The position numbers and the translations under genes are program-made. A model generated the notes under the pieces. That model was not told where the DNA came from and made no database searches. It worked only from the letters and a program-made list of their open reading frames with translations. This document shows positions 1 to 64,000 of a stretch of 64,000 nt of DNA, piece by piece; position 1 is the stretch's first letter; every line of letters begins with the position of its first letter. Location of the stretch: assembly GCA_963790805.1 (NCBI GenBank), contig CAWBPL010000002.1, positions 64,696 through 128,695 on the forward strand, in the 5' to 3' direction. The DNA comes from Candidatus Gottesmanbacteria bacterium (GTDB lineage Bacteria; Patescibacteriota; Microgenomatia; UBA10105; UBA927).

Positions 1-523
1 CTATACTCAATAGTTTTACGGGTACTCCACGCGCTTCAGCAATTTCCGAGTCAAAAGAAGCAAAGAGAAGTGGACGAAAGAGAAATAGTAAAACGCAAAA
101 CGTAAATATACTAAAAAGTGCGGTAATAATGACATCTTTCGTGCTAATTCCCAAAATCGTGCCGAAAAGTATACTATATGCTTGTTCAGCATATCCTTTG
201 TAGAGAAACAAAAAAAGAATTCCAAATGAAAGGGCGAGCGTTAAAAAAATGCCGATCGTTACGTCCCGTTCCCGCAAAACTCGTCCCATTAAACCAATTC
301 CTATACCTGCCACCACAGTAAAAACTAATAATCCAAAAAAAGGATCAACCCCTAACAATACTGCTCCAGCTGCACCAGCAAATCCGATGTGCGAGAGTGC
401 ATGTCCTGCAAACGTCAGGCCTCGAATTAACAGAAAATAGCCAACTATTGCTGCAATTATGGCAACACACGTGGAGGCGATAAAAGCATTCTGAATAAAT
501 GAGTATTGTAGTACGTCGAACAT
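1..523 (-). CDS. ABC-3 family metal (Zn/Mn-type) ABC transporter permease, N-terminal part only (gene runs off the left window edge)
   Basis: Absent from the ORF track because it has no stop codon inside the window. Manual minus-strand translation from the ATG at 521-523 gives MFDVLQYSFIQNAFIASTCVAIIAAIVGYFLLIRGLTFAGHALSHIGFAGAAGAVLLGVDPFFG..., an uninterrupted polytopic hydrophobic sequence like ZnuB/MntB permeases. It starts 4 nt after the ATPase stop. Confidence 0.75.
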   Translation of the reverse strand, partial: MFDVLQYSFIQNAFIASTCVAIIAAIVGYFLLIRGLTFAGHALSHIGFAGAAGAVLLGVDPFFGLLVFTVVAGIGIGLMGRVLRERDVTIGIFLTLALSFGILFLFLYKGYAEQAYSILFGTILGISTKDVIITALFSIFTFCVLLFLFRPLLFASFDSEIAEARGVPVKLLSI

Positions 524-527
524 ACGA

Positions 528-1298
528 TTATATTTCCTCACCAATGACAAACATTCTCCCTTTTGTCATAACCACTTCAACTGGAGAACCATACAATTCA
601 GATAATTTTACACTGGTAATTACATCTTCCGGTTTCCCGATCGCAGCATGACCGTTTGCGAGATATACGACACGATCAACGGTGGATAATAAAGGATTTA
701 CATCATGGGTTACTAAAAGCACCGTAATATTTCTCCGTCGTGCAATTTTGGTAATAAGTGAAACTATTGCCTGAGCATGGGAAATATCTAAACTCGACAA
801 TGGTTCATCAAGAAAAAGTATTTTGGGATTTGTTAATAACGCCTGAGCGATCAAAAGTCTTTGCTGCTCTCCACCTGATAATTTTCCAACTGACATATTT
901 GCCAAATGAAGCATATCAACTTCTTCAAGCGCAATATTAATTTTCTTCGTTCTGTCAATACTCGGAAATCCGATACCCCATTTATTACCATCGAGTCCAA
1001 ATCCCACTACATCCCGAGCTCTTAGCGCCAGATCAGCCTCGAGAGTTCTATGTTGCGGAGCGTAGCCTATTTCGTTATTCCCTCGTTTCGGAAGCTGACC
1101 CAAAATTTTTATGCTCCCCGACGTCGGCTTATAGAGTCCAAGAAGCAATTTGAGAAGTGTGCTTTTGCCGGCTCCATTCGGGCCCAGTACGGCAATAAAT
1201 TCACCTTCTTTGATCGTCATGTTAATACGATCCAAAACCATTCTACCTCCCAATTCCATGCGGAGGTTTTCTATGTGGATAATCGGTTGTATAGACAT
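528..1298 (-). CDS. metal ABC transporter ATP-binding protein (ZnuC/MntA-like)
   Basis: Walker A GPNGAGKST, ABC signature LSGGEQQR, Walker B ILFLDEP, H-loop VTHD. Lies between the binding-protein and permease genes. Confidence 0.9.
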   Translation of the reverse strand: MSIQPIIHIENLRMELGGRMVLDRINMTIKEGEFIAVLGPNGAGKSTLLKLLLGLYKPTSGSIKILGQLPKRGNNEIGYAPQHRTLEADLALRARDVVGFGLDGNKWGIGFPSIDRTKKINIALEEVDMLHLANMSVGKLSGGEQQRLLIAQALLTNPKILFLDEPLSSLDISHAQAIVSLITKIARRRNITVLLVTHDVNPLLSTVDRVVYLANGHAAIGKPEDVITSVKLSELYGSPVEVVMTKGRMFVIGEEI

Positions 1299-1310
1299 GT
1301 AGATCTGTTG

Positions 1311-2255
1311 TTATTTTGACGACTGCAGCGCAGTTTCTAGACTTGTCAGTTGACTCATCATCCAATCCTGATAATGTTTTCCCTGCGGCAGCGTTTCCCA
1401 TACTGGAACAAGCGGTATATTCTGTTGTTTGGCTTCGTTTTGTAAATTCGTTGTAATCGGCGTTATCGTTTGCTCATTATAAATAAGCACTTTGACTTGC
1501 TTTTTGGTAATTTGGTCATTTGCCTTTGCTACGTCATCGGCCGATGGGTCGTTGCCTTCGGCAATTGCCTTATCAAACGCATAAGGCGTTAATACGTTCA
1601 GTCCTTCTGGTTGTGTTTGATAGAGATAAATTGTTTCAGTTAAACCAACAGGCGTGCCTCCATATTTTACCTTTATATCGTTTATCTTCTGATCAAGAGG
1701 TTGCAATGAATTATCAAAACTCATTAAGTTTTTATCAAACTCATTTGCATCGGCAGGATCTTTCTGTTTAAGACTTGCGGAAATCTTATCCGCGATGGTA
1801 TATACATTATCAAATCCATACCATACATGAGGATTATCTTCTATTTTATGATCCGCAATTTCTGTCCCCACAAGAACTACTCTATTTTTATTCGGTGATG
1901 CTGATAACAGTTTGTCCATCCATGTATCATATCCTTCTCCGTTTTCTATAACGATATCCGCTTTTGCAACGGCTATACCATCTTGAACGTCCGACTCATA
2001 TTGATGTGGATCTGCATTGGGATCCGACAGAATACTCAGAACTTTGACGTGACTTCCTCCGAGCTGTTGGACAATATCACCATAAAAATTTTCCGCTGCC
2101 ACGATATTGACGATTCCTGAATTAGGCGTTTGTGATTGCATAGAAGAATGGGTTTTTGCTATTTTATAAAAACCGAAGCCAGCAAGAGCGAGTACTATAA
2201 TAACTAAAATCAGGTAAACAGATTTATTTTTCATATTATTTTTGGCAATCCGCAC
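1311..2255 (-). CDS. metal ABC transporter substrate-binding protein (ZnuA/TroA cluster-9 family)
   Basis: N-terminal membrane anchor followed by DPHQYE and NPHVW metal-ligand-type motifs typical of ZnuA/TroA proteins. Operon context. Confidence 0.85.
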   Translation of the reverse strand: MRIAKNNMKNKSVYLILVIIVLALAGFGFYKIAKTHSSMQSQTPNSGIVNIVAAENFYGDIVQQLGGSHVKVLSILSDPNADPHQYESDVQDGIAVAKADIVIENGEGYDTWMDKLLSASPNKNRVVLVGTEIADHKIEDNPHVWYGFDNVYTIADKISASLKQKDPADANEFDKNLMSFDNSLQPLDQKINDIKVKYGGTPVGLTETIYLYQTQPEGLNVLTPYAFDKAIAEGNDPSADDVAKANDQITKKQVKVLIYNEQTITPITTNLQNEAKQQNIPLVPVWETLPQGKHYQDWMMSQLTSLETALQSSK

Positions 2256-2664
2256 ACAACCCGAAAAACTCGAGTGAGTGGCGTTTTACCAAAACTCCCT
2301 TCTTTTGGGCAATGTCTTTTTCCATTGTTTGTATAAAACATCCTTCTATATCAATAACTTTACCGCAGTTATCGCAGATAAAATGATGGTGAGCAGGCTT
2401 CGCGGCATATTCATAACGAAATTTTCCCTCATTAAACTGTATAGGATTCACTATACTTTTATCTGTTAACGCGTGGATGATGCGAAACACGGTGACTTTG
2501 TCTGCCTCTATGTGATGAGCGTTAAGGTACGTAAGTATTGAGGAAACATCTAATGGTGCATCAGCTTTCTCCAATGCTGCCAAAACTCCAAGTCGCGCCG
2601 GCGTAACCTTTAACGAGGCGTCGTGGAGCTCTTTTTTGCAATCATGATGTGGTTGTTGTTTCAT
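2236..2664 (-). CDS. Fur family transcriptional regulator (Zur-like)
   Basis: Winged-helix N-terminus plus HHHFICDNCG...CADC metal sites. Overlaps the binding-protein gene by 20 nt. The track start (TTG at 2697) reads through a palindromic AT-rich element, so I prefer the internal ATG (MKQQPHHD). Confidence 0.8.
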   Translation of the reverse strand: MKQQPHHDCKKELHDASLKVTPARLGVLAALEKADAPLDVSSILTYLNAHHIEADKVTVFRIIHALTDKSIVNPIQFNEGKFRYEYAAKPAHHHFICDNCGKVIDIEGCFIQTMEKDIAQKKGVLVKRHSLEFFGLCADCQK

Positions 2665-2668
2665 ACAA

Positions 2669-2696
2669 ATGCAATTAATATGCATTAGTATATGCA
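2669..2696 (-). promoter_or_regulatory. candidate Fur/Zur operator overlapping the operon promoter
   Basis: Overlapping imperfect palindromes ATGCAATTAATATGCAT and TGCATTAGTATATGCA sit immediately upstream of the preferred Zur start. Confidence 0.35.
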
Positions 2697-2768
2697 ACTA
2701 AAGTGCGTTTGTCAAGACGTAAAATAACCCAAATTGTTTAGTCATTCGCAGATTGCTATTATACGTAC

Positions 2769-3812
2769 GTGCCTACAAAACGGTTAGATCATATTGATTT
2801 TCTTCGCGCGATAACCATTATCGGTATTATTGCGGTTCATACGCTACAATACGATTTGAATAGCCCGCTTATCACGTTTATTTGGAATTATTTGCACTTT
2901 GATGTTGTCGCATTTGTTTTCTGCTCGGGGTACGTACTTACCGCCAGATATCAGGATTCTGTTACTTCTCTTTCAAAAACAATTTCATGGATCGGGAAAC
3001 GTATGATTCGCCTTATTATACCCTTTTATATATATCTTGCAGCCCACTATATACTGTGGTTTCTTTTCCCTCATTATTTCAGCGGCCTCGGATTGCAAAA
3101 ATCTGTCCCGTTTCTTGTCTCATCTATAATTTTTATCGGCGGAATAGATATAAACTGGCTTCCGTTGCTTTTTCTTCAACTGACGCTATTATTTCCGTTA
3201 TTCATGATCGGATTAAAAAAGAAAACTCCCATTCTCTCTCTTTTTGTATTCGTATCTTTATGTATTACGCTGTATTTTACAATCGTTCCATTCCCCTACG
3301 CCCACTATCGTACTGTTATGTGGATACCGTGGTCGTTAGTCCTCTTGTTATCAATGAAAACCGCAATGAAAGAAAGACAAAATAATTCACGAATGAGAAA
3401 TTATGTTCTTATCAGTCTGTTGGGTTTTGTTGTATTTTCTATCATTTCATTTATTTGGGCTCCGGCGCATCAACATGTCAGGTTAATTGATCATAAATAT
3501 CCGCCCGACTTTTACTACTTATCCTATGCAACCGGAACAACGTTTCTTATTTTGCTTATCGGAAAATTTAACTTCTTATATATCAGGCCCTTTCAAAACG
3601 TGTGGAAATATATCAGTATTCATTCGTATCAGCTCTTTTTTCTGCATTACATCGTTTTAGATGTATTTCGTACAGGACTATTAAAGTCATCATTTCAATT
3701 AAACCCTATCGTACAATTTGTAATCGTTCTGATTGTAAGTCTTCTTCTTAGCCTAACTATTGCGCAGCTAGGAAGTATAAAGAAAAATCTGGCCAGACAA
3801 TTAAACTCCTAA
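2769..3812 (+). CDS. acyltransferase family 3 integral membrane protein (OafA/YrhL-like)
   Basis: About 10 predicted TM segments. N-terminal RLDHIDFLRAITIIGIIAVH matches the acyltransferase-3 signature. Confidence 0.75.
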   Translation: MPTKRLDHIDFLRAITIIGIIAVHTLQYDLNSPLITFIWNYLHFDVVAFVFCSGYVLTARYQDSVTSLSKTISWIGKRMIRLIIPFYIYLAAHYILWFLFPHYFSGLGLQKSVPFLVSSIIFIGGIDINWLPLLFLQLTLLFPLFMIGLKKKTPILSLFVFVSLCITLYFTIVPFPYAHYRTVMWIPWSLVLLLSMKTAMKERQNNSRMRNYVLISLLGFVVFSIISFIWAPAHQHVRLIDHKYPPDFYYLSYATGTTFLILLIGKFNFLYIRPFQNVWKYISIHSYQLFFLHYIVLDVFRTGLLKSSFQLNPIVQFVIVLIVSLLLSLTIAQLGSIKKNLARQLNS

Positions 3813-3878
3813 TACCGTTCTTTCAGTCTTTTTTCAGAATACAGTTATATTATTCCCTCAACTTATAAAGCAAAGGAG

Positions 3879-4355
3879 GTGAATATAATTACGAAAAAAG
3901 ATAAAGGTCCATATATAATCGGAATAATTGTTGTATTAGTAGCTATCATCGTAGGTTTCTATGTCGGTACGGTCTATCAAAGAAGACAGCCGGTACGATT
4001 TGGCTCTGCTGCGACTCCCATGATGAGAGGCATGTGGCAACGCCCTATGATGGGAAGAAGAATGATGGGACGCCAATTTGCTCCAATGGGAAGAGGGGTA
4101 GCCGGACAGATCACAGGCATCTCGGGTAATCAGATAACGGTTAAATTGAATAACGGCAATACTCAAACGGTGACATTATCCAATACAACAAATTATACGA
4201 AAACAGAAACGACAAACCAGAGTGCTTTACAACAGGGAGATAACGTTATAATTGCAGGTCAACCGGCTCAGGATGGTTCAATCAATGCACAAACTATCCG
4301 GATCAATACAATCCAAATGACACCCACGCCTCCAACGACCCCTGCAGCACAATAA
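3879..4355 (+). CDS. membrane-anchored hypothetical protein with a Met/Arg-rich segment and a DUF5666-like beta domain
   Basis: TM anchor IIGIIVVLVAIIVGFYVG, then PMMRGMWQRPMMGRRMMGRQFAPMGRG, then GQITGISGNQITVKLNNGNTQTVTLSNTTNY...GDNVIIAG. GGAGGTG Shine-Dalgarno upstream. Confidence 0.6.
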   Translation: MNIITKKDKGPYIIGIIVVLVAIIVGFYVGTVYQRRQPVRFGSAATPMMRGMWQRPMMGRRMMGRQFAPMGRGVAGQITGISGNQITVKLNNGNTQTVTLSNTTNYTKTETTNQSALQQGDNVIIAGQPAQDGSINAQTIRINTIQMTPTPPTTPAAQ

Positions 4356-4411
4356 ATGGTACGAGTATATACACCAATCATGCGGATGCTACAATAAGTA
4401 ATAGCATCCGT

Positions 4412-4888
4412 ATGATTAAGTTGTTCACAAAAAAAGAAGACAGGATTCCTTTCACTAAAGAAGGGTACGGAAAACTTCTTGAGGAAAGGTCAGCGCTTTT
4501 GTCCGAACGTCCGGAAGCTGTTGAGCATTTAAGAAAATCACGCGAAATGGGAGATTTATCGGAAAATGGGTATTATAAAGCTTCGCGTGCACGTTTATCT
4601 TTTCTCGATTCCCGAATTCGGCGTGTTGAGCGGCTAATACGACTTGCCAAAGTAGTCGAATCGAGCGGATCGAACGGTATAGAAATCGGAAGCCAAGTCA
4701 CACTAACGGACGGAACGAGAGAATTGCATTTTACTATAGTAGGCGGATATGAATCTAATCCATTGAATCACACGATTTCATACGTTTCTCCGTTGGGCAA
4801 AGCGTTAATCGGTAAAAAGGTAAATGAAATTGCCGAAGTTCATGCCCCATCCGGCATTATGCAGTATATCATTAAGGCAATCTCGTAA
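4412..4888 (+). CDS. greA: transcription elongation factor GreA
   Basis: 158 aa. Coiled-coil N-terminus with the acidic tip MGDLSENGYYKASR, and a GreA/B C-terminal domain. Confidence 0.9.
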   Translation: MIKLFTKKEDRIPFTKEGYGKLLEERSALLSERPEAVEHLRKSREMGDLSENGYYKASRARLSFLDSRIRRVERLIRLAKVVESSGSNGIEIGSQVTLTDGTRELHFTIVGGYESNPLNHTISYVSPLGKALIGKKVNEIAEVHAPSGIMQYIIKAIS

Positions 4889-4893
4889 TAAAG

Positions 4894-5712
4894 CTATTTC
4901 GGCAACTGAAGGAGAGCTTGTTTCCTCGTTACTAAACCATCTTTAATCAAATCATCAATAATAATTTTAACCTCTTCGCGGGATTTATCAAACCTCGCAT
5001 GTATTTTTTCAGTTAATGCATCCACCGTATACGATTTAACCCTCAATAAATCTATAATTCTCCCTCGGTAAAACCTATTGGTTGAATGAAATGGTATTGC
5101 GCGTTTCCTGTTCGCCCGCTTTGGCATTAATTTCCGTAACTCTAGAGCTCCATAATCCATAAGCGCTTGGTGCCATTCCCATGATTGGCCTTGCGGCACA
5201 AGTCTATCGGCAAGATCCTGAATTATCTTAGGTGATTGAGGTTTATCGTTAAAAAAGAAATGCATAATGATTTTCCTTATATTTGTATCGACGCAGCTTG
5301 TGTTTTTTCTATAAGCGAACACTAAAATAGCTCGAGCAGTATATGTACCCAAACCTGAAAGTTTAGTAAGTAATTTCTCATCTTCCGGAAATTTTCCGCC
5401 ATACCGATCAACAATTTCTTTTGCCATCTCACGAAGGTACAGTGCTCGCCGGTTATATCCCATGCCCTTCCACTCCCGAAGGACATCGGCGACAGATGCT
5501 TGCGCGAGAATTGTAACAGTAGGAAATTTATTTAAAAAATCATGATATTTCTGCAATACACGCGACACCTGTGTTTGCTGAAGCATTATTTCCGATAGAG
5601 CTATTTTGTATGGGTCGTGCGTATGTCGCCATGGCAAATCACGTCTATGACTCTTCCACCAAGTGAGAATCAGCGAGCGAAATTGAATAATCTGGCGTTT
5701 CGTTAGTGTCAT
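4894..5712 (-). CDS. mutY: HhH-GPD DNA glycosylase, MutY-like catalytic core, no Fe-S cluster motif
   Basis: EIMLQQTQV (catalytic Glu), an HhH segment LSGLGTYTARAIL, and VDTN (catalytic Asp). Only one Cys in the whole protein. Confidence 0.75.
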   Translation of the reverse strand: MTLTKRQIIQFRSLILTWWKSHRRDLPWRHTHDPYKIALSEIMLQQTQVSRVLQKYHDFLNKFPTVTILAQASVADVLREWKGMGYNRRALYLREMAKEIVDRYGGKFPEDEKLLTKLSGLGTYTARAILVFAYRKNTSCVDTNIRKIIMHFFFNDKPQSPKIIQDLADRLVPQGQSWEWHQALMDYGALELRKLMPKRANRKRAIPFHSTNRFYRGRIIDLLRVKSYTVDALTEKIHARFDKSREEVKIIIDDLIKDGLVTRKQALLQLPK

Positions 5713-5726
5713 TGCGTTATTCTACC

Positions 5727-5753
5727 AAAACTCCCTCTTTCGAGGGAGTTTAT
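5727..5753 (-). terminator. intrinsic terminator after the 5773-6474 gene
   Basis: Hairpin ACTCCCTC-tttc-GAGGGAGT flanked by A and T runs. Confidence 0.6.
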
Positions 5754-5772
5754 TTTGTATTAAAAAATCCGG

Positions 5773-6474
5773 TTACGGAGTTGGTGTCGCCGTCGGTGTC
5801 ACGGTTGTTGCAACCGGTAAGCTGAAGTCTTTAACAGCAACCACCTCTGTAACTGTGCTATTTTTTCTATCCCAAAGCCCATGTACACGCACTTTATGAC
5901 CAACTGCTATATCGGACTGTAATATTGCCTGCCCCTTGCGATTCGTAAATTTCGTTGACGAAGATACCGTCACTGTCTGGTTACCGCGTTCAACTGTTGT
6001 CATGACCCAACCGGAACTTGTCAGTGATTGTACGGTACCAAAAAATACACCATTATACTTCTGGATCGATATATCCCGAACCAATTTAGCCTGAATTGTC
6101 GCCTGCGTGCTGTCCGTCCATTGACCTATCACGTTTACCGTATCGTTTACCTGAATTTCACTGAGAGCGCTCTTTCCCCAATATAATCGTCGGAATTGAG
6201 TCGTATTGTCAGTTTGTACAGTGTAGGTTTTACCGTCTTTACCGTTTACCGTAAGCGTAGTGCCGTTAATTGCTGTAACGCTGCCATTGATGAGTGCCCG
6301 TGTTTTTAAAAATGTCCTCAGTGCACCAGGAGCACTCCCAACTTTATTACGTATATCCTGTCCCACCGTTCGAAGAAACGGGTGCTCTGAAGCTGCATAT
6401 ACGGGACGAAGGGAGGCCATGCTCCCGACAGCGGTAAGTACTAGTATAAGAACGATATATGACTTATTTTTCAT
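5773..6474 (-). CDS. secreted hypothetical protein with two DUF5666-like beta domains
   Basis: Signal peptide MKNKSYIVLILVLTAVGSMASLRPVYA. Two repeats of the G-x-V-T-x-I/L-x-G-x-x-L-T-V...T-V...T-x-F...V-x-V-x-G pattern. Thr/Pro tail. Confidence 0.6.
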   Translation of the reverse strand: MKNKSYIVLILVLTAVGSMASLRPVYAASEHPFLRTVGQDIRNKVGSAPGALRTFLKTRALINGSVTAINGTTLTVNGKDGKTYTVQTDNTTQFRRLYWGKSALSEIQVNDTVNVIGQWTDSTQATIQAKLVRDISIQKYNGVFFGTVQSLTSSGWVMTTVERGNQTVTVSSSTKFTNRKGQAILQSDIAVGHKVRVHGLWDRKNSTVTEVVAVKDFSLPVATTVTPTATPTP

Positions 6475-6551
6475 AAAAATTCCTCCACGAATTGCCTATA
6501 TATAATAATACGCTTAAGAAACTAAAAAAGTTTCACGTAATATAAATCCTG

Positions 6552-7049
6552 TTATTGCCCCGAATTATATGTCACCGTCACATCCTGCTCGGAATAATTA
6601 CCGTTTATGTCATTTGTGGTTACCACAATCGTATTGTCGCCTTCATCAAGCGTCACAGAAGCTGAAAAATTCCCCTGAGCATCTGCCGTCGTCTCAGAAT
6701 CATTTACAAATACGTCTGCTTTCGGCGTTGTCGTGCCCTTCACGAGCACGTTCGGTGATGTTACCGTACTGCCATTGGCAGGGGCTGCGATCGTTAACGG
6801 GATTTGAGAAACTGTCGGCAGTGGCGACGGTACCGCAGAAACAGCGCCAACCGAACCCGAGGCTGCACCCATTGAAACCGACGGAGAGCCTTGCTGCATA
6901 TTCGTCGTTACGCTTGCCGGCATGCTTCCTTTCTTATAAACCCGTAAATACGCTACTATACCGACTATAATGGCAAGAAAAAGAACAACAAATCCGATAA
7001 GAGTAAATTGTTTCATATTGGCCTCCGAAACAAGTGTAATATACTTCAC
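6552..7049 (-). CDS. membrane-anchored protein with a C-terminal Ig-like (bacterial Ig/Big-type) domain
   Basis: TM anchor FTLIGFVVLFLAIIVGIVAYL, a Ser/Pro linker, then ITAPANGSTVTSPNVLVKGTT...ADVFVND...GNFSASVTLDEGDNTIVVT. Confidence 0.55.
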   Translation of the reverse strand: MKYITLVSEANMKQFTLIGFVVLFLAIIVGIVAYLRVYKKGSMPASVTTNMQQGSPSVSMGAASGSVGAVSAVPSPLPTVSQIPLTIAAPANGSTVTSPNVLVKGTTTPKADVFVNDSETTADAQGNFSASVTLDEGDNTIVVTTNDINGNYSEQDVTVTYNSGQ

Positions 7050-7423
7050 TTGTACATTTCAAGCTGATGGAGCTTTTTCTTAAGGATGTTCCGCTTATGG
7101 CGGGTAAAAACGATAATTCCTACGACGATGATGATGAGAATTAATGCAATATAGACAGCGTGCTGCGGCATCTCCTCCCAAAAAACCCAAAGCGTATCCT
7201 TCCAATACGCTGAAATAATTTCAGGGTCCTGACGAAAAAGCGTCAATAAATCCCATGACTGGCTGTCCGAAAGAATTTGGATAGTTAGCGCCCCAAGAGC
7301 AGCAATAGACAAAAGAAGAACAATGAGGATCACCATAAATTTTCTAAACCACCATGCCGTACGCCTACGTTCATAGAGCGCAACTTTTTTCATAACTTGT
7401 TTTGAAATATCTTTATTGTTCAT
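7046..7423 (-). CDS. putative anti-sigma factor-like membrane protein
   Basis: 125 aa with two TM segments. Overlaps both the sigma-factor gene end and the next gene (4-nt and 11-nt overlaps). Confidence 0.4.
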   Translation of the reverse strand: MNNKDISKQVMKKVALYERRRTAWWFRKFMVILIVLLLSIAALGALTIQILSDSQSWDLLTLFRQDPEIISAYWKDTLWVFWEEMPQHAVYIALILIIIVVGIIVFTRHKRNILKKKLHQLEMYK

Positions 7424-7952
7424 AGGTTAATAATTTATGTTTTAACTGTATTTTAGCTCTACGCAAATATGTCCGAACTGTATTCAGTGGCACTTTCAGT
7501 TTGGCACTTATTTCTTCATACGACAATTCTTCATAATAGTAAAGTCTTATGACCTGCTGATGCTTAGACGATAATTTACTAATTTCTTGCCGTATTTGTT
7601 GGGCCATATCCGATCGATACAATTCCTCAACAAATGACTCTTCTTCCTGTACATCAACAATTTCCTCGAGCGACACGTTGTATTTTTGGCGTCTTAATTC
7701 AGAAATAGCGGCGTTTTTCGCAATTTCAAAAACGTATGTCAAAAATTTTCTCTTGACGTCAATTTTATCAATATTCTGATATACCTTAAAAAGCGATTCT
7801 AATACAATATCTTTTGCAGCATCCTCATTATGAATAATCCGAAAGACAAAAACATACAGACCGCGTTGATATCGTTTTACTAACTCTTCGTATGCTAATA
7901 CATTCCCTTCTCGGATTGCTAAAACAAGCTGTTCGTCTGGCTTCGTATTCAT
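7413..7952 (-). CDS. ECF-type RNA polymerase sigma-70 family factor
   Basis: Region 2 (YQRGLYVFVFRIIHNEDAAKDIVLESLFKVY) and region 4 HTH (ELSYEEISAKLKVPLNTVRTYLRRA). The track start at 8063 overlaps era, so I prefer the internal ATG (MNTKPDEQ). Confidence 0.8.
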   Translation of the reverse strand: MNTKPDEQLVLAIREGNVLAYEELVKRYQRGLYVFVFRIIHNEDAAKDIVLESLFKVYQNIDKIDVKRKFLTYVFEIAKNAAISELRRQKYNVSLEEIVDVQEEESFVEELYRSDMAQQIRQEISKLSSKHQQVIRLYYYEELSYEEISAKLKVPLNTVRTYLRRAKIQLKHKLLTYEQ

Positions 7953-7983
7953 ATCGTATGGGCAATTATAGTACAATACTATC

Positions 7984-8844
7984 ATGAAGTCTGGAGTTGT
8001 CGCCCTTATCGGCAGGCCGAACGTTGGAAAGTCAACGCTTCTCAACCATATTCTTGGACACAAGGTATCAATAACATCGCCGAAGCCGCAAACAACCAGA
8101 TTTAGTATTCAAGCAGTCTATGAAGAGGAACGTGGCCAAATTCTGTTTGTCGACACTCCCGGAATATTCGGAAAAATTCATGATCCGTTAGGGAAGCGAA
8201 TAAATATGAGAGCGGAAGAATCGCTCGATGAAGGAGTTGACGTAATTGTCTATATGGTTGACCACACGCGGGAAAAGGATTTTGAGGAAAATAAAGTGCT
8301 TGGCATCGTACGAAAAAGCAAAGCCCCGAAAATTCTCGTCATCAATAAGATTGACGTGCGGGAACCCACACACATCGTTCAATACAAATTCATGGAAGAA
8401 GAATTCGACGCAGTCGTGAGCATTTCGGCACTGGAACATAAAAATATTCCGACGCTCTTGGATGCTATATTCTCATTTCTCCCAGAGGGAAAACCTGTGG
8501 TTGATATGTCAACAATGACGCAACCGGGACTTAACATTGATAGCAAAATATTTATTGCAGAAATCATCCGAGAAAAAGCCTTTTTATTTTTACGCAGGGA
8601 AGTTCCCTACACGCTAACATCAATCGTAGATCTGGTTCAAGAACGAACCAATGGCACGCTCTACATCAAAGCACGCATACTAACTTCTGCTGATAGATAT
8701 AAAGCAATGATCGTCGGGAAAAGTGGATCTATGATTAAAGAAATCAGTATGGCGGCACGAAAAGAATTGGAAACTGCATCAAGTAAAAAAGTATTTCTGG
8801 AACTTACAGTGGAAACCGATCCCCATTGGATTGATTACATGTAA
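7984..8844 (+). CDS. era: GTPase Era
   Basis: G1 GRPNVGKST, G3 DTPG, G4 NKID, C-terminal KH domain. Confidence 0.93.
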   Translation: MKSGVVALIGRPNVGKSTLLNHILGHKVSITSPKPQTTRFSIQAVYEEERGQILFVDTPGIFGKIHDPLGKRINMRAEESLDEGVDVIVYMVDHTREKDFEENKVLGIVRKSKAPKILVINKIDVREPTHIVQYKFMEEEFDAVVSISALEHKNIPTLLDAIFSFLPEGKPVVDMSTMTQPGLNIDSKIFIAEIIREKAFLFLRREVPYTLTSIVDLVQERTNGTLYIKARILTSADRYKAMIVGKSGSMIKEISMAARKELETASSKKVFLELTVETDPHWIDYM

Positions 8845-8847
8845 AGG

Positions 8848-10236
8848 TTACTGTAGCCGCTTCAATATCTCCTCTTTCCCTAATATTTCAAGTGATTCCA
8901 AAAGCGGAGGACCCACCGTTTTACCTGTAATAGCTATGCGTAATTCCATAAATAAATCTTTGGCTTTGAGAGTGGCATTTTCTGCCGCACCCCGAATAGA
9001 TTTTTCCATTGCATCATGAGTCCAATCACTCGCAACCAATACGTTGTGAACGACGCCGATCAAAGTTTTGTTTAACGGTCTCTCATATTCTTTCGGCGAT
9101 TCATAGAAAAAACCGGCCAGCGACCAGAACTCTTTGAGGGTTTTCATGCGTTCCTTTATGAGCGGAAGTATCTTTTTCATACGGATATCGTCTTTTGGTA
9201 TCCGGTTGTCAAAAGAGTAAATTCTCATTATTAATTCATTATCCTTCATATCCCGTATATATTCGCCATTCATCCAGCGGAGTTTTTCGACATCAAATAT
9301 TGGAGCAGTCGTTTGAACCGCACCAAGATCAAATTCTTTAATCATTTCTTCGGTCGTAAACATGTCTTTTCCACCGGGAAATGACCACGCCATAGTACCT
9401 AAATAGTTTCTGACCGCCTCCGGTAAAAATCCCTGTTCTTTATACCATGATGCCCAAACGGGATTTTTCCGTTTACTTAATTTACTTTTATCTGGATTGC
9501 GAAGAAGCGGCATATGGGCAAATATCGGCAACTCCCATCCGAAAAATTGATAGAGTAAAATATGCTTCGGCGTTGACGAAATCCACTCCTCGCCGCGGAT
9601 AATATGCGAAATTTCCATAACGTGATCGTCGACAACTACCCCCAGATGATACGTGGGGTATCCGTCGGATTTTAACAACACCTGATCGTCGATAAGCTTA
9701 TTTTCAAAAGAAATTTGTCCGCGGATTAAATCGGTAAATGTAGTAACTCCGGCGTCCGGAACATCCAACCGGATAACATGTTTCTCCCCTTTCTCAACCC
9801 GCTTTTTACCCTCAGTTTTATCTATTTTTTTGCATAACCCGTCGTACATGGGCGGTAAATGCTTGGATTCTTGATCTTTGCGCATCTGTTCGAGACGCTC
9901 CGGTGTACAAAAACAATAATATGCGTGGCCTTTTTCAACAAGGCTTTCGGCATATCGTTTATACATATCAAGTCGCTCAGATTGACGATATGGAGCGTAT
10001 GGACCACCAATATCAGTACCCTCGTCATGAGAAATTCCAAGCCAGTCAAGTGAAGCAAGAATCCTTTTTTCAGAACCCTCTACAAATCTCGTTCTATCTG
10101 TATCCTCAATCCGGACGATAAATTGCCCTTTGTGTTTTTTGGCAAATACGTAATTAATAAGCGCCGTATAGGCATTTCCTATATGTAAATCCTGACCTGT
10201 CGGCGAAGGAGCTATGCGTGTACGAACGATACCCAT
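8848..10236 (-). CDS. gltX: glutamyl-tRNA synthetase
   Basis: Class I HIGH variant (HIGNAYTA) and KMSKS variant (KLSKR). 462 aa. Confidence 0.93.
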   Translation of the reverse strand: MGIVRTRIAPSPTGQDLHIGNAYTALINYVFAKKHKGQFIVRIEDTDRTRFVEGSEKRILASLDWLGISHDEGTDIGGPYAPYRQSERLDMYKRYAESLVEKGHAYYCFCTPERLEQMRKDQESKHLPPMYDGLCKKIDKTEGKKRVEKGEKHVIRLDVPDAGVTTFTDLIRGQISFENKLIDDQVLLKSDGYPTYHLGVVVDDHVMEISHIIRGEEWISSTPKHILLYQFFGWELPIFAHMPLLRNPDKSKLSKRKNPVWASWYKEQGFLPEAVRNYLGTMAWSFPGGKDMFTTEEMIKEFDLGAVQTTAPIFDVEKLRWMNGEYIRDMKDNELIMRIYSFDNRIPKDDIRMKKILPLIKERMKTLKEFWSLAGFFYESPKEYERPLNKTLIGVVHNVLVASDWTHDAMEKSIRGAAENATLKAKDLFMELRIAITGKTVGPPLLESLEILGKEEILKRLQ

Positions 10237-10245
10237 AACGCATTG

Positions 10246-10274
10246 ATTCTAACACGCAGCCACCGTATACTCAA
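10246..10274 (-). promoter_or_regulatory. candidate sigma-70 promoter of gltX (TTGAGT-N17-TAGAAT), near-leaderless
   Basis: The -10 box ends 9 nt before the ATG. No Shine-Dalgarno sequence. Confidence 0.45.
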
Positions 10275-10343
10275 AGTATAATCGTTATCCATTAAACGTT
10301 GCGAAAAGATGGTAACCTATAATGGTTAACGACTTACCTACCC

Positions 10344-11396
10344 ATGTCTTCACTTACAGAAACTGCTTATTATACACGACGGGCCATCAATTGGACCATC
10401 TTAGGCGTCATTGCATATTTTTTACTAAAAATATTCTGGGGAATCCTCGTTATTCTCTGGATGGCTATCTTTCCACCGAAACTGCCTCCCCCAAATCATG
10501 CATTTGGAAGACTTCCGGCGCTTGCGTTTCCCCAGCAGGCAACGCCATCAGCTACGCTAACATTTCAACTTCAAACAATACAGGGAACTCTGCCCACCGC
10601 GTCTCCATCAGCAACTGTGTATTTTATGCCCAAAACAGCTGCAAATCTTTTAGCGTTATCTACAACGCAACAATTCGCTACAAGACTGCAATTTGACCCA
10701 ACTCCCATTCAGGAAAGTAAAAATATTTATCGATTTAATGATTCTGAACTACCGCTTCGTCGCTTACGATTTGATATTGTTTCATCAAATTTTATCGTCC
10801 GTTACGGATTTGAACAGGATCTATCAGTCTTTGATGAAAAAAACCTTCCGACGGACGATCAGGCAAAGCAAGAAACACTCACTATGCTCCAAACATATTC
10901 GTTATATCCGGATGATTTTAACGGAGGGCCAGTAACGGTATCATACCTACGCCTCAATGAAAACACCCTTATACCGACAACAAGTCTATCTCAAAGCGAT
11001 GCCGTACGTGTTGATTATTTTAGAAAATCAATCGGTGAAATGCCGCTTGTTACCCCCATACCCGATGAGGGTCCTATATCTATTATTCTGTCAGGTTCAA
11101 CTGACAGCAAAAAACGGGTTATACAATTTGCGTATACCTACTGGCCGATTGATTATCAAACAACAGCAACGTATGCGCTAAAAACAACCCAACAGGCATG
11201 GGAAGAATTGCAACAGGGAAAGGGATTTATTGCCCAATATCCTCAAAACACAACGACGGCTATCGTGCGCGATGTAGGTTTAGCATATTATGATTCTTTT
11301 GATCCCCAAACCTATCTGCAACCGGTTTTCGTTTTTAGCGGAGACAACGGGTTTCTCGGGTACGTTCCTGCGGTATCATCAGAATGGGTAGAATGA
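10344..11396 (+). CDS. hypothetical membrane-anchored exported protein
   Basis: 350 aa with an N-terminal TM segment (WTILGVIAYFLLKIFWGILVILWMAIF). No motif I recognise. Confidence 0.55.
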   Translation: MSSLTETAYYTRRAINWTILGVIAYFLLKIFWGILVILWMAIFPPKLPPPNHAFGRLPALAFPQQATPSATLTFQLQTIQGTLPTASPSATVYFMPKTAANLLALSTTQQFATRLQFDPTPIQESKNIYRFNDSELPLRRLRFDIVSSNFIVRYGFEQDLSVFDEKNLPTDDQAKQETLTMLQTYSLYPDDFNGGPVTVSYLRLNENTLIPTTSLSQSDAVRVDYFRKSIGEMPLVTPIPDEGPISIILSGSTDSKKRVIQFAYTYWPIDYQTTATYALKTTQQAWEELQQGKGFIAQYPQNTTTAIVRDVGLAYYDSFDPQTYLQPVFVFSGDNGFLGYVPAVSSEWVE

Positions 11397-11402
11397 TTTG
11401 TT

Positions 11403-12374
11403 CTATTTACGCGCAATGTCATCCCATTGATAGTTGTTGAAAACCCAGTCAATAAGCTTTTCCGTATCCCCAAATCGATCATCACTATGAAGAACAACTG
11501 TAATAACTCTATGTCCATTTCTCTCAATGAGAGTGATGAGATTCTCACCTGCTTCTTCAGTCCATCCCGTTTTTATACCAGCAACCCCGGGGATTTTACC
11601 TAACAGTTCATTTACATTTTTCAGCGGATAATAATACGTATGCGTAACATCAGATATTGTAATTTGCGGGATAGCGACAATTTTTGCAATCTCTTTATTG
11701 TTTAAGGCAACACTACCGAGTCGTGCTAAATCCATCGGAGTCATTTTGTGATTCGGGTCGTCATACCCAACTGGATTCGTAAAAGTGCTATGTTCCAAAT
11801 GAAGTTCCTTCGCTTTTTTATTCATGGCTTGAACAAATTTATCAACTCCGCCCGGATAATGTTCTGCGAGTGCATATGCTGCGTCGTTTCCTGAATATAC
11901 GAGAGCCCCGTACAAAAGATTTTCGACAGTCATGCGTTCTCCCGAAAATAATCCGATCGCCTGTCCGTCATTCATAACTGTTTTTATAGTTACAACGTCA
12001 TCAAGATTATATGAATCCAATGCAACTAACGCTGTTAAAATCTTCGTCGTTGATGCCGGTGACAATAACTCATTCTCATTGCGTTTATACAGAAAAACTC
12101 CGGAGTCGACGTCTAATACGACAACACCCGTAGCGCTCACTTCTGATCCCGGATAAACGCCGGTTATGTTCGTAGGGTATGGAGCCGGAGTCGGAGCTGA
12201 CAAAAATACCGCTTGAGAGGCTACTTGATCACGCAAGCTTCCATCCGTATAAACGGTCATTCCAGGACTCATGAGAATAAATAACCCGAGGAATACCAAA
12301 AAAACTATTTTATCCCAACGGGTTTTATACCACGGAGGTTTTTGTGTAAATACTGCTCGTTTTTTCTTTGCCAT
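11403..12374 (-). CDS. D-alanyl-D-alanine carboxypeptidase (serine peptidase S11, PBP5-like)
   Basis: SxxK (SPASTTK), SxN (YSGND) and KTG (IKTGWT) motifs, plus an N-terminal anchor. Confidence 0.88.
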   Translation of the reverse strand: MAKKKRAVFTQKPPWYKTRWDKIVFLVFLGLFILMSPGMTVYTDGSLRDQVASQAVFLSAPTPAPYPTNITGVYPGSEVSATGVVVLDVDSGVFLYKRNENELLSPASTTKILTALVALDSYNLDDVVTIKTVMNDGQAIGLFSGERMTVENLLYGALVYSGNDAAYALAEHYPGGVDKFVQAMNKKAKELHLEHSTFTNPVGYDDPNHKMTPMDLARLGSVALNNKEIAKIVAIPQITISDVTHTYYYPLKNVNELLGKIPGVAGIKTGWTEEAGENLITLIERNGHRVITVVLHSDDRFGDTEKLIDWVFNNYQWDDIARK

Positions 12375-14236
12375 TACGCTACCTTTGAATATGCTCCAAT
12401 AATGGGTTTCGCAACTTTTTCATAATCCACTTCCTTAAAACGAATGGATTTATGATGCAATCCGGCGTTAAAAACGACATACTCATTTGTTTTCAATCCG
12501 CTATCCATATATAAAGGTATACCAAAAATATGGCCGAATGGCGGTACGGCGCCAATGGGCACCGATGTCACTTTTACCACTTCTTCCGGCGTCGCCATAC
12601 GCAAATCACGGACACTATAAAGTTTTTTGAATGCTTTCATGTCTACTTTTTGATCACCTGCAACGGCAACCATAATCGGTTTGCCATCAGCATACAGAAC
12701 GAGCGCTTTCGCTCCTTCATGCGGATCGGTATTTCTGACCTTTGCAGCTTCCTCTGAGGTACGGACAGGCTCATGTTCGTACGCTTTGTATTGCACATGC
12801 GCATTTTCAAGCATTGCCACAATTTGATCGTATATGACAGTACCCCCACCCCGTTTGACAGTAAGCGTTAGTCCGATCTCTTTCAATTGGGACTCATCGA
12901 CGATACTCGGCGCATCCATAACGCTTGTTTTACCACCAGACGTCATGGGAAATGCCACAACTTCCCGAAGATAGGGTTCTCCCGTTATAGTCATCAGAAG
13001 TCGTTCGATGCCGTGAGCGAGGCCTCCGTGAGGCGGAGCGCCGAATTCAAACGCCTCCAACATATGTCCGAATTGTTCACGAATTTTTTCTTTACCATAT
13101 CCCATGACCTCAAAAACTGCTTCGAGAACCGCCGCCTCGTGACCTCTAATGCTCCCTCCGCCCACTTCGTAGCCGTTACAAACCAAATCATATTGTGTCG
13201 TTAAAATATTGCCGATGTTCTTTTTTTTCAATAACCAGTCTTTATGTTCCGGCTTCGGGGCGGAAAACGGATTATGGGTAAAAGTCCAGCTCCCGTCATC
13301 CGCTTTTTCAAAAAACGGAAAATCCACAACCCACGCATATGCCAATACGCCGTTTTTTTTGTCCTCCTCACTTCTAAGATCAAATTTATCCGCTCCAAAC
13401 TCTTTCACCGCCTGTGCATACGTATAGACAGGAAACGGTTTTTGCTTTATCGTATATCCCAATTTTTCAATAACAGCAATCATCATTGCTTCGTCAAGCG
13501 CCATCACATCCTCACGCTCCACAAAACTCATTTCAATATCTACCTGCGAATGTTCAAACCCACGGTCAGCGCGCAGATCTTCATCACGCATACAGCGGGC
13601 AATCTGAAAATACCGCTCAAAACCGGCAACCATCAAAAGCTGTTTGTATTGCTGTGGAGATTGAGGAAGAGCGTAAAATTTTCCGGGCTGCAGTCGGGAA
13701 GGTACCAGAAAATCCCGCGATCCCTCAGGAGTCGATTTGGTCAAAAGCGGCGTTTCTATCTCGGTAAAATCCTGAGAAAATAAATATTGCCGGATGAGAT
13801 CAACAAGTTTGGAACGAAGACGGATATTGCGGTTAAGTCGCGGACGCCGAAGATCCAAATACCGGTATTTCAACCGTATGTCTTCGTTGATATCCAATCC
13901 ATCCGTATCGATAGGAAATGGCAATTCTTTTGCCCTATTCAAAATATTCATCGTTTTAACTTCAACCTCTATCGTTCCTGTCGCCAGCTTCGAATTCACC
14001 ATCGCTTCCGGACGCCTTTTAACAGTGCCGAGTACTTCGACGACATCTTCAATGCCAACTTCACCCAAGTCTTTTTGCGAAACCATCTGCACGAGCCCCG
14101 AACGGTCCCGCAGATCTAAAAACATGATTTTCCCGTGATCACGCCGGCTGTTTATCCAGCCTTTGAGAAGTATTTCCTGACCGACTTTTTCGACTGTCTT
14201 AAGAGCTAATGTTCTTTCCATAGATACCTCTATCAT
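12374..14236 (-). CDS. aspS: aspartyl-tRNA synthetase lacking the GAD insertion, fused to a C-terminal YbaK/ProX-like aminoacyl-tRNA deacylase domain
   Basis: N-terminal OB fold and class II motifs (FYALPQSPQQYKQLL, QIARCMRDEDLRADR, GGGSIR, GLAHGIERL). The core ends near aa 460. Residues 466-620 carry YbaK-like GAKALVL and PIGAVPPFGH. Confidence 0.85.
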   Translation of the reverse strand: MIEVSMERTLALKTVEKVGQEILLKGWINSRRDHGKIMFLDLRDRSGLVQMVSQKDLGEVGIEDVVEVLGTVKRRPEAMVNSKLATGTIEVEVKTMNILNRAKELPFPIDTDGLDINEDIRLKYRYLDLRRPRLNRNIRLRSKLVDLIRQYLFSQDFTEIETPLLTKSTPEGSRDFLVPSRLQPGKFYALPQSPQQYKQLLMVAGFERYFQIARCMRDEDLRADRGFEHSQVDIEMSFVEREDVMALDEAMMIAVIEKLGYTIKQKPFPVYTYAQAVKEFGADKFDLRSEEDKKNGVLAYAWVVDFPFFEKADDGSWTFTHNPFSAPKPEHKDWLLKKKNIGNILTTQYDLVCNGYEVGGGSIRGHEAAVLEAVFEVMGYGKEKIREQFGHMLEAFEFGAPPHGGLAHGIERLLMTITGEPYLREVVAFPMTSGGKTSVMDAPSIVDESQLKEIGLTLTVKRGGGTVIYDQIVAMLENAHVQYKAYEHEPVRTSEEAAKVRNTDPHEGAKALVLYADGKPIMVAVAGDQKVDMKAFKKLYSVRDLRMATPEEVVKVTSVPIGAVPPFGHIFGIPLYMDSGLKTNEYVVFNAGLHHKSIRFKEVDYEKVAKPIIGAYSKVA

Positions 14237-14273
14237 AACAAAAAACAGGTACCATCGATATTTGTGCTTCCAA

Positions 14274-15344
14274 TTATATTGAAAGAAGGAATTTACGCAA
14301 AATCTGATAGTACGTTTCCAAACTTGAAATGCTTACCCATTCGGAATCGGTATGAGGCCCTTCGCCGACGGGCCCAAACTCTATGCCGGCGGCCTTTGGA
14401 AAATGACGTAAATCCGATGCGCCGTGTTTACTTACAATTTTTGGTTCTTTACCCAATTCTTGCGCCACTATTTTAGACAATCGTTCAACAAACGGATTAC
14501 TTGTATCGGTTGCATGAGCGGGCTCTTGTACCACCATTTCCATGGTTGAACCTGATGGAAGTAGCGATCTAAGAGTTTTTTCAGTTGCCGACAAACCTTC
14601 CTCTGGTATATATCGGACATCCATTCTAAGAAGCGCATCATCAGGAACTTTATTATATGTTTTATTTGTCGTCTCGATACTTGCGACATTTACTGTCGTT
14701 TGCCATGCCTCCCGCTGAGGAATCGGATATTTCTCTTTAACTTGGGTAAGAAATTTCTGAACTGTCCACAATGCGTTATCACCACTCCATGGGTGCGCTC
14801 CATGAGCAGATTTGCCTGTAAAACGAATATTCACCCACAAAATTCCTTTCGCCCGAATTCCTAGTGAAAAATCGCTTGACGTTTCCCCTACTAAAACCAA
14901 CTGCGCCTTTATACCCTGCTCAACTTGATATTTTGTTCCTTTAAATCCTCCTATTTCTTCGTCCGTTACGAGTTGTAAACCGAGAGGATAATGCACCGAT
15001 TTTGCGATATGAGCAAACGCAATAATCTCGGCAGCTGCAGCCGCTTTCATGTCATATGCACCGCGTCCATATAAACGATCTCCGTCAATACGGGGCGTAT
15101 ATTGCTTTTCTTTCGCAGAGACAACATCCACATGCGCATTTAAGATAACTGTAAATTCTTTAGGTATCGTGGGTTGATTAAAAAACAAAAGGCTCTCTAC
15201 GCCGTCTTTCTCAAATTGCTTCACGGTAAACCCATCTAAATATTTTTTCACAACCTCAAGAGCTTTTGAACACTCCTTTAGATCACCCGTCACTGAGGGG
15301 ATGCATATAATATCGGAAGCTAAAGCAATGATTTCATCTTTCAT
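14274..15344 (-). CDS. M20 family metallo-amidohydrolase (ArgE/DapE/N-acyl-amino-acid deacylase-like)
   Basis: NAHVDVV, GRGAYDMK, TDEEIGG and GKSAHGAHP motifs of the M20 family. Confidence 0.85.
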   Translation of the reverse strand: MKDEIIALASDIICIPSVTGDLKECSKALEVVKKYLDGFTVKQFEKDGVESLLFFNQPTIPKEFTVILNAHVDVVSAKEKQYTPRIDGDRLYGRGAYDMKAAAAAEIIAFAHIAKSVHYPLGLQLVTDEEIGGFKGTKYQVEQGIKAQLVLVGETSSDFSLGIRAKGILWVNIRFTGKSAHGAHPWSGDNALWTVQKFLTQVKEKYPIPQREAWQTTVNVASIETTNKTYNKVPDDALLRMDVRYIPEEGLSATEKTLRSLLPSGSTMEMVVQEPAHATDTSNPFVERLSKIVAQELGKEPKIVSKHGASDLRHFPKAAGIEFGPVGEGPHTDSEWVSISSLETYYQILRKFLLSI

Positions 15345-15420
15345 AGGTTACAAAGGATTATAGCAGAAGCAGTCTAGAGAGCAGCTCACAAATCTTTATA
15401 AACAGAACGTGCATTGTCTA

Positions 15421-16530
15421 TTATTCTAATTCTATTTTTTCAACAGTGTAGCGCTGTATTTTTTCTTCGTCTATATCAAATCCCAATCCGGTTTTGGACG
15501 GAACTTCAACAAATCCTTCCTTGTCTACTTTAAAACTATTTATTACCAAATCATCTGAATAAAAAAAGCTTACCGGCGACATGTCTGCGGGATATATATA
15601 ATTCGGAAGACTCGCAACAGCGATATTAAATGCACGCCCGATACCGCTTTCCAGCATCCCACCGCACCAAACCCCGACGCCATGACCTTGACAATAATCA
15701 TGTATCCTTTTGCTTTCAAGAAGACCACCAACTCTCCCGGGTTTAATGTTTATAATTTTGCAAGCACCTAAATATATCGCTCTTCGCGCATCATCAACTG
15801 ATTCGATACTTTCATCCAAACAAATAGGTGTTTCGATCTGTTTTTGAAGTATGGAATGATCGACGATATCATCATCAGCAAGCGGCTGCTCTATCATAAG
15901 TAAATTAAACCGGTCTAACGTTTTCAATGTATCCATGTCATTCAACGTATACGATGAATTTGCATCCACCATGAGAGAGATATCTCCGAATTTTCTTCTG
16001 ATTGCTTTAATAACCGTCACGTCCCATTTTGGTTGAATCTTTATTTTCATCCGTTGAAAACCCTGATCAATCCGCAGTGCTATTTCTTCAAACGTTTCTT
16101 CAATCGTTTTTTTGATACCAATACTCTCACCAACCGCAATTTTCTTTTGCGTACCGCCCAAGAGAGATGAAATTGATTTCTTTTTATTCAAAGAAAGAAT
16201 CATCCACACGGCAGTTTCTAATCCCGTTTTGGCAAAATTGTTTTTCTTAACTGGATTTAATAGACTCACAAGATCTTCAGCTGTCTCAAATTCTTTACCC
16301 AGCACAAGGGGCGCGATATACTGACGGAGAACAAGCATACACATATCTGTCGTTTCCGGTTTATAATACGGGAAAGGTAAAGCCGCTGACTCTCCCCATC
16401 CCACAATTCCATCACTTGTCTCAGCACGAACGATAATTGTGGGCTTTCGTTTCACGGTGCCGAAGCTCGTCGTAAACGAGGTGATCATCGGTATTTCAAC
16501 TTTATATAATGTTATCCGCCGTAATTTCAT
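15421..16530 (-). CDS. enolase-superfamily enzyme, MLE subgroup, N-acylamino acid racemase / o-succinylbenzoate synthase-like
   Basis: Catalytic KxK (MKIKIQPKWD), metal ligands VDAN / IEQPL / CLDES, and a second catalytic Lys in NIKPGRVGG. Confidence 0.85.
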   Translation of the reverse strand: MKLRRITLYKVEIPMITSFTTSFGTVKRKPTIIVRAETSDGIVGWGESAALPFPYYKPETTDMCMLVLRQYIAPLVLGKEFETAEDLVSLLNPVKKNNFAKTGLETAVWMILSLNKKKSISSLLGGTQKKIAVGESIGIKKTIEETFEEIALRIDQGFQRMKIKIQPKWDVTVIKAIRRKFGDISLMVDANSSYTLNDMDTLKTLDRFNLLMIEQPLADDDIVDHSILQKQIETPICLDESIESVDDARRAIYLGACKIINIKPGRVGGLLESKRIHDYCQGHGVGVWCGGMLESGIGRAFNIAVASLPNYIYPADMSPVSFFYSDDLVINSFKVDKEGFVEVPSKTGLGFDIDEEKIQRYTVEKIELE

Positions 16531-18074
16531 GATGATTGCGTTATCGAAACGAAACGACTTTTAATAAGAATTTTCAGCGTATCTTCAATATTTCCGCTAT
16601 GATTCTCCACAAAAGCAATAGCTCTATCCGCTCCGTTTCTTCTGGTTTTTAATACCCACTGAACGTATGCCATAAACGACTGCTCATCGTGAGAAAGACC
16701 TTCCGATGCTATATCAACGAGCTTTCGAGCAAATTCATATACGCTCGTGCCATCCGCTTCTCCTTCTAATCCGTCCCGTATCGCAGCTTCCCTAAGCGCG
16801 CCAAGTTTCTTCCACGGAAAACCATCGATATACGAAACCGCTTTTTGTATATTTTGTAACAGACCGGCTTGAAACGCAGACGGCGCAATCATAGTAGAAT
16901 TCGCAACATCAGCACCTAGTTCCATAAGCTCCTCATCCGGAAAATTGGCCCCCGGATCACGTCCCTCGATATATATGAAGTTGGCAAACTTCCGAAATAT
17001 GTCTTCAACACCATATAATTTTTCTTTCTGACACGCCTCAACAAACTCCAACAGGGGGAAACCCTCATGCTCAAGTCCATAGCGTATACGTGCACCGGTA
17101 AATTGAGCAAACTGCATGGTTTCCATATGAGAAATGACAGGAACAACGTTTAACGACTTTTTTGGCGGAAACGATGAAGACATATCTTTGAGATAATATG
17201 CCCCCCATGAAGGTTTAGATAAATACTCCAACACAGACGGTATCCCCTCAATAAGAAGAATTCTTTCGCCTATACTTTTATATCCGCTCTGCGCATCTTC
17301 CCCCGGCCCCAATACGAAATGAATCCCGCTGTCACCGCCAAACATCCACGTAAAATATTGTGCCATTGTGCGAAACCTCTGTTCGGGAAATCGCGACGTC
17401 CTTCTGTCTCCTTCTACTTTTGCGTGTTTCATCATGCGCGGCCACATCGTGAGACGCGACTCTTTATAGAGAGACCGCTTGCCTTCTTCAAAAGGACTGT
17501 TTCCAAATAAACCGATAAATGCGGCGCCTGCTCCTATAATCACAGAAACCGCATCCGCCGCATTGTCCACTGTCACACCTGTGGCGGGGCTATTTTGTGC
17601 TCTGGCATCAATACCTGCCGCATGATCCCATCCGCGATACCATATGTACGGATACACCCCTTTTGGAGCGACTGCCGTGCTATATGTTTCGTAATCTCTT
17701 TTACCCAAAGGATGAATAGCGAGATTAATGACGGATTTGCCCTCTTTTCGCAAAGCGTTCTGAACACTTGTCAAATCAGTTAACATTTTTTTGTGAAGCT
17801 CAGTAAGCGATGTTGTATATGGTAAAGATGTTTCTACAAGGTTAAATCCGTTATCTAATCCCTGTTCACCCAAATCTTTGCTGACAGTTCCCACAATAAC
17901 CTCGGACTTTAAATCGCTTTTGTGGAATGATTCAAAGGTGCCCCTTTTTTTCGCTTCTACCGCAAGCTCTTGAAAATATTGTTGCGAAACCAAGGCCATT
18001 TCGCCCGTCGCCAGTTCAGCAACAGCTTTTTCCAATTCACCGCCGAATGTTTGAATAGGTATATTTGTTTTCAT
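16527..18074 (-). CDS. glutamate-cysteine ligase family (GCS2-like) ATP-dependent carboxylate-amine ligase
   Basis: FGGELEK, NLVETSLPY, AIHPLG and especially GLFGNSPFEEGK (compare ALFANSPFTEGK of plant-type GCL). The stop overlaps the racemase start (ATGA). Confidence 0.6.
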   Translation of the reverse strand: MKTNIPIQTFGGELEKAVAELATGEMALVSQQYFQELAVEAKKRGTFESFHKSDLKSEVIVGTVSKDLGEQGLDNGFNLVETSLPYTTSLTELHKKMLTDLTSVQNALRKEGKSVINLAIHPLGKRDYETYSTAVAPKGVYPYIWYRGWDHAAGIDARAQNSPATGVTVDNAADAVSVIIGAGAAFIGLFGNSPFEEGKRSLYKESRLTMWPRMMKHAKVEGDRRTSRFPEQRFRTMAQYFTWMFGGDSGIHFVLGPGEDAQSGYKSIGERILLIEGIPSVLEYLSKPSWGAYYLKDMSSSFPPKKSLNVVPVISHMETMQFAQFTGARIRYGLEHEGFPLLEFVEACQKEKLYGVEDIFRKFANFIYIEGRDPGANFPDEELMELGADVANSTMIAPSAFQAGLLQNIQKAVSYIDGFPWKKLGALREAAIRDGLEGEADGTSVYEFARKLVDIASEGLSHDEQSFMAYVQWVLKTRRNGADRAIAFVENHSGNIEDTLKILIKSRFVSITQSS

Positions 18075-18135
18075 TTATTTATCCAGTTTCAGGAGCAAAA
18101 AACTTAAGATAAATTATGTTATCACAAATTGAATC

Positions 18136-18165
18136 TTGACACATTTATGTAATGTATCATACAAT
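18136..18165 (+). promoter_or_regulatory. candidate sigma-70 promoter TTGACA-N18-TACAAT
   Basis: Perfect -35 and near-consensus -10 in the AT-rich divergent region, about 150 nt upstream of the 91-aa ORF. Confidence 0.55.
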
Positions 18166-18284
18166 ATAACCTATAATTATGAATCTGCACGCGAATATAT
18201 GTGTCATTAATTGCCTTAGCCTCCTAATTACGGAGCGGGGCCGCGTGGTGAAGACGTAATAATTTCATTTTTTGTTACCACAAG

Positions 18285-18311
18285 ACCTCCTCTAAACAAG
18301 GAGGTTTTTTT
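18285..18311 (+). terminator. intrinsic-terminator-like hairpin that contains the Shine-Dalgarno sequence of the downstream ORF (attenuator/riboswitch expression platform candidate)
   Basis: ACCTCCT-ctaaaca-AGGAGGT followed by T7. The AGGAGG arm is the only Shine-Dalgarno sequence for the ATG at 18317. Confidence 0.6.
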
Positions 18312-18316
18312 ATGCT

Positions 18317-18592
18317 ATGAAAGAAGTAATACGAGAAGGAAAGAAAGAGATAATAGTTGAAGGAAAAGTTGAAAAAAGGCTCAAACCAATGAGTCAAATA
18401 ACTCTGGAAGTTGAGCAAAAATTAAGTGAACTGGATATATCACCCGATGGTAAAATCCAGGGCGTACGACCAATTACAAGCGGAGCCAATGGTACGCTAC
18501 CGCCAAACAGTGGTTATAAAAAAATCGGCGAAATCAATCTCATCATTGCTCCTCAAGGCAAGGATGCCATAGTAGTTGTCGGAGAAATATAA
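18317..18592 (+). CDS. hypothetical 91-aa protein
   Basis: ORF with Shine-Dalgarno AGGAGG and a charged N-terminus (KEVIREGKKEIIVEGKVEKR). No recognisable motif or TM segment. Confidence 0.5.
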   Translation: MKEVIREGKKEIIVEGKVEKRLKPMSQITLEVEQKLSELDISPDGKIQGVRPITSGANGTLPPNSGYKKIGEINLIIAPQGKDAIVVVGEI

Positions 18593-18717
18593 AACTGTGA
18601 CCACATCTATGGAAAAGTTTAAAATGCTGACTTCCGCCATCAACTGAAAATAAGCTAAACATATAGATTGACCCTTCCCATCTATATATTATAGGTCTAA
18701 ATGATATTAAATATATA

Positions 18718-18746
18718 TTGATGAATTCAGGCATATCTGCTATACT
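18718..18746 (+). promoter_or_regulatory. candidate promoter TTGATG-N17-TATACT for the 768-aa gene (leaderless or 3-5 nt UTR)
   Basis: The -10 box ends 10 nt before the ATG at 18757. No Shine-Dalgarno sequence. Preceded by the 8-bp inverted repeat ATATAGAT-N11-ATCTATAT (18661-18687). Confidence 0.45.
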
Positions 18747-18756
18747 ATAAGCTCTT

Positions 18757-21063
18757 ATGCCAAACGGACCACTTGAGTCAGAACATGCTTCATTGGAATT
18801 AATTCTCCTTATGCACCCAAATGAGGGGGGGATTTTTTCACATCCACGCGAAGAGCGGTACCAAATACACGAATTGATGATCGCGCTATCACAAAAATTC
18901 GGGTATCAGTCACTTCATCTCCTGCGCAATGAACTTTCCGAAATACAAATAACTCAAACCGGAAACTATTTTATCCCTGAAGTGTTACAAAAAAAAGCTG
19001 ACTCAGTTGAAAAAATGTGGGTGGAATCACATGGTCTGGAGTACAGCAAAGATGAGGTTGAAAAAGGCTTTGTTACAGCTGAATCAGTCATAGACTATTT
19101 TACGCAGGGCATATTTAGCGATGTGACTCAGATACAACCAATCAATGAAGTTGCAAGCGCAAGAAAATTTCTTATTTTACTTCATCACGCGCTAAATCAT
19201 CCAGACCCGCACGTTCGATTTGAATCTGCTCGTAAATTGTATGTAACAAATTTGGCATTAGGGGCGGAAAAAATACGAAAAGAAAGTCAGCCGCGCATTG
19301 ACCTGTTTTACAACCTTCTCGACCAGCATATGTTTACAAACCCTAAAACGGAAAGTCCGGAACCCGCGACCACTTTGGAAAATGCCCACTTTATTTCATA
19401 TCATGTCGGAGATGATTTCCGCTGTGGTTTTGTACGAGAATTACAATCCAATGAAAAAATTGATGAGTCTATGATAGGACTCAACATGCGGATTCACACC
19501 GTACCGATGCGAACATGGTACGATAATGACGGCCACGCACATAAAGTGCTCTTTGAACCCAGAGTCAAAGATGCACCTAATTTTATCATCAAGGAATTGC
19601 GAAACAGCACAATGAATGAATTAACTCTTGATGATAATTTGGGAGCGAAACTTACATTTACTTCCCTTCAAGAGGCGGAATTATTTTTCAGTACGCTCCA
19701 ATCAAAAATACCTATTTCACCCCTCATTAGCGACGTACACTATTCAATCCACGAAAATAGCCGATCTCGCGATCGCCATTATAGTGGTCGGCATGCCGCT
19801 TCCTCAAAAAATTTTGAAACTATAAAATATCATACAAGAATATACGGAACGTCATATGAATTTCAGATTAATACCGTTAGAACGTGGATAGATCAAAAAC
19901 TTCGCGATGACGTCTGTTGGGAAGATTATATGGTCAAAAGAATAGTTACTCCGGACAGAAAAGGCCAGACCCCTGTCACCCAACTCCTTTTTCCCAAACA
20001 AATATATGGAATCGACTTGACTGACGCCGCTGATCTAATTCTGAAAGCAGGTCGAGAATATCGAAGACATCTGCCAACCATCATTCCCCCTGAGGTGCGA
20101 CGGAAAGACAGGCTGATACGTATGATGTCATCATCGGAATTGCGCAGCTCTGTTGAGTCTCTTGCAGCTCAGATATTAGAAACAGTAACAACAACGACTC
20201 ATTCGAATCCTGAATCTAAAATTATATACAGCGCTTCACCGAAAGATAATCTTATCTCAAATATGTTCATCGTTATCGCTGAATCGGATCCGGCACGGCT
20301 GGAGTCTTCCGCACAACTTCTGAGCCGGAAACTCGGGCTTCCCCGAAACCATGTTCTATCCACTGCTGAAATCAAAAAAATTCCAAAAACTGCAAAAATA
20401 ATAATATTTGATGACATCTTTGTTCGCGGGAGACAACTTCTCCAAGTTTATAAAAATCTTATGGACGATTACAAATTTCCTGAAAAGTCTCTCTTTGTTG
20501 CAACGATTGTCGCGGATAAACGGGCTACAAAAATGTTTAAAACGGATAGATTCTTCTTCAGCCAGCAAACTAATTCAAGAACTACACGTATAGTATTTCC
20601 TTTTGAAAATGAAAAACGGATGTATAGCAGAAGCTGCGTATTTATTTCTATACGAAAAAACGAATCGAGTAACGCTTCTGAAATACTTATGGAAGTATTA
20701 CCAGATGGCAGACTAAAAATACCCGGTGGTGCAAAAAATAACGGAGAATCACCAAAACGGACAGTAGCAAGAGAGATTTTTGAAGAGCTTGAGCGATACA
20801 TACCACTGAGAGCAATCAAAGGAGTATTTCCAAAAGCGATTATGACCTCTTTTGAACCTCATAATAAACTCACCAAACCATATACTGAATTTATGCTTCA
20901 TGAGGTGTTTCAGATATCCTCTTCATTATTTTCGGGGGATCTCCCGAAAGGATTTCAATGGATAGATATGAAAAAGGTATTGCAATATCTCCGTTGGAGC
21001 GGACAAAAAGAACTATGGCTTCATCTTATAGAAGAGAATATCATTCATCTTAACGATAACTAA
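18757..21063 (+). CDS. multidomain protein: unknown N-terminal region + RelA/SpoT-like (RSH synthetase-fold) domain + phosphoribosyltransferase-like domain + Nudix hydrolase domain
   Basis: Residues ~270-395: LDDNLGAKLTF, KNFETIKYHTRIYG and YEFQINTVRTW resemble the RSH synthetase motifs. Residues ~455-600: PRT-like fold with KIIIFDDIFVRGRQL. Residues ~620-760: Nudix box GAKNNGESPKRTVAREIFEEL after LKIPGG. Confidence 0.6.
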   Translation: MPNGPLESEHASLELILLMHPNEGGIFSHPREERYQIHELMIALSQKFGYQSLHLLRNELSEIQITQTGNYFIPEVLQKKADSVEKMWVESHGLEYSKDEVEKGFVTAESVIDYFTQGIFSDVTQIQPINEVASARKFLILLHHALNHPDPHVRFESARKLYVTNLALGAEKIRKESQPRIDLFYNLLDQHMFTNPKTESPEPATTLENAHFISYHVGDDFRCGFVRELQSNEKIDESMIGLNMRIHTVPMRTWYDNDGHAHKVLFEPRVKDAPNFIIKELRNSTMNELTLDDNLGAKLTFTSLQEAELFFSTLQSKIPISPLISDVHYSIHENSRSRDRHYSGRHAASSKNFETIKYHTRIYGTSYEFQINTVRTWIDQKLRDDVCWEDYMVKRIVTPDRKGQTPVTQLLFPKQIYGIDLTDAADLILKAGREYRRHLPTIIPPEVRRKDRLIRMMSSSELRSSVESLAAQILETVTTTTHSNPESKIIYSASPKDNLISNMFIVIAESDPARLESSAQLLSRKLGLPRNHVLSTAEIKKIPKTAKIIIFDDIFVRGRQLLQVYKNLMDDYKFPEKSLFVATIVADKRATKMFKTDRFFFSQQTNSRTTRIVFPFENEKRMYSRSCVFISIRKNESSNASEILMEVLPDGRLKIPGGAKNNGESPKRTVAREIFEELERYIPLRAIKGVFPKAIMTSFEPHNKLTKPYTEFMLHEVFQISSSLFSGDLPKGFQWIDMKKVLQYLRWSGQKELWLHLIEENIIHLNDN

Positions 21064-21101
21064 TTGTGCTGGGATATATTGAACCGTATCCATGAATTCA
21101 T

Positions 21102-22751
21102 TTATTGAACATGGATGTCTTTAATTTTCAACTGTAACCGCTTCATTCCATTCCACACATTCATATCCAAAGAATACGCGATATCTATTGGAACATCTGG
21201 GCGAAGCTTCGGATACGATGCACCCATGCCAAAGGCTATGCAATCAATAACAGTTTGATCCTGTTTTACCCGTACTTTAAGATGTTTTCCATCCGCCCCG
21301 ACTAATCGAGCATCACCAACAAATACGTTTGTTGTAGCAAATACCGGCTCGGGATTGCCGAATCCATAAGGCGTAAATTTTATAAATGCCTTCCAAAGCT
21401 CTTCCGTCGCAGCCGACAGAGGAATTTCAGCATCAATCCGAAGTGTCCGAGTAAGCTTTGAATCGTTAAGTTCTTTATCCGCTAATTTCTCGAGACGTTC
21501 TTGGAGTGCTTCGAGATTTTTCGTCTCAACGGTAAATCCGGCTGCCATCGGGTGACCGCCAACGTCAATAAGTAAATCATCGCAGCTTCTTATTGCTTCA
21601 ACGATATTGAATCCGGCGATCGATCGTGCCGATGCTTTTGTAATCACTTCCCCGCGGGCTAAAACTATGGCAGGTCTATAAAACTCCTCGACGAGTTTTC
21701 CGGCAACCAATCCGATAATTCCCTGATTATATGTATCGTGTGCGACAAATAAGAGTTTCTTCATTTTTCCGTCGCGGCCGGCAACAAGTTCCCGCGCATG
21801 AACAGTCGTATCGATGGTAAGCTGCTGGCGCTCTTTATTGGTAAGACCAAGTTTTCGGGCTAAAAGCATGGCTTTATCTTCCTGACCCGTACAAAGAAGC
21901 CTTAACGCATCCATCGCATGCTCAAGCCGACCCATCGCATTTAGTCTCGGCGCGAGTACGTGTGACACGTCAAACGTGGTTAAAGCGCCTTTTGTAAGGC
22001 CTGCATCCTTTATAAGAGCATCCAGACCAACCCGTTTCGTATGGTTTAACGCTAATAAACCGTGTTTAACGATCGCCCGATTGACCCCCAGAAGCGGTAC
22101 CATGTCTGCGATAGTGCCCAAGGATGCAAGCGCTAATAATTCTTCGTTCTTTTGTTTCTGTAATTCTTTTGCGACAAACCACGAAACCCCTGCACCGCAC
22201 AATGTCGTCGTATGAACCATGATGCACTCCGGAAGTTTTTTCGGCTTTACGTGATGATCCGTTACGATCACTTCTATTCCTTTCGACTTTGCATATGCCA
22301 CCTTTTCCCGCGCCGTAATACCGTGATCGACGGTAATAATAAGCATCGGATGATACTGATTTATGACAGCATCAATTCCTTTAGTTGATAGCCCGTACCC
22401 CTCTTCTGCTCTATGAGGAATATACGGCATGACGTTTGCGCTCATTTGGTGGAGCGTTTCCCACATAATGGCGCCTGCTGTAATGCCGTCAGCATCATAA
22501 TCCGCATACACTACGATTGATTCTTTGGAGGTAATCGCCTTTTTTATTCTCACTATTGCCTTTTGAAGGGATACGGGGTCTATTCCAACATCTTTCACCG
22601 ATAAATCCCATGGATTTGAAGGATTAAGGAATTTCTCTTTCTCTTTTTCCGTTTTAATTCCTCTACTTTTCAATACCCCGTCAATTATGTCCTCAATTCT
22701 TAATTCTTCGTTCTTAAATCGTAATTCTTTCGGAATCTGCCACTTCTTCAT
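21102..22751 (-). CDS. recJ: single-stranded-DNA-specific exonuclease RecJ
   Basis: DHH family motifs (YADYDADGITA, VDHG, VTDHH) and a DHHA1 region (GGHPMAAG). Confidence 0.92.
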   Translation of the reverse strand: MKKWQIPKELRFKNEELRIEDIIDGVLKSRGIKTEKEKEKFLNPSNPWDLSVKDVGIDPVSLQKAIVRIKKAITSKESIVVYADYDADGITAGAIMWETLHQMSANVMPYIPHRAEEGYGLSTKGIDAVINQYHPMLIITVDHGITAREKVAYAKSKGIEVIVTDHHVKPKKLPECIMVHTTTLCGAGVSWFVAKELQKQKNEELLALASLGTIADMVPLLGVNRAIVKHGLLALNHTKRVGLDALIKDAGLTKGALTTFDVSHVLAPRLNAMGRLEHAMDALRLLCTGQEDKAMLLARKLGLTNKERQQLTIDTTVHARELVAGRDGKMKKLLFVAHDTYNQGIIGLVAGKLVEEFYRPAIVLARGEVITKASARSIAGFNIVEAIRSCDDLLIDVGGHPMAAGFTVETKNLEALQERLEKLADKELNDSKLTRTLRIDAEIPLSAATEELWKAFIKFTPYGFGNPEPVFATTNVFVGDARLVGADGKHLKVRVKQDQTVIDCIAFGMGASYPKLRPDVPIDIAYSLDMNVWNGMKRLQLKIKDIHVQ

Positions 22752-22757
22752 GACTCA

Positions 22758-22769
22758 TATGATATCATA
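22758..22769. promoter_or_regulatory. perfect 12-bp palindrome TATGATATCATA in the 27-bp recJ/cca divergent spacer (two back-to-back -10-like TATGAT boxes)
   Basis: Read directly from the sequence. TATGAT lies 12 nt from the recJ ATG and 15 nt from the cca ATG. Confidence 0.35.
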
Positions 22770-22778
22770 GGGGCAGCT

Positions 22779-24143
22779 ATGATAAAGCTCCCAAAACAGG
22801 CACAAGGAATAATTGACGCCATGCAAAAAAAAGGATTTGAGGCGTATGCCGTCGGCGGGTCGGTGCGCGATCTTTTTATGGACCGTCCTACAAAAGGATG
22901 GGATTTTACGACAAATGCAACACCGGAAGAAATTCTTAAGGTTTTTCCTGACAGTTTTTATGACAATCAATTTGGTACGGTGGGTATTAAAATTCGCGGG
23001 GACGATGAAACAGTACAAGATGTCTATGAAATGACGACATATCGAAGCGAGAAAGGATATAGCGATCACAGACATCCCGATGTTTTGGTTTGGGGAAAAA
23101 CATTGAACGAAGACCTATCCAGACGCGATTTCACTATCAACGCAATTGCGTTTGACGGAAAAAAAATTACCGATCCGTACGACGGACAAAAAGATCTTCA
23201 CGATAAGCTTATTAGGACTGTTGGTGATCCATTAGAACGATTCGCTGAAGATGCTCTTCGCATGATGCGAGCGGTCCGTATAGCATCTGAGTTAGGATTT
23301 ATGATTGATCCAACTACGTTAGCTGCCATCAAACAACAGTCACAGCTTCTGAACCAAATATCTATGGAGCGAATCCGTGATGAATTATTGAAAATTCTGG
23401 CTTCCCCGTTTGCGGCCGACGGTGTTTTAATGCTCAAAAATACCGGCATTCTTGCCTACATACTTCCGGAGTTTGAACCAGCTTTTGTAGTGCAGCAAAA
23501 AAGTCCAGGAAGACATCATATTTATGATGTCGGAACTCACTCCGTCATGGCATTAAAATTCTGCCCCTCAGTTGATCCAATCGTACGACTTGCCACGCTT
23601 CTTCACGATATCGGAAAAGTTAAAACATTTCATAAAGATGAAAAGGGTCTTATCACATTTTATAATCATGAAGTAGTTAGCGCAAAAATTGCCAAAGATA
23701 TCAGTTACCGCCTTCTGCTGTCAAAAAAAGATAGAGAAAGAATTATTACCCTTGTACGGTGGCACCAATTTACGGTTGATGAAAAACAAACGGACAGTGC
23801 CCTTCGAAGATTCATCCGTCATACTGGCAAAGAAAATCTCGATGATATGCTGGCGCTTCGAATCGGCGATCGCTTGGGTGGCGGAGCACTAGAGACTTCA
23901 TGGAGACTGGAGTTATTCAAAAAAAGACTTCTTGAAGTACAAAAACAACCGTTTTCCGTTACCGATTTAAATATCGACGGGAACGACGTTATAAAGATAT
24001 TCAACTGCAAACCCGGACCAATTGTCGGATCAGTACTGAATCAGATATTTGCACAAGTAGAATCAGGGGAATTAAAAAATGACCGCGATGCGCTTCTTAA
24101 ACGCATCAGCGAACTTCAGCAATCCTATACATTAACGTCGTAA
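22779..24143 (+). CDS. cca: CCA-adding enzyme / tRNA nucleotidyltransferase with HD domain
   Basis: PolyA_pol head GGSVRD...DFTT, RRDFTINA, an HD domain (LLHDIGK), and a C-terminal RNA-binding region. Confidence 0.88.
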   Translation: MIKLPKQAQGIIDAMQKKGFEAYAVGGSVRDLFMDRPTKGWDFTTNATPEEILKVFPDSFYDNQFGTVGIKIRGDDETVQDVYEMTTYRSEKGYSDHRHPDVLVWGKTLNEDLSRRDFTINAIAFDGKKITDPYDGQKDLHDKLIRTVGDPLERFAEDALRMMRAVRIASELGFMIDPTTLAAIKQQSQLLNQISMERIRDELLKILASPFAADGVLMLKNTGILAYILPEFEPAFVVQQKSPGRHHIYDVGTHSVMALKFCPSVDPIVRLATLLHDIGKVKTFHKDEKGLITFYNHEVVSAKIAKDISYRLLLSKKDRERIITLVRWHQFTVDEKQTDSALRRFIRHTGKENLDDMLALRIGDRLGGGALETSWRLELFKKRLLEVQKQPFSVTDLNIDGNDVIKIFNCKPGPIVGSVLNQIFAQVESGELKNDRDALLKRISELQQSYTLTS

Positions 24144-25013
24144 ACTCTTTTGTTTTTCCCAACGATCCCAAAGAATGAGAATGGGCGTTGCTATAAAATC
24201 CGAAGAATACGTTCCGGATATGGTACCGATAAGCAACGCGAATGCAAACCAATGGATGGTGTCCCCTCCCATGAGAACAAGCGCTAACAACATAAATATA
24301 ATAGTCAACGAATTGGCTAAAGACCTGCCGCATGTTTCAGTCAGCGCTTTATCACACAACTGATCAAACGGTAATCGTTCACCGCGTTTGAGCATTTCCC
24401 GTATGCGGTCAAAGACGACAATCGTATCGTGGACCGAAAAACTCATGGTCGTTAAAAACGCCGTAACAAATAATGTATCTACCTCAACATGATAAAAATG
24501 CCCTAGTAATGCAAATACGCCAAGAACAACTAATAGATCATGAATAAGCGCGATAACTGCTGAAACACCGAATTTAATATTTTTAAATGCATACGCGACG
24601 TACGAGAGGATCGCGATCATGGCAATAAGCGCTGCCGTAACGGTTTTCTGCAATAATTCCTTTCCTAATATCGGTCCGATGGTTTCATTTTTCACTATTT
24701 CCGCCTTCGGAACTGTCACCGCAAGTGTCTGCTCTAATGCCAACAAAGTTTCATTTTTCTCCGGCTTTAGGCGAATAAGATAGTTGTTTCCCGTAGCATT
24801 TTGTATGCTTGCTGCGGTAATACCGTCCTTCTGCAATACTTTTTCTATCGACGTTTGAGTGACAGGTATTGCAAAATGCACTTCAAGCAATGATCCGCCG
24901 GTAAAATCCACGGCAGGACGAAGCCCGAACATAAGAAGCGCAATAATTCCCGGCACAAGGACGAGTGATGACAGGAGAAAATACAAAATAATATATTTAG
25001 AAAATCTGATCAT
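24132..25013 (-). CDS. secF: protein translocase subunit SecF
   Basis: Six-TM SecF topology immediately downstream of secD. 293 aa. Confidence 0.9.
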   Translation of the reverse strand: MIRFSKYIILYFLLSSLVLVPGIIALLMFGLRPAVDFTGGSLLEVHFAIPVTQTSIEKVLQKDGITAASIQNATGNNYLIRLKPEKNETLLALEQTLAVTVPKAEIVKNETIGPILGKELLQKTVTAALIAMIAILSYVAYAFKNIKFGVSAVIALIHDLLVVLGVFALLGHFYHVEVDTLFVTAFLTTMSFSVHDTIVVFDRIREMLKRGERLPFDQLCDKALTETCGRSLANSLTIIFMLLALVLMGGDTIHWFAFALLIGTISGTYSSDFIATPILILWDRWEKQKSLRR

Positions 25014-25014
25014 A

Positions 25015-26376
25015 TTATTTTTCCTTATATAATACGCGAATAAACGTTCTGGTCACTACGATACCGGTAAATAAACTTGTTACAACTCCAATAAATAATG
25101 TGATTGCAAATCCGCGTACCATTCCAGAGCTCGGAAGCCATTGCCAATTACCCGGATTAAATAAGACCGCGCAGGTTATAAGAGTGGTAAAGTTGGCATC
25201 ACGAATGCTGTCCCACGCTTTACCAAACCCCAATTCCATTGCAACTTTCCACGGTTTACCCCGCCGTTTTTCTTCCTTAAACCGCTCAAATATAAGGATG
25301 TTGCTGTCAACCGCCATACCGATGGAAAGCAAAAAACCGGCAACACCTGGCAACGTTAAGGTAATGGGAATCCAGCGATAAATCGCGAAGTTGAGAAGTC
25401 CATACAGAATAAGCGCTGCATCAGCCAACACCCCCAACATACCGTACTTAGCAATCATGAACGCTGCAACAATGGCCAAACCGATAAACCCTGCACGAAG
25501 GCTCTCTTTCACAGACTCCTGACCAAGCGTCGCGCCGACCGTACTTTTTTCTACAACGCTTACCGGAACGGGAAGCGCTCCGGCATTTAATTGGAGGGCT
25601 AGAGTTTTTGCGGTATCCTGAGTAAAACTGCCGGTTATGGATGCTTTTCCATCAAGAATCGCCGTATTTACGCGCGGCCACGTAACCGGAAATTCATCAA
25701 GAAATATTGCCAACGGTTTTCCGACTAGCCGTTTTGTAATATCAGCAAACTTTTGCGCTCCAGTATCGTTAAACGTTATATCAACTTCCGGTTCGCCTGT
25801 CTGACTGCTAAATTGCATCTGTGCGCTCACGAGATCTTTTCCGGTCAATCCTGTTGATTTTGTATTATCGAGTGTCGGAATTAACAACGCGGACGTCGAA
25901 GCGTTATCATATTTTATAAATTCTCTAAACTCCAGCTGAGCGGTTTGACCGATGAGGTCAACTGCACGATTGACATCAGTGACACCTGGAAGTTCAACAA
26001 TAATGCGATACGAGTTTTGCGTATGGGCTGATTGAATGACCGGTTCGGATACGCCGAAAAGATTGATGCGCCGCTCAATTACTTGTGTTGCAGAATCCAG
26101 AGCGGACATTCGGTCAGCGGGTTTAATCCCGCTCATGTTGGCTTCGAGCGATAAATCCGCTCCTCCCGACAGATCGAGCCCTAATCGGGTTTTAAAATCT
26201 TTTGCAATTGATAATCCTAAAAAATTAATGTGAATTGACAGCGGATTCACAATCCTGTCAATCGTGGTATTACCGACGCGGAATTTTAAATGATAATTTT
26301 CCGGCAAATCAATCGCAATTAAAAATAACGCAAGAAGGATAAGGAGAAAAAATACTCGTTGGGGCGTTTTGAACAT
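25015..26376 (-). CDS. secD: protein translocase subunit SecD
   Basis: Large periplasmic P1 domain plus a C-terminal 5-TM bundle (LGLDLSGG, VDSNILIFERFKEE). Confidence 0.9.
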   Translation of the reverse strand: MFKTPQRVFFLLILLALFLIAIDLPENYHLKFRVGNTTIDRIVNPLSIHINFLGLSIAKDFKTRLGLDLSGGADLSLEANMSGIKPADRMSALDSATQVIERRINLFGVSEPVIQSAHTQNSYRIIVELPGVTDVNRAVDLIGQTAQLEFREFIKYDNASTSALLIPTLDNTKSTGLTGKDLVSAQMQFSSQTGEPEVDITFNDTGAQKFADITKRLVGKPLAIFLDEFPVTWPRVNTAILDGKASITGSFTQDTAKTLALQLNAGALPVPVSVVEKSTVGATLGQESVKESLRAGFIGLAIVAAFMIAKYGMLGVLADAALILYGLLNFAIYRWIPITLTLPGVAGFLLSIGMAVDSNILIFERFKEEKRRGKPWKVAMELGFGKAWDSIRDANFTTLITCAVLFNPGNWQWLPSSGMVRGFAITLFIGVVTSLFTGIVVTRTFIRVLYKEK

Positions 26377-26404
26377 AAATCATATTGTATCACGAAATTT
26401 CAAT

Positions 26405-26986
26405 TTAACTCACCAACTCTTCTTCATCTCCGATAATCATAACTCTCGATCCACCGACAACCGACAGCGCAAATGGATCGCGTCTGCTTTTTCTGAATTC
26501 GAATTCTTCTTCAGTCATGACAGTATAATTTATCTCTCTGTCTCTTCTTGCTTCTTCCGCTTTAATAATCTGAGACAGTTCCGGCAATACAATATTGCCA
26601 ACAACCAGTAAATCTACGTCGTTTGGAGATTTTTTTTGTAAGCCACGCAGATATCGACCGGATACCATAACGAATTTTAATTTACCGAGTTTGGCGCGTT
26701 GCTTAATTATGTCTGCGCCCAATCCTGATGCCTTTCCCACTAATTCCAATAACTCATAATATAATGGGTAATCTTTCCGGAATGAGTAGAAAAGCCTGTT
26801 TGCGCGCTGCTCTTTGGAAACCATTCCCGCCTTTTCCATGTGGGCTAATTCCCGCCGAACGGCATTAATTTCCTCGTCAACCCTCCTCACAATATCACGG
26901 ACATGAAAAATAGTTCCCGGGTGAGATAGGAATAATGTAAGAATTTTTACACGAACCCTGGAAATAATGATATCCTCAAGCATCAT
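26405..26986 (-). CDS. winged-helix transcriptional regulator with a C-terminal nucleotidyltransferase-like domain
   Basis: N-terminal wHTH (SRVRVKILTLFLSHPGTIFHVRDIVRRVDEEINAVRRELAHMEKAGMV). The C-terminus GRY...NDVDLLVVG resembles a minimal NTase. Confidence 0.55.
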   Translation of the reverse strand: MMLEDIIISRVRVKILTLFLSHPGTIFHVRDIVRRVDEEINAVRRELAHMEKAGMVSKEQRANRLFYSFRKDYPLYYELLELVGKASGLGADIIKQRAKLGKLKFVMVSGRYLRGLQKKSPNDVDLLVVGNIVLPELSQIIKAEEARRDREINYTVMTEEEFEFRKSRRDPFALSVVGGSRVMIIGDEEELVS

Positions 26987-27020
26987 ACACCAACTCCCTC
27001 CCAGGGCAGACTAATTGAAC

Positions 27021-28202
27021 TTAATATGTCACCGGTGTTCCGGTCGGCAGCATTTCGATCCAAATTTGACCTCGATTAAAATTGATTTCTTTACCCGTTC
27101 CATCATAAAACTTAGTCCTTGAGGTTCGAAGTGGCTTCTGCCACGTCCCCTTAATTACTTTTCCATCTTCAAACACAAGCGCATCTCCAGAACCGATATT
27201 TGCATAGAGCAAATGTCCGTGCTCATCAACCGGTCCTGTTTCTTTCGCAAATAATATTACAACATCATGCGCCGTAAGCTGTTGTTTCGATTCCAAATCA
27301 ATATGCGCTACTCCTCCATTAAACCGTTTGTATGTATTTGTTGCCCGATCGTAGTCCCAACGAACACCGTAATCGCTTTCATAGCCTTTCCATGCTACAA
27401 AACTCGCGGAGAATGATGCTGTTCGATCGGATAATTTGGCATCATCCTTAAATTTCCATGACTGAAAATTTTTATCCCAAGCGACGCCATTGGCGTCAAC
27501 ATTCGTCCAACCGCGTTGTGCCGCCAGACTTAACAATTTATCCGTTACACACGTCATGGTATGTTCTGTGGCGACGGGATGAGGAAGACGATCGTAGTTT
27601 CTATAACAAGTCGGAAACGAAATACCGAACTGGTCCATATCATGAATGTTATATTGATCTATCTGACAAAGAGCCTTTGCGCGATCATCAACCGTATCAT
27701 CACTGCACACTCCTGCCCCACCGACGTGATTGTATAAAGCATCGTATTCCAATACCCATGGTAAGAAATACGTTCTGGCGCTTCGAACTGGCGCGACGTC
27801 AACATTCCGAGCAGCTAAGCCACAATAAAATACCGCCATAAATCTGGTAATACCGCCTTCCGCAACGGCTTCATATACGACATCTGCATACGAAAGTCCT
27901 GATTGAGGTCGAGCTTCAACATGATTTTCAATCATAACCGCAAGGGGTCGATACTTTGACCATGCTTCTTGCTCTTGTTTTGTATACATCTCACCATTTA
28001 ATGGACAAACTTCTGTTTTCGGCGTTGAGGGATCTATAACAAAATGTTGTTGGCTGTCAGTACCTGTAGATGTGGTACTTATGGTCGGATAGGATGACTT
28101 TTTTGGGGCCAATAGGGTAAAACCGGCAAACGATAAACCTGTTGCTATAAGGTATAACGCAATGCCAACAAGAGCGGTTACAATATATTGGCTTTTATTC
28201 AT
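27021..28202 (-). CDS. DUF3048 domain-containing exported protein (YerB-like)
   Basis: N-terminal anchor, then RPLAVMIENHVEARPQSGLSYADVVYEAVAEGGITRFMAVFY, characteristic of DUF3048. Confidence 0.75.
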   Translation of the reverse strand: MNKSQYIVTALVGIALYLIATGLSFAGFTLLAPKKSSYPTISTTSTGTDSQQHFVIDPSTPKTEVCPLNGEMYTKQEQEAWSKYRPLAVMIENHVEARPQSGLSYADVVYEAVAEGGITRFMAVFYCGLAARNVDVAPVRSARTYFLPWVLEYDALYNHVGGAGVCSDDTVDDRAKALCQIDQYNIHDMDQFGISFPTCYRNYDRLPHPVATEHTMTCVTDKLLSLAAQRGWTNVDANGVAWDKNFQSWKFKDDAKLSDRTASFSASFVAWKGYESDYGVRWDYDRATNTYKRFNGGVAHIDLESKQQLTAHDVVILFAKETGPVDEHGHLLYANIGSGDALVFEDGKVIKGTWQKPLRTSRTKFYDGTGKEINFNRGQIWIEMLPTGTPVTY

Positions 28203-28675
28203 ATATGTTTTCCTTTAAATGGTTGAGCTTTTTGTATGGCTGTCTGTTCTTCTTTTGACAGTTCATATTCTTTTCCTTTACCGGTATGAACCTCTTTAAC
28301 ATACCACCTATTTCCCGTTCGTGCATAAAGCGATGTCATCACCAACCCGTTATCATGTCCATCTAAAAGCGCTAATGTAAAGCTTTGACTTCCTCCTGTA
28401 TCCGAAAACGGATTGAACCGGACGAGCCCTATTTTTTGTATATGCAACTTGCCGTCGGAATTTAGTTCACTAATCCGTTCCTCTAATTGATCGACATGTC
28501 GCTGTAATCCTTGCTGATTCTTTAAGATTTCTTCTAATATCTCCTTTAATCCCTGCTTTGAAATACCGTACGTCAATCTATTATAGTGTCCAATCATCCG
28601 AAACAAAAAGGTGCTTAAAACACTCAGCCAAAGAACAATTGCAATCCAAATAAGCGATCCTCCATTGAACACCAT
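28199..28675 (-). CDS. DUF4446 family protein
   Basis: TM segment, coiled coil, and LVRFNPFSDTGGSQSFTLALLD...SLYAR typical of DUF4446. 4-nt overlap with the downstream gene. Confidence 0.7.
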   Translation of the reverse strand: MVFNGGSLIWIAIVLWLSVLSTFLFRMIGHYNRLTYGISKQGLKEILEEILKNQQGLQRHVDQLEERISELNSDGKLHIQKIGLVRFNPFSDTGGSQSFTLALLDGHDNGLVMTSLYARTGNRWYVKEVHTGKGKEYELSKEEQTAIQKAQPFKGKHI

Positions 28676-28837
28676 TGGTATTCATCATCTTACGATCAAG
28701 ACAGATTGTTGTCAATATCGAATGTAAGAAATAAATCAAAAAAATGCCGTCCAGATACGCCAATGTATGTAATTCCGCTTCAACATATTTGACAAGGCTA
28801 CCGATCTCATGCTACGCTCATCCGCACGAGGCTAATT

Positions 28838-29122
28838 ATGCCGAAGAAAACCAAGAAACAAAAAATCCTTGCTGAACGAAGAAGAAAGAATATTACCCCA
28901 CTGATTTCCTATTCCTTGCAAACCAATAAAATAAGCGAACCGACTGTACAACCAGCATTTTCATTTCAGCCTTCTCAACAAATACATCATTCACAACCAC
29001 AGGTCGAAACAGATACCACAGAGTTACCAGTTATCAAACACGATTTAATGAAAACGCTTATTTTGGCATTCATTGCGTTTAGCATAGAAATAGGAATATA
29101 CTGGCAAATCCATGTAAAATAA
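28838..29122 (+). CDS. hypothetical tail-anchored membrane protein
   Basis: Basic N-terminus (PKKTKKQKILAERRRK) and a C-terminal TM segment (LILAFIAFSIEIGIYW). Confidence 0.5.
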   Translation: MPKKTKKQKILAERRRKNITPLISYSLQTNKISEPTVQPAFSFQPSQQIHHSQPQVETDTTELPVIKHDLMKTLILAFIAFSIEIGIYWQIHVK

Positions 29123-29154
29123 CAGATTATTCCTGAGAGGAGGTGAATAACACT

Positions 29155-29295
29155 ATGGCAAGTATGTATTGTGTAAAATGTCGCGCGAAGAGAGAAGATC
29201 CTAACGCGGTCAAAGTCACTATGAAAAACGGTAAACCGGCAATGAAAGGCAAATGCCCAGTATGCGGAACCGGAATGTACAAAATCGGTGGCTAA
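29155..29295 (+). CDS. 46-aa zinc-ribbon protein (DUF5679-like)
   Basis: Absent from the ORF track. GAGAGGAGGTG Shine-Dalgarno 7 nt upstream. MASMYCVKCRAKREDPNAVKVTMKNGKPAMKGKCPVCGTGMYKIGG with CxxC...CxxC. Followed by a strong terminator. Confidence 0.75.
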   Translation: MASMYCVKCRAKREDPNAVKVTMKNGKPAMKGKCPVCGTGMYKIGG

Positions 29296-29352
29296 AATTT
29301 TTTTGCAAACAAATTTCTGCCTACTATCTTAAGACATATGTCTTAAGAGGCG

Positions 29353-29383
29353 AAAAACCCCGTAGAATTTACGGGGTTTTTTA
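29353..29383. terminator. bidirectional intrinsic terminator
   Basis: AAAA-ACCCCGT-agaattt-ACGGGGT-TTTTTT lies between convergent genes. Preceded by the palindrome CTTAAGACATATGTCTTAAG. Confidence 0.8.
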
Positions 29384-30922
29384 TTCATTCTGAATTGGCC
29401 GGTATTGCAGAGCCTCGGCAACGTGAGATATAGTAATTTCTGTATCCTTTGATAAATCCGCAATAGTTCTTGCTACTTTTATAACTCTGTAATATGACCG
29501 TGCTGAAAGATGCATCCTGCTTACGGCTTGACGTAAAAATCCAAGCACCTCAGAAGATAATGCGCAATATTCCTTTACTGCGTTCGTCGTCATTTCCGCA
29601 TTCGAGCAATAGGATGCTCCTCGAAACCTCTTCTCTTGAATAATTCTTGCTTTTTGTACCCGTTGTCGTACCTCATGAGATGATTCAGATTTACGCACGG
29701 ACGTATCAACTAACTTTTCAACTTTAACTTCCGGCACAAAACTATGTAAATCAATCCGGTCAAGTATGGGTCCAGATATTCTTTTCTGATATCTCGATAC
29801 AGTGCCAGGTAAACAGGTACATCGTTTCGTGAGCGATCCAAAATTGCCGCAGGGACAAGGATTTGCAGCGCCAACAAGCATAAATTTAGCAGGATACGTG
29901 ACACTTCCCGATGCTCGAGAAATATGCACAATACCATCTTCAATCGGTTGTCGAAGCGCTTCTAAAACACTCCTCGGAAATTCTGGGAATTCGTCCAAAA
30001 ACAATACACCTCGGTGAGCCAACGATATTTCCCCAGGCTGAGGATGCGTACCTCCACCAATAAGTCCGATTCTCGATGTTGTATGGTGAGGTGCTCGAAA
30101 AGGTCTATATCGAATAATCGATTGACCGGATGGCAAATTACCCGTAACAGAATATATCTTTGTAACTTCTATCGCTTCTGTTTCGGAAAGCGAGGGTAAT
30201 ATTGACGGAAGCGCCCGCGCAAGCATAGTCTTCCCTGCTCCCGGTGGACCCTGCATAAAGAGGTTGTGACCCCCCGCCGCAGCGATCTCAAGCGCACGTT
30301 TCACATGCTCCTGCCCCTGAATATCTGATAAATCAAAATCGAAGTGTGGAGCTTCTTCAATTCGGGAAAAATGTGTAAATTTTTGCGGTTCAATAAGTAT
30401 CTTTTTTGTTAAATGATGAAATAGAGCTAACAAAGAGGACACTGGATAAATCGTAATTCCCTTAACAACAGACCCTTCAATCGCATCCACGGATGGCAAA
30501 TAAATGTCATGAATGTGTTTTTCTTCTGCTAAAAGGGCAATTGATAAAATACCATTAGTGTGGCGCACGCTACCATCCAGCGATAATTCCCCGAAATATA
30601 TTGCATTGTCACTTTCCAGAACCAATTGACCGGACGCTACAAGAATTCCTAAAGCGATAGGTAAATCATATGCCGGACCTGCCTTCGGAAGATCTGCTGG
30701 CGCCAGATTAACCGTTATCCTTTTCGCCGGAAACTCCGCACCGCTATTTTTTATTGCAGATCGCACCCGTTCTTTACTTTCTTCAACCGCTTTATCGGGT
30801 AATCCCACTATAGTAAACGACGGTAATCCTTGTGAAGCAATATCAACTTCTACCGTAATCGGCACAGCCTCCAAACCTATAACCGCCCCAGATACTATAT
30901 GAGCAAGCATTACTTTTACCAT
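29381..30922 (-). CDS. comM: Mg-chelatase-like AAA+ protein YifB/ComM
   Basis: N-terminal Lon-protease-like domain, Walker A GPPGAGKT, Walker B LFLDE, C-terminal ChlI domain. The start is ambiguous (30994, 30922 or 30910); homologs begin near MLAHIVSGAV. Confidence 0.88.
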   Translation of the reverse strand: MVKVMLAHIVSGAVIGLEAVPITVEVDIASQGLPSFTIVGLPDKAVEESKERVRSAIKNSGAEFPAKRITVNLAPADLPKAGPAYDLPIALGILVASGQLVLESDNAIYFGELSLDGSVRHTNGILSIALLAEEKHIHDIYLPSVDAIEGSVVKGITIYPVSSLLALFHHLTKKILIEPQKFTHFSRIEEAPHFDFDLSDIQGQEHVKRALEIAAAGGHNLFMQGPPGAGKTMLARALPSILPSLSETEAIEVTKIYSVTGNLPSGQSIIRYRPFRAPHHTTSRIGLIGGGTHPQPGEISLAHRGVLFLDEFPEFPRSVLEALRQPIEDGIVHISRASGSVTYPAKFMLVGAANPCPCGNFGSLTKRCTCLPGTVSRYQKRISGPILDRIDLHSFVPEVKVEKLVDTSVRKSESSHEVRQRVQKARIIQEKRFRGASYCSNAEMTTNAVKEYCALSSEVLGFLRQAVSRMHLSARSYYRVIKVARTIADLSKDTEITISHVAEALQYRPIQNE

Positions 30923-31024
30923 ACCCGTATCGCTTGATAATAACAACGATATACCATACAAATATCTGCTGAATGCTGTATATCCTTCGAGCATCCATCT
31001 TTCAACGCCAATTTCAGCCTTGGT

Positions 31025-31052
31025 TTGAAATTTGGCAGGATAGCTGTATAAT
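31025..31052 (+). promoter_or_regulatory. candidate promoter TTGAAA-N16-TATAAT for RNase P RNA
   Basis: The -10 box ends about 6 nt before the first base of the predicted P1 helix. Confidence 0.55.
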
Positions 31053-31058
31053 TATGGG

Positions 31059-31399
31059 GTACATTGGAATCCGAATCCTCGCTCCGATTTAATCGGAGAG
31101 GAAAGTCCAGACAGCAGAATATGAGGGGATCCCGCGTAAGCGGGACGTCGCAAGATCGGGTGTCCCGAGACTGAAAAGTCGAAGGAACAATACCTGAATC
31201 AACAGGTTGAGAGAGTCACAGAGACGATCATGCACCTGTAGCCCGACGGCTATGGAGCATGGGTGAAACGTTGACAATCCCACCCGCTGCAACCGGCGAA
31301 TGATCCGTTATAACCGCATATTCGGAAGGATCGAAGCGTACGGGCATTAGAGAAATGAGGATTTTAAAACAGAATCTGGCTTACGAGACTCCAATGTAC
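31059..31399 (+). ncRNA. rnpB: RNase P RNA (bacterial type A-like)
   Basis: Conserved GAGGAAAGTCC (CR-I) and ACAGAATCTGGCTTA (CR-V). The terminal P1 helix pairs GTACATTGGA with TCCAATGTAC. About 341 nt. Confidence 0.9.
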
Positions 31400-31410
31400 A
31401 TAAAAATCTC

Positions 31411-32421
31411 TCATGTTTTTGAGAGATTTTTTGTATGTTTGGCTCCTATTTTTGAAGAAGGCTCGATTAGAAGCTTCATCATCAACACCTGACAAACAAG
31501 CAAGACGGGCACTGCAAGGACTGCTCCGGTAATACCGGCAAGTTTTCCTCCAACCAGAAGCGCAAGAATAGTAATAAGAGGTGAAAGACCAACGCTTCTC
31601 TTCATCACAATTGGAACAACTATATTTCCCTCCACCTGATGAACGATAACGTATAAAGCGATAATGCTCAGCGCCAGAAGAGGCGATGTAGCAAATCCGA
31701 TGATTATTGCAGGGATCGCAGAGATGATTGGACCAATGTTGGGAACTATTTCCAATAACGCGGCAACGAGTGCAATGGGTAATGCAAAATCTACGCGAAG
31801 GATGATAAGTCCGATATAAACCAATATGCCGATCGTTAACATAAGTATAAGTTCTCCACGCACCCATGCACCAAGACGAGTCTCAATGGCCTTGAGAATA
31901 TCGACAGATTGTACGGCAATCGTCTCACCAAACATATCAGTTATAATCTGTTTTGTATGGCGTCGTTCTAGCAGTAAATAAAACGTAAATACCAAAACAG
32001 TGAATGTAGCGATTATATTTGAAAAAATTCCCAACGTTACGTTAATGACGTTTTCTCCGATCGGCGTTAACTGCTGAAAAATGGTCGTAAAATCCACATT
32101 CCAATACGGCAATACCTTTGCAACAGCCCCCGGTAGCTCTTGAGCTAAATGAGTGGATTGAACAATAAGAGATGGAATAGAACTAAAAAGTGACAGCCCG
32201 AATAAACCAAAGATCAGGGCATAAATGATAAGAATGGCAACGATACGCGGAATTTTTATCCGTTCAAGAAGTTGAACCAAAGGGTAAATTGCCGTCATGA
32301 GAAGAAATGAAACAAAAAGAAGATACAGGATGTCCCTAATCTGAAAAAGCAACCATGCCCCGACTACGACGGCAACCACAAATAACACAGTTTTTAGCGA
32401 TATTTCAATCTTTGTATTCAT
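31411..32421 (-). CDS. AI-2E family transporter (PerM/YhhT, UPF0118)
   Basis: 336 aa, about 8 TM segments, with the typical C-terminal half IPNIGPIISAIPAIIIG...VEGNIVVPIVM. Confidence 0.85.
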   Translation of the reverse strand: MNTKIEISLKTVLFVVAVVVGAWLLFQIRDILYLLFVSFLLMTAIYPLVQLLERIKIPRIVAILIIYALIFGLFGLSLFSSIPSLIVQSTHLAQELPGAVAKVLPYWNVDFTTIFQQLTPIGENVINVTLGIFSNIIATFTVLVFTFYLLLERRHTKQIITDMFGETIAVQSVDILKAIETRLGAWVRGELILMLTIGILVYIGLIILRVDFALPIALVAALLEIVPNIGPIISAIPAIIIGFATSPLLALSIIALYVIVHQVEGNIVVPIVMKRSVGLSPLITILALLVGGKLAGITGAVLAVPVLLVCQVLMMKLLIEPSSKIGAKHTKNLSKT

Positions 32422-33413
32422 GTACTATGTAAAGTATACCATTGACGAACCGACGCTGTCACATCAGCCAAATATGACGTTTGTTTTATATCAAACCAGT
32501 GAATTGAAGATATTTTCTTAAACCATGTTAGTTGTCTTCGGGCAAATCCGTGTTCATCAAATTTCCATTGTTGAATAATCTGCTGCTTTAAAGTTTCTTT
32601 GTCCTTCAGATGCCCTTCAAAATAATCTTTCCACTCTCTATATCCCAACCCGCTCATCGAAGGCAGAGACCACGAACAACCGGATTTACGTAATCCTGAA
32701 ACTTCATCAATAATTCCAGCTTTCAGTCGCTCGTCAACCCGCGAGTCTATTCGAGAATACAATATGCCATTTTCAGCTTTCAAACCGATCATTAAATAAT
32801 CATATTGAGCAGATTTAGGCAGAGGAGATTTGATTGATGCGTGTTTACCAATCTCTAATTTGCGAATAAGTCTTCTTGGATTATTTCTATCCGATTCATT
32901 TAATTTCTCCCAAACAGCAGGAAGTGAACGTTTTACGTTTCTTTGAAGTTGCTCTGTAGATGCTTCGGATAATTCCTTCCGCAAATCCACATCTGGAGGA
33001 ATCTCAATAGTATTGAATGGTTCTATAATCGATTGAATATACAATCCCGTTCCCCCTACAAGTATCGGCAATTTCCCCCGGCTGATAATATCGTTGATAA
33101 TTCGTCGAGCACATGTTTGGTAATGAGAAACGCTAAACTCCTCGTTTGGATAAACGACATCATAAAACCACAACGGAATATGTTGAACAATATATGAACG
33201 TAATACTATCTGTTTGTTTCCATGTTTCGTTTTTAAAATTGCACCAAGCGCGGGATTTTTACCTATGTCTTTTCCTGTTCCAATATCCATCCCTTTATAT
33301 ATCTGCCTCGAGTCCGCAGAAATAAGTTCACCGTGAAATTGTGAGGCAAGACGCAGGGCTAATGCAGTTTTCCCCGTTGCCGTCGGACCACAGATAACAA
33401 GAAGCTTTTCCAT
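32418..33413 (-). CDS. miaA: tRNA dimethylallyltransferase
   Basis: P-loop GPTATGKT, DSRQIYKGMDIGT, LVGGTGLY. Confidence 0.92.
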   Translation of the reverse strand: MEKLLVICGPTATGKTALALRLASQFHGELISADSRQIYKGMDIGTGKDIGKNPALGAILKTKHGNKQIVLRSYIVQHIPLWFYDVVYPNEEFSVSHYQTCARRIINDIISRGKLPILVGGTGLYIQSIIEPFNTIEIPPDVDLRKELSEASTEQLQRNVKRSLPAVWEKLNESDRNNPRRLIRKLEIGKHASIKSPLPKSAQYDYLMIGLKAENGILYSRIDSRVDERLKAGIIDEVSGLRKSGCSWSLPSMSGLGYREWKDYFEGHLKDKETLKQQIIQQWKFDEHGFARRQLTWFKKISSIHWFDIKQTSYLADVTASVRQWYTLHST

Positions 33414-33416
33414 GAT

Positions 33417-34649
33417 TTATTGATATGTGCCCTTTCGAAGGTTCTCTTTATTAATCAATTCGTCTAACAATTCCCATCGTCGTTTTTTTTCTTTGTATGG
33501 AATGTCGTCTATATATACTTTGTGAGCTGCTGTCATCAATCGGTCCGAATACATAGATATATACGCTTTAGAAAACCCGACTTTACGAGCCAATGAAACG
33601 GTGTTGTTAAATTGTTCTTTCGATTCACCGCAAAAGCCGACGATTATATCCGTCGATATCGTAACGTCTGGAATTTGCTTCTTTAGTTTAGCCACAAGCG
33701 CTAAATATTCATCTCTCGTATACCAGCGGTTCATCTTCCGAAGCATTGTGGTGTCCCCTGATTGAACGGGCAAATGAATCCGGCGGGAGATCTTCTTGTT
33801 CTTTGCGATTGTTTCAATAAGCTCATCGGAAAAATCCCACGGGTTACTTGAAATAAAATCAACTGTTTCTATGCCTTTAATTTTTGATATTTCATCAAGC
33901 AGCTGGGGAAACAATGTCGGTATCCGAAGTCTTCCCAAGTGTTTTACAAACGTCGGTGAAACCGGTTTTCCTTTCAGTAAATACGTAACATGAATTTTTT
34001 TTGGAGATTCAAAGTATTTCGGACCTTCAACATCCCGTAAAACCTGAACATTCTTTTCCCCCAAAACAAGATCCGCCCCGTAGGAATTTACGTTCTGACC
34101 TACAAGGGTAATTGACGTATATCCCTCTTGTGCAAGCGCGTGGCATTCCAATAAAATATCGTCGAACGGCCGGCTTATTTCTCTTCCCCGCGTGAAAGGT
34201 ACTACGCAAAATGTGCAGAAGTTGTTACAACCGTTACTTATCGGTACCCATGCATGTGTTTGATCCGTACGAATCGGCGCATGGTCAAATCCGACTTCTT
34301 CAATCGGCAAAAACTCATCAACTGCAGGCATTTTTTTCTTTAATAATCCGAGCATTTTACCAGTCTTTTCGCGCACCGCCATACCCACCATGCAACCGGT
34401 CACAACAATTTTGAGTTTTCTTCCTTTTTGTTTTGCCTTTGCCAAATTATGTACCAAACCATAAATGCGGTCCTCCGCCGTTTGGCGAATCATACAGGTA
34501 TTTATAACCACATCGTCAGCATCATCGAGAGAATGAGCATGTGTAAATCCCCTCGATTGATAATACGAGGCAATCCGTTCGCTGTCCGCGACATTTGCGG
34601 CGCAACCGAAAGTTTGAATGAAGTATTTCATCGGATTGTATTGTAGCAA
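33417..34649 (-). CDS. miaB: radical-SAM methylthiotransferase MiaB-like, no C-terminal TRAM domain
   Basis: UPF0004 N-domain cysteines (FGCAAN, NTCMIR, TGCM) and a radical SAM CNNFCTFC motif. The protein ends about 25 aa after the radical-SAM core. Confidence 0.85.
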   Translation of the reverse strand: MLQYNPMKYFIQTFGCAANVADSERIASYYQSRGFTHAHSLDDADDVVINTCMIRQTAEDRIYGLVHNLAKAKQKGRKLKIVVTGCMVGMAVREKTGKMLGLLKKKMPAVDEFLPIEEVGFDHAPIRTDQTHAWVPISNGCNNFCTFCVVPFTRGREISRPFDDILLECHALAQEGYTSITLVGQNVNSYGADLVLGEKNVQVLRDVEGPKYFESPKKIHVTYLLKGKPVSPTFVKHLGRLRIPTLFPQLLDEISKIKGIETVDFISSNPWDFSDELIETIAKNKKISRRIHLPVQSGDTTMLRKMNRWYTRDEYLALVAKLKKQIPDVTISTDIIVGFCGESKEQFNNTVSLARKVGFSKAYISMYSDRLMTAAHKVYIDDIPYKEKKRRWELLDELINKENLRKGTYQ

Positions 34650-34674
34650 ACAAGTTGGTAAAAAAGAAGTAAAT

Positions 34675-35424
34675 TTAGCTCGTCAGAACAAACTTTTCCA
34701 GTACAGTCGCCACGCCATCTTCATAGACACTTGGTGCGATAAAATCAGCTATCGCCTTGAGCTCGGAAACGGCATTACCCATGGCAATTTTTAAGCCGCA
34801 GGCGGAAAGCAGAGGAAAATCATTATACCCGTCACCGACGCCAATAATTTGTTCTGTCTTAATATGTAAGAAATGTGAAACTTGAAGAATACCATGAAGT
34901 TTTGAGGCATTTGGGTGCGTTATGTGTATGCCCATATATTGTTTATCCCACGATGGAAGTTTTTGTATATTTACGTCTGGAATCTGTCTGAAAATTTTAA
35001 CAATGTCGTCTATCCGAGAAGGCACTATTCCCGACACATAAACACCTACAACCTTTTTCGGAAGATTCTCCCCTGTATACTCAAATTCCCTCGTACCATC
35101 ATGTAAAAATCCCCTAAGATGGTGTTTTTGACACATGGCAAGGACTTCAGGAACAAGTAGTTGATCAAGTGGCTGCTCGTAAATGATCTTCTTTTTTACG
35201 GGATCGTATATCTGTGTACCGTTCATAAGAATACATGGACCCGAGAGTTGCAAATAATCAATAATGGAAAACGCATCTTCCATAATCCGTGCTGTAGCGA
35301 TACACACATGAATTTTCAGTTTTGCCTTCTTTATTGCTTCTGTCACCCTCACGGAGGGAAGATTTTTTTTTCCATGAAGCACAGTAGTATCATCCAAATC
35401 CAACATGATGGCTTTATATTTCAT
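34675..35424 (-). CDS. HAD-superfamily hydrolase, Cof-type
   Basis: Motif I LDLDDT and motif IV GDGYNDFPL, with a cap-domain insertion. Confidence 0.85.
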   Translation of the reverse strand: MKYKAIMLDLDDTTVLHGKKNLPSVRVTEAIKKAKLKIHVCIATARIMEDAFSIIDYLQLSGPCILMNGTQIYDPVKKKIIYEQPLDQLLVPEVLAMCQKHHLRGFLHDGTREFEYTGENLPKKVVGVYVSGIVPSRIDDIVKIFRQIPDVNIQKLPSWDKQYMGIHITHPNASKLHGILQVSHFLHIKTEQIIGVGDGYNDFPLLSACGLKIAMGNAVSELKAIADFIAPSVYEDGVATVLEKFVLTS

Positions 35425-35436
35425 AAAAGAAGTAAT

Positions 35437-36330
35437 TTACTCTTTACCGACGATCACGCGGGCGTCATAGGACTGACTATTGTCAAGAGTGGCAGATGAC
35501 GTGCCTAACGTATATGTACCCTGAAGATCACTCTCAAGAAGCGGCAGATACGCCTGTTTCGAGGAGCTCACTAAAACGACTGTTTTATCGTAATTATAAT
35601 TATCAGCATTTCCTGTCGCTCCTACGGTATACCCTTTGCTTTCAAGAAAATTTTTCATTTTTGTCGCGGCCCCAGCTTTACCCCCTCCGTTTAATACCTG
35701 AATAGTGATTGCGTTTCGGGCAAGTGTAGATGGTGTAGGAGAAGGCGTTGTCTTTGAAGCAGGCATCGGGGTGGGTGTTGGTATAACGACAACAGAAGGC
35801 AACGACCCTCCTTTTCCTCTAAAGAAAAATAATCCCCCTCCGATAACTGCACACGCAACAAAAACACCAATAGCCCACACATATATAGACGAAGAACTCT
35901 TCGTGTGCACGGAAATCTCCGGCATTACTACCTGTTGTTCAGGTATTTTCTTTTGAAATATCTCATCTACCAGTTCTTTTCTTTTTTCTACTTCCTCTCC
36001 CGTGGGAGCCGTCATGGGCGGAGTATGTTGTATTTCTTCACTCATCTGTACGTCTTGTATGACTGGCTCTTGTATCGATTCTTTAACGGGTTCTTCGATT
36101 GGTTGCGCGTGATCTTGCGAAGCCTGTGGAACAGAGGTCTCCTGTTCGAGGGCAGCTACGGGTTTTTCTTTCGGCACCTCTTCTTCCACAACTTCGACAA
36201 CCTGAGTTACAGTCGGTCTTTTTTCTTCCTTCGCAACGGCGTCCTCCAGCGGCGCACTCGCTTGAACAGTTACTGACTTAACCGGTGATTTAACGGCCTT
36301 CTTTTTTCCCACCATACTCTTAGTGTACAC
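35437..36330 (-). CDS. LytR_C domain-containing membrane protein
   Basis: Acidic/Pro-rich N-terminus, a TM segment, and C-terminal ITIQVLNGGGKAGAATKMKNFLESKGYTV...DKTVVLV (LytR C-terminal domain). Confidence 0.7.
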   Translation of the reverse strand: MYTKSMVGKKKAVKSPVKSVTVQASAPLEDAVAKEEKRPTVTQVVEVVEEEVPKEKPVAALEQETSVPQASQDHAQPIEEPVKESIQEPVIQDVQMSEEIQHTPPMTAPTGEEVEKRKELVDEIFQKKIPEQQVVMPEISVHTKSSSSIYVWAIGVFVACAVIGGGLFFFRGKGGSLPSVVVIPTPTPMPASKTTPSPTPSTLARNAITIQVLNGGGKAGAATKMKNFLESKGYTVGATGNADNYNYDKTVVLVSSSKQAYLPLLESDLQGTYTLGTSSATLDNSQSYDARVIVGKE

Positions 36331-36384
36331 AATAGTGTCAATTTTGTCATTTAGGACCCTACAAGAGCAATAGTTAAACAGAAC

Positions 36385-36417
36385 AAAAAAGGAATCCCGA
36401 TTTCCATCGGGACTCCT
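36385..36417 (-). terminator. intrinsic terminator after the HU gene
   Basis: On the minus strand, GGAGTCCCGAT-ggaa-ATCGGGATTCC followed by a T run. Coordinates approximate. Confidence 0.7.
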
Positions 36418-36439
36418 ATCTTTTGGTTGTCTTCATTAT

Positions 36440-36724
36440 TTACCGGACAACTTTTTTCAGAGCCTTTCCTGCCGTAAATCCTGGCGTCTTGCGAGCTGGG
36501 ATTTGGATTGGTGCACCCGTTTGCGGGTTTCGGCCTGTTCGTGATTTGCGGGATCGTACCATAAATGTACCGAATCCGGTCACGACGACTTTATCGCCTT
36601 TCTTCAATGCATCCGTGATAGAACCAAATACGGCTGCGACTGATTCTCGAGCGGCTTTTGCAGTTAAATTTGCCTTTTTGGCAACAACTTCAACGAGATC
36701 TGCTTTGGTCATGTTATCATTCAC
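36440..36724 (-). CDS. hup: DNA-binding protein HU
   Basis: 94 aa: MTKADLVEVVAKKANLTAKAA...GFGTF..R.R..R.GRNPQTG..I.IPA. Confidence 0.95.
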   Translation of the reverse strand: MNDNMTKADLVEVVAKKANLTAKAARESVAAVFGSITDALKKGDKVVVTGFGTFMVRSRKSRTGRNPQTGAPIQIPARKTPGFTAGKALKKVVR

Positions 36725-36805
36725 CTCCTTTTGGACAGAAGGATAGAATAAGCTAAAAAAATTTTTGTCCCGCCCTAACGGGATCTACGAGGCAATGTAG
36801 TGAAT

Positions 36806-36834
36806 TTAGATTACTCTGTCAATATATCAATTTT
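36806..36834 (-). promoter_or_regulatory. candidate promoter TTGACA-N17-TACATT for hup
   Basis: Perfect -35 box. Flanked by the inverted repeat AATTTAGATT / AATCTAAATC. Confidence 0.4.
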
Positions 36835-36902
36835 TAGAGACTGCTGGATCAATCTAAATCAAAATGATATTACCGTTTATGTTGTTACAAAAAGAAAAAA
36901 GT

Positions 36903-37445
36903 TTATTTTGCGATAAATGATATTACTTCTTGGGGGGTTTTAGCGAAACAAAGAAGAGTATTAAGTTCAGGCGCAATAAATCCTTCTTTCTTCATTTTTT
37001 TCAGCTGGGCAATCAGATCATCGTAAAAATTATTGGTATTAAGAATAACGATTGGTTTGTTATGAACTGCCAATTTTTTTAAATCAATAATCTCAAAAGC
37101 CTCAGCGAGCGTTCCAAGACCTCCAACCAGAATTACGAAAGCATCACTTCTTTGAAACATGATTGCTTTTCGTTCTCCCATGTTTTTGGAAATAATCATT
37201 TCATCGACATTCTTCCGTGCAACATGCTTCAATAATTCAACTGATACGCCAATAAGTTTTCCACCACTTTCTTGTACGGCATCGGCTACTAATTTCATGA
37301 GTCCCCTATCGGATCCACCCCAAACCACGGAGTAACCTCTTTTTGCGAGCAGATGTACAAGCTCGACAGCGGGACGATTATATATATCGGCAAGATCGTT
37401 CGCCGAACAGAATACCGCGACATTCATATTATTTAGCAATTTCAC
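36903..37445 (-). CDS. LOG family / TIGR00730 Rossmann-fold nucleotide-binding protein
   Basis: GGSDRGLM and VGGLGTLAEAFE motifs (PGGxGTxxE family). Confidence 0.85.
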   Translation of the reverse strand: MKLLNNMNVAVFCSANDLADIYNRPAVELVHLLAKRGYSVVWGGSDRGLMKLVADAVQESGGKLIGVSVELLKHVARKNVDEMIISKNMGERKAIMFQRSDAFVILVGGLGTLAEAFEIIDLKKLAVHNKPIVILNTNNFYDDLIAQLKKMKKEGFIAPELNTLLCFAKTPQEVISFIAK

Positions 37446-38973
37446 TCGCGCGAAGTTCCCGAATCACGGTAATTTTAATCTGACCGGGATACGTGAGTTT
37501 TTCTTCCACTTCTTTTTTAATCTCCGACGCCATAACAGTTGCTGTGGCATCATCAACCTGACCGGGATCGACAAGAACGCGAAGTTCTCTTCCGGCCTGA
37601 AATGCGAACGACTCAACAACGCCTTTATGTGCTTTTGCTATCCCCTCAAGGTCAGTAAGGCGCTTAATATAGTCCTCGTGATTTTCGTAGCGCGCACCTG
37701 GTCTACTTCCTGAAATCGCATCAGAGATATAAACAAGCGTCGACTCCACTGATGTAAATGGTGTATCTTCATGATGCTGCGCCACACAATCAGTAACTTT
37801 TTGCGGCATGCCGTATTTGCGAAGAAGCTCAACGCCCAGCTGCACATGACTGCCTTCTTTGTCCATGATTACTTTACCAATGTCGTGAAGCAGACATCCA
37901 AGCCGGACGGTATTAACATCAGCTTTAACTTCCTGCGCGAGAGCTATACCGATTTTGGTTTCCTCAAGCGTATGGGCGATCATATTCTGACCATACGAGA
38001 ATCGGTATTTAAATCTCCCAAGCAGCGCAACAAGTGGAGCCGGTAAATTGTAAACTCCGACTGCGTGGCAGAGTTTCTGCCCTTCTTCAAACATGATTCT
38101 GTCAAGTTCTTTTTTCACCTGTTCAATGATTTCTTCAATTCGTCCTGGTTGTACTCGTCCATCACGAAGAAGTCGTTCGAGAGTAACTCTCGCAACTTCA
38201 CGTCGAACCGGATCAAAACAGGACAATCGAATGACTCCCTCTTCGTCTAGATCCACATCCACTCCCGTTGCTTGTTCAAATGTCCTAATATTCCGTCCTT
38301 CTTTCCCGATAATGCGGCCTTTCATATCCTCGTCCGTAATTTTGATAACCGACACCGTATATTCTGGCACGTAATCAGTAGCTCCATGTCGCATCGCATC
38401 TACCAATATTTCTTTTGCTTTTGCATCGGCTTCTTCCTGAGCACGAATGGTCTCTTCTTTGATTTCTTTCGCAACATCTTCTTTAAGCTGCATTCTGACT
38501 GCTTCCATGACAACTTTTGAAGCTTCATCCTTTGTCATGTGGGCTACTTTTTCCAATTTTACAAGCTGTTCTTTTCTAATCTTCTCAAGGTCTTCAATGC
38601 GCGCTGCTACTTGAAGTTCAAGCACTTTTAATTGTTTATCCTTCTCCTCAAGTGCCCCTTCTCTCCTATCAATCGCTTCAAACTTCCGTCTTGCCTCATC
38701 TTCTGATTCACGACGGATTCGAAATGCTTCATCTTTTGCTTCTACGACTAATTCGCGTGCTTTCGCTTCGGCGATTTTAACTGCCGCTTCAACATCAATT
38801 GACGGTTGAGTAACTATTTTGGGCGGAATCGGCTTTGATGGCTCAATTTTCGGCTGCACTACGGGAGCACTTGGAGCTTTAACGGCCACCTGCGGTTTGC
38901 CTGCTTTTCCTCTTTTGGTTTTGACTAATCCTGAAAGTGTCTTTAATACTTCAAACATATATGCCTTTCTCAA
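37429..38973 (-). CDS. rny: ribonuclease Y
   Basis: N-terminal anchor/coiled coil, KH domain (GRIIGKEGRNIR), HD domain (LLHDIGK). Confidence 0.92.
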   Translation of the reverse strand: MRKAYMFEVLKTLSGLVKTKRGKAGKPQVAVKAPSAPVVQPKIEPSKPIPPKIVTQPSIDVEAAVKIAEAKARELVVEAKDEAFRIRRESEDEARRKFEAIDRREGALEEKDKQLKVLELQVAARIEDLEKIRKEQLVKLEKVAHMTKDEASKVVMEAVRMQLKEDVAKEIKEETIRAQEEADAKAKEILVDAMRHGATDYVPEYTVSVIKITDEDMKGRIIGKEGRNIRTFEQATGVDVDLDEEGVIRLSCFDPVRREVARVTLERLLRDGRVQPGRIEEIIEQVKKELDRIMFEEGQKLCHAVGVYNLPAPLVALLGRFKYRFSYGQNMIAHTLEETKIGIALAQEVKADVNTVRLGCLLHDIGKVIMDKEGSHVQLGVELLRKYGMPQKVTDCVAQHHEDTPFTSVESTLVYISDAISGSRPGARYENHEDYIKRLTDLEGIAKAHKGVVESFAFQAGRELRVLVDPGQVDDATATVMASEIKKEVEEKLTYPGQIKITVIRELRASEIAK

Positions 38974-39203
38974 GAAACTTATCTGAAAAACTCAAATAAG
39001 CATGCTTGTTAAATAAGATAATTTTGACTGAATATAATTGGGGACCCTAAAACGAAGAAAACGCAAAATCTCCCGATTACGAATCAGGGTGATGTGTAGG
39101 AGAGAACAATGATAATTTTAAATACATAAATCCTACAAAATTGCGATTGTTTATCTTCGATAGAGTCTCAATCAAATACGCGATTAATCGAATATTTGTA
39201 AGC

Positions 39204-39704
39204 CTAATTGTATTCTTTTTTGACCACCTCGTCAATGATTTTTTCGATAGTATCAGAGGAAAACCCTCTTTGAGCTAAAAAAGTATACAGTTTCTTTTTG
39301 TATTCAATTGTAGGTAATCGTGCCCACAGGACAAGCTTTTTTTTAATAGCCTTTTGGGCGCCCTCAAGCTCATTAAACGGCGTTTCAACGCTCCTCCCTG
39401 AAAATGCCTCCTCAATTGTCTGTCGCGGTATACCCTTCCGCAAAAGCTCCAATGTGAGCAGTCTTTTGCCTTTTGGACGAAATTCGCTCCGTTGATCGAT
39501 CCACCATGAAACAAATTTGCTGTCATCCACATATCCTAACTCCTGCATCCTTTTAATGACTTTTTGAATAAGTACGCTTCCCGATACTTTCCATTTCACT
39601 AATTTTTTAGAAAGAAAATCCGTAAGTTCCTTTTCACTTCGAGGTCTATATGAAACAAACCGAAGGGCAGAATTAACAAGTATTTCGTAATAGGGGTTAT
39701 CCAT
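39204..39704 (-). CDS. recX: recombination regulator RecX
   Basis: Three-helix repeat protein (ALRFVSYRPRSEKELTDFLSKK...). The track ORF extends to 39902 only by reading through the tRNA gene, so I prefer the ATG at 39704 (MDNPYYE). Confidence 0.75.
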   Translation of the reverse strand: MDNPYYEILVNSALRFVSYRPRSEKELTDFLSKKLVKWKVSGSVLIQKVIKRMQELGYVDDSKFVSWWIDQRSEFRPKGKRLLTLELLRKGIPRQTIEEAFSGRSVETPFNELEGAQKAIKKKLVLWARLPTIEYKKKLYTFLAQRGFSSDTIEKIIDEVVKKEYN

Positions 39705-39731
39705 TTGGTCGGGGTAGGCAGACTTGTCCCA

Positions 39732-39812
39732 GAAATTCTTTCCGCTTTTGAGCGGAATTAGAATTTCGGGATCCCGCATTCTAATCCCGCCAAAGGCGGG
39801 AAAGAAATGCGG
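39732..39812 (-). other. two strong hairpins between tRNA-Pro and recX (processing or terminator-like structured spacer)
   Basis: Hairpin A 39774-39812: CCGCATT...CCCGC/GCGGG...AATGCGG. Hairpin B 39732-39767: GAAATTCT-TTCCGC-loop-GCGGAA-tt-AGAATTTC. Confidence 0.5.
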
Positions 39813-39832
39813 AAAACTGCCAAACCTCCTAG

Positions 39833-39906
39833 TCGGGGTGACTCGACTCGAACGAGCAACCGCTCGCACCCCATGCGAGTGCGCTAGCCAATTGCGCCAC
39901 ACCCCG
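39833..39906 (-). tRNA. tRNA-Pro (anticodon GGG), CCA not encoded
   Basis: Manual cloverleaf: acceptor CGGGGTG/CACCCCG, D stem GCGC/GCGC, anticodon stem CTCGC/GCGAG with loop A-T-GGG-G-T, T arm GCTCG-TTCGAGT-CGAGT. 74 nt. Confidence 0.9.
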
Positions 39907-39965
39907 TGAGTCCTTGTATTCTATCATCTTTTGTGTAAAAATGGGATGAATTTAAAAACGCATCT

Positions 39966-40730
39966 ATGGGACCACTTCTTATCATCGTAATCATTCTCTT
40001 TATTATCCTCATGGTGTCATTTCGCATTCTGCAGGAATATGAACGCGGGGTGATATTTTTCTTAGGTCGTGTAACCGGCGTTCGCGGACCGGGAATGATT
40101 ATCCTTATCCCATTTTTAGAAACTTTAACCAAAGTAACACTCCAGACCATTACGATGGATATCCCGTCACAAAAAATTATCACAAAAGACAATGTTTCTA
40201 TAGACATCGCAGCCGTGGCATACTACCACATTGTCGATCCTCAAAAATCGGTTATAGCAGTTCAAGATGTGAGATACGCAGTAAACCAGATCAGCCAGAC
40301 GACCGTGCGCAACGTTGTCGGACAGTTTATGCTTGACCAGCTTTTATCAAAAACCAAAGATATCAACACCCAAATTAAGAACGTGATTGACGACCATACT
40401 GAACCGTGGGGTGTACAGGTTACGGCCGTAGAAATTAAAGATATTACGCTTCCCGATAATATGCAGCGCGCGATGGCCAAAGAAGCAGAGGCAGAACGCG
40501 AACGCCGCGCAAAAATTGTAGCCGCTGAAGGCGAATTCCAAGCAGCCCAAAAGTTAGGAGAAGCATCTGATCTTATTCAAAAACATCCGGTCGCCTTGCA
40601 ACTTCGAACTCTCCAAACAATGGCTGAAATCGCAACCGAAAAAAATTCAACAATTATTTTCCCCGCCCAGTTTATGACGACAGTACAGGAAGCATTTAAA
40701 GTACTAAAGGCAGATTCATCAAAAAAATAA
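39966..40730 (+). CDS. SPFH/band-7 domain protein (stomatin/HflK-C-like)
   Basis: N-terminal TM segment then [15 protein letters not shown]...[21 protein letters not shown], and a coiled-coil tail [14 protein letters not shown]. Confidence 0.9.
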
Positions 40731-40760
40731 ATTTCACCTGACCCGTTGAAAGGAGTTCGT

Positions 40761-41798
40761 ATGACAGTCGATGCAAAACTTCAGGCAATACAACTTGCCA
40801 TGGATCAAATAGAAAAACAGTATGGCAAAGGTTCCATCATGAAACTCGGGGAAAAACAGGCCAGCAAAATGGCTATCGATGTCATCCCTACGGGAATACT
40901 CGCGTTAGATCTGGCTCTCGGTGTTGGCGGACTTCCGCGCGGACGCATAGTTGAAATATACGGCCCTGAAGCATCCGGAAAAACCAGCGTTTGTTTATCT
41001 ACAATTGCTGAAGCACAGAAAATCGGCGGAGTCGCCGCGTTTATTGATGCAGAACATGCGCTTGACCCGCAATGGGCAGAAGTATTGGGAGTAAAACTTG
41101 ATGATCTTCTCATCTCGCAACCGGATACCGGCGAGCAGGCACTCGAAATTGCCGAAACACTCATCCGAAGCGGGGGCGTGGATGTCATTGTTATTGATTC
41201 AGTTGCAGCTCTTGTTCCAAGGGCAGAAATAGAAGGCGAAATGGGTGACAGCATGATGGGCGTACAGGCGCGGCTTATGTCACAGGCACTGCGGAAACTT
41301 ACCGCCGTCATATCCAAATCCAAAGCGGTCGTCATATTTACCAATCAATTACGTCAAAAAATCGGCGTGATGTTTGGTAACCCTGAAACAACCACAGGCG
41401 GTATGGCTTTGAAGTTTTATGCCAGCATCCGCATGGACGCCCGAAAAATTGAAAGCTTAAAAGATGGAGATAAAGTGATCGGCAGCAAACACAGAGTCCG
41501 TGTGGTGAAAAATAAAGTATCTCCACCATTTCGGGTTGCCGAATTCGACATGATGCATGACGGAGTTTCCAAAGAAGGCGGTTTAATTGATGTCGCTCTA
41601 GAATTTGGAATACTGACCAAATCCGGCGCATTCATTAAACACGGCGCGACCATGATTGCACAGGGCAAAGAGGCCGCAAAACTCTATTTCAAGGAACATC
41701 CGAAGTTGGCAAAAGAACTGCAGGATGCCATCTGGAAAGCCGTCAAATCGGGCAACACGCAACCCAAAGTTGCAATGGGTGTGGAAGAGAAAGAATAA
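40761..41798 (+). CDS. recA: recombinase RecA
   Basis: [11 protein letters not shown], Walker [33 protein letters not shown] Shine-Dalgarno precedes the ATG at 40761 (track start is TTG at 40746). Confidence 0.97.
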
Positions 41799-41807
41799 AT
41801 AGCAATT

Positions 41808-42677
41808 TTAGAACAAAGGACAAACAGCAGAAATGTCAACTTGCCCGGGGAATTCTTTTTCCAATCGCTTCCAATCACTCTCTTCCATTGTCCAATCAAT
41901 CGCCGCGAGATTTTCGGAAAGATGCTTGGGATTTCGCATTTTGGACATAGTAACCACATTCTTCTGATGAATAAGCCAGTTAATAGCCACCTGCGCGAGA
42001 GTCTTTCCGTATTTCTTACAAATATCGCCAACTACATCTGATTGAGTTAAAAGAAGCATTCCCCCCTCAGTAGGTCGATATGCAATAAGCATCACATCGT
42101 TTTTCTCACAATAATCAACGAGTCCTTTTTTCGCTGATTCTCGGCACTGCAGGTTGTAATGGACCTGATTAGCGACAATGGGATATTTGCAATATGACTG
42201 CGCTTCTTTCAAGCCTTCTACGGAAAAATTGCTGACACCGATATGTTTTATTTTCTTCGTGACAATCAACTTTTCCATTGCTTTCATTGTTTCTGAAAGA
42301 GGGATATCGTGGTTTGGGGCATGAATGAGATACAAATCTATGTATGATGTTTGTAAGCGTTTCAGAGAACCTTCCGCGGACTGGAGAACATCATCATAAT
42401 GCAAATGCGAGTCAGAAACTTTGGTCACAAGAAATATCTTTTTTCGGTCAAGAGCATGAAGTGCTTCCCCTACTAATTCTTCTGTATGACCGGCAGCATA
42501 TTTTTCTGCCGTATCGATATGTGTAATCCCTGCTTCTACCGCCGCTTGAATCGCTCTGATATCCGCTTCATCATCGTTATTGTGATCACGTTCCATCTTC
42601 CCGCCCATCTCCCACGTTCCCAGTCCGAATATTGGCATTGAAAATCCGTTGCGCAATGTTTTAAGAGGAATTTTCAT
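41808..42677 (-). CDS. aldo/keto reductase
   Basis: AKR catalytic tetrad context (IDTAEKY, LVTKV, LIHAP). 289 aa. Confidence 0.88.
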   Translation of the reverse strand: MKIPLKTLRNGFSMPIFGLGTWEMGGKMERDHNNDDEADIRAIQAAVEAGITHIDTAEKYAAGHTEELVGEALHALDRKKIFLVTKVSDSHLHYDDVLQSAEGSLKRLQTSYIDLYLIHAPNHDIPLSETMKAMEKLIVTKKIKHIGVSNFSVEGLKEAQSYCKYPIVANQVHYNLQCRESAKKGLVDYCEKNDVMLIAYRPTEGGMLLLTQSDVVGDICKKYGKTLAQVAINWLIHQKNVVTMSKMRNPKHLSENLAAIDWTMEESDWKRLEKEFPGQVDISAVCPLF

Positions 42678-42709
42678 AATTAGTCGTTATCAATATTATA
42701 AACGTTCAT

Positions 42710-43474
42710 TTAACAAATTTGCTTTTTAAAGAGATTAACCCGATCTTTGCTGATCCATTGCAAACCGCCTTTTTCGCGTGACGTTGTCCATAAAGCAATA
42801 ATATCTTTATTCACTTTCTCTTGCGCATTGCGAAGCAATAATATATCACCTATTGCAGCAAGAAGCGTATCTTTTTGCCGCACCATGTCTCGAACTTTCG
42901 TATCTGGATATCGAGAAAATTGTGCAGTAAACACCCGTTCAAGAAAATGACATAAAACAAAATGAACCATCGCAGCAGGTTGTAATCCTTTTGTGTGTCC
43001 CCAGATTGCGTAATCTGCCTCTTTGGAAGCACCATCACTCAACTCACCGCCCTTCTTAGCTAATCGATGACCTTCAGTCATACGATGAGACAGATCATTG
43101 ACCGCTTCGGTAAATATGGATGACTGAGGATTCACACCCTGTGTAATTGCAACAAATAATCGTTTTTGACCTTCAGACCCAAGCGTTTCAAGAAAATCTT
43201 CCAAACCGCCGCGGGCAGCTGTTCCATGAGCAATTCCTAATACCTTACATTGTATGTTTGCTACACGAACTTTATTAATATCAGACTTTTGTATAGTACT
43301 AATATCTTTAATAATAAAAAGATATTCTGTATACCACTTTGAGATATACTCAAAGGGATCCATACCAAAAAATATATTATTTTTATCTTCAACAGCTCTA
43401 ATGGCTTCCTTGAGTTCGGGAAGATGCCGAAGATGTTCAATAACCTCTTGTATCACCGCATGAGAGCAATTCAT
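42710..43474 (-). CDS. hypothetical protein
   Basis: 254 aa from the internal ATG (MNCSHAVIQEV). The track start at 43600 overlaps rpsI. No motif I recognise. Confidence 0.5.
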   Translation of the reverse strand: MNCSHAVIQEVIEHLRHLPELKEAIRAVEDKNNIFFGMDPFEYISKWYTEYLFIIKDISTIQKSDINKVRVANIQCKVLGIAHGTAARGGLEDFLETLGSEGQKRLFVAITQGVNPQSSIFTEAVNDLSHRMTEGHRLAKKGGELSDGASKEADYAIWGHTKGLQPAAMVHFVLCHFLERVFTAQFSRYPDTKVRDMVRQKDTLLAAIGDILLLRNAQEKVNKDIIALWTTSREKGGLQWISKDRVNLFKKQIC

Positions 43475-43520
43475 ATGATCTACCCTGAATAGTATACAAA
43501 AAAAATGAAAAGAGTAAAAT

Positions 43521-44012
43521 TTACCGCTTCGGAGATTGTTTACGGGCACGGGATTTCCCGGCATAACCCGCTTTGCGGCGCTGCTTGGCACGGGGATCAC
43601 GTTTCATGAAGCCACGTTTCTTAAGAATCGGGCGGAATTTTTCTTTATCAACTTTTTCCAAAGCGCGGGAAACCCCGTGAATCATTGCGGAAAGTTGTCC
43701 TGAAAGTCCGCCGCCTTCAATCTTTACCGCTACGATGAATCGGCCAAGAGTGTTTGTGGTTCTAAATGGTTCCTGATACATTTTTTTGAGTACTTCACCG
43801 GGGAAATAATTCTCTATCGACCTGCCGTTTACTGTCATACTCCCCTTTTCCATCGTTACACCGCCGAGAGTCAAAGAACCTTCGTTGACAACATAGAGGC
43901 GCACCCGTGCGCTTGACTCTTTGCGTCGTCCGACCGCTTCGTAATAGGAAACGGCTTCACCCTTTTTTTCAATTTTTTCAACTTGTTCAACTTGTGTTTT
44001 TTCGTCTGCCAT
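43521..44012 (-). CDS. rpsI: 30S ribosomal protein S9 (uS9) with N-terminal extension
   Basis: GGGLSGQLSAMIHGVSRAL and the C-terminal basic tail ...KSRARKQSPKR. Confidence 0.96.
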   Translation of the reverse strand: MADEKTQVEQVEKIEKKGEAVSYYEAVGRRKESSARVRLYVVNEGSLTLGGVTMEKGSMTVNGRSIENYFPGEVLKKMYQEPFRTTNTLGRFIVAVKIEGGGLSGQLSAMIHGVSRALEKVDKEKFRPILKKRGFMKRDPRAKQRRKAGYAGKSRARKQSPKR

Positions 44013-44015
44013 AGG

Positions 44016-44435
44016 TTATTTAAATTTATCGTTATACGGATGTTCCGTCCCTGGATATATATAAAGACGAGTCATCAGTCTATCACGCAGCTTGTTTTTG
44101 GGCAACATACCAAGTACTGCATGACGCATAGGCTCAGTCGGTTTTTCTATACGAACTTGCCATAACGCTTTTTGTTTTAGCCCACCCGGTTGACCGGAAT
44201 AGTTACTGTACAGTTTCTTTTTTTCTTTACGACCCGTTGTAATGACACTGGCTGCATTTACAACAACGACATAGTTACCACAATCAAGATTCCGTACAAA
44301 ATTCGGCTTGTTTTTCCCTATAAGCTTCTGCGCGACATCCGACGCGGCCCGTCCTAACACGAGACCTTTTACATCAACGAGAATCCATTCCCGTTTAATT
44401 TCTGACACTTTTACTGATTTGGTTGCCTGTTTCAT
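44016..44435 (-). CDS. rplM: 50S ribosomal protein L13 (uL13)
   Basis: REWILVDVKGLVLGRAAS..A..L.GK. Confidence 0.96.
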   Translation of the reverse strand: MKQATKSVKVSEIKREWILVDVKGLVLGRAASDVAQKLIGKNKPNFVRNLDCGNYVVVVNAASVITTGRKEKKKLYSNYSGQPGGLKQKALWQVRIEKPTEPMRHAVLGMLPKNKLRDRLMTRLYIYPGTEHPYNDKFK

Positions 44436-44438
44436 ACG

Positions 44439-44921
44439 TTATTTCTTTGTTGATTTTTTTACCGGTTTAACCGGAGCTTTTTTAACTGGCTCTTTCTTTT
44501 CTTTTTTAACCTCTTTCGCTTCTTTGTTTGTTTCTTTCTTCGGCGCAATGACTTCGGTTATCACGCGTGCATCAACGAAGGACAATTGTGCCGTATCTGT
44601 GGAATCGCCCATTCGTTTGCCGACTTTAATAAGCCTCGTAAATCCGCTTGTTCTATTGGCAAAACGTGTCTTTGCTTCATCAATCAATCTGTTAGTTAAC
44701 TCTCTATCCCCTAACACTGCCATAATTCGTCGTTTATTTATGTCTCCCCCTGCTTTCGCCCTCGTCACGAGTTTTTCAATAATCGGTTGAACTGTTTTCG
44801 CTTTCACGAGGCTCGTCACCATAACGTCATGTGTAATAAAATCACGAACGAGTACGGTAAACAACCGCTTTCGTTCTCCTGCGTTCCGTGATAATTTACT
44901 GCCGAATACTGAGTGTCTCAT
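44439..44921 (-). CDS. rplQ: 50S ribosomal protein L17 (bL17) with Lys-rich C-terminal extension
   Basis: MRHSVFGSKLSRNAGERKRL, with the tail KKETNKEAKEVKKEKKEPVKKAPVKPVKKSTKK. Confidence 0.95.
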   Translation of the reverse strand: MRHSVFGSKLSRNAGERKRLFTVLVRDFITHDVMVTSLVKAKTVQPIIEKLVTRAKAGGDINKRRIMAVLGDRELTNRLIDEAKTRFANRTSGFTRLIKVGKRMGDSTDTAQLSFVDARVITEVIAPKKETNKEAKEVKKEKKEPVKKAPVKPVKKSTKK

Positions 44922-44927
44922 ACCGTG

Positions 44928-45848
44928 TTATACCGTTAACGCAACGCCTTTTTCCCGAAGTTTTTCTTCAACTATCGCGAGAGACTTAACCCCGAGATTT
45001 TTAATCTTCATAAGATCCGCTTGCGGCGTGCCCAATAATTGACCGATGGTTTCAATCCCACCGTTGGCAAGTGCATTGACGATGCGGGTCGGAATATCAA
45101 GCTCCTCAATCCGCATTTTCAATACTTCATCCGAAATCGTGGGGGTCACAGCGACTGTCTCAGCAGCTCCCGGCGCTTTGGGTTCGACAACCTGCATGAA
45201 ATACGAAACCAAAATTTTTGCCGTTGACTTGAGCGCATCTGAGGCGGATATGGTGCCGTCTGTCCAGATTTCCATGACCAGCCGGTCAAGGTTCGTCATA
45301 CGTCCGACACGCGTAGCCTCTACCCGATAATTTACTCTGGTCACCGGTGAATACAGGCTGTCCATCGGGATAACACCGACTTCGCTGATATGTTTTTCGT
45401 CTGCTGAAACATATCCATATCCCTTATCAGCAGTTAACTCTACCTCGAGAGACGCTTTTTTGTCTGCAAGATTCGCGAGTACTAAATCAGGATTGACAAT
45501 CGTGACACCGGAGGGCACTTGAATATCAGCGGCCATTACTTCTCCCGGCCCTTTTTTGGATATCGTCATTTTAACCGGTTCATTGCCTTCAATCGTCAAA
45601 CGGACCTTCTTGAGATTCATGATGAACTCCACTACGTCTTCTTTCATCCCCTCAAGAGTTGAAAATTGATGCTTTACACCGGTAATCTTTACGGACGATA
45701 TAGCAGCCCCAGGAAGAGATGCTAAAAGAACCCGTCGAAGACTGTTTCCTAACGTTTGACCGTATCCCTGATCAAGCGGTTCAATACTAAATTTGCCGAA
45801 ACCCGGTTTTTCGGTCTCGACTTTGATGTGAAAAGTTGGCTCTGTCAT
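44928..45848 (-). CDS. rpoA: DNA-directed RNA polymerase subunit alpha
   Basis: GYGQTLGNSLRRVLLSSLPG and a C-terminal HhH domain (RIVNALANGGIETIGQLL). Confidence 0.96.
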   Translation of the reverse strand: MTEPTFHIKVETEKPGFGKFSIEPLDQGYGQTLGNSLRRVLLASLPGAAISSVKITGVKHQFSTLEGMKEDVVEFIMNLKKVRLTIEGNEPVKMTISKKGPGEVMAADIQVPSGVTIVNPDLVLANLADKKASLEVELTADKGYGYVSADEKHISEVGVIPMDSLYSPVTRVNYRVEATRVGRMTNLDRLVMEIWTDGTISASDALKSTAKILVSYFMQVVEPKAPGAAETVAVTPTISDEVLKMRIEELDIPTRIVNALANGGIETIGQLLGTPQADLMKIKNLGVKSLAIVEEKLREKGVALTV

Positions 45849-45926
45849 ATAATTTTTTTATAGTATTTGTCGTTCGCATGAAGAGACGTAAACTTTATGC
45901 CAACGGCAAACCCTATCTCCTTAAAT

Positions 45927-46547
45927 TTATCGAGAATAATGTTCAACGATCAATTGTTCGTTGATATCCTCTCCTATATCCGTCCGCTCCGGCAAGCGAA
46001 CAACTTTACCTACCGGTCCTTTTCGTTCTATCCATTCTGGCGTATGAAATGATTTATCATCAAGCATTTTTTTAACCGCCGGAATTTCTAACCCTTTGGT
46101 TCCAAGTGAAATAACCATATCTTTTTCTACTAAAAAAGACGGGATGTTCACTTTTTTCCCGTCAACCAAAACATGTCCATGAGAAACTAATTGTCGCGCA
46201 AGCCCTCTGGTGGGAGAAAACCCCATCCGGTAAACAGTGTTATCAAGTCGTCGCTCCATGAATTGCAATAATTTTTCTCCCGTATTCCCTTTCCATTTCA
46301 TGGCAAGTGCGAATGTTTTACGGAATTGTCGCTCAAGCGCACCGTATAATCGTTTAACCTTCTGTTTTTCCCGAAGTTGCACACCGTAGTCAGAAAGTTT
46401 TCTGTGGCCCTTGACCCCATGCTGACCTGGCATAACACCGAGACGTTTTAACAACCCCGCGTGAGATTTGGATCCGATTGTTTTATATCCTAAATCCATT
46501 CCTTCCCGACGAGCTAATCTATTTTTTGGACCTGTGTAGCGTGCCAT
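45927..46547 (-). CDS. rpsD: 30S ribosomal protein S4 (uS4)
   Basis: MARYTGPKNRLARREG, and an S4 RNA-binding domain. Confidence 0.96.
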   Translation of the reverse strand: MARYTGPKNRLARREGMDLGYKTIGSKSHAGLLKRLGVMPGQHGVKGHRKLSDYGVQLREKQKVKRLYGALERQFRKTFALAMKWKGNTGEKLLQFMERRLDNTVYRMGFSPTRGLARQLVSHGHVLVDGKKVNIPSFLVEKDMVISLGTKGLEIPAVKKMLDDKSFHTPEWIERKGPVGKVVRLPERTDIGEDINEQLIVEHYSR

Positions 46548-46550
46548 ATA

Positions 46551-46922
46551 TTAGACTCTCCTCTTTTTCTTCGCACTAACTCCGTTATGCGGAATGGGTG
46601 TGACATCAGCAATAAGTGTTATGGCAAGTCCGACGGCTTTAAGACCCCGAAGTGCGGCATCCCGACCAGCGCCAGGCCCTTTGATAAATACTTCCACTTC
46701 TCGAAGCCCCATGTCCATGGCCTTTCTTGATACTGCCTCAACCGCTGTCGTTGCCGCATATGGAGTAGATTTACGAGCTCCTTTAAATCCGGCCATACCG
46801 GATGAACCCCAGCAAAGCGCGTTTCCTTGTTCATCGGTAATCGTTACCAATGTATTATTAAACGTTGCCGTAATATAGACTTTTCCTTTTTCTACAACTC
46901 GTTTTGTTTTTTTAATTGCCAT
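46551..46922 (-). CDS. rpsK: 30S ribosomal protein S11 (uS11)
   Basis: [14 protein letters not shown]...[13 protein letters not shown]. Confidence 0.96.
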
Positions 46923-46925
46923 AGG

Positions 46926-47348
46926 TTATTTTTTTTCTTCAACTGGTGCTTTTGTCGTTGTATCTGTTTTTATGCGATCATCTTTTTTCATAGCTCCAAT
47001 CGTAACGCGCTTCCCTCGTCTCGTACGGGCGTTGGAACGTGTCCGTTGTCCACGGGACGGCAAATTCTTTGTATGCCTGCTTCCGCGATAGGAACGAATC
47101 TCAATAAGCCGTTTGATATTATCCCCTATCTGTCGGCGGAGATCTCCTTCGACTGTGTATCCTTTTTCTATGACTTTTGCGATTCTGTTTACTTCTTCAT
47201 CTGTGAGAGTGTTAACGCGTTTTTCTGCGGGGAGTTGGGCTTCTTTGAGGATTTTAACAACGTTCGTCCGGCCTACGCCATAAATGTAGGTCAGTGCAAT
47301 ATCTAATCGTTTTTCATTGGGTATGTCTACTCCAGATATACGTGCCAT
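46926..47348 (-). CDS. rpsM: 30S ribosomal protein S13 (uS13) with C-terminal extension
   Basis: MARISGVDIP...YRG.RH...LP.RGQRT..NART.RG. The track start at 47390 overlaps rpmJ. Confidence 0.95.
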   Translation of the reverse strand: MARISGVDIPNEKRLDIALTYIYGVGRTNVVKILKEAQLPAEKRVNTLTDEEVNRIAKVIEKGYTVEGDLRRQIGDNIKRLIEIRSYRGSRHTKNLPSRGQRTRSNARTRRGKRVTIGAMKKDDRIKTDTTTKAPVEEKK

Positions 47349-47353
47349 ATTTT

Positions 47354-47467
47354 TTATCCTTGTCTCTGTTTGTGTTTCGGGTTTTCGCAAATGACATATG
47401 TACGTCCCCGACGTTTGACTACTTTACATTTCACACACATTTTTTTGATACTTGCGCGAACTTTCAT
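47354..47467 (-). CDS. rpmJ: 50S ribosomal protein L36 (bL36), zinc-binding form
   Basis: Absent from the ORF track. Manual translation: [37 protein letters not shown]. Confidence 0.95.
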
Positions 47468-47477
47468 ATGTTTTTCT

Positions 47478-47702
47478 TTATTTAATACGATAGGTAATCC
47501 GTCCTTTACCCGGATCATAGGGCGTCACTTCCATTTTCACCCGATCTCCAGGCATGATGCGGATAAAATTTAACCGCATTTTCCCAGACAAATGACATAA
47601 CACAACATGCCCATTAGGTAATTTCACTCGAAACAACGTATTGGGCAAACACTCGACTACCTCACCCTCAACCTCTATATTTCCTTGATGCGCCATATCC
47701 AC
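47478..47702 (-). CDS. infA: translation initiation factor IF-1
   Basis: S1-like OB fold: [32 protein letters not shown]...I.PGD.V.VE..PYD..KGRI.YR. Confidence 0.96.
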
Positions 47703-47704
47703 GT

Positions 47705-47749
47705 AAAAAACGACGGGGTCACTCCCGACCTTGTCGGGATCCCCGACGT
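47705..47749 (-). terminator. two-tier hairpin + T6 (intrinsic-terminator-like) ending about 8 nt before the infA start
   Basis: On the minus strand, ACGTCGGGG-ATCCCGAC-aag-GTCGGGAG-tga-CCCCGTCGT-TTTTTT. Confidence 0.55.
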
Positions 47750-47760
47750 GAATAGTCCGT

Positions 47761-47789
47761 ATTGTACCTCACTTTTCAGCTTTGGTCAA
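47761..47789 (-). promoter_or_regulatory. candidate promoter TTGACC-N17-TACAAT for infA, overlapping the map 3' end
   Basis: The -35 box lies inside the last map codons. The -10 box starts 2 nt after the map stop codon. Confidence 0.5.
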
Positions 47790-48542
47790 TAAGATCGGGC
47801 CATCCTCCGTTATCGCCAGTGAATGTTCACATTCTGAAGCCAGAGACCTGTCACGCGTGGCTATCGTCCATCCGTCGTCATTCTCATAGACCACGGAGCC
47901 GTTTCCCATAGCATAAATAGGCTCAATGGCGATTGTCTCTCCGCCTCGAAATTGATAGGTATTTTCGATATCTCCTCTCAGGTAATTCGGCACCTGCGGG
48001 TCTTCATGAAGTTCGTGTCCTACACCGTGCCCCACTAATGATTTCACAATGCTGTATCCGGCACCCTCAATAATGGTTTGATTTGAAAGAGATATGTCCC
48101 CGACGTGATTACCTATTTGAGCAAGTTCTATAGCTTTCGCAAGGGCAAGTTCTCCAATTTTTAAAAACTTTTCCTTCTTTTGACGATCTTCGGATGTATC
48201 TTTACCGATAATCTTCGTCCACGCGGTATCTGTATGAAATCCACCGTACAAAAGACCTATGTCGATCGTTAATTTATCCCCATCCCGAAGTGCATAGGTA
48301 GTTGGAATTCCGTGAACCACAACTTCATTCACACAAAGGCAGGTTGCCCAATAATACCCCTTCACAGTCTTAAACGAAGCGGTCCCGCCGGATTTATTAA
48401 TAAGATCATTGGCCAACGCTTCTATCTCAGTTAATTTAACACCCGGCTCTGAAAACTGTAAAAGTGTTTGAAGAATGGCACCCAACTTTACTCCCCCTTC
48501 GTGCATAATCGCGATTTCTTGTTTTGTTTTCAGTTGGATCAT
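47769..48542 (-). CDS. map: methionine aminopeptidase, type I
   Basis: Metal ligands in context (DIGLLYGGFHTD, GHGVGHELHE, AIEP, EHS). Confidence 0.95.
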   Translation of the reverse strand: MIQLKTKQEIAIMHEGGVKLGAILQTLLQFSEPGVKLTEIEALANDLINKSGGTASFKTVKGYYWATCLCVNEVVVHGIPTTYALRDGDKLTIDIGLLYGGFHTDTAWTKIIGKDTSEDRQKKEKFLKIGELALAKAIELAQIGNHVGDISLSNQTIIEGAGYSIVKSLVGHGVGHELHEDPQVPNYLRGDIENTYQFRGGETIAIEPIYAMGNGSVVYENDDGWTIATRDRSLASECEHSLAITEDGPILLTKAEK

Positions 48543-49231
48543 AAAAGATTCCTTTTTTTCAATTCCCTTTTTATTGTATCAACAACTTGAATCTGGGTAA
48601 GATTCGTACAATCCAACTCCCATGCGTCGGGAAGTTTTTGCAACGGATCTACTTCTCTCGTGGTGTCTTGTAAATCTCTCGCTTTTGTATCTTTAAGTGT
48701 TTCTTCAAATGTCTTTATAATTCCTCTTTGTTGCCACTCCCTAAACCGGCGTTTTGCTCGCTCTTCCTGTGAAGCAGTTAAATAAATTTTTAACGACGCA
48801 TGCGGCAATACACGAAGACCGATATCACGTCCCTCCATAACAACTGCTTTACCGTCTGCCAACATTTGCTGGCCTGCCACCATCCACTGACGAACGAAGG
48901 GTAGTGTACCAACGTCAGAAGCTCCCTGCGCTGCATCCTGTTTTGTAATTCGTACGGTTATATCGTTTCCATTCAGTACTATTTTATAAGGATATTCATC
49001 CGTAGGATTTGGTTGAACTATATCGATACGAACCGTTCGAAGAATGTTTTTTACAGCAACAGCATCTTTACAGGAAATTCCTGTTTGAATGCATGCAAGC
49101 GCAAGAGCGCGATACATGGCTCCAGTATAAATATAAAGAAGATTCAATTCTTTGGCCAGACGGGCGGCAATATCTCCTTTTCCTGAAGCAACCGGACCGT
49201 CAATGGCTATCTGAAGGGGGGTATCATTCAT
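48539..49231 (-). CDS. cmk: cytidylate kinase
   Basis: IAIDGPVASGKG, YTGAMYRA, GRDIG. 4-nt overlaps on both sides. Confidence 0.9.
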   Translation of the reverse strand: MNDTPLQIAIDGPVASGKGDIAARLAKELNLLYIYTGAMYRALALACIQTGISCKDAVAVKNILRTVRIDIVQPNPTDEYPYKIVLNGNDITVRITKQDAAQGASDVGTLPFVRQWMVAGQQMLADGKAVVMEGRDIGLRVLPHASLKIYLTASQEERAKRRFREWQQRGIIKTFEETLKDTKARDLQDTTREVDPLQKLPDAWELDCTNLTQIQVVDTIKRELKKRNLL

Positions 49232-49806
49232 GTTGATACATGATTCATGATGTCGGCGTGAACCTCGTCAATGGATTTTTCAGCACTGATTTCTACAAGA
49301 ATTCCTTGCGGTCGATAATATTCAAGAAGTCCCTTTTGACCCGTATAATAGACTGCAAGCCGTTTTTTAATCCGCTCAGGGGAATCATGAAGCTCGGTTG
49401 ATCCGGGATGCAACGGACGAGCACGTTTAATAAGACGCTTCATAGATTCTTCTTGACTTATATTTAAATAAAATACTTTATCTATTTTTGCGTCTAACGA
49501 TCGCATCTTTTCATCTAAAAATTTTGCCTGCTCAACATTTCGCGGGAACCCGTCCATAATCCATCCGCCTTTTACGCTTTCCTCTACAATTTTGCGCTCC
49601 CACAATGTATACATATCCGCATCATTTACATACTTGCCTTCATTTAACGCCAGTCTGCACACATTTCCGATATGTCCTTTATCAATTGTCGCAGCTTCAC
49701 GCACCAAATCACCTGAAGTTAAAATAGGAATCTTCAGTGCGTCGCTTAATAATTTAGCCTGTGTGCCTTTTCCAGACCCCTCAGGACCATACATAAGAAT
49801 ATGCAT
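49228..49806 (-). CDS. adk: adenylate kinase (short-lid form)
   Basis: GPEGSGKGTQA, GDLVR, DGFPRN. No Cys4 lid. Confidence 0.92.
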   Translation of the reverse strand: MHILMYGPEGSGKGTQAKLLSDALKIPILTSGDLVREAATIDKGHIGNVCRLALNEGKYVNDADMYTLWERKIVEESVKGGWIMDGFPRNVEQAKFLDEKMRSLDAKIDKVFYLNISQEESMKRLIKRARPLHPGSTELHDSPERIKKRLAVYYTGQKGLLEYYRPQGILVEISAEKSIDEVHADIMNHVST

Positions 49807-49807
49807 A

Positions 49808-51097
49808 TTAGTCGTTTAAAAATCCTTCGTAATTTCTCATCACCAGCTGTGCTTCAAGTGCCTTCACTGTTTCCAGAACTACAGAAACGACGATTAACAC
49901 TCCGGTGCCGCCGATAAGAAGCGTCGAAACGCCGGAAATTTGACGCGCTATAGACGGAAGAATTGCAATAAGTCCTAAAAACAAAGCTCCTGCGAGCGTA
50001 ATTCGGGTCAAGATGTAGTTAAGATATTGCGCAGTCGGCGTGCCGGGCCGAATGCCCGGAATAAATCCGCCATACTTTTGAATTTCCTGGGAAATTTTTG
50101 TCGGATTAAACGTAATTGCCGTATAAAAATATGTAAACCCGATAACTAAAAAGAAATAAATGATATTGTAGGAAACCCCGTTTGGATTAAAAATGTTTGA
50201 GAGAAATCTTCCGAACCCGATAAGGGCTGGATTTTTTACCTGTTGTAAAAAGTTTCCGACGAGCGACGGCAACAAAACAAGTGAAACGGCGAATATAATT
50301 GGAATCACTCCCGCCTGATTTACCCGTAATGGCAAATATGATGTTGAACCGCCATAGACTTTATTTCCCCGGATTCTTCGGGCATAATGAACAGTTATTC
50401 GACGGACCGCCTCATTCACAAATACAGTGGCAGCGATGACGGCAACTGCCAGAATTGCAAACATAATAACATTTGTCATATATTCCGCCGTAATAGTCGT
50501 TGCTGTTTGGCCAAGTGCCACAGGAATTCTTCCGACAATGCCGGCAAAAATAAGAAGCGATATGCCGTTACCGATCCCGTACTCGGTAATAAGCTCACCT
50601 AACCACATTGCAAACAACGTTCCCGCTGTCATGGTCACGACAATTGCAATAAGAGATAAAGGATCAACAGTACCGATAATTCCCTGATTTTTCAAAAGCG
50701 CAAACATGCCGATCGACTGCACGGCGGCTAGAGGTACGGTAATAAAGCGCGTATATTGATTGATTTTTTCGCGGCCATACTCCCCTTCTTTTTGCAATTC
50801 CTCAAGCTGGGGAAAAACAATCGTTAAAAGTTGCAGAATGATCGAAGCATTGATGTATGGATTAAGGCCCAACGCCAATACGGAGAAATTTACAAGCGTG
50901 CCGCCGGAAAAAATATCAAGAAGTCCTAAAAATTGATTAGACGCAAAAAGAGCTGCCAATTTAGCTGTATTAACACTGGGAATCGGAATATGGGCAAATA
51001 ACCGGAATACCACAAAAAGAAGCGCGGTTATAATAATTTTCCGTCGAAGCTCTGGCGACTTCCAGCTCGCGATAAGTGGAGCAAGTAGCTTATTCAT
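49808..51097 (-). CDS. secY: preprotein translocase subunit SecY
   Basis: 10-TM SecY; [25 protein letters not shown]. Confidence 0.96.
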
Positions 51098-51104
51098 GAA
51101 TAGA

Positions 51105-51536
51105 TTATACTTCCACTGTTCCGCCGGCCTTTTCGATTACCTTTCGTGCACTTTGAGAACAGGGCACCGTCACGGTTACTGCGTGACTCACTGACCCACC
51201 CCCAAGAATTTTAACCCGCGAAACCTGCTTCTCAATAATATGATATTTAACCAAAGTTTCCAATGTGACTTTTGTTTTTGCCGGTATTTTTTCAAGTAAT
51301 CCCACTGATATCGGAACCGCTTTAACATTAACGACATGATTTTTTTGTTTCCCCCGAAGAAGTGGCAGTCGTTTTACTAAAGCCAGTTGTCCTCCTTCAA
51401 AATCGCGCGGCATTTTACCACGAGCATTCTGACCTTTAGTACCCCGACCGGACGTTTTCACTCTGCCGGATCCATGCCCTCGACCAATTCGTTTTTGGGG
51501 TTTCTTGACTGTTGAAGGTAGATTTGTTGTATCCAT
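51105..51536 (-). CDS. rplO: 50S ribosomal protein L15 (uL15)
   Basis: [21 protein letters not shown]. Confidence 0.95.
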
Positions 51537-51537
51537 G

Positions 51538-52014
51538 TTATACTCCTTGCTTTCGAACCATTTTGAGATTCTTTAACGCTTCCATCGTTGCGTATACATT
51601 GGAAGCCTGATTTTTACTTCCTAAAATCTTCGATACGACGTCTCGAATTCCAGCCGCCTCAACAACTGCGCGAATCGCACCCCCTGCTATAACGCCAGTA
51701 CCAGGAGGAGCGGGCTTCAGCATAACGCGAGCAGCACCTAACTTTACGCGGATTTCATGCGGAATCGTGCGACCTTTCATAGGTACGGTAATGAAATGTT
51801 TTTTCGCATATGATACAGCCTTTTTTACCGCCGAAGAAACGTCTGGGGCTCCTCCGAGTCCAACGCCGACTCTGCCCTTTTTATCTCCGACGACAGCCAA
51901 GACCGAAAACCCGATCTTGTTTCCGCCTTTTGTTTTTTTAGACACTCTATTCACCTGAACAATTTTTTCTTCGAACTCGCTCGGAGTTCTTTCTGTTCGT
52001 TGTTGATATTTCAT
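51538..52014 (-). CDS. rpsE: 30S ribosomal protein S5 (uS5)
   Basis: [14 protein letters not shown].. and [13 protein letters not shown]. Directly abuts rplO (1-nt gap), so there is no L30 gene. Confidence 0.96.
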
Positions 52015-52340
52015 ACTGCTAATCCTCCTTCACGCACCGCATCAGCAAGCGCTTTAATAACACCGTGATACCGGTATCCGTTTCGATCAAATACAACGGT
52101 GGTAATCCCCTTTTTCTTCGCCAGCTCAGCGACGGTCGTACCTAATTCTTTTGCCTTTGCCATAGTTTTCCCGTGAATTTGCGCGGAAAAAATTGTTATC
52201 TGCTTCTCATCATCGATGAGTTGAACGGATAACGCTTTGTTGGAACGGAATACAGATAAACGCGGCCGCTTTGCGGTTCCCGAAACCTTTGCACGAACTC
52301 TCATCTTTCTACGCAACCGATTGTTTCGTCTAATGCTCAT
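52011..52340 (-). CDS. rplR: 50S ribosomal protein L18 (uL18)
   Basis: [18 protein letters not shown]...[10 protein letters not shown]. Confidence 0.95.
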
Positions 52341-52342
52341 AG

Positions 52343-52903
52343 TTATTTCGCTCCTCCTGGTGCTCCGCTGACGGCTTTTGCTTTACCAGCTTTCTTACGA
52401 ATATATTCATGTTCATATTTAATCCCTTTTCCTTTATATGGTTCTGGTTTTTTGATTTCGCGAATTGATGCGGCCATTTGTCCAACTGCCTGTTTATCAA
52501 TGCCAGATATGACAACCTTTCCTTCATTTGCCGTAAACGTTATTCCATCGGCTGGAGCTACCGTAACCGGATGAGAAAATCCTATTGTCAGTACCAAATC
52601 TGTACCGTTTACAATCGCGCGGTATCCGACGCCGGAAAGCTCTAGGGTTTTTGTCCAGCCTTTCGTAATGCCAGTTATTGCATTGGCAAGCTCTGCGCGG
52701 AAATACCCGTGAAGCGCCCGCTTCGGTTTGTCATTATTTGTTCGTCCCACCGTGACTTTTTCTCCTTCGATAGTGACAGTTAAACCTCTCGGGATTGCGT
52801 TTCGCAATTCGCCTTTTGGACCTTTGACCACAATTGCATCTCCGGCTTTCGTTACGGTTACGTCTTTCGGAACACTTATGATTGCATTACCAATTCTTGA
52901 CAT
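52343..52903 (-). CDS. rplF: 50S ribosomal protein L6 (uL6)
   Basis: [17 protein letters not shown]...EPYKGKGI. Confidence 0.96.
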
Positions 52904-52907
52904 AGGT

Positions 52908-53300
52908 TTACCAGATTGTACACAACAGTTCTCCGCCTATACCTTTTTTCTTTGCAGATTTTCCCGTCATAATACCTTGCGGTGTTGAAACGATAGCCAC
53001 CCCCATGCCTCCAAGCACGGTCGGAATGGTATTTTTGTTAACATAGAGTCGAAGACCGGGTTTACTAATCCTTTTGATACCTGTAATAACTGAGTCTGTG
53101 CCCTGATATAACATGGTAATGCGGATTGCGGTTTTCGTATCAGCGCCCACTTTACCCACTTCACCCACAAACCCCTCCTGCGAAAGAATCTTTGCGACTG
53201 CCATTTTCAGGCGGGAATGCGGCACTTCGATAGCCTGTTTATGTGCCATCGATGCATTTTTTATTTGTATTAATAAATCTCCAATAGGATCATTTACCAT
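52908..53300 (-). CDS. rpsH: 30S ribosomal protein S8 (uS8)
   Basis: DPIGDLLIQIKNA...GGELLCTIW. Confidence 0.96.
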   Translation of the reverse strand: MVNDPIGDLLIQIKNASMAHKQAIEVPHSRLKMAVAKILSQEGFVGEVGKVGADTKTAIRITMLYQGTDSVITGIKRISKPGLRLYVNKNTIPTVLGGMGVAIVSTPQGIMTGKSAKKKGIGGELLCTIW

Positions 53301-53309
53301 AATTCTCCT

Positions 53310-53495
53310 TTACCATGACGCTTTTACGACACCCGGTAATTCACCTTTATGAGCGAGTGTTCTGAAACAGAGACGACAGACACCAAATTTTCTCATATAC
53401 CCGCGCGACCTGCCGCAGAGTGAGCAACGGTTGCGATAGCGCACGCGATATTTTTGTTTTTTATGAAATTTAACGATATCCGACGTTTTTGCCAT
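53310..53495 (-). CDS. rpsN: 30S ribosomal protein S14 type Z (uS14, zinc-binding)
   Basis: 61 aa: [23 protein letters not shown] (CxxC...CxxC). Confidence 0.95.
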
Positions 53496-53496
53496 A

Positions 53497-54039
53497 TTAC
53501 TCCTTTACAAACGGCATACCCAATAATTGCAAAAGCACTATTCCATGTTCATCGGTTTTTGCCGTTGTTACAAAACTGATTTCAAGTCCTCTCACTTTAT
53601 CAACCATGTTATATTCGAGTTCAGGGAAAATAGTATGCTCCTTAATTCCCAATGTATAATTTCCTCTTCCGTCAAATCCCGATTTCGGAACTCCCCGAAA
53701 ATCACGGACGCGCGGAAGCGCAATACCAACGAACTTCTGAAAAAAATCGTACATTCGGCCACCCCGCAATGTTACGCGAAGCCCGACCGTATCACCCGCT
53801 CGAAGCTTAAAGGTTGAAATTGCACGCTTGGCTCTCATGACCTGCGGTTTTTGACCTGTAATTACAGCAAGTTGCGCCGACATTTTTTCAATAACCTTTT
53901 TATCAACGAGTGCTTCGCCTATGCCGCAATTGACGACGATTTTGGTAAGCTTTGGCACCGCCATGCGGTTTTTAACGCCATGCTTTGTCATAAATTCCGG
54001 TACGATTTCTTTTAAATATTTTTCGTGTAATGTATGCAT
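53497..54039 (-). CDS. rplE: 50S ribosomal protein L5 (uL5)
   Basis: [16 protein letters not shown]... The track start at 54099 overlaps rplX, so I prefer the internal ATG (MHTLHEKY). Confidence 0.93.
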
Positions 54040-54043
54040 AGGT

Positions 54044-54349
54044 TTAAATCTTTTGTTCACATTTTCGACAAATCCGCTCTTTTTCGCCTTTTGCGACAAT
54101 GTACCCTACTCGTGTCGGTTTCCCGCATTTGGGACAAACAAGAGCGATTTTGCCGAAAGATAGCGGGCGGGCGTATTCGATAATACCACCCTGATGTTGC
54201 TCGTCACGCTTTTTTTGATGTCGTTTATATATATTTATTCCAGGCACCAACACCGTTCCCTCTTTCTCGTAAACAGCATCCACCTTGCCTTTGCGGCCCT
54301 TATCTTTTCCCATTGTTACGATAATTTGATCACTTTTTTTGATTTTCAT
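54044..54349 (-). CDS. rplX: 50S ribosomal protein L24 (uL24) with C-terminal CxxC...CxxC
   Basis: KOW motif IKKSDQIIVTMGKDKGRKGKV, with the tail CPKCGKPTRVGY...ICRKCEQ. Confidence 0.95.
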   Translation of the reverse strand: MKIKKSDQIIVTMGKDKGRKGKVDAVYEKEGTVLVPGINIYKRHQKKRDEQHQGGIIEYARPLSFGKIALVCPKCGKPTRVGYIVAKGEKERICRKCEQKI

Positions 54350-54352
54350 AAT

Positions 54353-54727
54353 TTAATAGACCTCTTCTGCCATGCTGACAATTTTATCGAATCCTTTTTC
54401 TTTTAACTCACGTGCCACCGGTCCGAATACGCGTGTTCCACGAGGATTTTTATCCTTCGCATTATCAATAACCACACCCGCGTTATCGTCGAACCGGATA
54501 TACGAACCATCAGCGCGATGATATTCTTTGTGGGTACGTACGATAACCACTTTAACAAGTTCGTCATCTTTCACGATGCCGTTGGGGTCTGCTTTTTTGA
54601 CAACACACTGTACTACGTCGCCAAGCGAAGCAAAATTACGCTTCGATGCACCGTAAATGTGCGTAATCGTCATAATTTGGACTCCTGAATTGTCCGCAAC
54701 TGCTAATGATGTTCGTCTTTGAACCAT
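54353..54727 (-). CDS. rplN: 50S ribosomal protein L14 (uL14)
   Basis: LAVADNSG...IRFDDNA.V. Confidence 0.96.
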   Translation of the reverse strand: MVQRRTSLAVADNSGVQIMTITHIYGASKRNFASLGDVVQCVVKKADPNGIVKDDELVKVVIVRTHKEYHRADGSYIRFDDNAGVVIDNAKDKNPRGTRVFGPVARELKEKGFDKIVSMAEEVY

Positions 54728-54731
54728 AGGT

Positions 54732-55010
54732 TTAAATCACTTTCTCCAAAACAACAAAATGCTTCATCTTACTTATCGGTTTCGATTCGCGAATGCGTAC
54801 CGTATCACCAACTGCAAGCGTCAATGATTCGTTGTGAACCAAAAATCTATTCGTTCTTCGCACTGATTTTTTATATAAAGGATGCCGATACGTTGTCGTT
54901 AAAGTAACAACGATCGTCTTTGGCATACCACTCACTGAAGCAACTTTACCGGTAAATATTTTACCTTTTGCTTCACGCGATTCTTTTTTTTGCTCTGGTT
55001 TGTTATTCAT
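54732..55010 (-). CDS. rpsQ: 30S ribosomal protein S17 (uS17)
   Basis: GKVASVSGMPKTIVV....YRHPLYKK...R....VH. Confidence 0.95.
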   Translation of the reverse strand: MNNKPEQKKESREAKGKIFTGKVASVSGMPKTIVVTLTTTYRHPLYKKSVRRTNRFLVHNESLTLAVGDTVRIRESKPISKMKHFVVLEKVI

Positions 55011-55209
55011 GTGTTAACTCCTTCATGCGTTTGATCGTACTGGCGACCGCTATTTTTCTTCGAAGCATTGTTCCTTCGTGAACGTTTTTAGACTGCTTAC
55101 TATATCGGTTTACGAGAAACTGCGCAAGCTTCGTTTTTGACTCCGAAATCACTTTCCCAAGCTCTTCGGGATTCATGGTATGCAATGATGTTTTTTCTTT
55201 CTTTTTCAT
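55003..55209 (-). CDS. rpmC: 50S ribosomal protein L29 (uL29)
   Basis: 68 aa helical protein at the L29 position. IAVASTIKRMKE. Confidence 0.9.
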   Translation of the reverse strand: MKKKEKTSLHTMNPEELGKVISESKTKLAQFLVNRYSKQSKNVHEGTMLRRKIAVASTIKRMKELTHE

Positions 55210-55213
55210 AGGT

Positions 55214-55621
55214 TTATTCTTTCGTAATAAATCGTGTTCGAATGGGTAATTTTGCGCTCGCGAGCCGAAGTGATTCCTGCGCTTCGACTTTTGTTATACC
55301 ACCCATCTCAAAAAGAACTCTTCCGGGTCTTACTACCGCTACATATTCGTAGACGTCACCTTTACCACTTCCCATACGGGTTTCCGGAGGTTTTTTTGTA
55401 ATTGGTTTATCGGGAAAAATCCGGATCCAAATACGGCCTCCACGTTTAGTGTAATGTGTGAGAGCCCGACGTGCGGCCTCAATTTGACGACTTGTGACCC
55501 ACCCCTCAGTCAGCGCCTTCAACCCATACTCACCAAAGTTAATTTGCGACCCACGAATTGAGATTCCCGTTCGGGTTCCTCGAAATGATTTGCGATGTTT
55601 TGCTCGTTTTGGTGCTAACAT
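55214..55621 (-). CDS. rplP: 50S ribosomal protein L16 (uL16)
   Basis: [15 protein letters not shown]...[12 protein letters not shown]...RMG.GKG. The track start at 55651 overlaps rpsC. Confidence 0.95.
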
Positions 55622-55632
55622 ATAATTTTTGT

Positions 55633-56313
55633 TTATGAACTCTTTCTGCAAATCCAGACTTTAACGCCGACATATCCTGATTTTGTCAGTGCCGGTGACA
55701 TGGCAAAATCTACTTCCTCACGGATAGTTGACAACGGCACCGTACCGGACTGATACTTTTCCCGTCTACCGATTTCGGCTCCTCCAATACGTCCAGAAAG
55801 CATAATTCGTACCCCTTTGGCACCTGCCGACATAACCCGCTCAATAGCCTGATTACATACGCGCTTGTGAGGCATTCGTTTAACCAATTGGTCGGAAACT
55901 GTCTGGGCTACTAAAAAGGCATTCAGGTTTGGCTCTTTGACCGGTTCAACCGAAAGCTCAACCTTCATGCGCGCTGAATCTTTGGCACTCCGTCGCAGTT
56001 CATAGGGATTCGCGATATGGTATTCGCTTAACTTTCGTTCGATGTATTTTTTAAGCTCTTCCAGTCCGCTGCCGCCGCGACCGATAACGACTCCTGGCCG
56101 TGATACAAACAACGTCACTTTAATTTTATTAATTGAGCGCTCAATGACAATCTGCGACAAACCTGCCGGTTTAAGCTTTGCTGCAAGCTCTTTTCGAAGC
56201 TTCGCGTCTTCATACACCAACTCTTTGTATTGCCGCTTATCAGCAAACCAGCGGGAACCCCATGTAAATACGGTTCCTATGCGAAATCCTCTTGGATTAA
56301 TTTTTTGTCCCAT
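55633..56313 (-). CDS. rpsC: 30S ribosomal protein S3 (uS3)
   Basis: [13 protein letters not shown], and KH domain [10 protein letters not shown]. Confidence 0.96.
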
Positions 56314-56315
56314 GG

Positions 56316-56660
56316 TTACTCCTTTTTCACTCCTTCATCGGTTAAAACTATACGAATGTGTGTCATGCGTTTTTTATAGGGAAGCGCCTGACCCCGCGAT
56401 GCAGCGTGAAACCGCTTCATGACAGGTCCTCCCATAACTTCAATCACTTTAAATGATAATGTTTCTTCTTTTGCCTGTTTTTGCTTGGCGTTGGCTATAG
56501 CCGATGCAACAACGTCACTCATGGGTTTTGCCGCCATTTTGGGCATCTGCTTCAATTGTGCAAGGGCAACAACCGGCGACAATGGCCGAATGGCATCAGC
56601 AATAAGACGCAACTTGCGCGTACTTGTTCGAACATATTTTGTTGTTGCTGTATATTCCAT
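56316..56660 (-). CDS. rplV: 50S ribosomal protein L22 (uL22)
   Basis: YVRTSTRKLRLIAD.IR... RFHAASRGQA.PYKKRMTHI. Confidence 0.95.
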   Translation of the reverse strand: MEYTATTKYVRTSTRKLRLIADAIRPLSPVVALAQLKQMPKMAAKPMSDVVASAIANAKQKQAKEETLSFKVIEVMGGPVMKRFHAASRGQALPYKKRMTHIRIVLTDEGVKKE

Positions 56661-56665
56661 ACTGT

Positions 56666-56950
56666 TTATGTCTTATCCATTGTTCTCTTGGTCACTTGAC
56701 CGTGTCCTCGGAACGTTCGTGTCGGAGAAAATTCTCCCAACCTGTGTCCTACCATGGCTTCAGAAACGAATACCTCCGTAAATATGCGGCCGTTATGCAC
56801 GGCAAACCGGTGTCCCACAAATTCCGGCGGAATTTCACAGTCACGCGACCAAGTTTTAATCGGCGTTTTTTCTCCACCCGCTTTTTGTCTATTTACTTTA
56901 ATAATTAATTTCGGATCGATATATGGTCCTTTTTTGCTGCTTCGTGACAT
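56666..56950 (-). CDS. rpsS: 30S ribosomal protein S19 (uS19)
   Basis: [12 protein letters not shown]...HNGR.F..V.V...MVGH.LGEF.PTR. Confidence 0.96.
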
Positions 56951-57014
56951 AATACGTTATTGGCTCATTGTTCTCATAGTTCATAGTAAACTTTTTCTAT
57001 GAACTTTCGAACGA

Positions 57015-57779
57015 TTAACTAGAACCACCCTTTCTCCTTTGAACAATAAATCTATTGCTGTACTTTTTGTGTTTCCGTGTCTTTTTTCCAAGCGTATGCT
57101 TACCCCATGGGCTCTTCGGCGAACTCATGCCGATACCACTTCGTCCTTCTCCACCACCATGCGGATGACTTCGAGGATTTTGAGCAACTCCCCGAACCTC
57201 AGGACGCCTTCCCATGTGTCTGCTTCTTCCTGCTGTACCTATGACTTCATTTCGATGATCCACATTGCCAACCTGTCCGACTGTCGCCATGCACTCTGCT
57301 TTAAACAGTCGAATCTCACCGGATTGAAGTTTTAATTGTATCAGATCGCCGTCTTTAGCCAAAACGACCGCGCCTGATCCTGCGCTTCTCATCATTTGTG
57401 CCCCATGTCCCGGTTTAATTTCAACGTTGTGAACAATCGTGCCAACAGGTATATGACCTAACTTGAGCGCATTTCCCGGTTTAATATCTGCCATATCACC
57501 CGAGATGACCGTCTGTCCAACTGTTAGTCCGATCGGAGATACAATATATCGTTTTTCACCATCTGCATATTGCAAAAGGGCAATCTCAGATGTGCGGTTA
57601 GGATCGTAATCAATTGATACGACTCTCGCCGGTACGCCAAGCTTTTCCCGTTTCCAATCCATTGCACGATAATAGCGTTTCTGTCTTCCGCCTTGATGGC
57701 GTATAGACACATGTCCGGCCATATCACGACCGGAATTTTTCGGCAATATAACAGTTAAACTTTTTACTCGTGTTTCCAT
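57015..57779 (-). CDS. rplB: 50S ribosomal protein L2 (uL2), N-terminally short
   Basis: IRHQGGRQKRYYR, YDPNR, HPHGGGEGR. Begins at the region equivalent to about residue 25 of E. coli L2. An in-frame stop lies immediately upstream. Confidence 0.95.
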   Translation of the reverse strand: METRVKSLTVILPKNSGRDMAGHVSIRHQGGRQKRYYRAMDWKREKLGVPARVVSIDYDPNRTSEIALLQYADGEKRYIVSPIGLTVGQTVISGDMADIKPGNALKLGHIPVGTIVHNVEIKPGHGAQMMRSAGSGAVVLAKDGDLIQLKLQSGEIRLFKAECMATVGQVGNVDHRNEVIGTAGRSRHMGRRPEVRGVAQNPRSHPHGGGEGRSGIGMSSPKSPWGKHTLGKKTRKHKKYSNRFIVQRRKGGSS

Positions 57780-57782
57780 AGT

Positions 57783-58142
57783 TTATTTTTCCGCTTTCGC
57801 CGGCTTTTCAGCTTTTGCCGGTTTTTCTGCTTCAGGCGGTGTCACCTCAAAGACATCGATCTTTTGACCTTTCTTCAATTGAACCATCGCTTTTTTCCAA
57901 TCAGATTTTTTAACATACTTCTGCATTCTGCCGACTCTTCGCATTTTTCCATGCATATGGACGGTTCGAACATCAATAACGGTAACGTTATAAAATTTCG
58001 AAATCTCACGGCCGATTTCTTCTTTTGCCGCATCCATATCAACCATAAACGTATACCAACCTTTCGACGCAAGAGCGAGTGTTTTTTCGGTCATGAGCGG
58101 TCTGATAATCGTTTTCTTCATAGGCTTATACTTTTTTACCAA
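57783..58142 (-). CDS. rplW: 50S ribosomal protein L23 (uL23) with C-terminal EKPAKA repeat tail
   Basis: IIRPLMTEKT... core, with the tail PPEAEKPAKAEKPAKAEK. Confidence 0.94.
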   Translation of the reverse strand: MVKKYKPMKKTIIRPLMTEKTLALASKGWYTFMVDMDAAKEEIGREISKFYNVTVIDVRTVHMHGKMRRVGRMQKYVKKSDWKKAMVQLKKGQKIDVFEVTPPEAEKPAKAEKPAKAEK

Positions 58143-58899
58143 TGGTTTCTTTCACGGCTTGTACTGCATCTTTCATAAAAACAATTTTATGGTGTGTCAA
58201 CACGCCATACGTCGTTAAATCGGTGGCGGGAATCGTGTCGACATGACCAATATTTCGAGTTATACGAACCACCATTTCAGCATCTTTCGTAACAACTAAA
58301 AGAGTCGAATCTTTCCCTGAAATTTTGGAAAGTGACTGCGCCATAAATTTCGTTTTCGGTTTAAGCGTCTCAAATCCGTCAACAACAATAACATTTCCTT
58401 CTTTCAGTTGGGCAGATAACGCGCTTGCAAGAGCTTTTCGCTTCATATTGGTCGGCATTGACATGGCAAAACTATGCGGCCGAGGACCAAACACTATACC
58501 TCCACCGACAAAAATAGGCGCTCGAATTCCTCCATGTCGCGCCTTCCCTGTACCTTTTTGTTTATAAATCTTGCGGGTTGATCCTTCTACTTCTCCTCGT
58601 GTTTTCGTGGAAGCTGATCCCGCCCGTTGGTTTGAAAGATACACACGAACAGCCTGCGCGAGCAGTGGTTTGTTGATTTTTTCTCCGAACACTTCAGCCG
58701 GTAAGGTCATTTTACCCTTGGTTTTTCCTTCGACATCAACGACATTCACGGAAAGTCCATGAACTTCAGCGGCAATGGAAACCGTTGGTTTAGCTGGAGA
58801 TGCCTTTTTCGCTGCTTTTGGTTTTGCCAGAGCGGAAGAAACAGTTTTTTTTACTGTTTTTACCGTTTTCTTTGCTGACGTTGTCTTTTTTACTGCCAT
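58126..58899 (-). CDS. rplD: 50S ribosomal protein L4 (uL4) with Lys/Ala-rich N-terminal extension
   Basis: KQKGTGKARHGGIRAPIFVGGG core, with a roughly 45-aa KKT/AKK-rich N-terminus. Confidence 0.95.
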   Translation of the reverse strand: MAVKKTTSAKKTVKTVKKTVSSALAKPKAAKKASPAKPTVSIAAEVHGLSVNVVDVEGKTKGKMTLPAEVFGEKINKPLLAQAVRVYLSNQRAGSASTKTRGEVEGSTRKIYKQKGTGKARHGGIRAPIFVGGGIVFGPRPHSFAMSMPTNMKRKALASALSAQLKEGNVIVVDGFETLKPKTKFMAQSLSKISGKDSTLLVVTKDAEMVVRITRNIGHVDTIPATDLTTYGVLTHHKIVFMKDAVQAVKETIGKKV

Positions 58900-58901
58900 A
58901 G

Positions 58902-59528
58902 TTAGCCTTCTTTTTGTACAATTAATAGTCCCCCGCGGCCTCCGGGAACCAATCCTTTGACGGTAAGAATATTTTTTTCAACATCTACTGCCACAACTTT
59001 AAGCCCTTTCACCGTGACGCGATCAGATCCCATTCGACCGGCCATTCGCTTACCCTTAAAAACGCGACCGGGAGTGGTCGTCATGCCGATTGATCCTGGC
59101 GCTCTTTCACGATCTGCCTGACCATGCGTACGCGGTCCGCCTTTAAAATGATAGCGTTTGACGCCACCGGCAAATCCCTTGCCCTTCGACGTACCTGTGA
59201 CGCGGATTGTATCACCCACTTGAAACACATCACTCACTTTCACTTCTTTTCCGAGCGTCAAATCTGCCGGAATCTCTTGTATTCGCACTTCCCGCAAAAA
59301 ACGGGGCTTGATTGTCAACCCCGCTTTTTTCATAAGTCCTTCAAGTGATTTGGTCATGTGTTTTGCGTTTCCGAACGCGAGCTGAAGGCTCTTATATGTT
59401 CCGCCGTCGGTAATTCGGGTAACCCAACACGGACCCGTAACGATTTGGGTCACAGGAATCCTTTCCCCTTTCGGGGTAAACGTCTGTATTTGAACTTGTT
59501 TGATACCTAATAATGAATCCATACCCAT
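58902..59528 (-). CDS. rplC: 50S ribosomal protein L3 (uL3)
   Basis: GTSKGKGFAGGVKRYHFKGGPRTHGQ. Confidence 0.96.
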   Translation of the reverse strand: MGMDSLLGIKQVQIQTFTPKGERIPVTQIVTGPCWVTRITDGGTYKSLQLAFGNAKHMTKSLEGLMKKAGLTIKPRFLREVRIQEIPADLTLGKEVKVSDVFQVGDTIRVTGTSKGKGFAGGVKRYHFKGGPRTHGQADRERAPGSIGMTTTPGRVFKGKRMAGRMGSDRVTVKGLKVVAVDVEKNILTVKGLVPGGRGGLLIVQKEG

Positions 59529-59533
59529 ATAAA

Positions 59534-59559
59534 CAAAAAGCGACCTCGGTTGAGGTCGT
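59534..59559 (-). terminator. intrinsic-terminator-like hairpin about 12 nt upstream of the rplC start
   Basis: On the minus strand, CGACCTC-aacc-GAGGTCG followed by CTTTTTGTTT, then the ATG. Confidence 0.55.
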
Positions 59560-59631
59560 TTGATCGCTCATCCGAGACTTTTGGTTCACTACTCACGATA
59601 TGAAGAATTTACTCGTCATATCAATCTATAT

Positions 59632-59660
59632 AGTATACCAGAGTATCTCTTTAAACTCAA
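59632..59660 (-). promoter_or_regulatory. candidate internal promoter TTGAGT-N17-TATACT in the rpsJ-rplC spacer
   Basis: Read on the minus strand. It would give a roughly 95-nt leader containing the hairpin above. Confidence 0.45.
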
Positions 59661-59732
59661 TATTTTTATCGTTCACCCGCCTGATCTCCAGAAACCCGTT
59701 TTAGCTTCAAAATCAAGCCAGTTCGGCCAATG

Positions 59733-60041
59733 TTACATCTTAATCTCGACATCTACCCCTGCGGGTAGGTCTAAATGCATCAATTGGTCTATCGTCTTAT
59801 CCGTCGGCTCTATAATGTCAACGAGCCGCTTGTGCGTCTTGATCATGAAATCTTCGCGTGAGTTCCGGTCAATGAAAGGGCTTCGCGCCACGTTAAAATG
59901 CTCTTTATCCGTAGGAAGCGGCACTGGCCCCACAACTCGTGCACCCGTCCGCACGGCGGTATCAAGAATTTTCTGACAACAATCATCTATGATTCTGCTG
60001 TCGTATGCTTTTAAACGTACTCGAATTCTTCCTTTCGGCAT
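59733..60041 (-). CDS. rpsJ: 30S ribosomal protein S10 (uS10)
   Basis: IRVRLKAYD...LPT....F.V.RSP..D..SR. The internal ATG (MPKGRIRV) is preferred over the track start at 60062. Confidence 0.95.
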
Positions 60042-60083
60042 TGTTTCTCGTTTGTCGCACAAAGCACCTAACGGCGGTAAGGC

Positions 60084-61271
60084 TTATGCGATAATTTTGG
60101 TAATGACTCCAGCTCCTACCGTATGTCCGCCCTCGCGAAGCGCAAATCGCACTCCTTCTTCAAGAGCAACAGGAACGATAAGTTTGGCTGTCATTTTTGT
60201 GTTGTCTCCCGGCATAACCATCTCAACACCTGTTGGGAGCGTCACTTCTCCGGTCACATCAGTTGTCCGGATATAGAATTGCGGTCTATACCCTGTAAAG
60301 AACGGTGTATGTCGTCCACCCTCTTCTTTGGCAAGAATGTAGACTTCTGCTTCAAATTCTGTATGCGGTTTCACTGATCCTGGAGCAGCCAAAACCTGTC
60401 CGCGTTCAACCTGATTCTTCTCAATACCTCGAAGTAGTACGCCGATGTTGTCGCCGGCCTGCCCTTCATCGAGAAGTTTTCGAAACATTTCAACGCCGGT
60501 AACGACGGTATTTTGCGTGGCTTTGATTCCGACAATTTCCATCGCGTCGTTAATCTTTACACGACCGCGCTCCACGCGACCGGTGACGACTGTTCCTCGG
60601 CCTTTGATGGAAAAAACATCCTCAATCGGCATAAGGAACGGCTTATCGAGATCCCGTTTCGGCTCAGGGAAGTACGCATCACACGTGTCCATAAGCTCCT
60701 GGATCTTGGCTTCCGCTTCCGGATCACCTTGCAATGCCTTAATAGCACTCCCGCGGATAACCGGAACTTTATCGCCCGGATAATGATACTTGGTCAAAAG
60801 CTCGCGGACTTCCATTTCAACAAGGTCCAAAAGCTCTTTGTCCTGCACCATGTCGCATTTGTTCATGAAAACAACAATTGCCGGCACGTTCACCTGATTG
60901 GCAAGCAAAATGTGTTCTCGGGTTTGCGGCATAGGACCATCAGGCGCTGATACCACCAAAATGGCGCCGTCCATTTGCGCGGCACCGGTGATCATGTTTT
61001 TGATGTAATCAGCATGACCCGGCGCATCAATGTGTGCATAATGCCGTTTTGCCGTTTCGTACTCAGAGTGATGAATGTTGATCGTTACGCCTCGGGCTTT
61101 TTCCTCAGGAGCGTTATCAATTTCCTCATATTTGAGGGCTTTCGCAAATCCCTTTTTCGCAAGTACGTGCGTAATAGCTGACGTCAGGGTTGTTTTCCCA
61201 TGATCAACGTGTCCTATGGTTCCGATATTCAAATGAGGTTTTGTTCGAGTATATTTTTGTTGGTCAGCCAT
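60084..61271 (-). CDS. tuf: elongation factor Tu
   Basis: [21 protein letters not shown](I/L)K. 395 aa. Confidence 0.98.
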
Positions 61272-61372
61272 GCTGCCTCCTTGTTAAATAAAACCAATAC
61301 AGACAAATCACCTCATAAACTCATCATCGGTAAACATGAAATAATGAGTTGTGAGATGATTCGGTACTGAGT

Positions 61373-61401
61373 ATTCTAACATCCAATTCCAAGTTTCGCA
61401 A
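61373..61401 (-). promoter_or_regulatory. candidate promoter TTGCGA-N17-TAGAAT for tuf
   Basis: Located in the 172-nt fusA-tuf spacer. The leader carries AAGGAGG just before the ATG. Confidence 0.45.
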
Positions 61402-61443
61402 GGACAAAATCGAAAAACATATAACGGAAATCGATGAAGCGTT

Positions 61444-63573
61444 TTATGCCCGATTGTCTGCTGAGGAGGTTCGCCCTTCTTTGGCGATAATTTTTTCCTG
61501 AATATTGCGCGGAACCTCTTCGTAGTGGGAGGGTTCCATATAATACGTCGCGCGGCCTTTACTCATACTGCGAAGACTCGTCGCATAACCGGAAAGCTCA
61601 GCAAGCGGCACAAGCGCGACGATGACGGTCACGTGGCCACGTTTCGTGGTCCCCTGAATCTGTGATCGCTTCGCTCCCAAATCTCCGATGATGTCTCCCA
61701 TAAACTCATCGGGAGTCGTCACTTCCACCTTCATGATCGGCTCAAGAATAGTCGGGTGTGCCTGACGCGCGGCATTCTGGAACGCCATAGAACCCGCTAT
61801 CTTAAATGCAACTTCCGAGCTATCAACTTCATGATAGGTTCCGTCATACAGTGTCGCTTTCAAATCGACGACCGGATAACCTGCCACAACGCCATTTTCT
61901 GTAGCTTCTTTAATACCTTTTTCAATAGGAGCGATGAATTCTCTCGGGATTGCTCCGCCTTTGATGGCGTCAACAAACTCAAATCCCTCCCCGCGGCCTT
62001 TGGGTTCAAGACGGATAAAACAGTGTCCGTATTGTCCGCGGCCTCCGGATTGCCGGATATATTTTCCTTCACCCTCGGAATTGGTCGTAATGGTCTCTTT
62101 GTACGCTACCTGCGGCGCTCCGACATTACAATCCACTTTAAATTCCCGCTTCATGCGGTCAACAAGAATTTCAAGATGAAGCTCTCCCATGCCCCAGATG
62201 ATGGTCTGGTTGGTTTCCTGATTGGATTTAATCTTAAACGTCGGGTCTTCTTCGGCAAGCCGTTGAAGCGCATATCCCATCTTTTCCAGATCGTTTTTGG
62301 TTTTAGGCTCGATAGCAAGCGAAATAACCGGTTCCGGAAACGTGATTTTTTCCAAAACGATCGGTTTATCCTCATTACAAACCGTATCGCCGGTTATCGT
62401 ATCTTTAAATCCGACGACAGCAACTATTTCTCCGGCATATGCTTCCTTAATTTCCTCACGCTGGTTGGCGTGCATCAAAAGCAACCGGCCGACGCGCTCT
62501 TTCAGGCCTTTCGTCGAGTTGTAAATGTAGGATCCAGACTCCAATTTGCCCGAATAAATGCGGACGTATGTGAGTTTTCCGACGTGCGGATCGATCTGGA
62601 TTTTGAAGGCGAGACCCGAAAATGCGTCCTCCTTGACGCGCTTGAAGGTGACTTTTTCTCCAGTTCTGGGATGTGTTCCTTCAACGGGCGGAAGATCCAG
62701 AGGGCTCGGAAGATAATCAACGACAGCATCAAGTACCGGCTGGACGCCTTTATTGCGAAGACTCGATCCCGCGTAGATGGGAACGAGTTTGTAGGCAATA
62801 ACAGCCTTGCGAAGCGCAACTTTCAACTCTTCGATTGTGGGTTCCGTACCATTAAGATATTTTTCCAGAAGCGCATCGTCGGTTTCCGCGATTTTTTCAA
62901 CGAGTTCGTGACGGCTCTTTTCCACTTCATCTTTGAGATCGGAGGGAATTTCCACTTCTTCTGCATTGGCTCCCAAATCGTCAGTACTCCACACGTAGGC
63001 TTTCCGTGTCAAAAGTTCCACAACACCTTTGAATGTATTTTCCCTCCCAATCGGCACAACCATGACTGCCGGATTGGCCCCCAATCGGTCAACAATTGAC
63101 TTGACGGTCGCTCTAAAATCAGCGCCGACTTTATCCATTTTGTTGATAAAGCAAAGACGCGGCACTTTATATTTATCCGCCTGATGCCAGACGGTTTCTG
63201 ACTGCGACTGCACGCCTTCTTCCGCATCAAGAACAGTAATGCCTCCGTCTAATACCCGAAGTGACCGCTCAACCTCTGCAGTAAAGTCCACGTGTCCGGG
63301 TGTATCGATAATGTTGAAGCGATATCCTTTCCAAAACGTTGTCGTTGCCGCCGATACGATGGTAATCCCACGCTCGCGCTCCTGCTCCATCCAGTCCATT
63401 TGTGTGGTACCTTCATCGATGTCTCCGATTTTGTAAGTACGGCCCGTGTAATAGAGTACGCGCTCGGTCGTGGTAGTTTTGCCAGCGTCGATATGCGCGA
63501 TAATGCCGATATTCCGCACTTTATCAAGCGGTACATCGCGCTGTTCAGTCGTAATCGTGTTTGGAGCTGCCAT
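61444..63573 (-). CDS. fusA: elongation factor G
   Basis: [21 protein letters not shown]. Five-domain length of 709 aa. Confidence 0.98.
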
Positions 63574-63587
63574 AATTGTATCTTAAC

Positions 63588-63615
63588 AAAAAAAACTGTT
63601 CCGCCTGTGGAACAG
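63588..63615 (-). terminator. intrinsic terminator after the upstream kinase-fold gene, 14 nt before the fusA ATG
   Basis: On the minus strand, CTGTTCC-acaggc-GGAACAG-TTTTTTTT. The following TGTTAAGAT looks like an extended -10 box 6 nt before the ATG. Confidence 0.65.
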
Positions 63616-63653
63616 CCGTATTTCAACGCTCTTATTGTACTAAAATTCGCCTC

Positions 63654-64000
63654 TTACCGCAAGCTGGTAAGTCGAAGCATTTTTGAAGATTCGTCGTGCC
63701 AATCCTTCGTTTCGCGGCTGATATCCCCTTCACGCAACAATATAGATGTCTTAAGATAATATGCGGCGTATGCTGCTTTCGTAAGTATTGCTAAAGCATC
63801 ACGTTCGTATTGGCTAAGGTTATGGACCGGCATATAAAGCGCTATCACCTTATTGATGATCTCCTCTCTCTTACTCCACGTATCCTCCCCTAAACAGAAC
63901 CACGCAAAAAACGTCGAAAGCTCAATCACCTTGGGGCCATTCGCCGCACATCCGAAATCCAAAAGACAATATTCTCCTTTGGTATTTTTAAGTACGTGCT
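63654..64000 (-). CDS. phosphotransferase (APH/choline-kinase-like protein kinase fold), C-terminal part; gene continues beyond the right window edge
   Basis: The frame stays open to the window end (manual translation ...HVLKNTKGEYCLLDFGCAANGP...). LLDFG is the kinase DFG-like metal-binding motif. The track lists only the TTG-initiated tail. Confidence 0.6.
   Translation of the reverse strand, partial: HVLKNTKGEYCLLDFGCAANGPKVIELSTFFAWFCLGEDTWSKREEIINKVIALYMPVHNLSQYERDALAILTKAAYAAYYLKTSILLREGDISRETKDWHDESSKMLRLTSLR

Follow-up and report, generated by a model that had tools for sequence, protein, structure and literature searches.

The window, the whole 64,000-nucleotide stretch of DNA analysed here, carries three co-directional genes on its minus strand that encode a GCS2-type ligase, a racemase-like member of the enolase superfamily and an M20 hydrolase (Table 1). 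This organisation had been described in an initial annotation of the DNA and is borne out in every structural detail, as the ATGA overlap and the gap before the M20 gene can both be read in the sequence, and all of the quoted motifs occur in the translations: GLFGNSPFEEGK in the ligase; KIKIQP, VDAN, IEQP, LDES and NIKPGRVGG in the racemase; and HVDVV, GRGAYDMK and TDEEIGG in the M20 protein. The PBP5-like carboxypeptidase that it had placed nearby corresponds to an S11 D-Ala-D-Ala carboxypeptidase. The sequence at the overlap of the first two genes, ...tcatcATGAaat..., indicates translational coupling of ligase and racemase. In the database entry for the source genome the racemase gene is called from Met15, giving 355 aa; because homologues conserve residues 1-14, which also align with residues 1-14 of 1sja, the longer version of 369 aa, together with its ATGA overlap, is the better call.

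Table 1. Features of the ligase-racemase-M20 operon and its flanks
Feature	Coordinates	Strand	Remark
Ligase gene	16527..18074	minus	515 aa, ORF
Racemase gene	15421..16530	minus	369 aa, ORF
M20 hydrolase gene	14274..15344	minus	356 aa, ORF
ATGA overlap, ligase stop/racemase start	16527..16530	minus	sequence read
Spacer from racemase to M20, 76 nt	15345..15420	minus	sequence read
Non-coding region upstream of the operon, common to a divergent gene pair	18075..18316	minus	likely promoter region
S11 D-Ala-D-Ala carboxypeptidase	11403..12374		two genes downstream of the trio

The first protein is predicted to be an ATP-dependent carboxylate-amine ligase from a small, uncharacterised branch of the GCS2/glutamate-cysteine ligase (GCL) superfamily. 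It scores 33.2 bits against PF04107 GCS2 (cut-off 21) over residues 79-216 only, reaches only 16 bits in NCBIfam against a cut-off of 176, and falls far under every curated GCL, EgtA and YbdK cut-off. A single-sequence search of the PDB with the ligase gave no match, while the family profile matches plant GCL (2gwc/6gmo) at 3e-9. The AF2 model (pLDDT 93.8) predicts a glutamate-cysteine ligase fold, with plant GCL 2gwc as the top Foldseek match (TM 0.65/0.76, 16% identity), followed by YbdK and E. coli GshA. Residues E13, E15, E81, E370 and R372 are invariant among 30 homologues and H121 is kept in at least 90%, and the metal/ATP residues of GCL, YbdK and EgtA (ExE, E and ExR) are conserved in the ligase, as is their NSPF(x)EGK motif. 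It differs from them in being ~60-70 residues longer, and the acceptor site is remodelled, since Arg220 of plant GCL, a contact at the acceptor end of the pocket, corresponds to Val/Ile here. This family is small, with only 85 cluster representatives at E<=1e-30 among 1.84 billion. The protein is proposed to be an N-acylating, probably gamma-glutamylating, enzyme, its carboxylate and amine substrates being guesses based on the fold. The possibility that it is an ordinary GCL with a glutathione synthetase partner, raised in the initial annotation, finds little in its favour: the partner is a racemase, and no glutathione synthetase gene lies nearby.

The second protein is a candidate N-acyl-amino-acid racemase of the NSAR/OSBS subfamily of the enolase superfamily. 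It matches MR_MLE_C at 2.5e-48 and the 'o-succinylbenzoate synthase' equivalog TIGR01928 at 354.9 bits (cut-off 200.65), and its top PDB match is the Amycolatopsis NSAR/OSBS 1sja, an N-acylamino acid racemase (5.9e-91). Residues K162/K164, D189, E214, D239, K263, R266 and G291 are invariant among 18 ligase-linked homologues, and all catalytic residues of characterised NSARs are retained, including the arginine (R266) that favours racemase activity in NSAR/OSBS enzymes (PMC12006748). NSARs accept many N-acyl groups (PMC7431475). In a neighbour-joining tree the ligase-linked racemases all fall into one clade inside NSAR/OSBS, which is marked by E135, L51, F301 and Y313/A315/M317/P319. E135 is the strongest of these and may be structural, for example through a salt bridge with the clade-specific R153, and not necessarily a substrate contact. 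A bona fide OSBS beside men genes would have contradicted the initial annotation; the racemase has no men genes beside it, its clade is defined by ligase linkage, and its window neighbours are Era, GluRS, AspRS, the S11 peptidase, RecJ, the CCA-adding enzyme and SecDF.

The third protein is proposed to act as an N-acyl-amino-acid deacylase of the ArgE/DapE type of dimetallo-hydrolases. It matches Peptidase_M20 (1.2e-24) and M20_dimer (5.2e-14), stays below the cut-off of TIGR01910 (174.7 bits against 217.6) and of all DapE and ArgE models, and has as its top PDB match an uncharacterised M20 protein, 2rb7 (2e-34). H71, D73, D98, E129, E130, H181, R244 and H331 are invariant among 16 operon-linked M20s, which amounts to a complete dimetal and catalytic set together with an invariant lid Arg and His.

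The neighbourhood is shared by many ultrasmall (CPR) bacteria and conserved across deep lineages. At 22 of 23 assessable loci, one of them counted despite a single inserted gene, the racemase gene comes next after the ligase gene and has the same orientation; these loci belong to Levy-, Davies-, Woese- and Amesbacteria, Paceibacterota, Saccharimonadales and one Oligoflexia MAG. The two genes usually overlap or lie no more than ~10 nt apart. An M20 gene is also present at 19 of 21 of these CPR/Oligoflexia loci. At least two M20 lineages are represented, one group showing 46-57% identity and the other 24-32%, and some of the genes lie on the opposite strand; this appears as non-orthologous replacement of a needed step. 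In proteobacteria, approximately 55 ligase homologues (33-40% identity) are accompanied by neither racemase nor M20.

The 80 metagenomic relatives of the racemase comprise 79 non-CPR loci (42-49% identical), all without the ligase, and a single CPR-type locus, L084, which has it. A GNAT gene lies within two genes of the racemase relative at 28 of 73 non-CPR loci and an M20 gene at 18 of 73, including M20-GNAT-NSAR operons such as those at L086, L087, L090, L091 and L112; the GNAT assignment is based on matches of 12/12 members to PF00583 and on PDB acetyltransferase matches. No GNAT adjoins the racemase at any CPR locus. By gene content, the nearest non-CPR relatives thus carry the architecture of a known D-to-L conversion operon, and the proposal in the initial annotation that an ATP-dependent ligase replaces the CoA-dependent acyltransferase GNAT receives direct comparative support.

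That known operon is the irreversible D-to-L pathway of Geobacillus kaustophilus, in which a GNAT succinyl-CoA:D-amino acid N-succinyltransferase, an N-succinylamino acid racemase and an M20 N-succinyl-L-amino acid hydrolase act together (Sakai 2006, as cited in PMC12006748). The window operon shares with it the racemase subfamily, identical catalytic residues, an M20 deacylase in the same operon and the logic of tagging, racemising and untagging, but has a GCL-fold ATP-dependent ligase at the acylating position, without GNAT or CoA thioester, and its acyl group is probably not succinyl. Its hosts are CPR bacteria and its M20 protein is ArgE/DapE-like; the Geobacillus hydrolase probably belongs to a different M20 subfamily. 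D-glutamate catabolism by DgcN-DgcA likewise converts a D-amino acid to the L form by acylation followed by enolase-superfamily racemisation, through an N-acetyltransferase and an N-acetyl-D-Glu racemase (PMC10845958), but it draws on acetyl-CoA and has no ligase, and the DgcA model gives the window racemase only 97 bits (cut-off 400). L-Ala-D/L-Glu and other dipeptide epimerases (YcjG/YkfB), which are linked to hydrolases in murein-peptide recycling (PMC5808125), belong to the same MLE subgroup and act on an N-acylated (peptidyl) amino acid by epimerising its C-terminal residue; the window enzyme nevertheless groups with NSAR/OSBS, scores far below the epimerase cut-offs (97 bits against 500, 76 against 343) and has D316/S318 in place of their DxD ammonium-binding pair.

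Taken together, these observations support the ATP-driven stereo-inversion reading offered for the trio at the outset. We consider there to be about an even chance that the three enzymes form an acylate-racemise-deacylate route that uses ATP-dependent N-acylation, probably gamma-glutamylation, in place of succinyl-CoA, with an L-amino acid as the most likely end product. In such a route the ligase would convert a carboxylate, most likely the gamma-carboxyl of L-glutamate and alternatively succinate or the beta-carboxyl of aspartate, into an acyl phosphate and attach it to a free amino acid at the alpha-amino group; the resulting N-acyl amino acid would be similar to N-succinyl-amino acids. The NSAR-type enzyme, on the strength of its close homology, would hold the alpha-carboxylate on Mg2+ while K164 and K263 racemise the alpha-carbon of the N-acylated residue. 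The M20 deacylase would then cleave one enantiomer, most likely the L form by analogy with ArgE, DapE, aminoacylase-1 and the Geobacillus L-succinylase, freeing the amino acid and recycling the acyl donor, so that the net result would be an irreversible D-to-L conversion at the expense of one ATP. A class-I glutamine-amidotransferase/Peptidase_C26-like gene, stand-alone between ligase and racemase with 4-nt overlaps at L013 and placed after the racemase at L026, gives a hint of a gamma-glutamyl tag. CPR bacteria are generally described as lacking a TCA cycle and therefore a supply of succinyl-CoA, which fits the presence of a ligase instead of a succinyl-CoA-dependent GNAT. If correct, this would place an ATP-using ligase in a known kind of tag-racemise-untag pathway and would provide salvage or detoxification of D-amino acids in an amino-acid-auxotrophic epibiont.

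The remodelled acceptor site of the ligase and the ArgE/DapE type of the M20 protein weigh against this reading. For D-to-L conversion the ligase would also have to be D-selective, whereas characterised GCL-type enzymes use L-amino acceptors, which speaks for the opposite direction. The ligase would then acylate an L-amino acid, the racemase would equilibrate it, and a D-selective hydrolase would supply peptidoglycan synthesis with D-Ala, D-Glu or a cross-bridge D-diamino acid, as an ATP-driven substitute for Alr or MurI. Wall enzymes are present in the organism, among them the nearby S11 DD-carboxypeptidase, and PBP or beta-lactamase-like genes lie close to the module at L012, L003 and L020. 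A ligate-then-epimerise route to D-Glu is also known in Xanthomonas MurD2/MurL (PMC5808125), where ATP-dependent ligation likewise comes first and inversion takes place on the conjugated rather than the free amino acid, although the proteins (a Mur ligase and MurL) are unrelated, act on a UDP-MurNAc peptide and work without a hydrolase step. We nonetheless regard this direction as unlikely. No clade-specific basic residue able to bind a Glu side chain was seen in the racemase clade. To our knowledge, M20 deacylases are L-specific, and D-acylases and D-succinylases have other folds. The suggestion that D-Glu is made here without a classical racemase found no support and is weakened by an active MurI from at least one CPR bacterium, as reported in the title of ref. 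104 of PMC11974145.

It is similarly improbable, in our view, that ligase and racemase make a small molecule with a D-residue, such as a gamma-glutamyl-D-amino acid, either as the final product or as an intermediate within a larger pathway specific to particular lineages, with the other enzymes acting before or after. This idea draws on the ligase and racemase being the invariant core, with M20 varying in lineage, position and strand, and on the recurrence of additional operonic genes at many related loci: class-III and class-I/II PLP enzymes, a PLP decarboxylase, a radical-SAM-like protein, and c8 and c27, two protein families without assigned function. Thus c8 lies directly upstream of the ligase at 10 loci, a class-III aminotransferase occurs at 3, a HisC/CobD-like PLP enzyme sits between racemase and M20 at L009 and L017, and a PanP/DABA-decarboxylase-like enzyme is found at 3. 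Given these genes, the trio could form the core of a larger pathway instead of a simple loop for salvage. However, accessory sets differ from lineage to lineage, this window and several other loci have the bare trio, so that the core must work alone, and the parallel with the GNAT-NSAR-M20 operons favours a self-contained loop.

Somewhat less probable still is that the enolase-superfamily enzyme converts the ligase product by another enolate-based reaction, such as beta-elimination, dehydration or cycloisomerisation. Enzymes of the NSAR/OSBS subfamily are bifunctional, with OSBS dehydration occurring in the same active site (PMC12006748), and the clade-specific substitutions gather in the beta8 and 50s loops, yet both lysines and R266 are invariant and the closest relatives sit in racemase-type operons with GNAT and M20. 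Finally, automated annotation would name the three genes from PF04107, TIGR01928 and DapE/ArgE-like matches as a thiol-making glutamate-cysteine ligase, a menaquinone o-succinylbenzoate synthase and DapE or ArgE, but such ordinary, merely adjacent functions are very improbable given a conserved, translationally coupled linkage, ligase and M20 scores below the respective cut-offs, the absence of men, gshB, dap and arg genes from the window neighbourhood and the related loci examined, and the general lack of quinones and respiratory chains in CPR bacteria.

The likely promoter region upstream of the operon contains no Rfam riboswitch; its minus strand has two weak sigma-70-like matches, at 18183-18156 and 18142-18113, which are at chance level for the region. 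No minus-strand terminator-like site was found within the operon, and the spacer ahead of the M20 gene contains a TATAAT-like hexamer (gctataat) ~20 nt before its ATG.

Comparison of the window's ligase, racemase and M20 genes with related loci points to an acylate-racemise-deacylate pathway in which a free amino acid would be N-acylated by the ligase with ATP spent, the N-acyl amino acid would be racemised by an enzyme of the N-succinylamino-acid racemase (NSAR) type, and one enantiomer would be hydrolysed by the M20 enzyme, a reading to which we assign roughly an even chance. The three co-directional genes that the initial annotation had placed at 14274-18074 were found in the ORF translations, all on the minus strand and with every one of its quoted motifs, and both the ATGA overlap of ligase stop and racemase start and the 76-nt spacer between the racemase end and the M20 start could be read from the sequence. 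The racemase as annotated in the source genome (355 aa, start at Met15) hides this overlap; conservation among homologues and the alignment with 1sja lend support to the 369-aa form.

Coordinates, strands and domain assignments of the operon genes and of genes on either side in the window
Feature	Position	Strand	Remarks
Ligase	16527-18074	-	515 aa; PF04107 GCS2
Racemase	15421-16530	-	369 aa; MR_MLE_N/C, TIGR01928
M20 hydrolase	14274-15344	-	356 aa; Peptidase_M20 + M20_dimer
AspRS fused to tRNA-editing domain	12374-14236	-	downstream of operon, same strand
S11 D-Ala-D-Ala carboxypeptidase	11403-12374	-	downstream of operon, same strand
ORF preceding the 768-aa gene	18317-18592		91 aa
768-aa protein	18757-21063	+	divergent from operon; N-terminal ~450 residues without family match, then PRTase-CE domain (PF24390), then weak NUDIX-like C-terminus

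The racemase is, judged by profile score and residue content, a full member of the NSAR/o-succinylbenzoate synthase (OSBS) subfamily in the MLE subgroup of the enolase superfamily. It scores 354.9 bits against TIGR01928 (cut-off 200.65), and its closest solved structure is 1sja, the Amycolatopsis N-acylamino acid racemase/OSBS (5.9e-91), with further matches to 7s8w, 1wuf, 1r0m and 2zc8. The KxK pair K162/K164, the metal ligands D189, E214 and D239, the catalytic K263, the second-shell R266 and G291 are all present and are invariant across 18 ligase-linked homologues. An OSBS beside men genes had been raised at the outset as the contrary outcome; no men genes occur among the window neighbours or in the CPR loci with typed neighbours (CPR being the ultrasmall bacteria that include the source organism). 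Residues specific to the ligase-linked clade are L51, E135, F301 and Y313/A315/M317/P319, and the last group flanks D316 and S318, which, given the YkfB/NSAR offset of K268 versus K263 (PMC5808125), correspond to sites where dipeptide epimerases bind the N-terminal portion of their substrate; such a pattern fits a changed acyl subsite. Position 135, Glu in the clade, is Val or Ile in all 71 non-clade sequences compared among the matches listed. A role for E135 in binding a gamma-glutamyl ammonium group was considered and dropped: the residue co-varies with the clade-specific E149 and R153 on an adjacent helix, may be structural, and is for that reason left out of the evidence.

Placement of the ligase relies on its family profile and predicted fold only, as a single-sequence PDB search gave no match at E ≤ 1. 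The protein scores 33.2 bits against PF04107 (cut-off 21) over residues 79-216 only, and a profile of 30 homologues reaches only plant-type glutamate-cysteine ligase (GCL) in the PDB, at 3e-9. The AlphaFold model (pLDDT 93.8) has plant GCL 2gwc as its closest Foldseek match (6e-16, TM 0.65/0.76, 16% identity), followed by YbdK, E. coli GshA, GshF, yeast GCL and glutamine synthetases. Across the 30 homologues E13, E15, E81, E370 and R372 are invariant and H121 is present in at least 90%; we read E13/E15, E81, H121 and E370/R372 as the ExE/E/H/ExR metal- and ATP-binding set, and with this set kept the ligase should be catalytically active.

Against curated models the ligase matched TIGR02050 alone, at 16.2 bits with a cut-off of 176.4, and so passed none of the TIGR01436, TIGR03444 and TIGR02050 cut-offs; more distant relatives fall far under every curated cut-off, the nearest models being plant GCL and EgtA. 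Of 1.84 billion cluster representatives searched exhaustively with HMMER, 85 reached E ≤ 1e-30 and 607 reached E ≤ 1e-3. With so few homologues and scores below the cut-offs, the family is, on profile evidence, a small, uncharacterised and separate branch of the GCL superfamily. Dimer-interface residues given in PMC6463388 set the numbering offset to plant GCL at +65; the plant Arg220, which the same paper places at the pocket's acceptor end, aligns to Val or Ile in the ligase family, and the acceptor site therefore differs from that of plant GCL. The ligase is not an ordinary glutamate-cysteine ligase: where the initial annotation had named such an enzyme with a glutathione synthetase partner as grounds against its proposal, the scores lie below the cut-offs and neither a glutathione-synthetase nor an ergothioneine-gene partner was found in the window or the related loci, in which the conserved partner is the racemase.

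The M20 hydrolase scores 174.7 bits against TIGR01910, under the cut-off of 217.6, and lies well below the cut-offs of all DapE and ArgE equivalogs. Across 16 operon-linked M20s H71, D73, D98, E129, E130, H181 and H331 are invariant, covering a dimetal site (H, D, E, H), the catalytic Glu and a dimerisation-domain His; the full catalytic set is kept, together with an invariant lid His and Arg. The Glu of the GETSS motif in the window protein, which we take, by DapE numbering, to be the fifth ligand of the DapE site, is not invariant in these sequences.

The neighbourhood itself is conserved. One genome per species was scanned with the ligase profile, the loci found were analysed by tblastn and ORF clustering, and four directly looked-up contigs and the CPR-type metagenomic locus L084 were added. 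The racemase directly follows the ligase on the same strand in 21 of 23 assessable loci, which come from CPR bacteria and one Oligoflexia MAG; counting L013, where one gene lies between the two, the order holds in 22 of 23, and L019 is the sole locus lacking a racemase. Of 21 related loci that could be assessed for an M20 gene, 19 have one. The CPR groups that carry the ligase-racemase pair are Levy-, Davies-, Woese- and Amesbacteria, Paceibacterota and Saccharimonadales, and the gap between the two genes is mostly an overlap or less than 10 nt. The operon M20s belong to at least two lineages (46-57% vs 24-32% identity to the window M20) and often lie on the opposite strand, a variation that looks like non-orthologous replacement of a required step. 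Some 55 proteobacterial ligase homologues (33-40% identity) have neither racemase nor M20. In the full-text literature we found no link of NSAR/OSBS enzymes to a GCS2-type ligase or of the module to CPR bacteria, and no prior description of a ligase-racemase-M20 module.

Relatives of the racemase outside this group suggest what the ligase may have displaced. A metagenome scan with the single racemase sequence gave no relatives; a scan with the racemase alignment gave at least 80 loci, the matches listed leaning to non-CPR NSAR/OSBS. Among the matches listed, 79 loci have a racemase 42-49% identical to that of the window and no ligase, and one of the 80, L084 (racemase 56% identical), carries the whole trio of ligase, racemase and M20. 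Neighbour-joining of 97 sequences places all ligase-linked racemases in one clade inside NSAR/OSBS, sister to the racemase of L085, a locus whose contig ends just upstream of that gene. Within two genes of the racemase, 28 of the 73 non-linked loci among the matches listed have a protein of 244-306 aa and 18 of the 73 an M20; all 12 of the 244-306-aa proteins tested match GNAT PF00583, and their profile matches PDB acetyltransferases. A full M20-GNAT-racemase operon occurs in several non-linked soil-metagenome loci among L086-L123 (e.g. L087:4004-7107, L091:3883-7107). An HMM of the relatives' GNAT found nothing adjoining any CPR racemase, its sole CPR match being one generic GNAT in the related locus L015, ~6.4 kb upstream of the ligase. 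With a GNAT beside the racemase in non-linked relatives and none beside those of CPR bacteria, the comparative picture is one in which the acylating enzyme was apparently swapped, GNAT for GCL-fold ligase, around a conserved racemase and deacylase.

The same comparison can be drawn with the Geobacillus kaustophilus D- to L-amino acid pathway (Sakai 2006, as cited in PMC12006748). Its operon has a GNAT N-succinyltransferase, whereas the window and CPR operons have none and would use the ligase in that role; its M20 deacylase has a counterpart 76 nt downstream of the racemase in the window and in 19 of 21 related loci. The proposal in the initial annotation that the ligase replaces the GNAT thus gains comparative support from these GNAT- and M20-bearing relatives, and the interpretation survives the men-gene, glutathione and neighbourhood comparisons by which it was to be judged.

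Analogy with characterised enzymes makes the gamma-carboxyl of glutamate the likeliest acyl donor. To our knowledge, all characterised GCL-superfamily members activate this group, the gamma-glutamyl moiety resembles the succinyl group that NSARs prefer, and class-I amidotransferase/Peptidase_C26-type enzymes cleave gamma-glutamyl amides. NSARs also accept N-acyl groups of many kinds (PMC7431475). A class-I glutamine amidotransferase/Peptidase_C26-like gene stands alone between ligase and racemase in L013 (7433-8239, with 4-nt overlaps on both sides) and another follows the racemase in L026 (10634-11605); such a gene might encode a gamma-glutamyl hydrolase or supply the ligase with ammonia. Other possible donors are succinate and aspartate, the latter through its beta-carboxyl.

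The most likely direction, again by analogy, is D to L, since both known precedents, the Sakai-type pathway and DgcN-DgcA (PMC10845958), run that way and the characterised M20s take N-acyl-L-amino acids. A D-to-L route would require a D-selective ligase. The M20 deacylases concerned are ArgE, DapE, aminoacylase-1 and the Geobacillus L-succinylase, and for a D-selective ligase we know of no precedent in the GCL fold. The opposite direction, in which L would be converted to D as a supply of a wall D-amino acid, we consider unlikely: the M20 precedent is for L-specific substrates, and an active MurI has been reported from a CPR bacterium, to go by the title of a reference in PMC11974145. Motif scans for MurI, Alr and Ddl gave no match in the window and ~30 CPR loci, stretches that make up only a small fraction of each genome. 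We rate as equally unlikely a biosynthetic role that would yield an N-acyl-D-amino acid as its product. That the enolase-family enzyme runs a non-racemase reaction is decidedly improbable in our estimate; R266, retained throughout the ligase-linked sequences, is a feature favouring racemase activity in this subfamily (PMC12006748). That the three genes have ordinary functions with no relation to one another (GCL, OSBS and DapE) is contradicted by the conserved coupling and the failed curated cut-offs, and we give this explanation very little credence.

By the usual description, CPR bacteria have no TCA cycle; succinyl-CoA would then be unavailable, and replacement of a CoA-dependent transferase would make biological sense. 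The proposed acylate-racemise-deacylate system is best filed as an ATP- and ligase-dependent, CPR-specific form of a known stereo-inversion pathway. If correct, it would constitute a third way to install an N-acyl handle for enolase-superfamily racemases, with ATP and a free carboxylate where the two known routes use succinyl-CoA or acetyl-CoA, and would yield the first function for a GCL-superfamily branch that is small and uncharacterised. It would also fix a likely systematic misannotation as 'o-succinylbenzoate synthase', 'glutamate-cysteine ligase family protein' and 'DapE/ArgE' in organisms that are not expected to make menaquinone or glutathione, and would bear on how amino-acid-auxotrophic, TCA-less epibionts handle D-amino acids shed from host walls; the enzymes might find use in dynamic kinetic resolution of amino acids without CoA thioesters. 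A much bolder version, which we think unlikely to hold, would make the ligase a new GCL-fold class of gamma-glutamyl or succinyl D-/L-amino-acid synthetases and the racemase clade the first natural gamma-glutamyl-amino-acid racemase, the two forming a 'traceless tag', powered by ATP, for stereocentre inversion in CPR bacteria without succinyl-CoA and, at its furthest, the organism's sole source of a peptidoglycan D-amino acid in place of Alr or MurI.

Many related loci carry extra operonic genes, namely PLP enzymes (class III, class I/II and a decarboxylase), a radical-SAM-like protein and two recurrent CPR-specific protein families, c8 and c27, none of which occurs in the window; the ligase-racemase core may thus serve a larger pathway in some lineages. 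Family c8 (420-960 aa) is encoded immediately before the ligase in 10 loci (e.g. L001:5313-6992, L012:4348-5994, L010:5477-7996) and c27 (~330 aa) between racemase and M20 in 4 (e.g. L005:10794-11735, L007:4433-5479). Neither has a Pfam or NCBIfam match, word-indexed searches with c8 gave 3-4 homologues only, and an AF2 model of c8 from a shallow alignment reached pLDDT 44.8; the common motif YAAIHPxxFGD ... IGGxPExxF indicates that c8 and c27 are probably distant homologues. The radical-SAM-like protein, with CX3CX2C and a weak NirJ-family match, is encoded between racemase and M20 at L011:10689-11627 and L016:2606-3880.

The proteobacterial ligase branch (L004, L021-L083; Achromobacter, Bordetella, Azospirillum, Telmatospirillum and others) has a setting of its own, in which the ligase is followed by a dCache-HAMP-SpoIIE phosphatase, an ABC substrate-binding protein and an MFS transporter (e.g. 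L004:6163-14245), and in L004 is preceded by STAS and anti-sigma-kinase-like genes beside type III secretion export genes; such surroundings point to another role for this branch, perhaps one linked to signalling. Eight loci (L005, L006, L007, L008, L010, L013, L016, L019) are labelled Weeksellaceae, Micrarchaeia archaeon or 'uncultured Gammaproteobacteria' and have a CPR-type neighbourhood (c8, ligase, racemase, M20), with ligases mostly 49-61% identical to that of the window (42% in L019, which lacks the racemase); these MAG bins are probably mislabelled. In L086-L123, frequent neighbours are MazG, EamA transporter and rhomboid genes, and the soil-metagenome GNAT of ~270 aa stays under Pfam cut-offs as a single sequence, with no match at E ≤ 0.001.

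A search upstream of the window operon gave neither a riboswitch nor a T-box, and a SAM riboswitch in the related locus L024 belongs to metK rather than to the operon. The AspRS and S11 genes were rejected as operon members and treated as lineage synteny, as among related loci they recur in L012 only, in divergent orientation. The remaining window neighbours are housekeeping genes (Era, GluRS, RecJ, CCA-adding enzyme, SecDF). The AspRS has no bacterial GAD insertion, its catalytic domain match being contiguous over residues 117-432, and ends in a YbaK/ProX-type tRNA-editing domain (residues 488-607, PF04073 2e-31) whose best PDB matches are 3op6 and the Thermus trans-editing enzyme TTHA1699, an unusual fusion.
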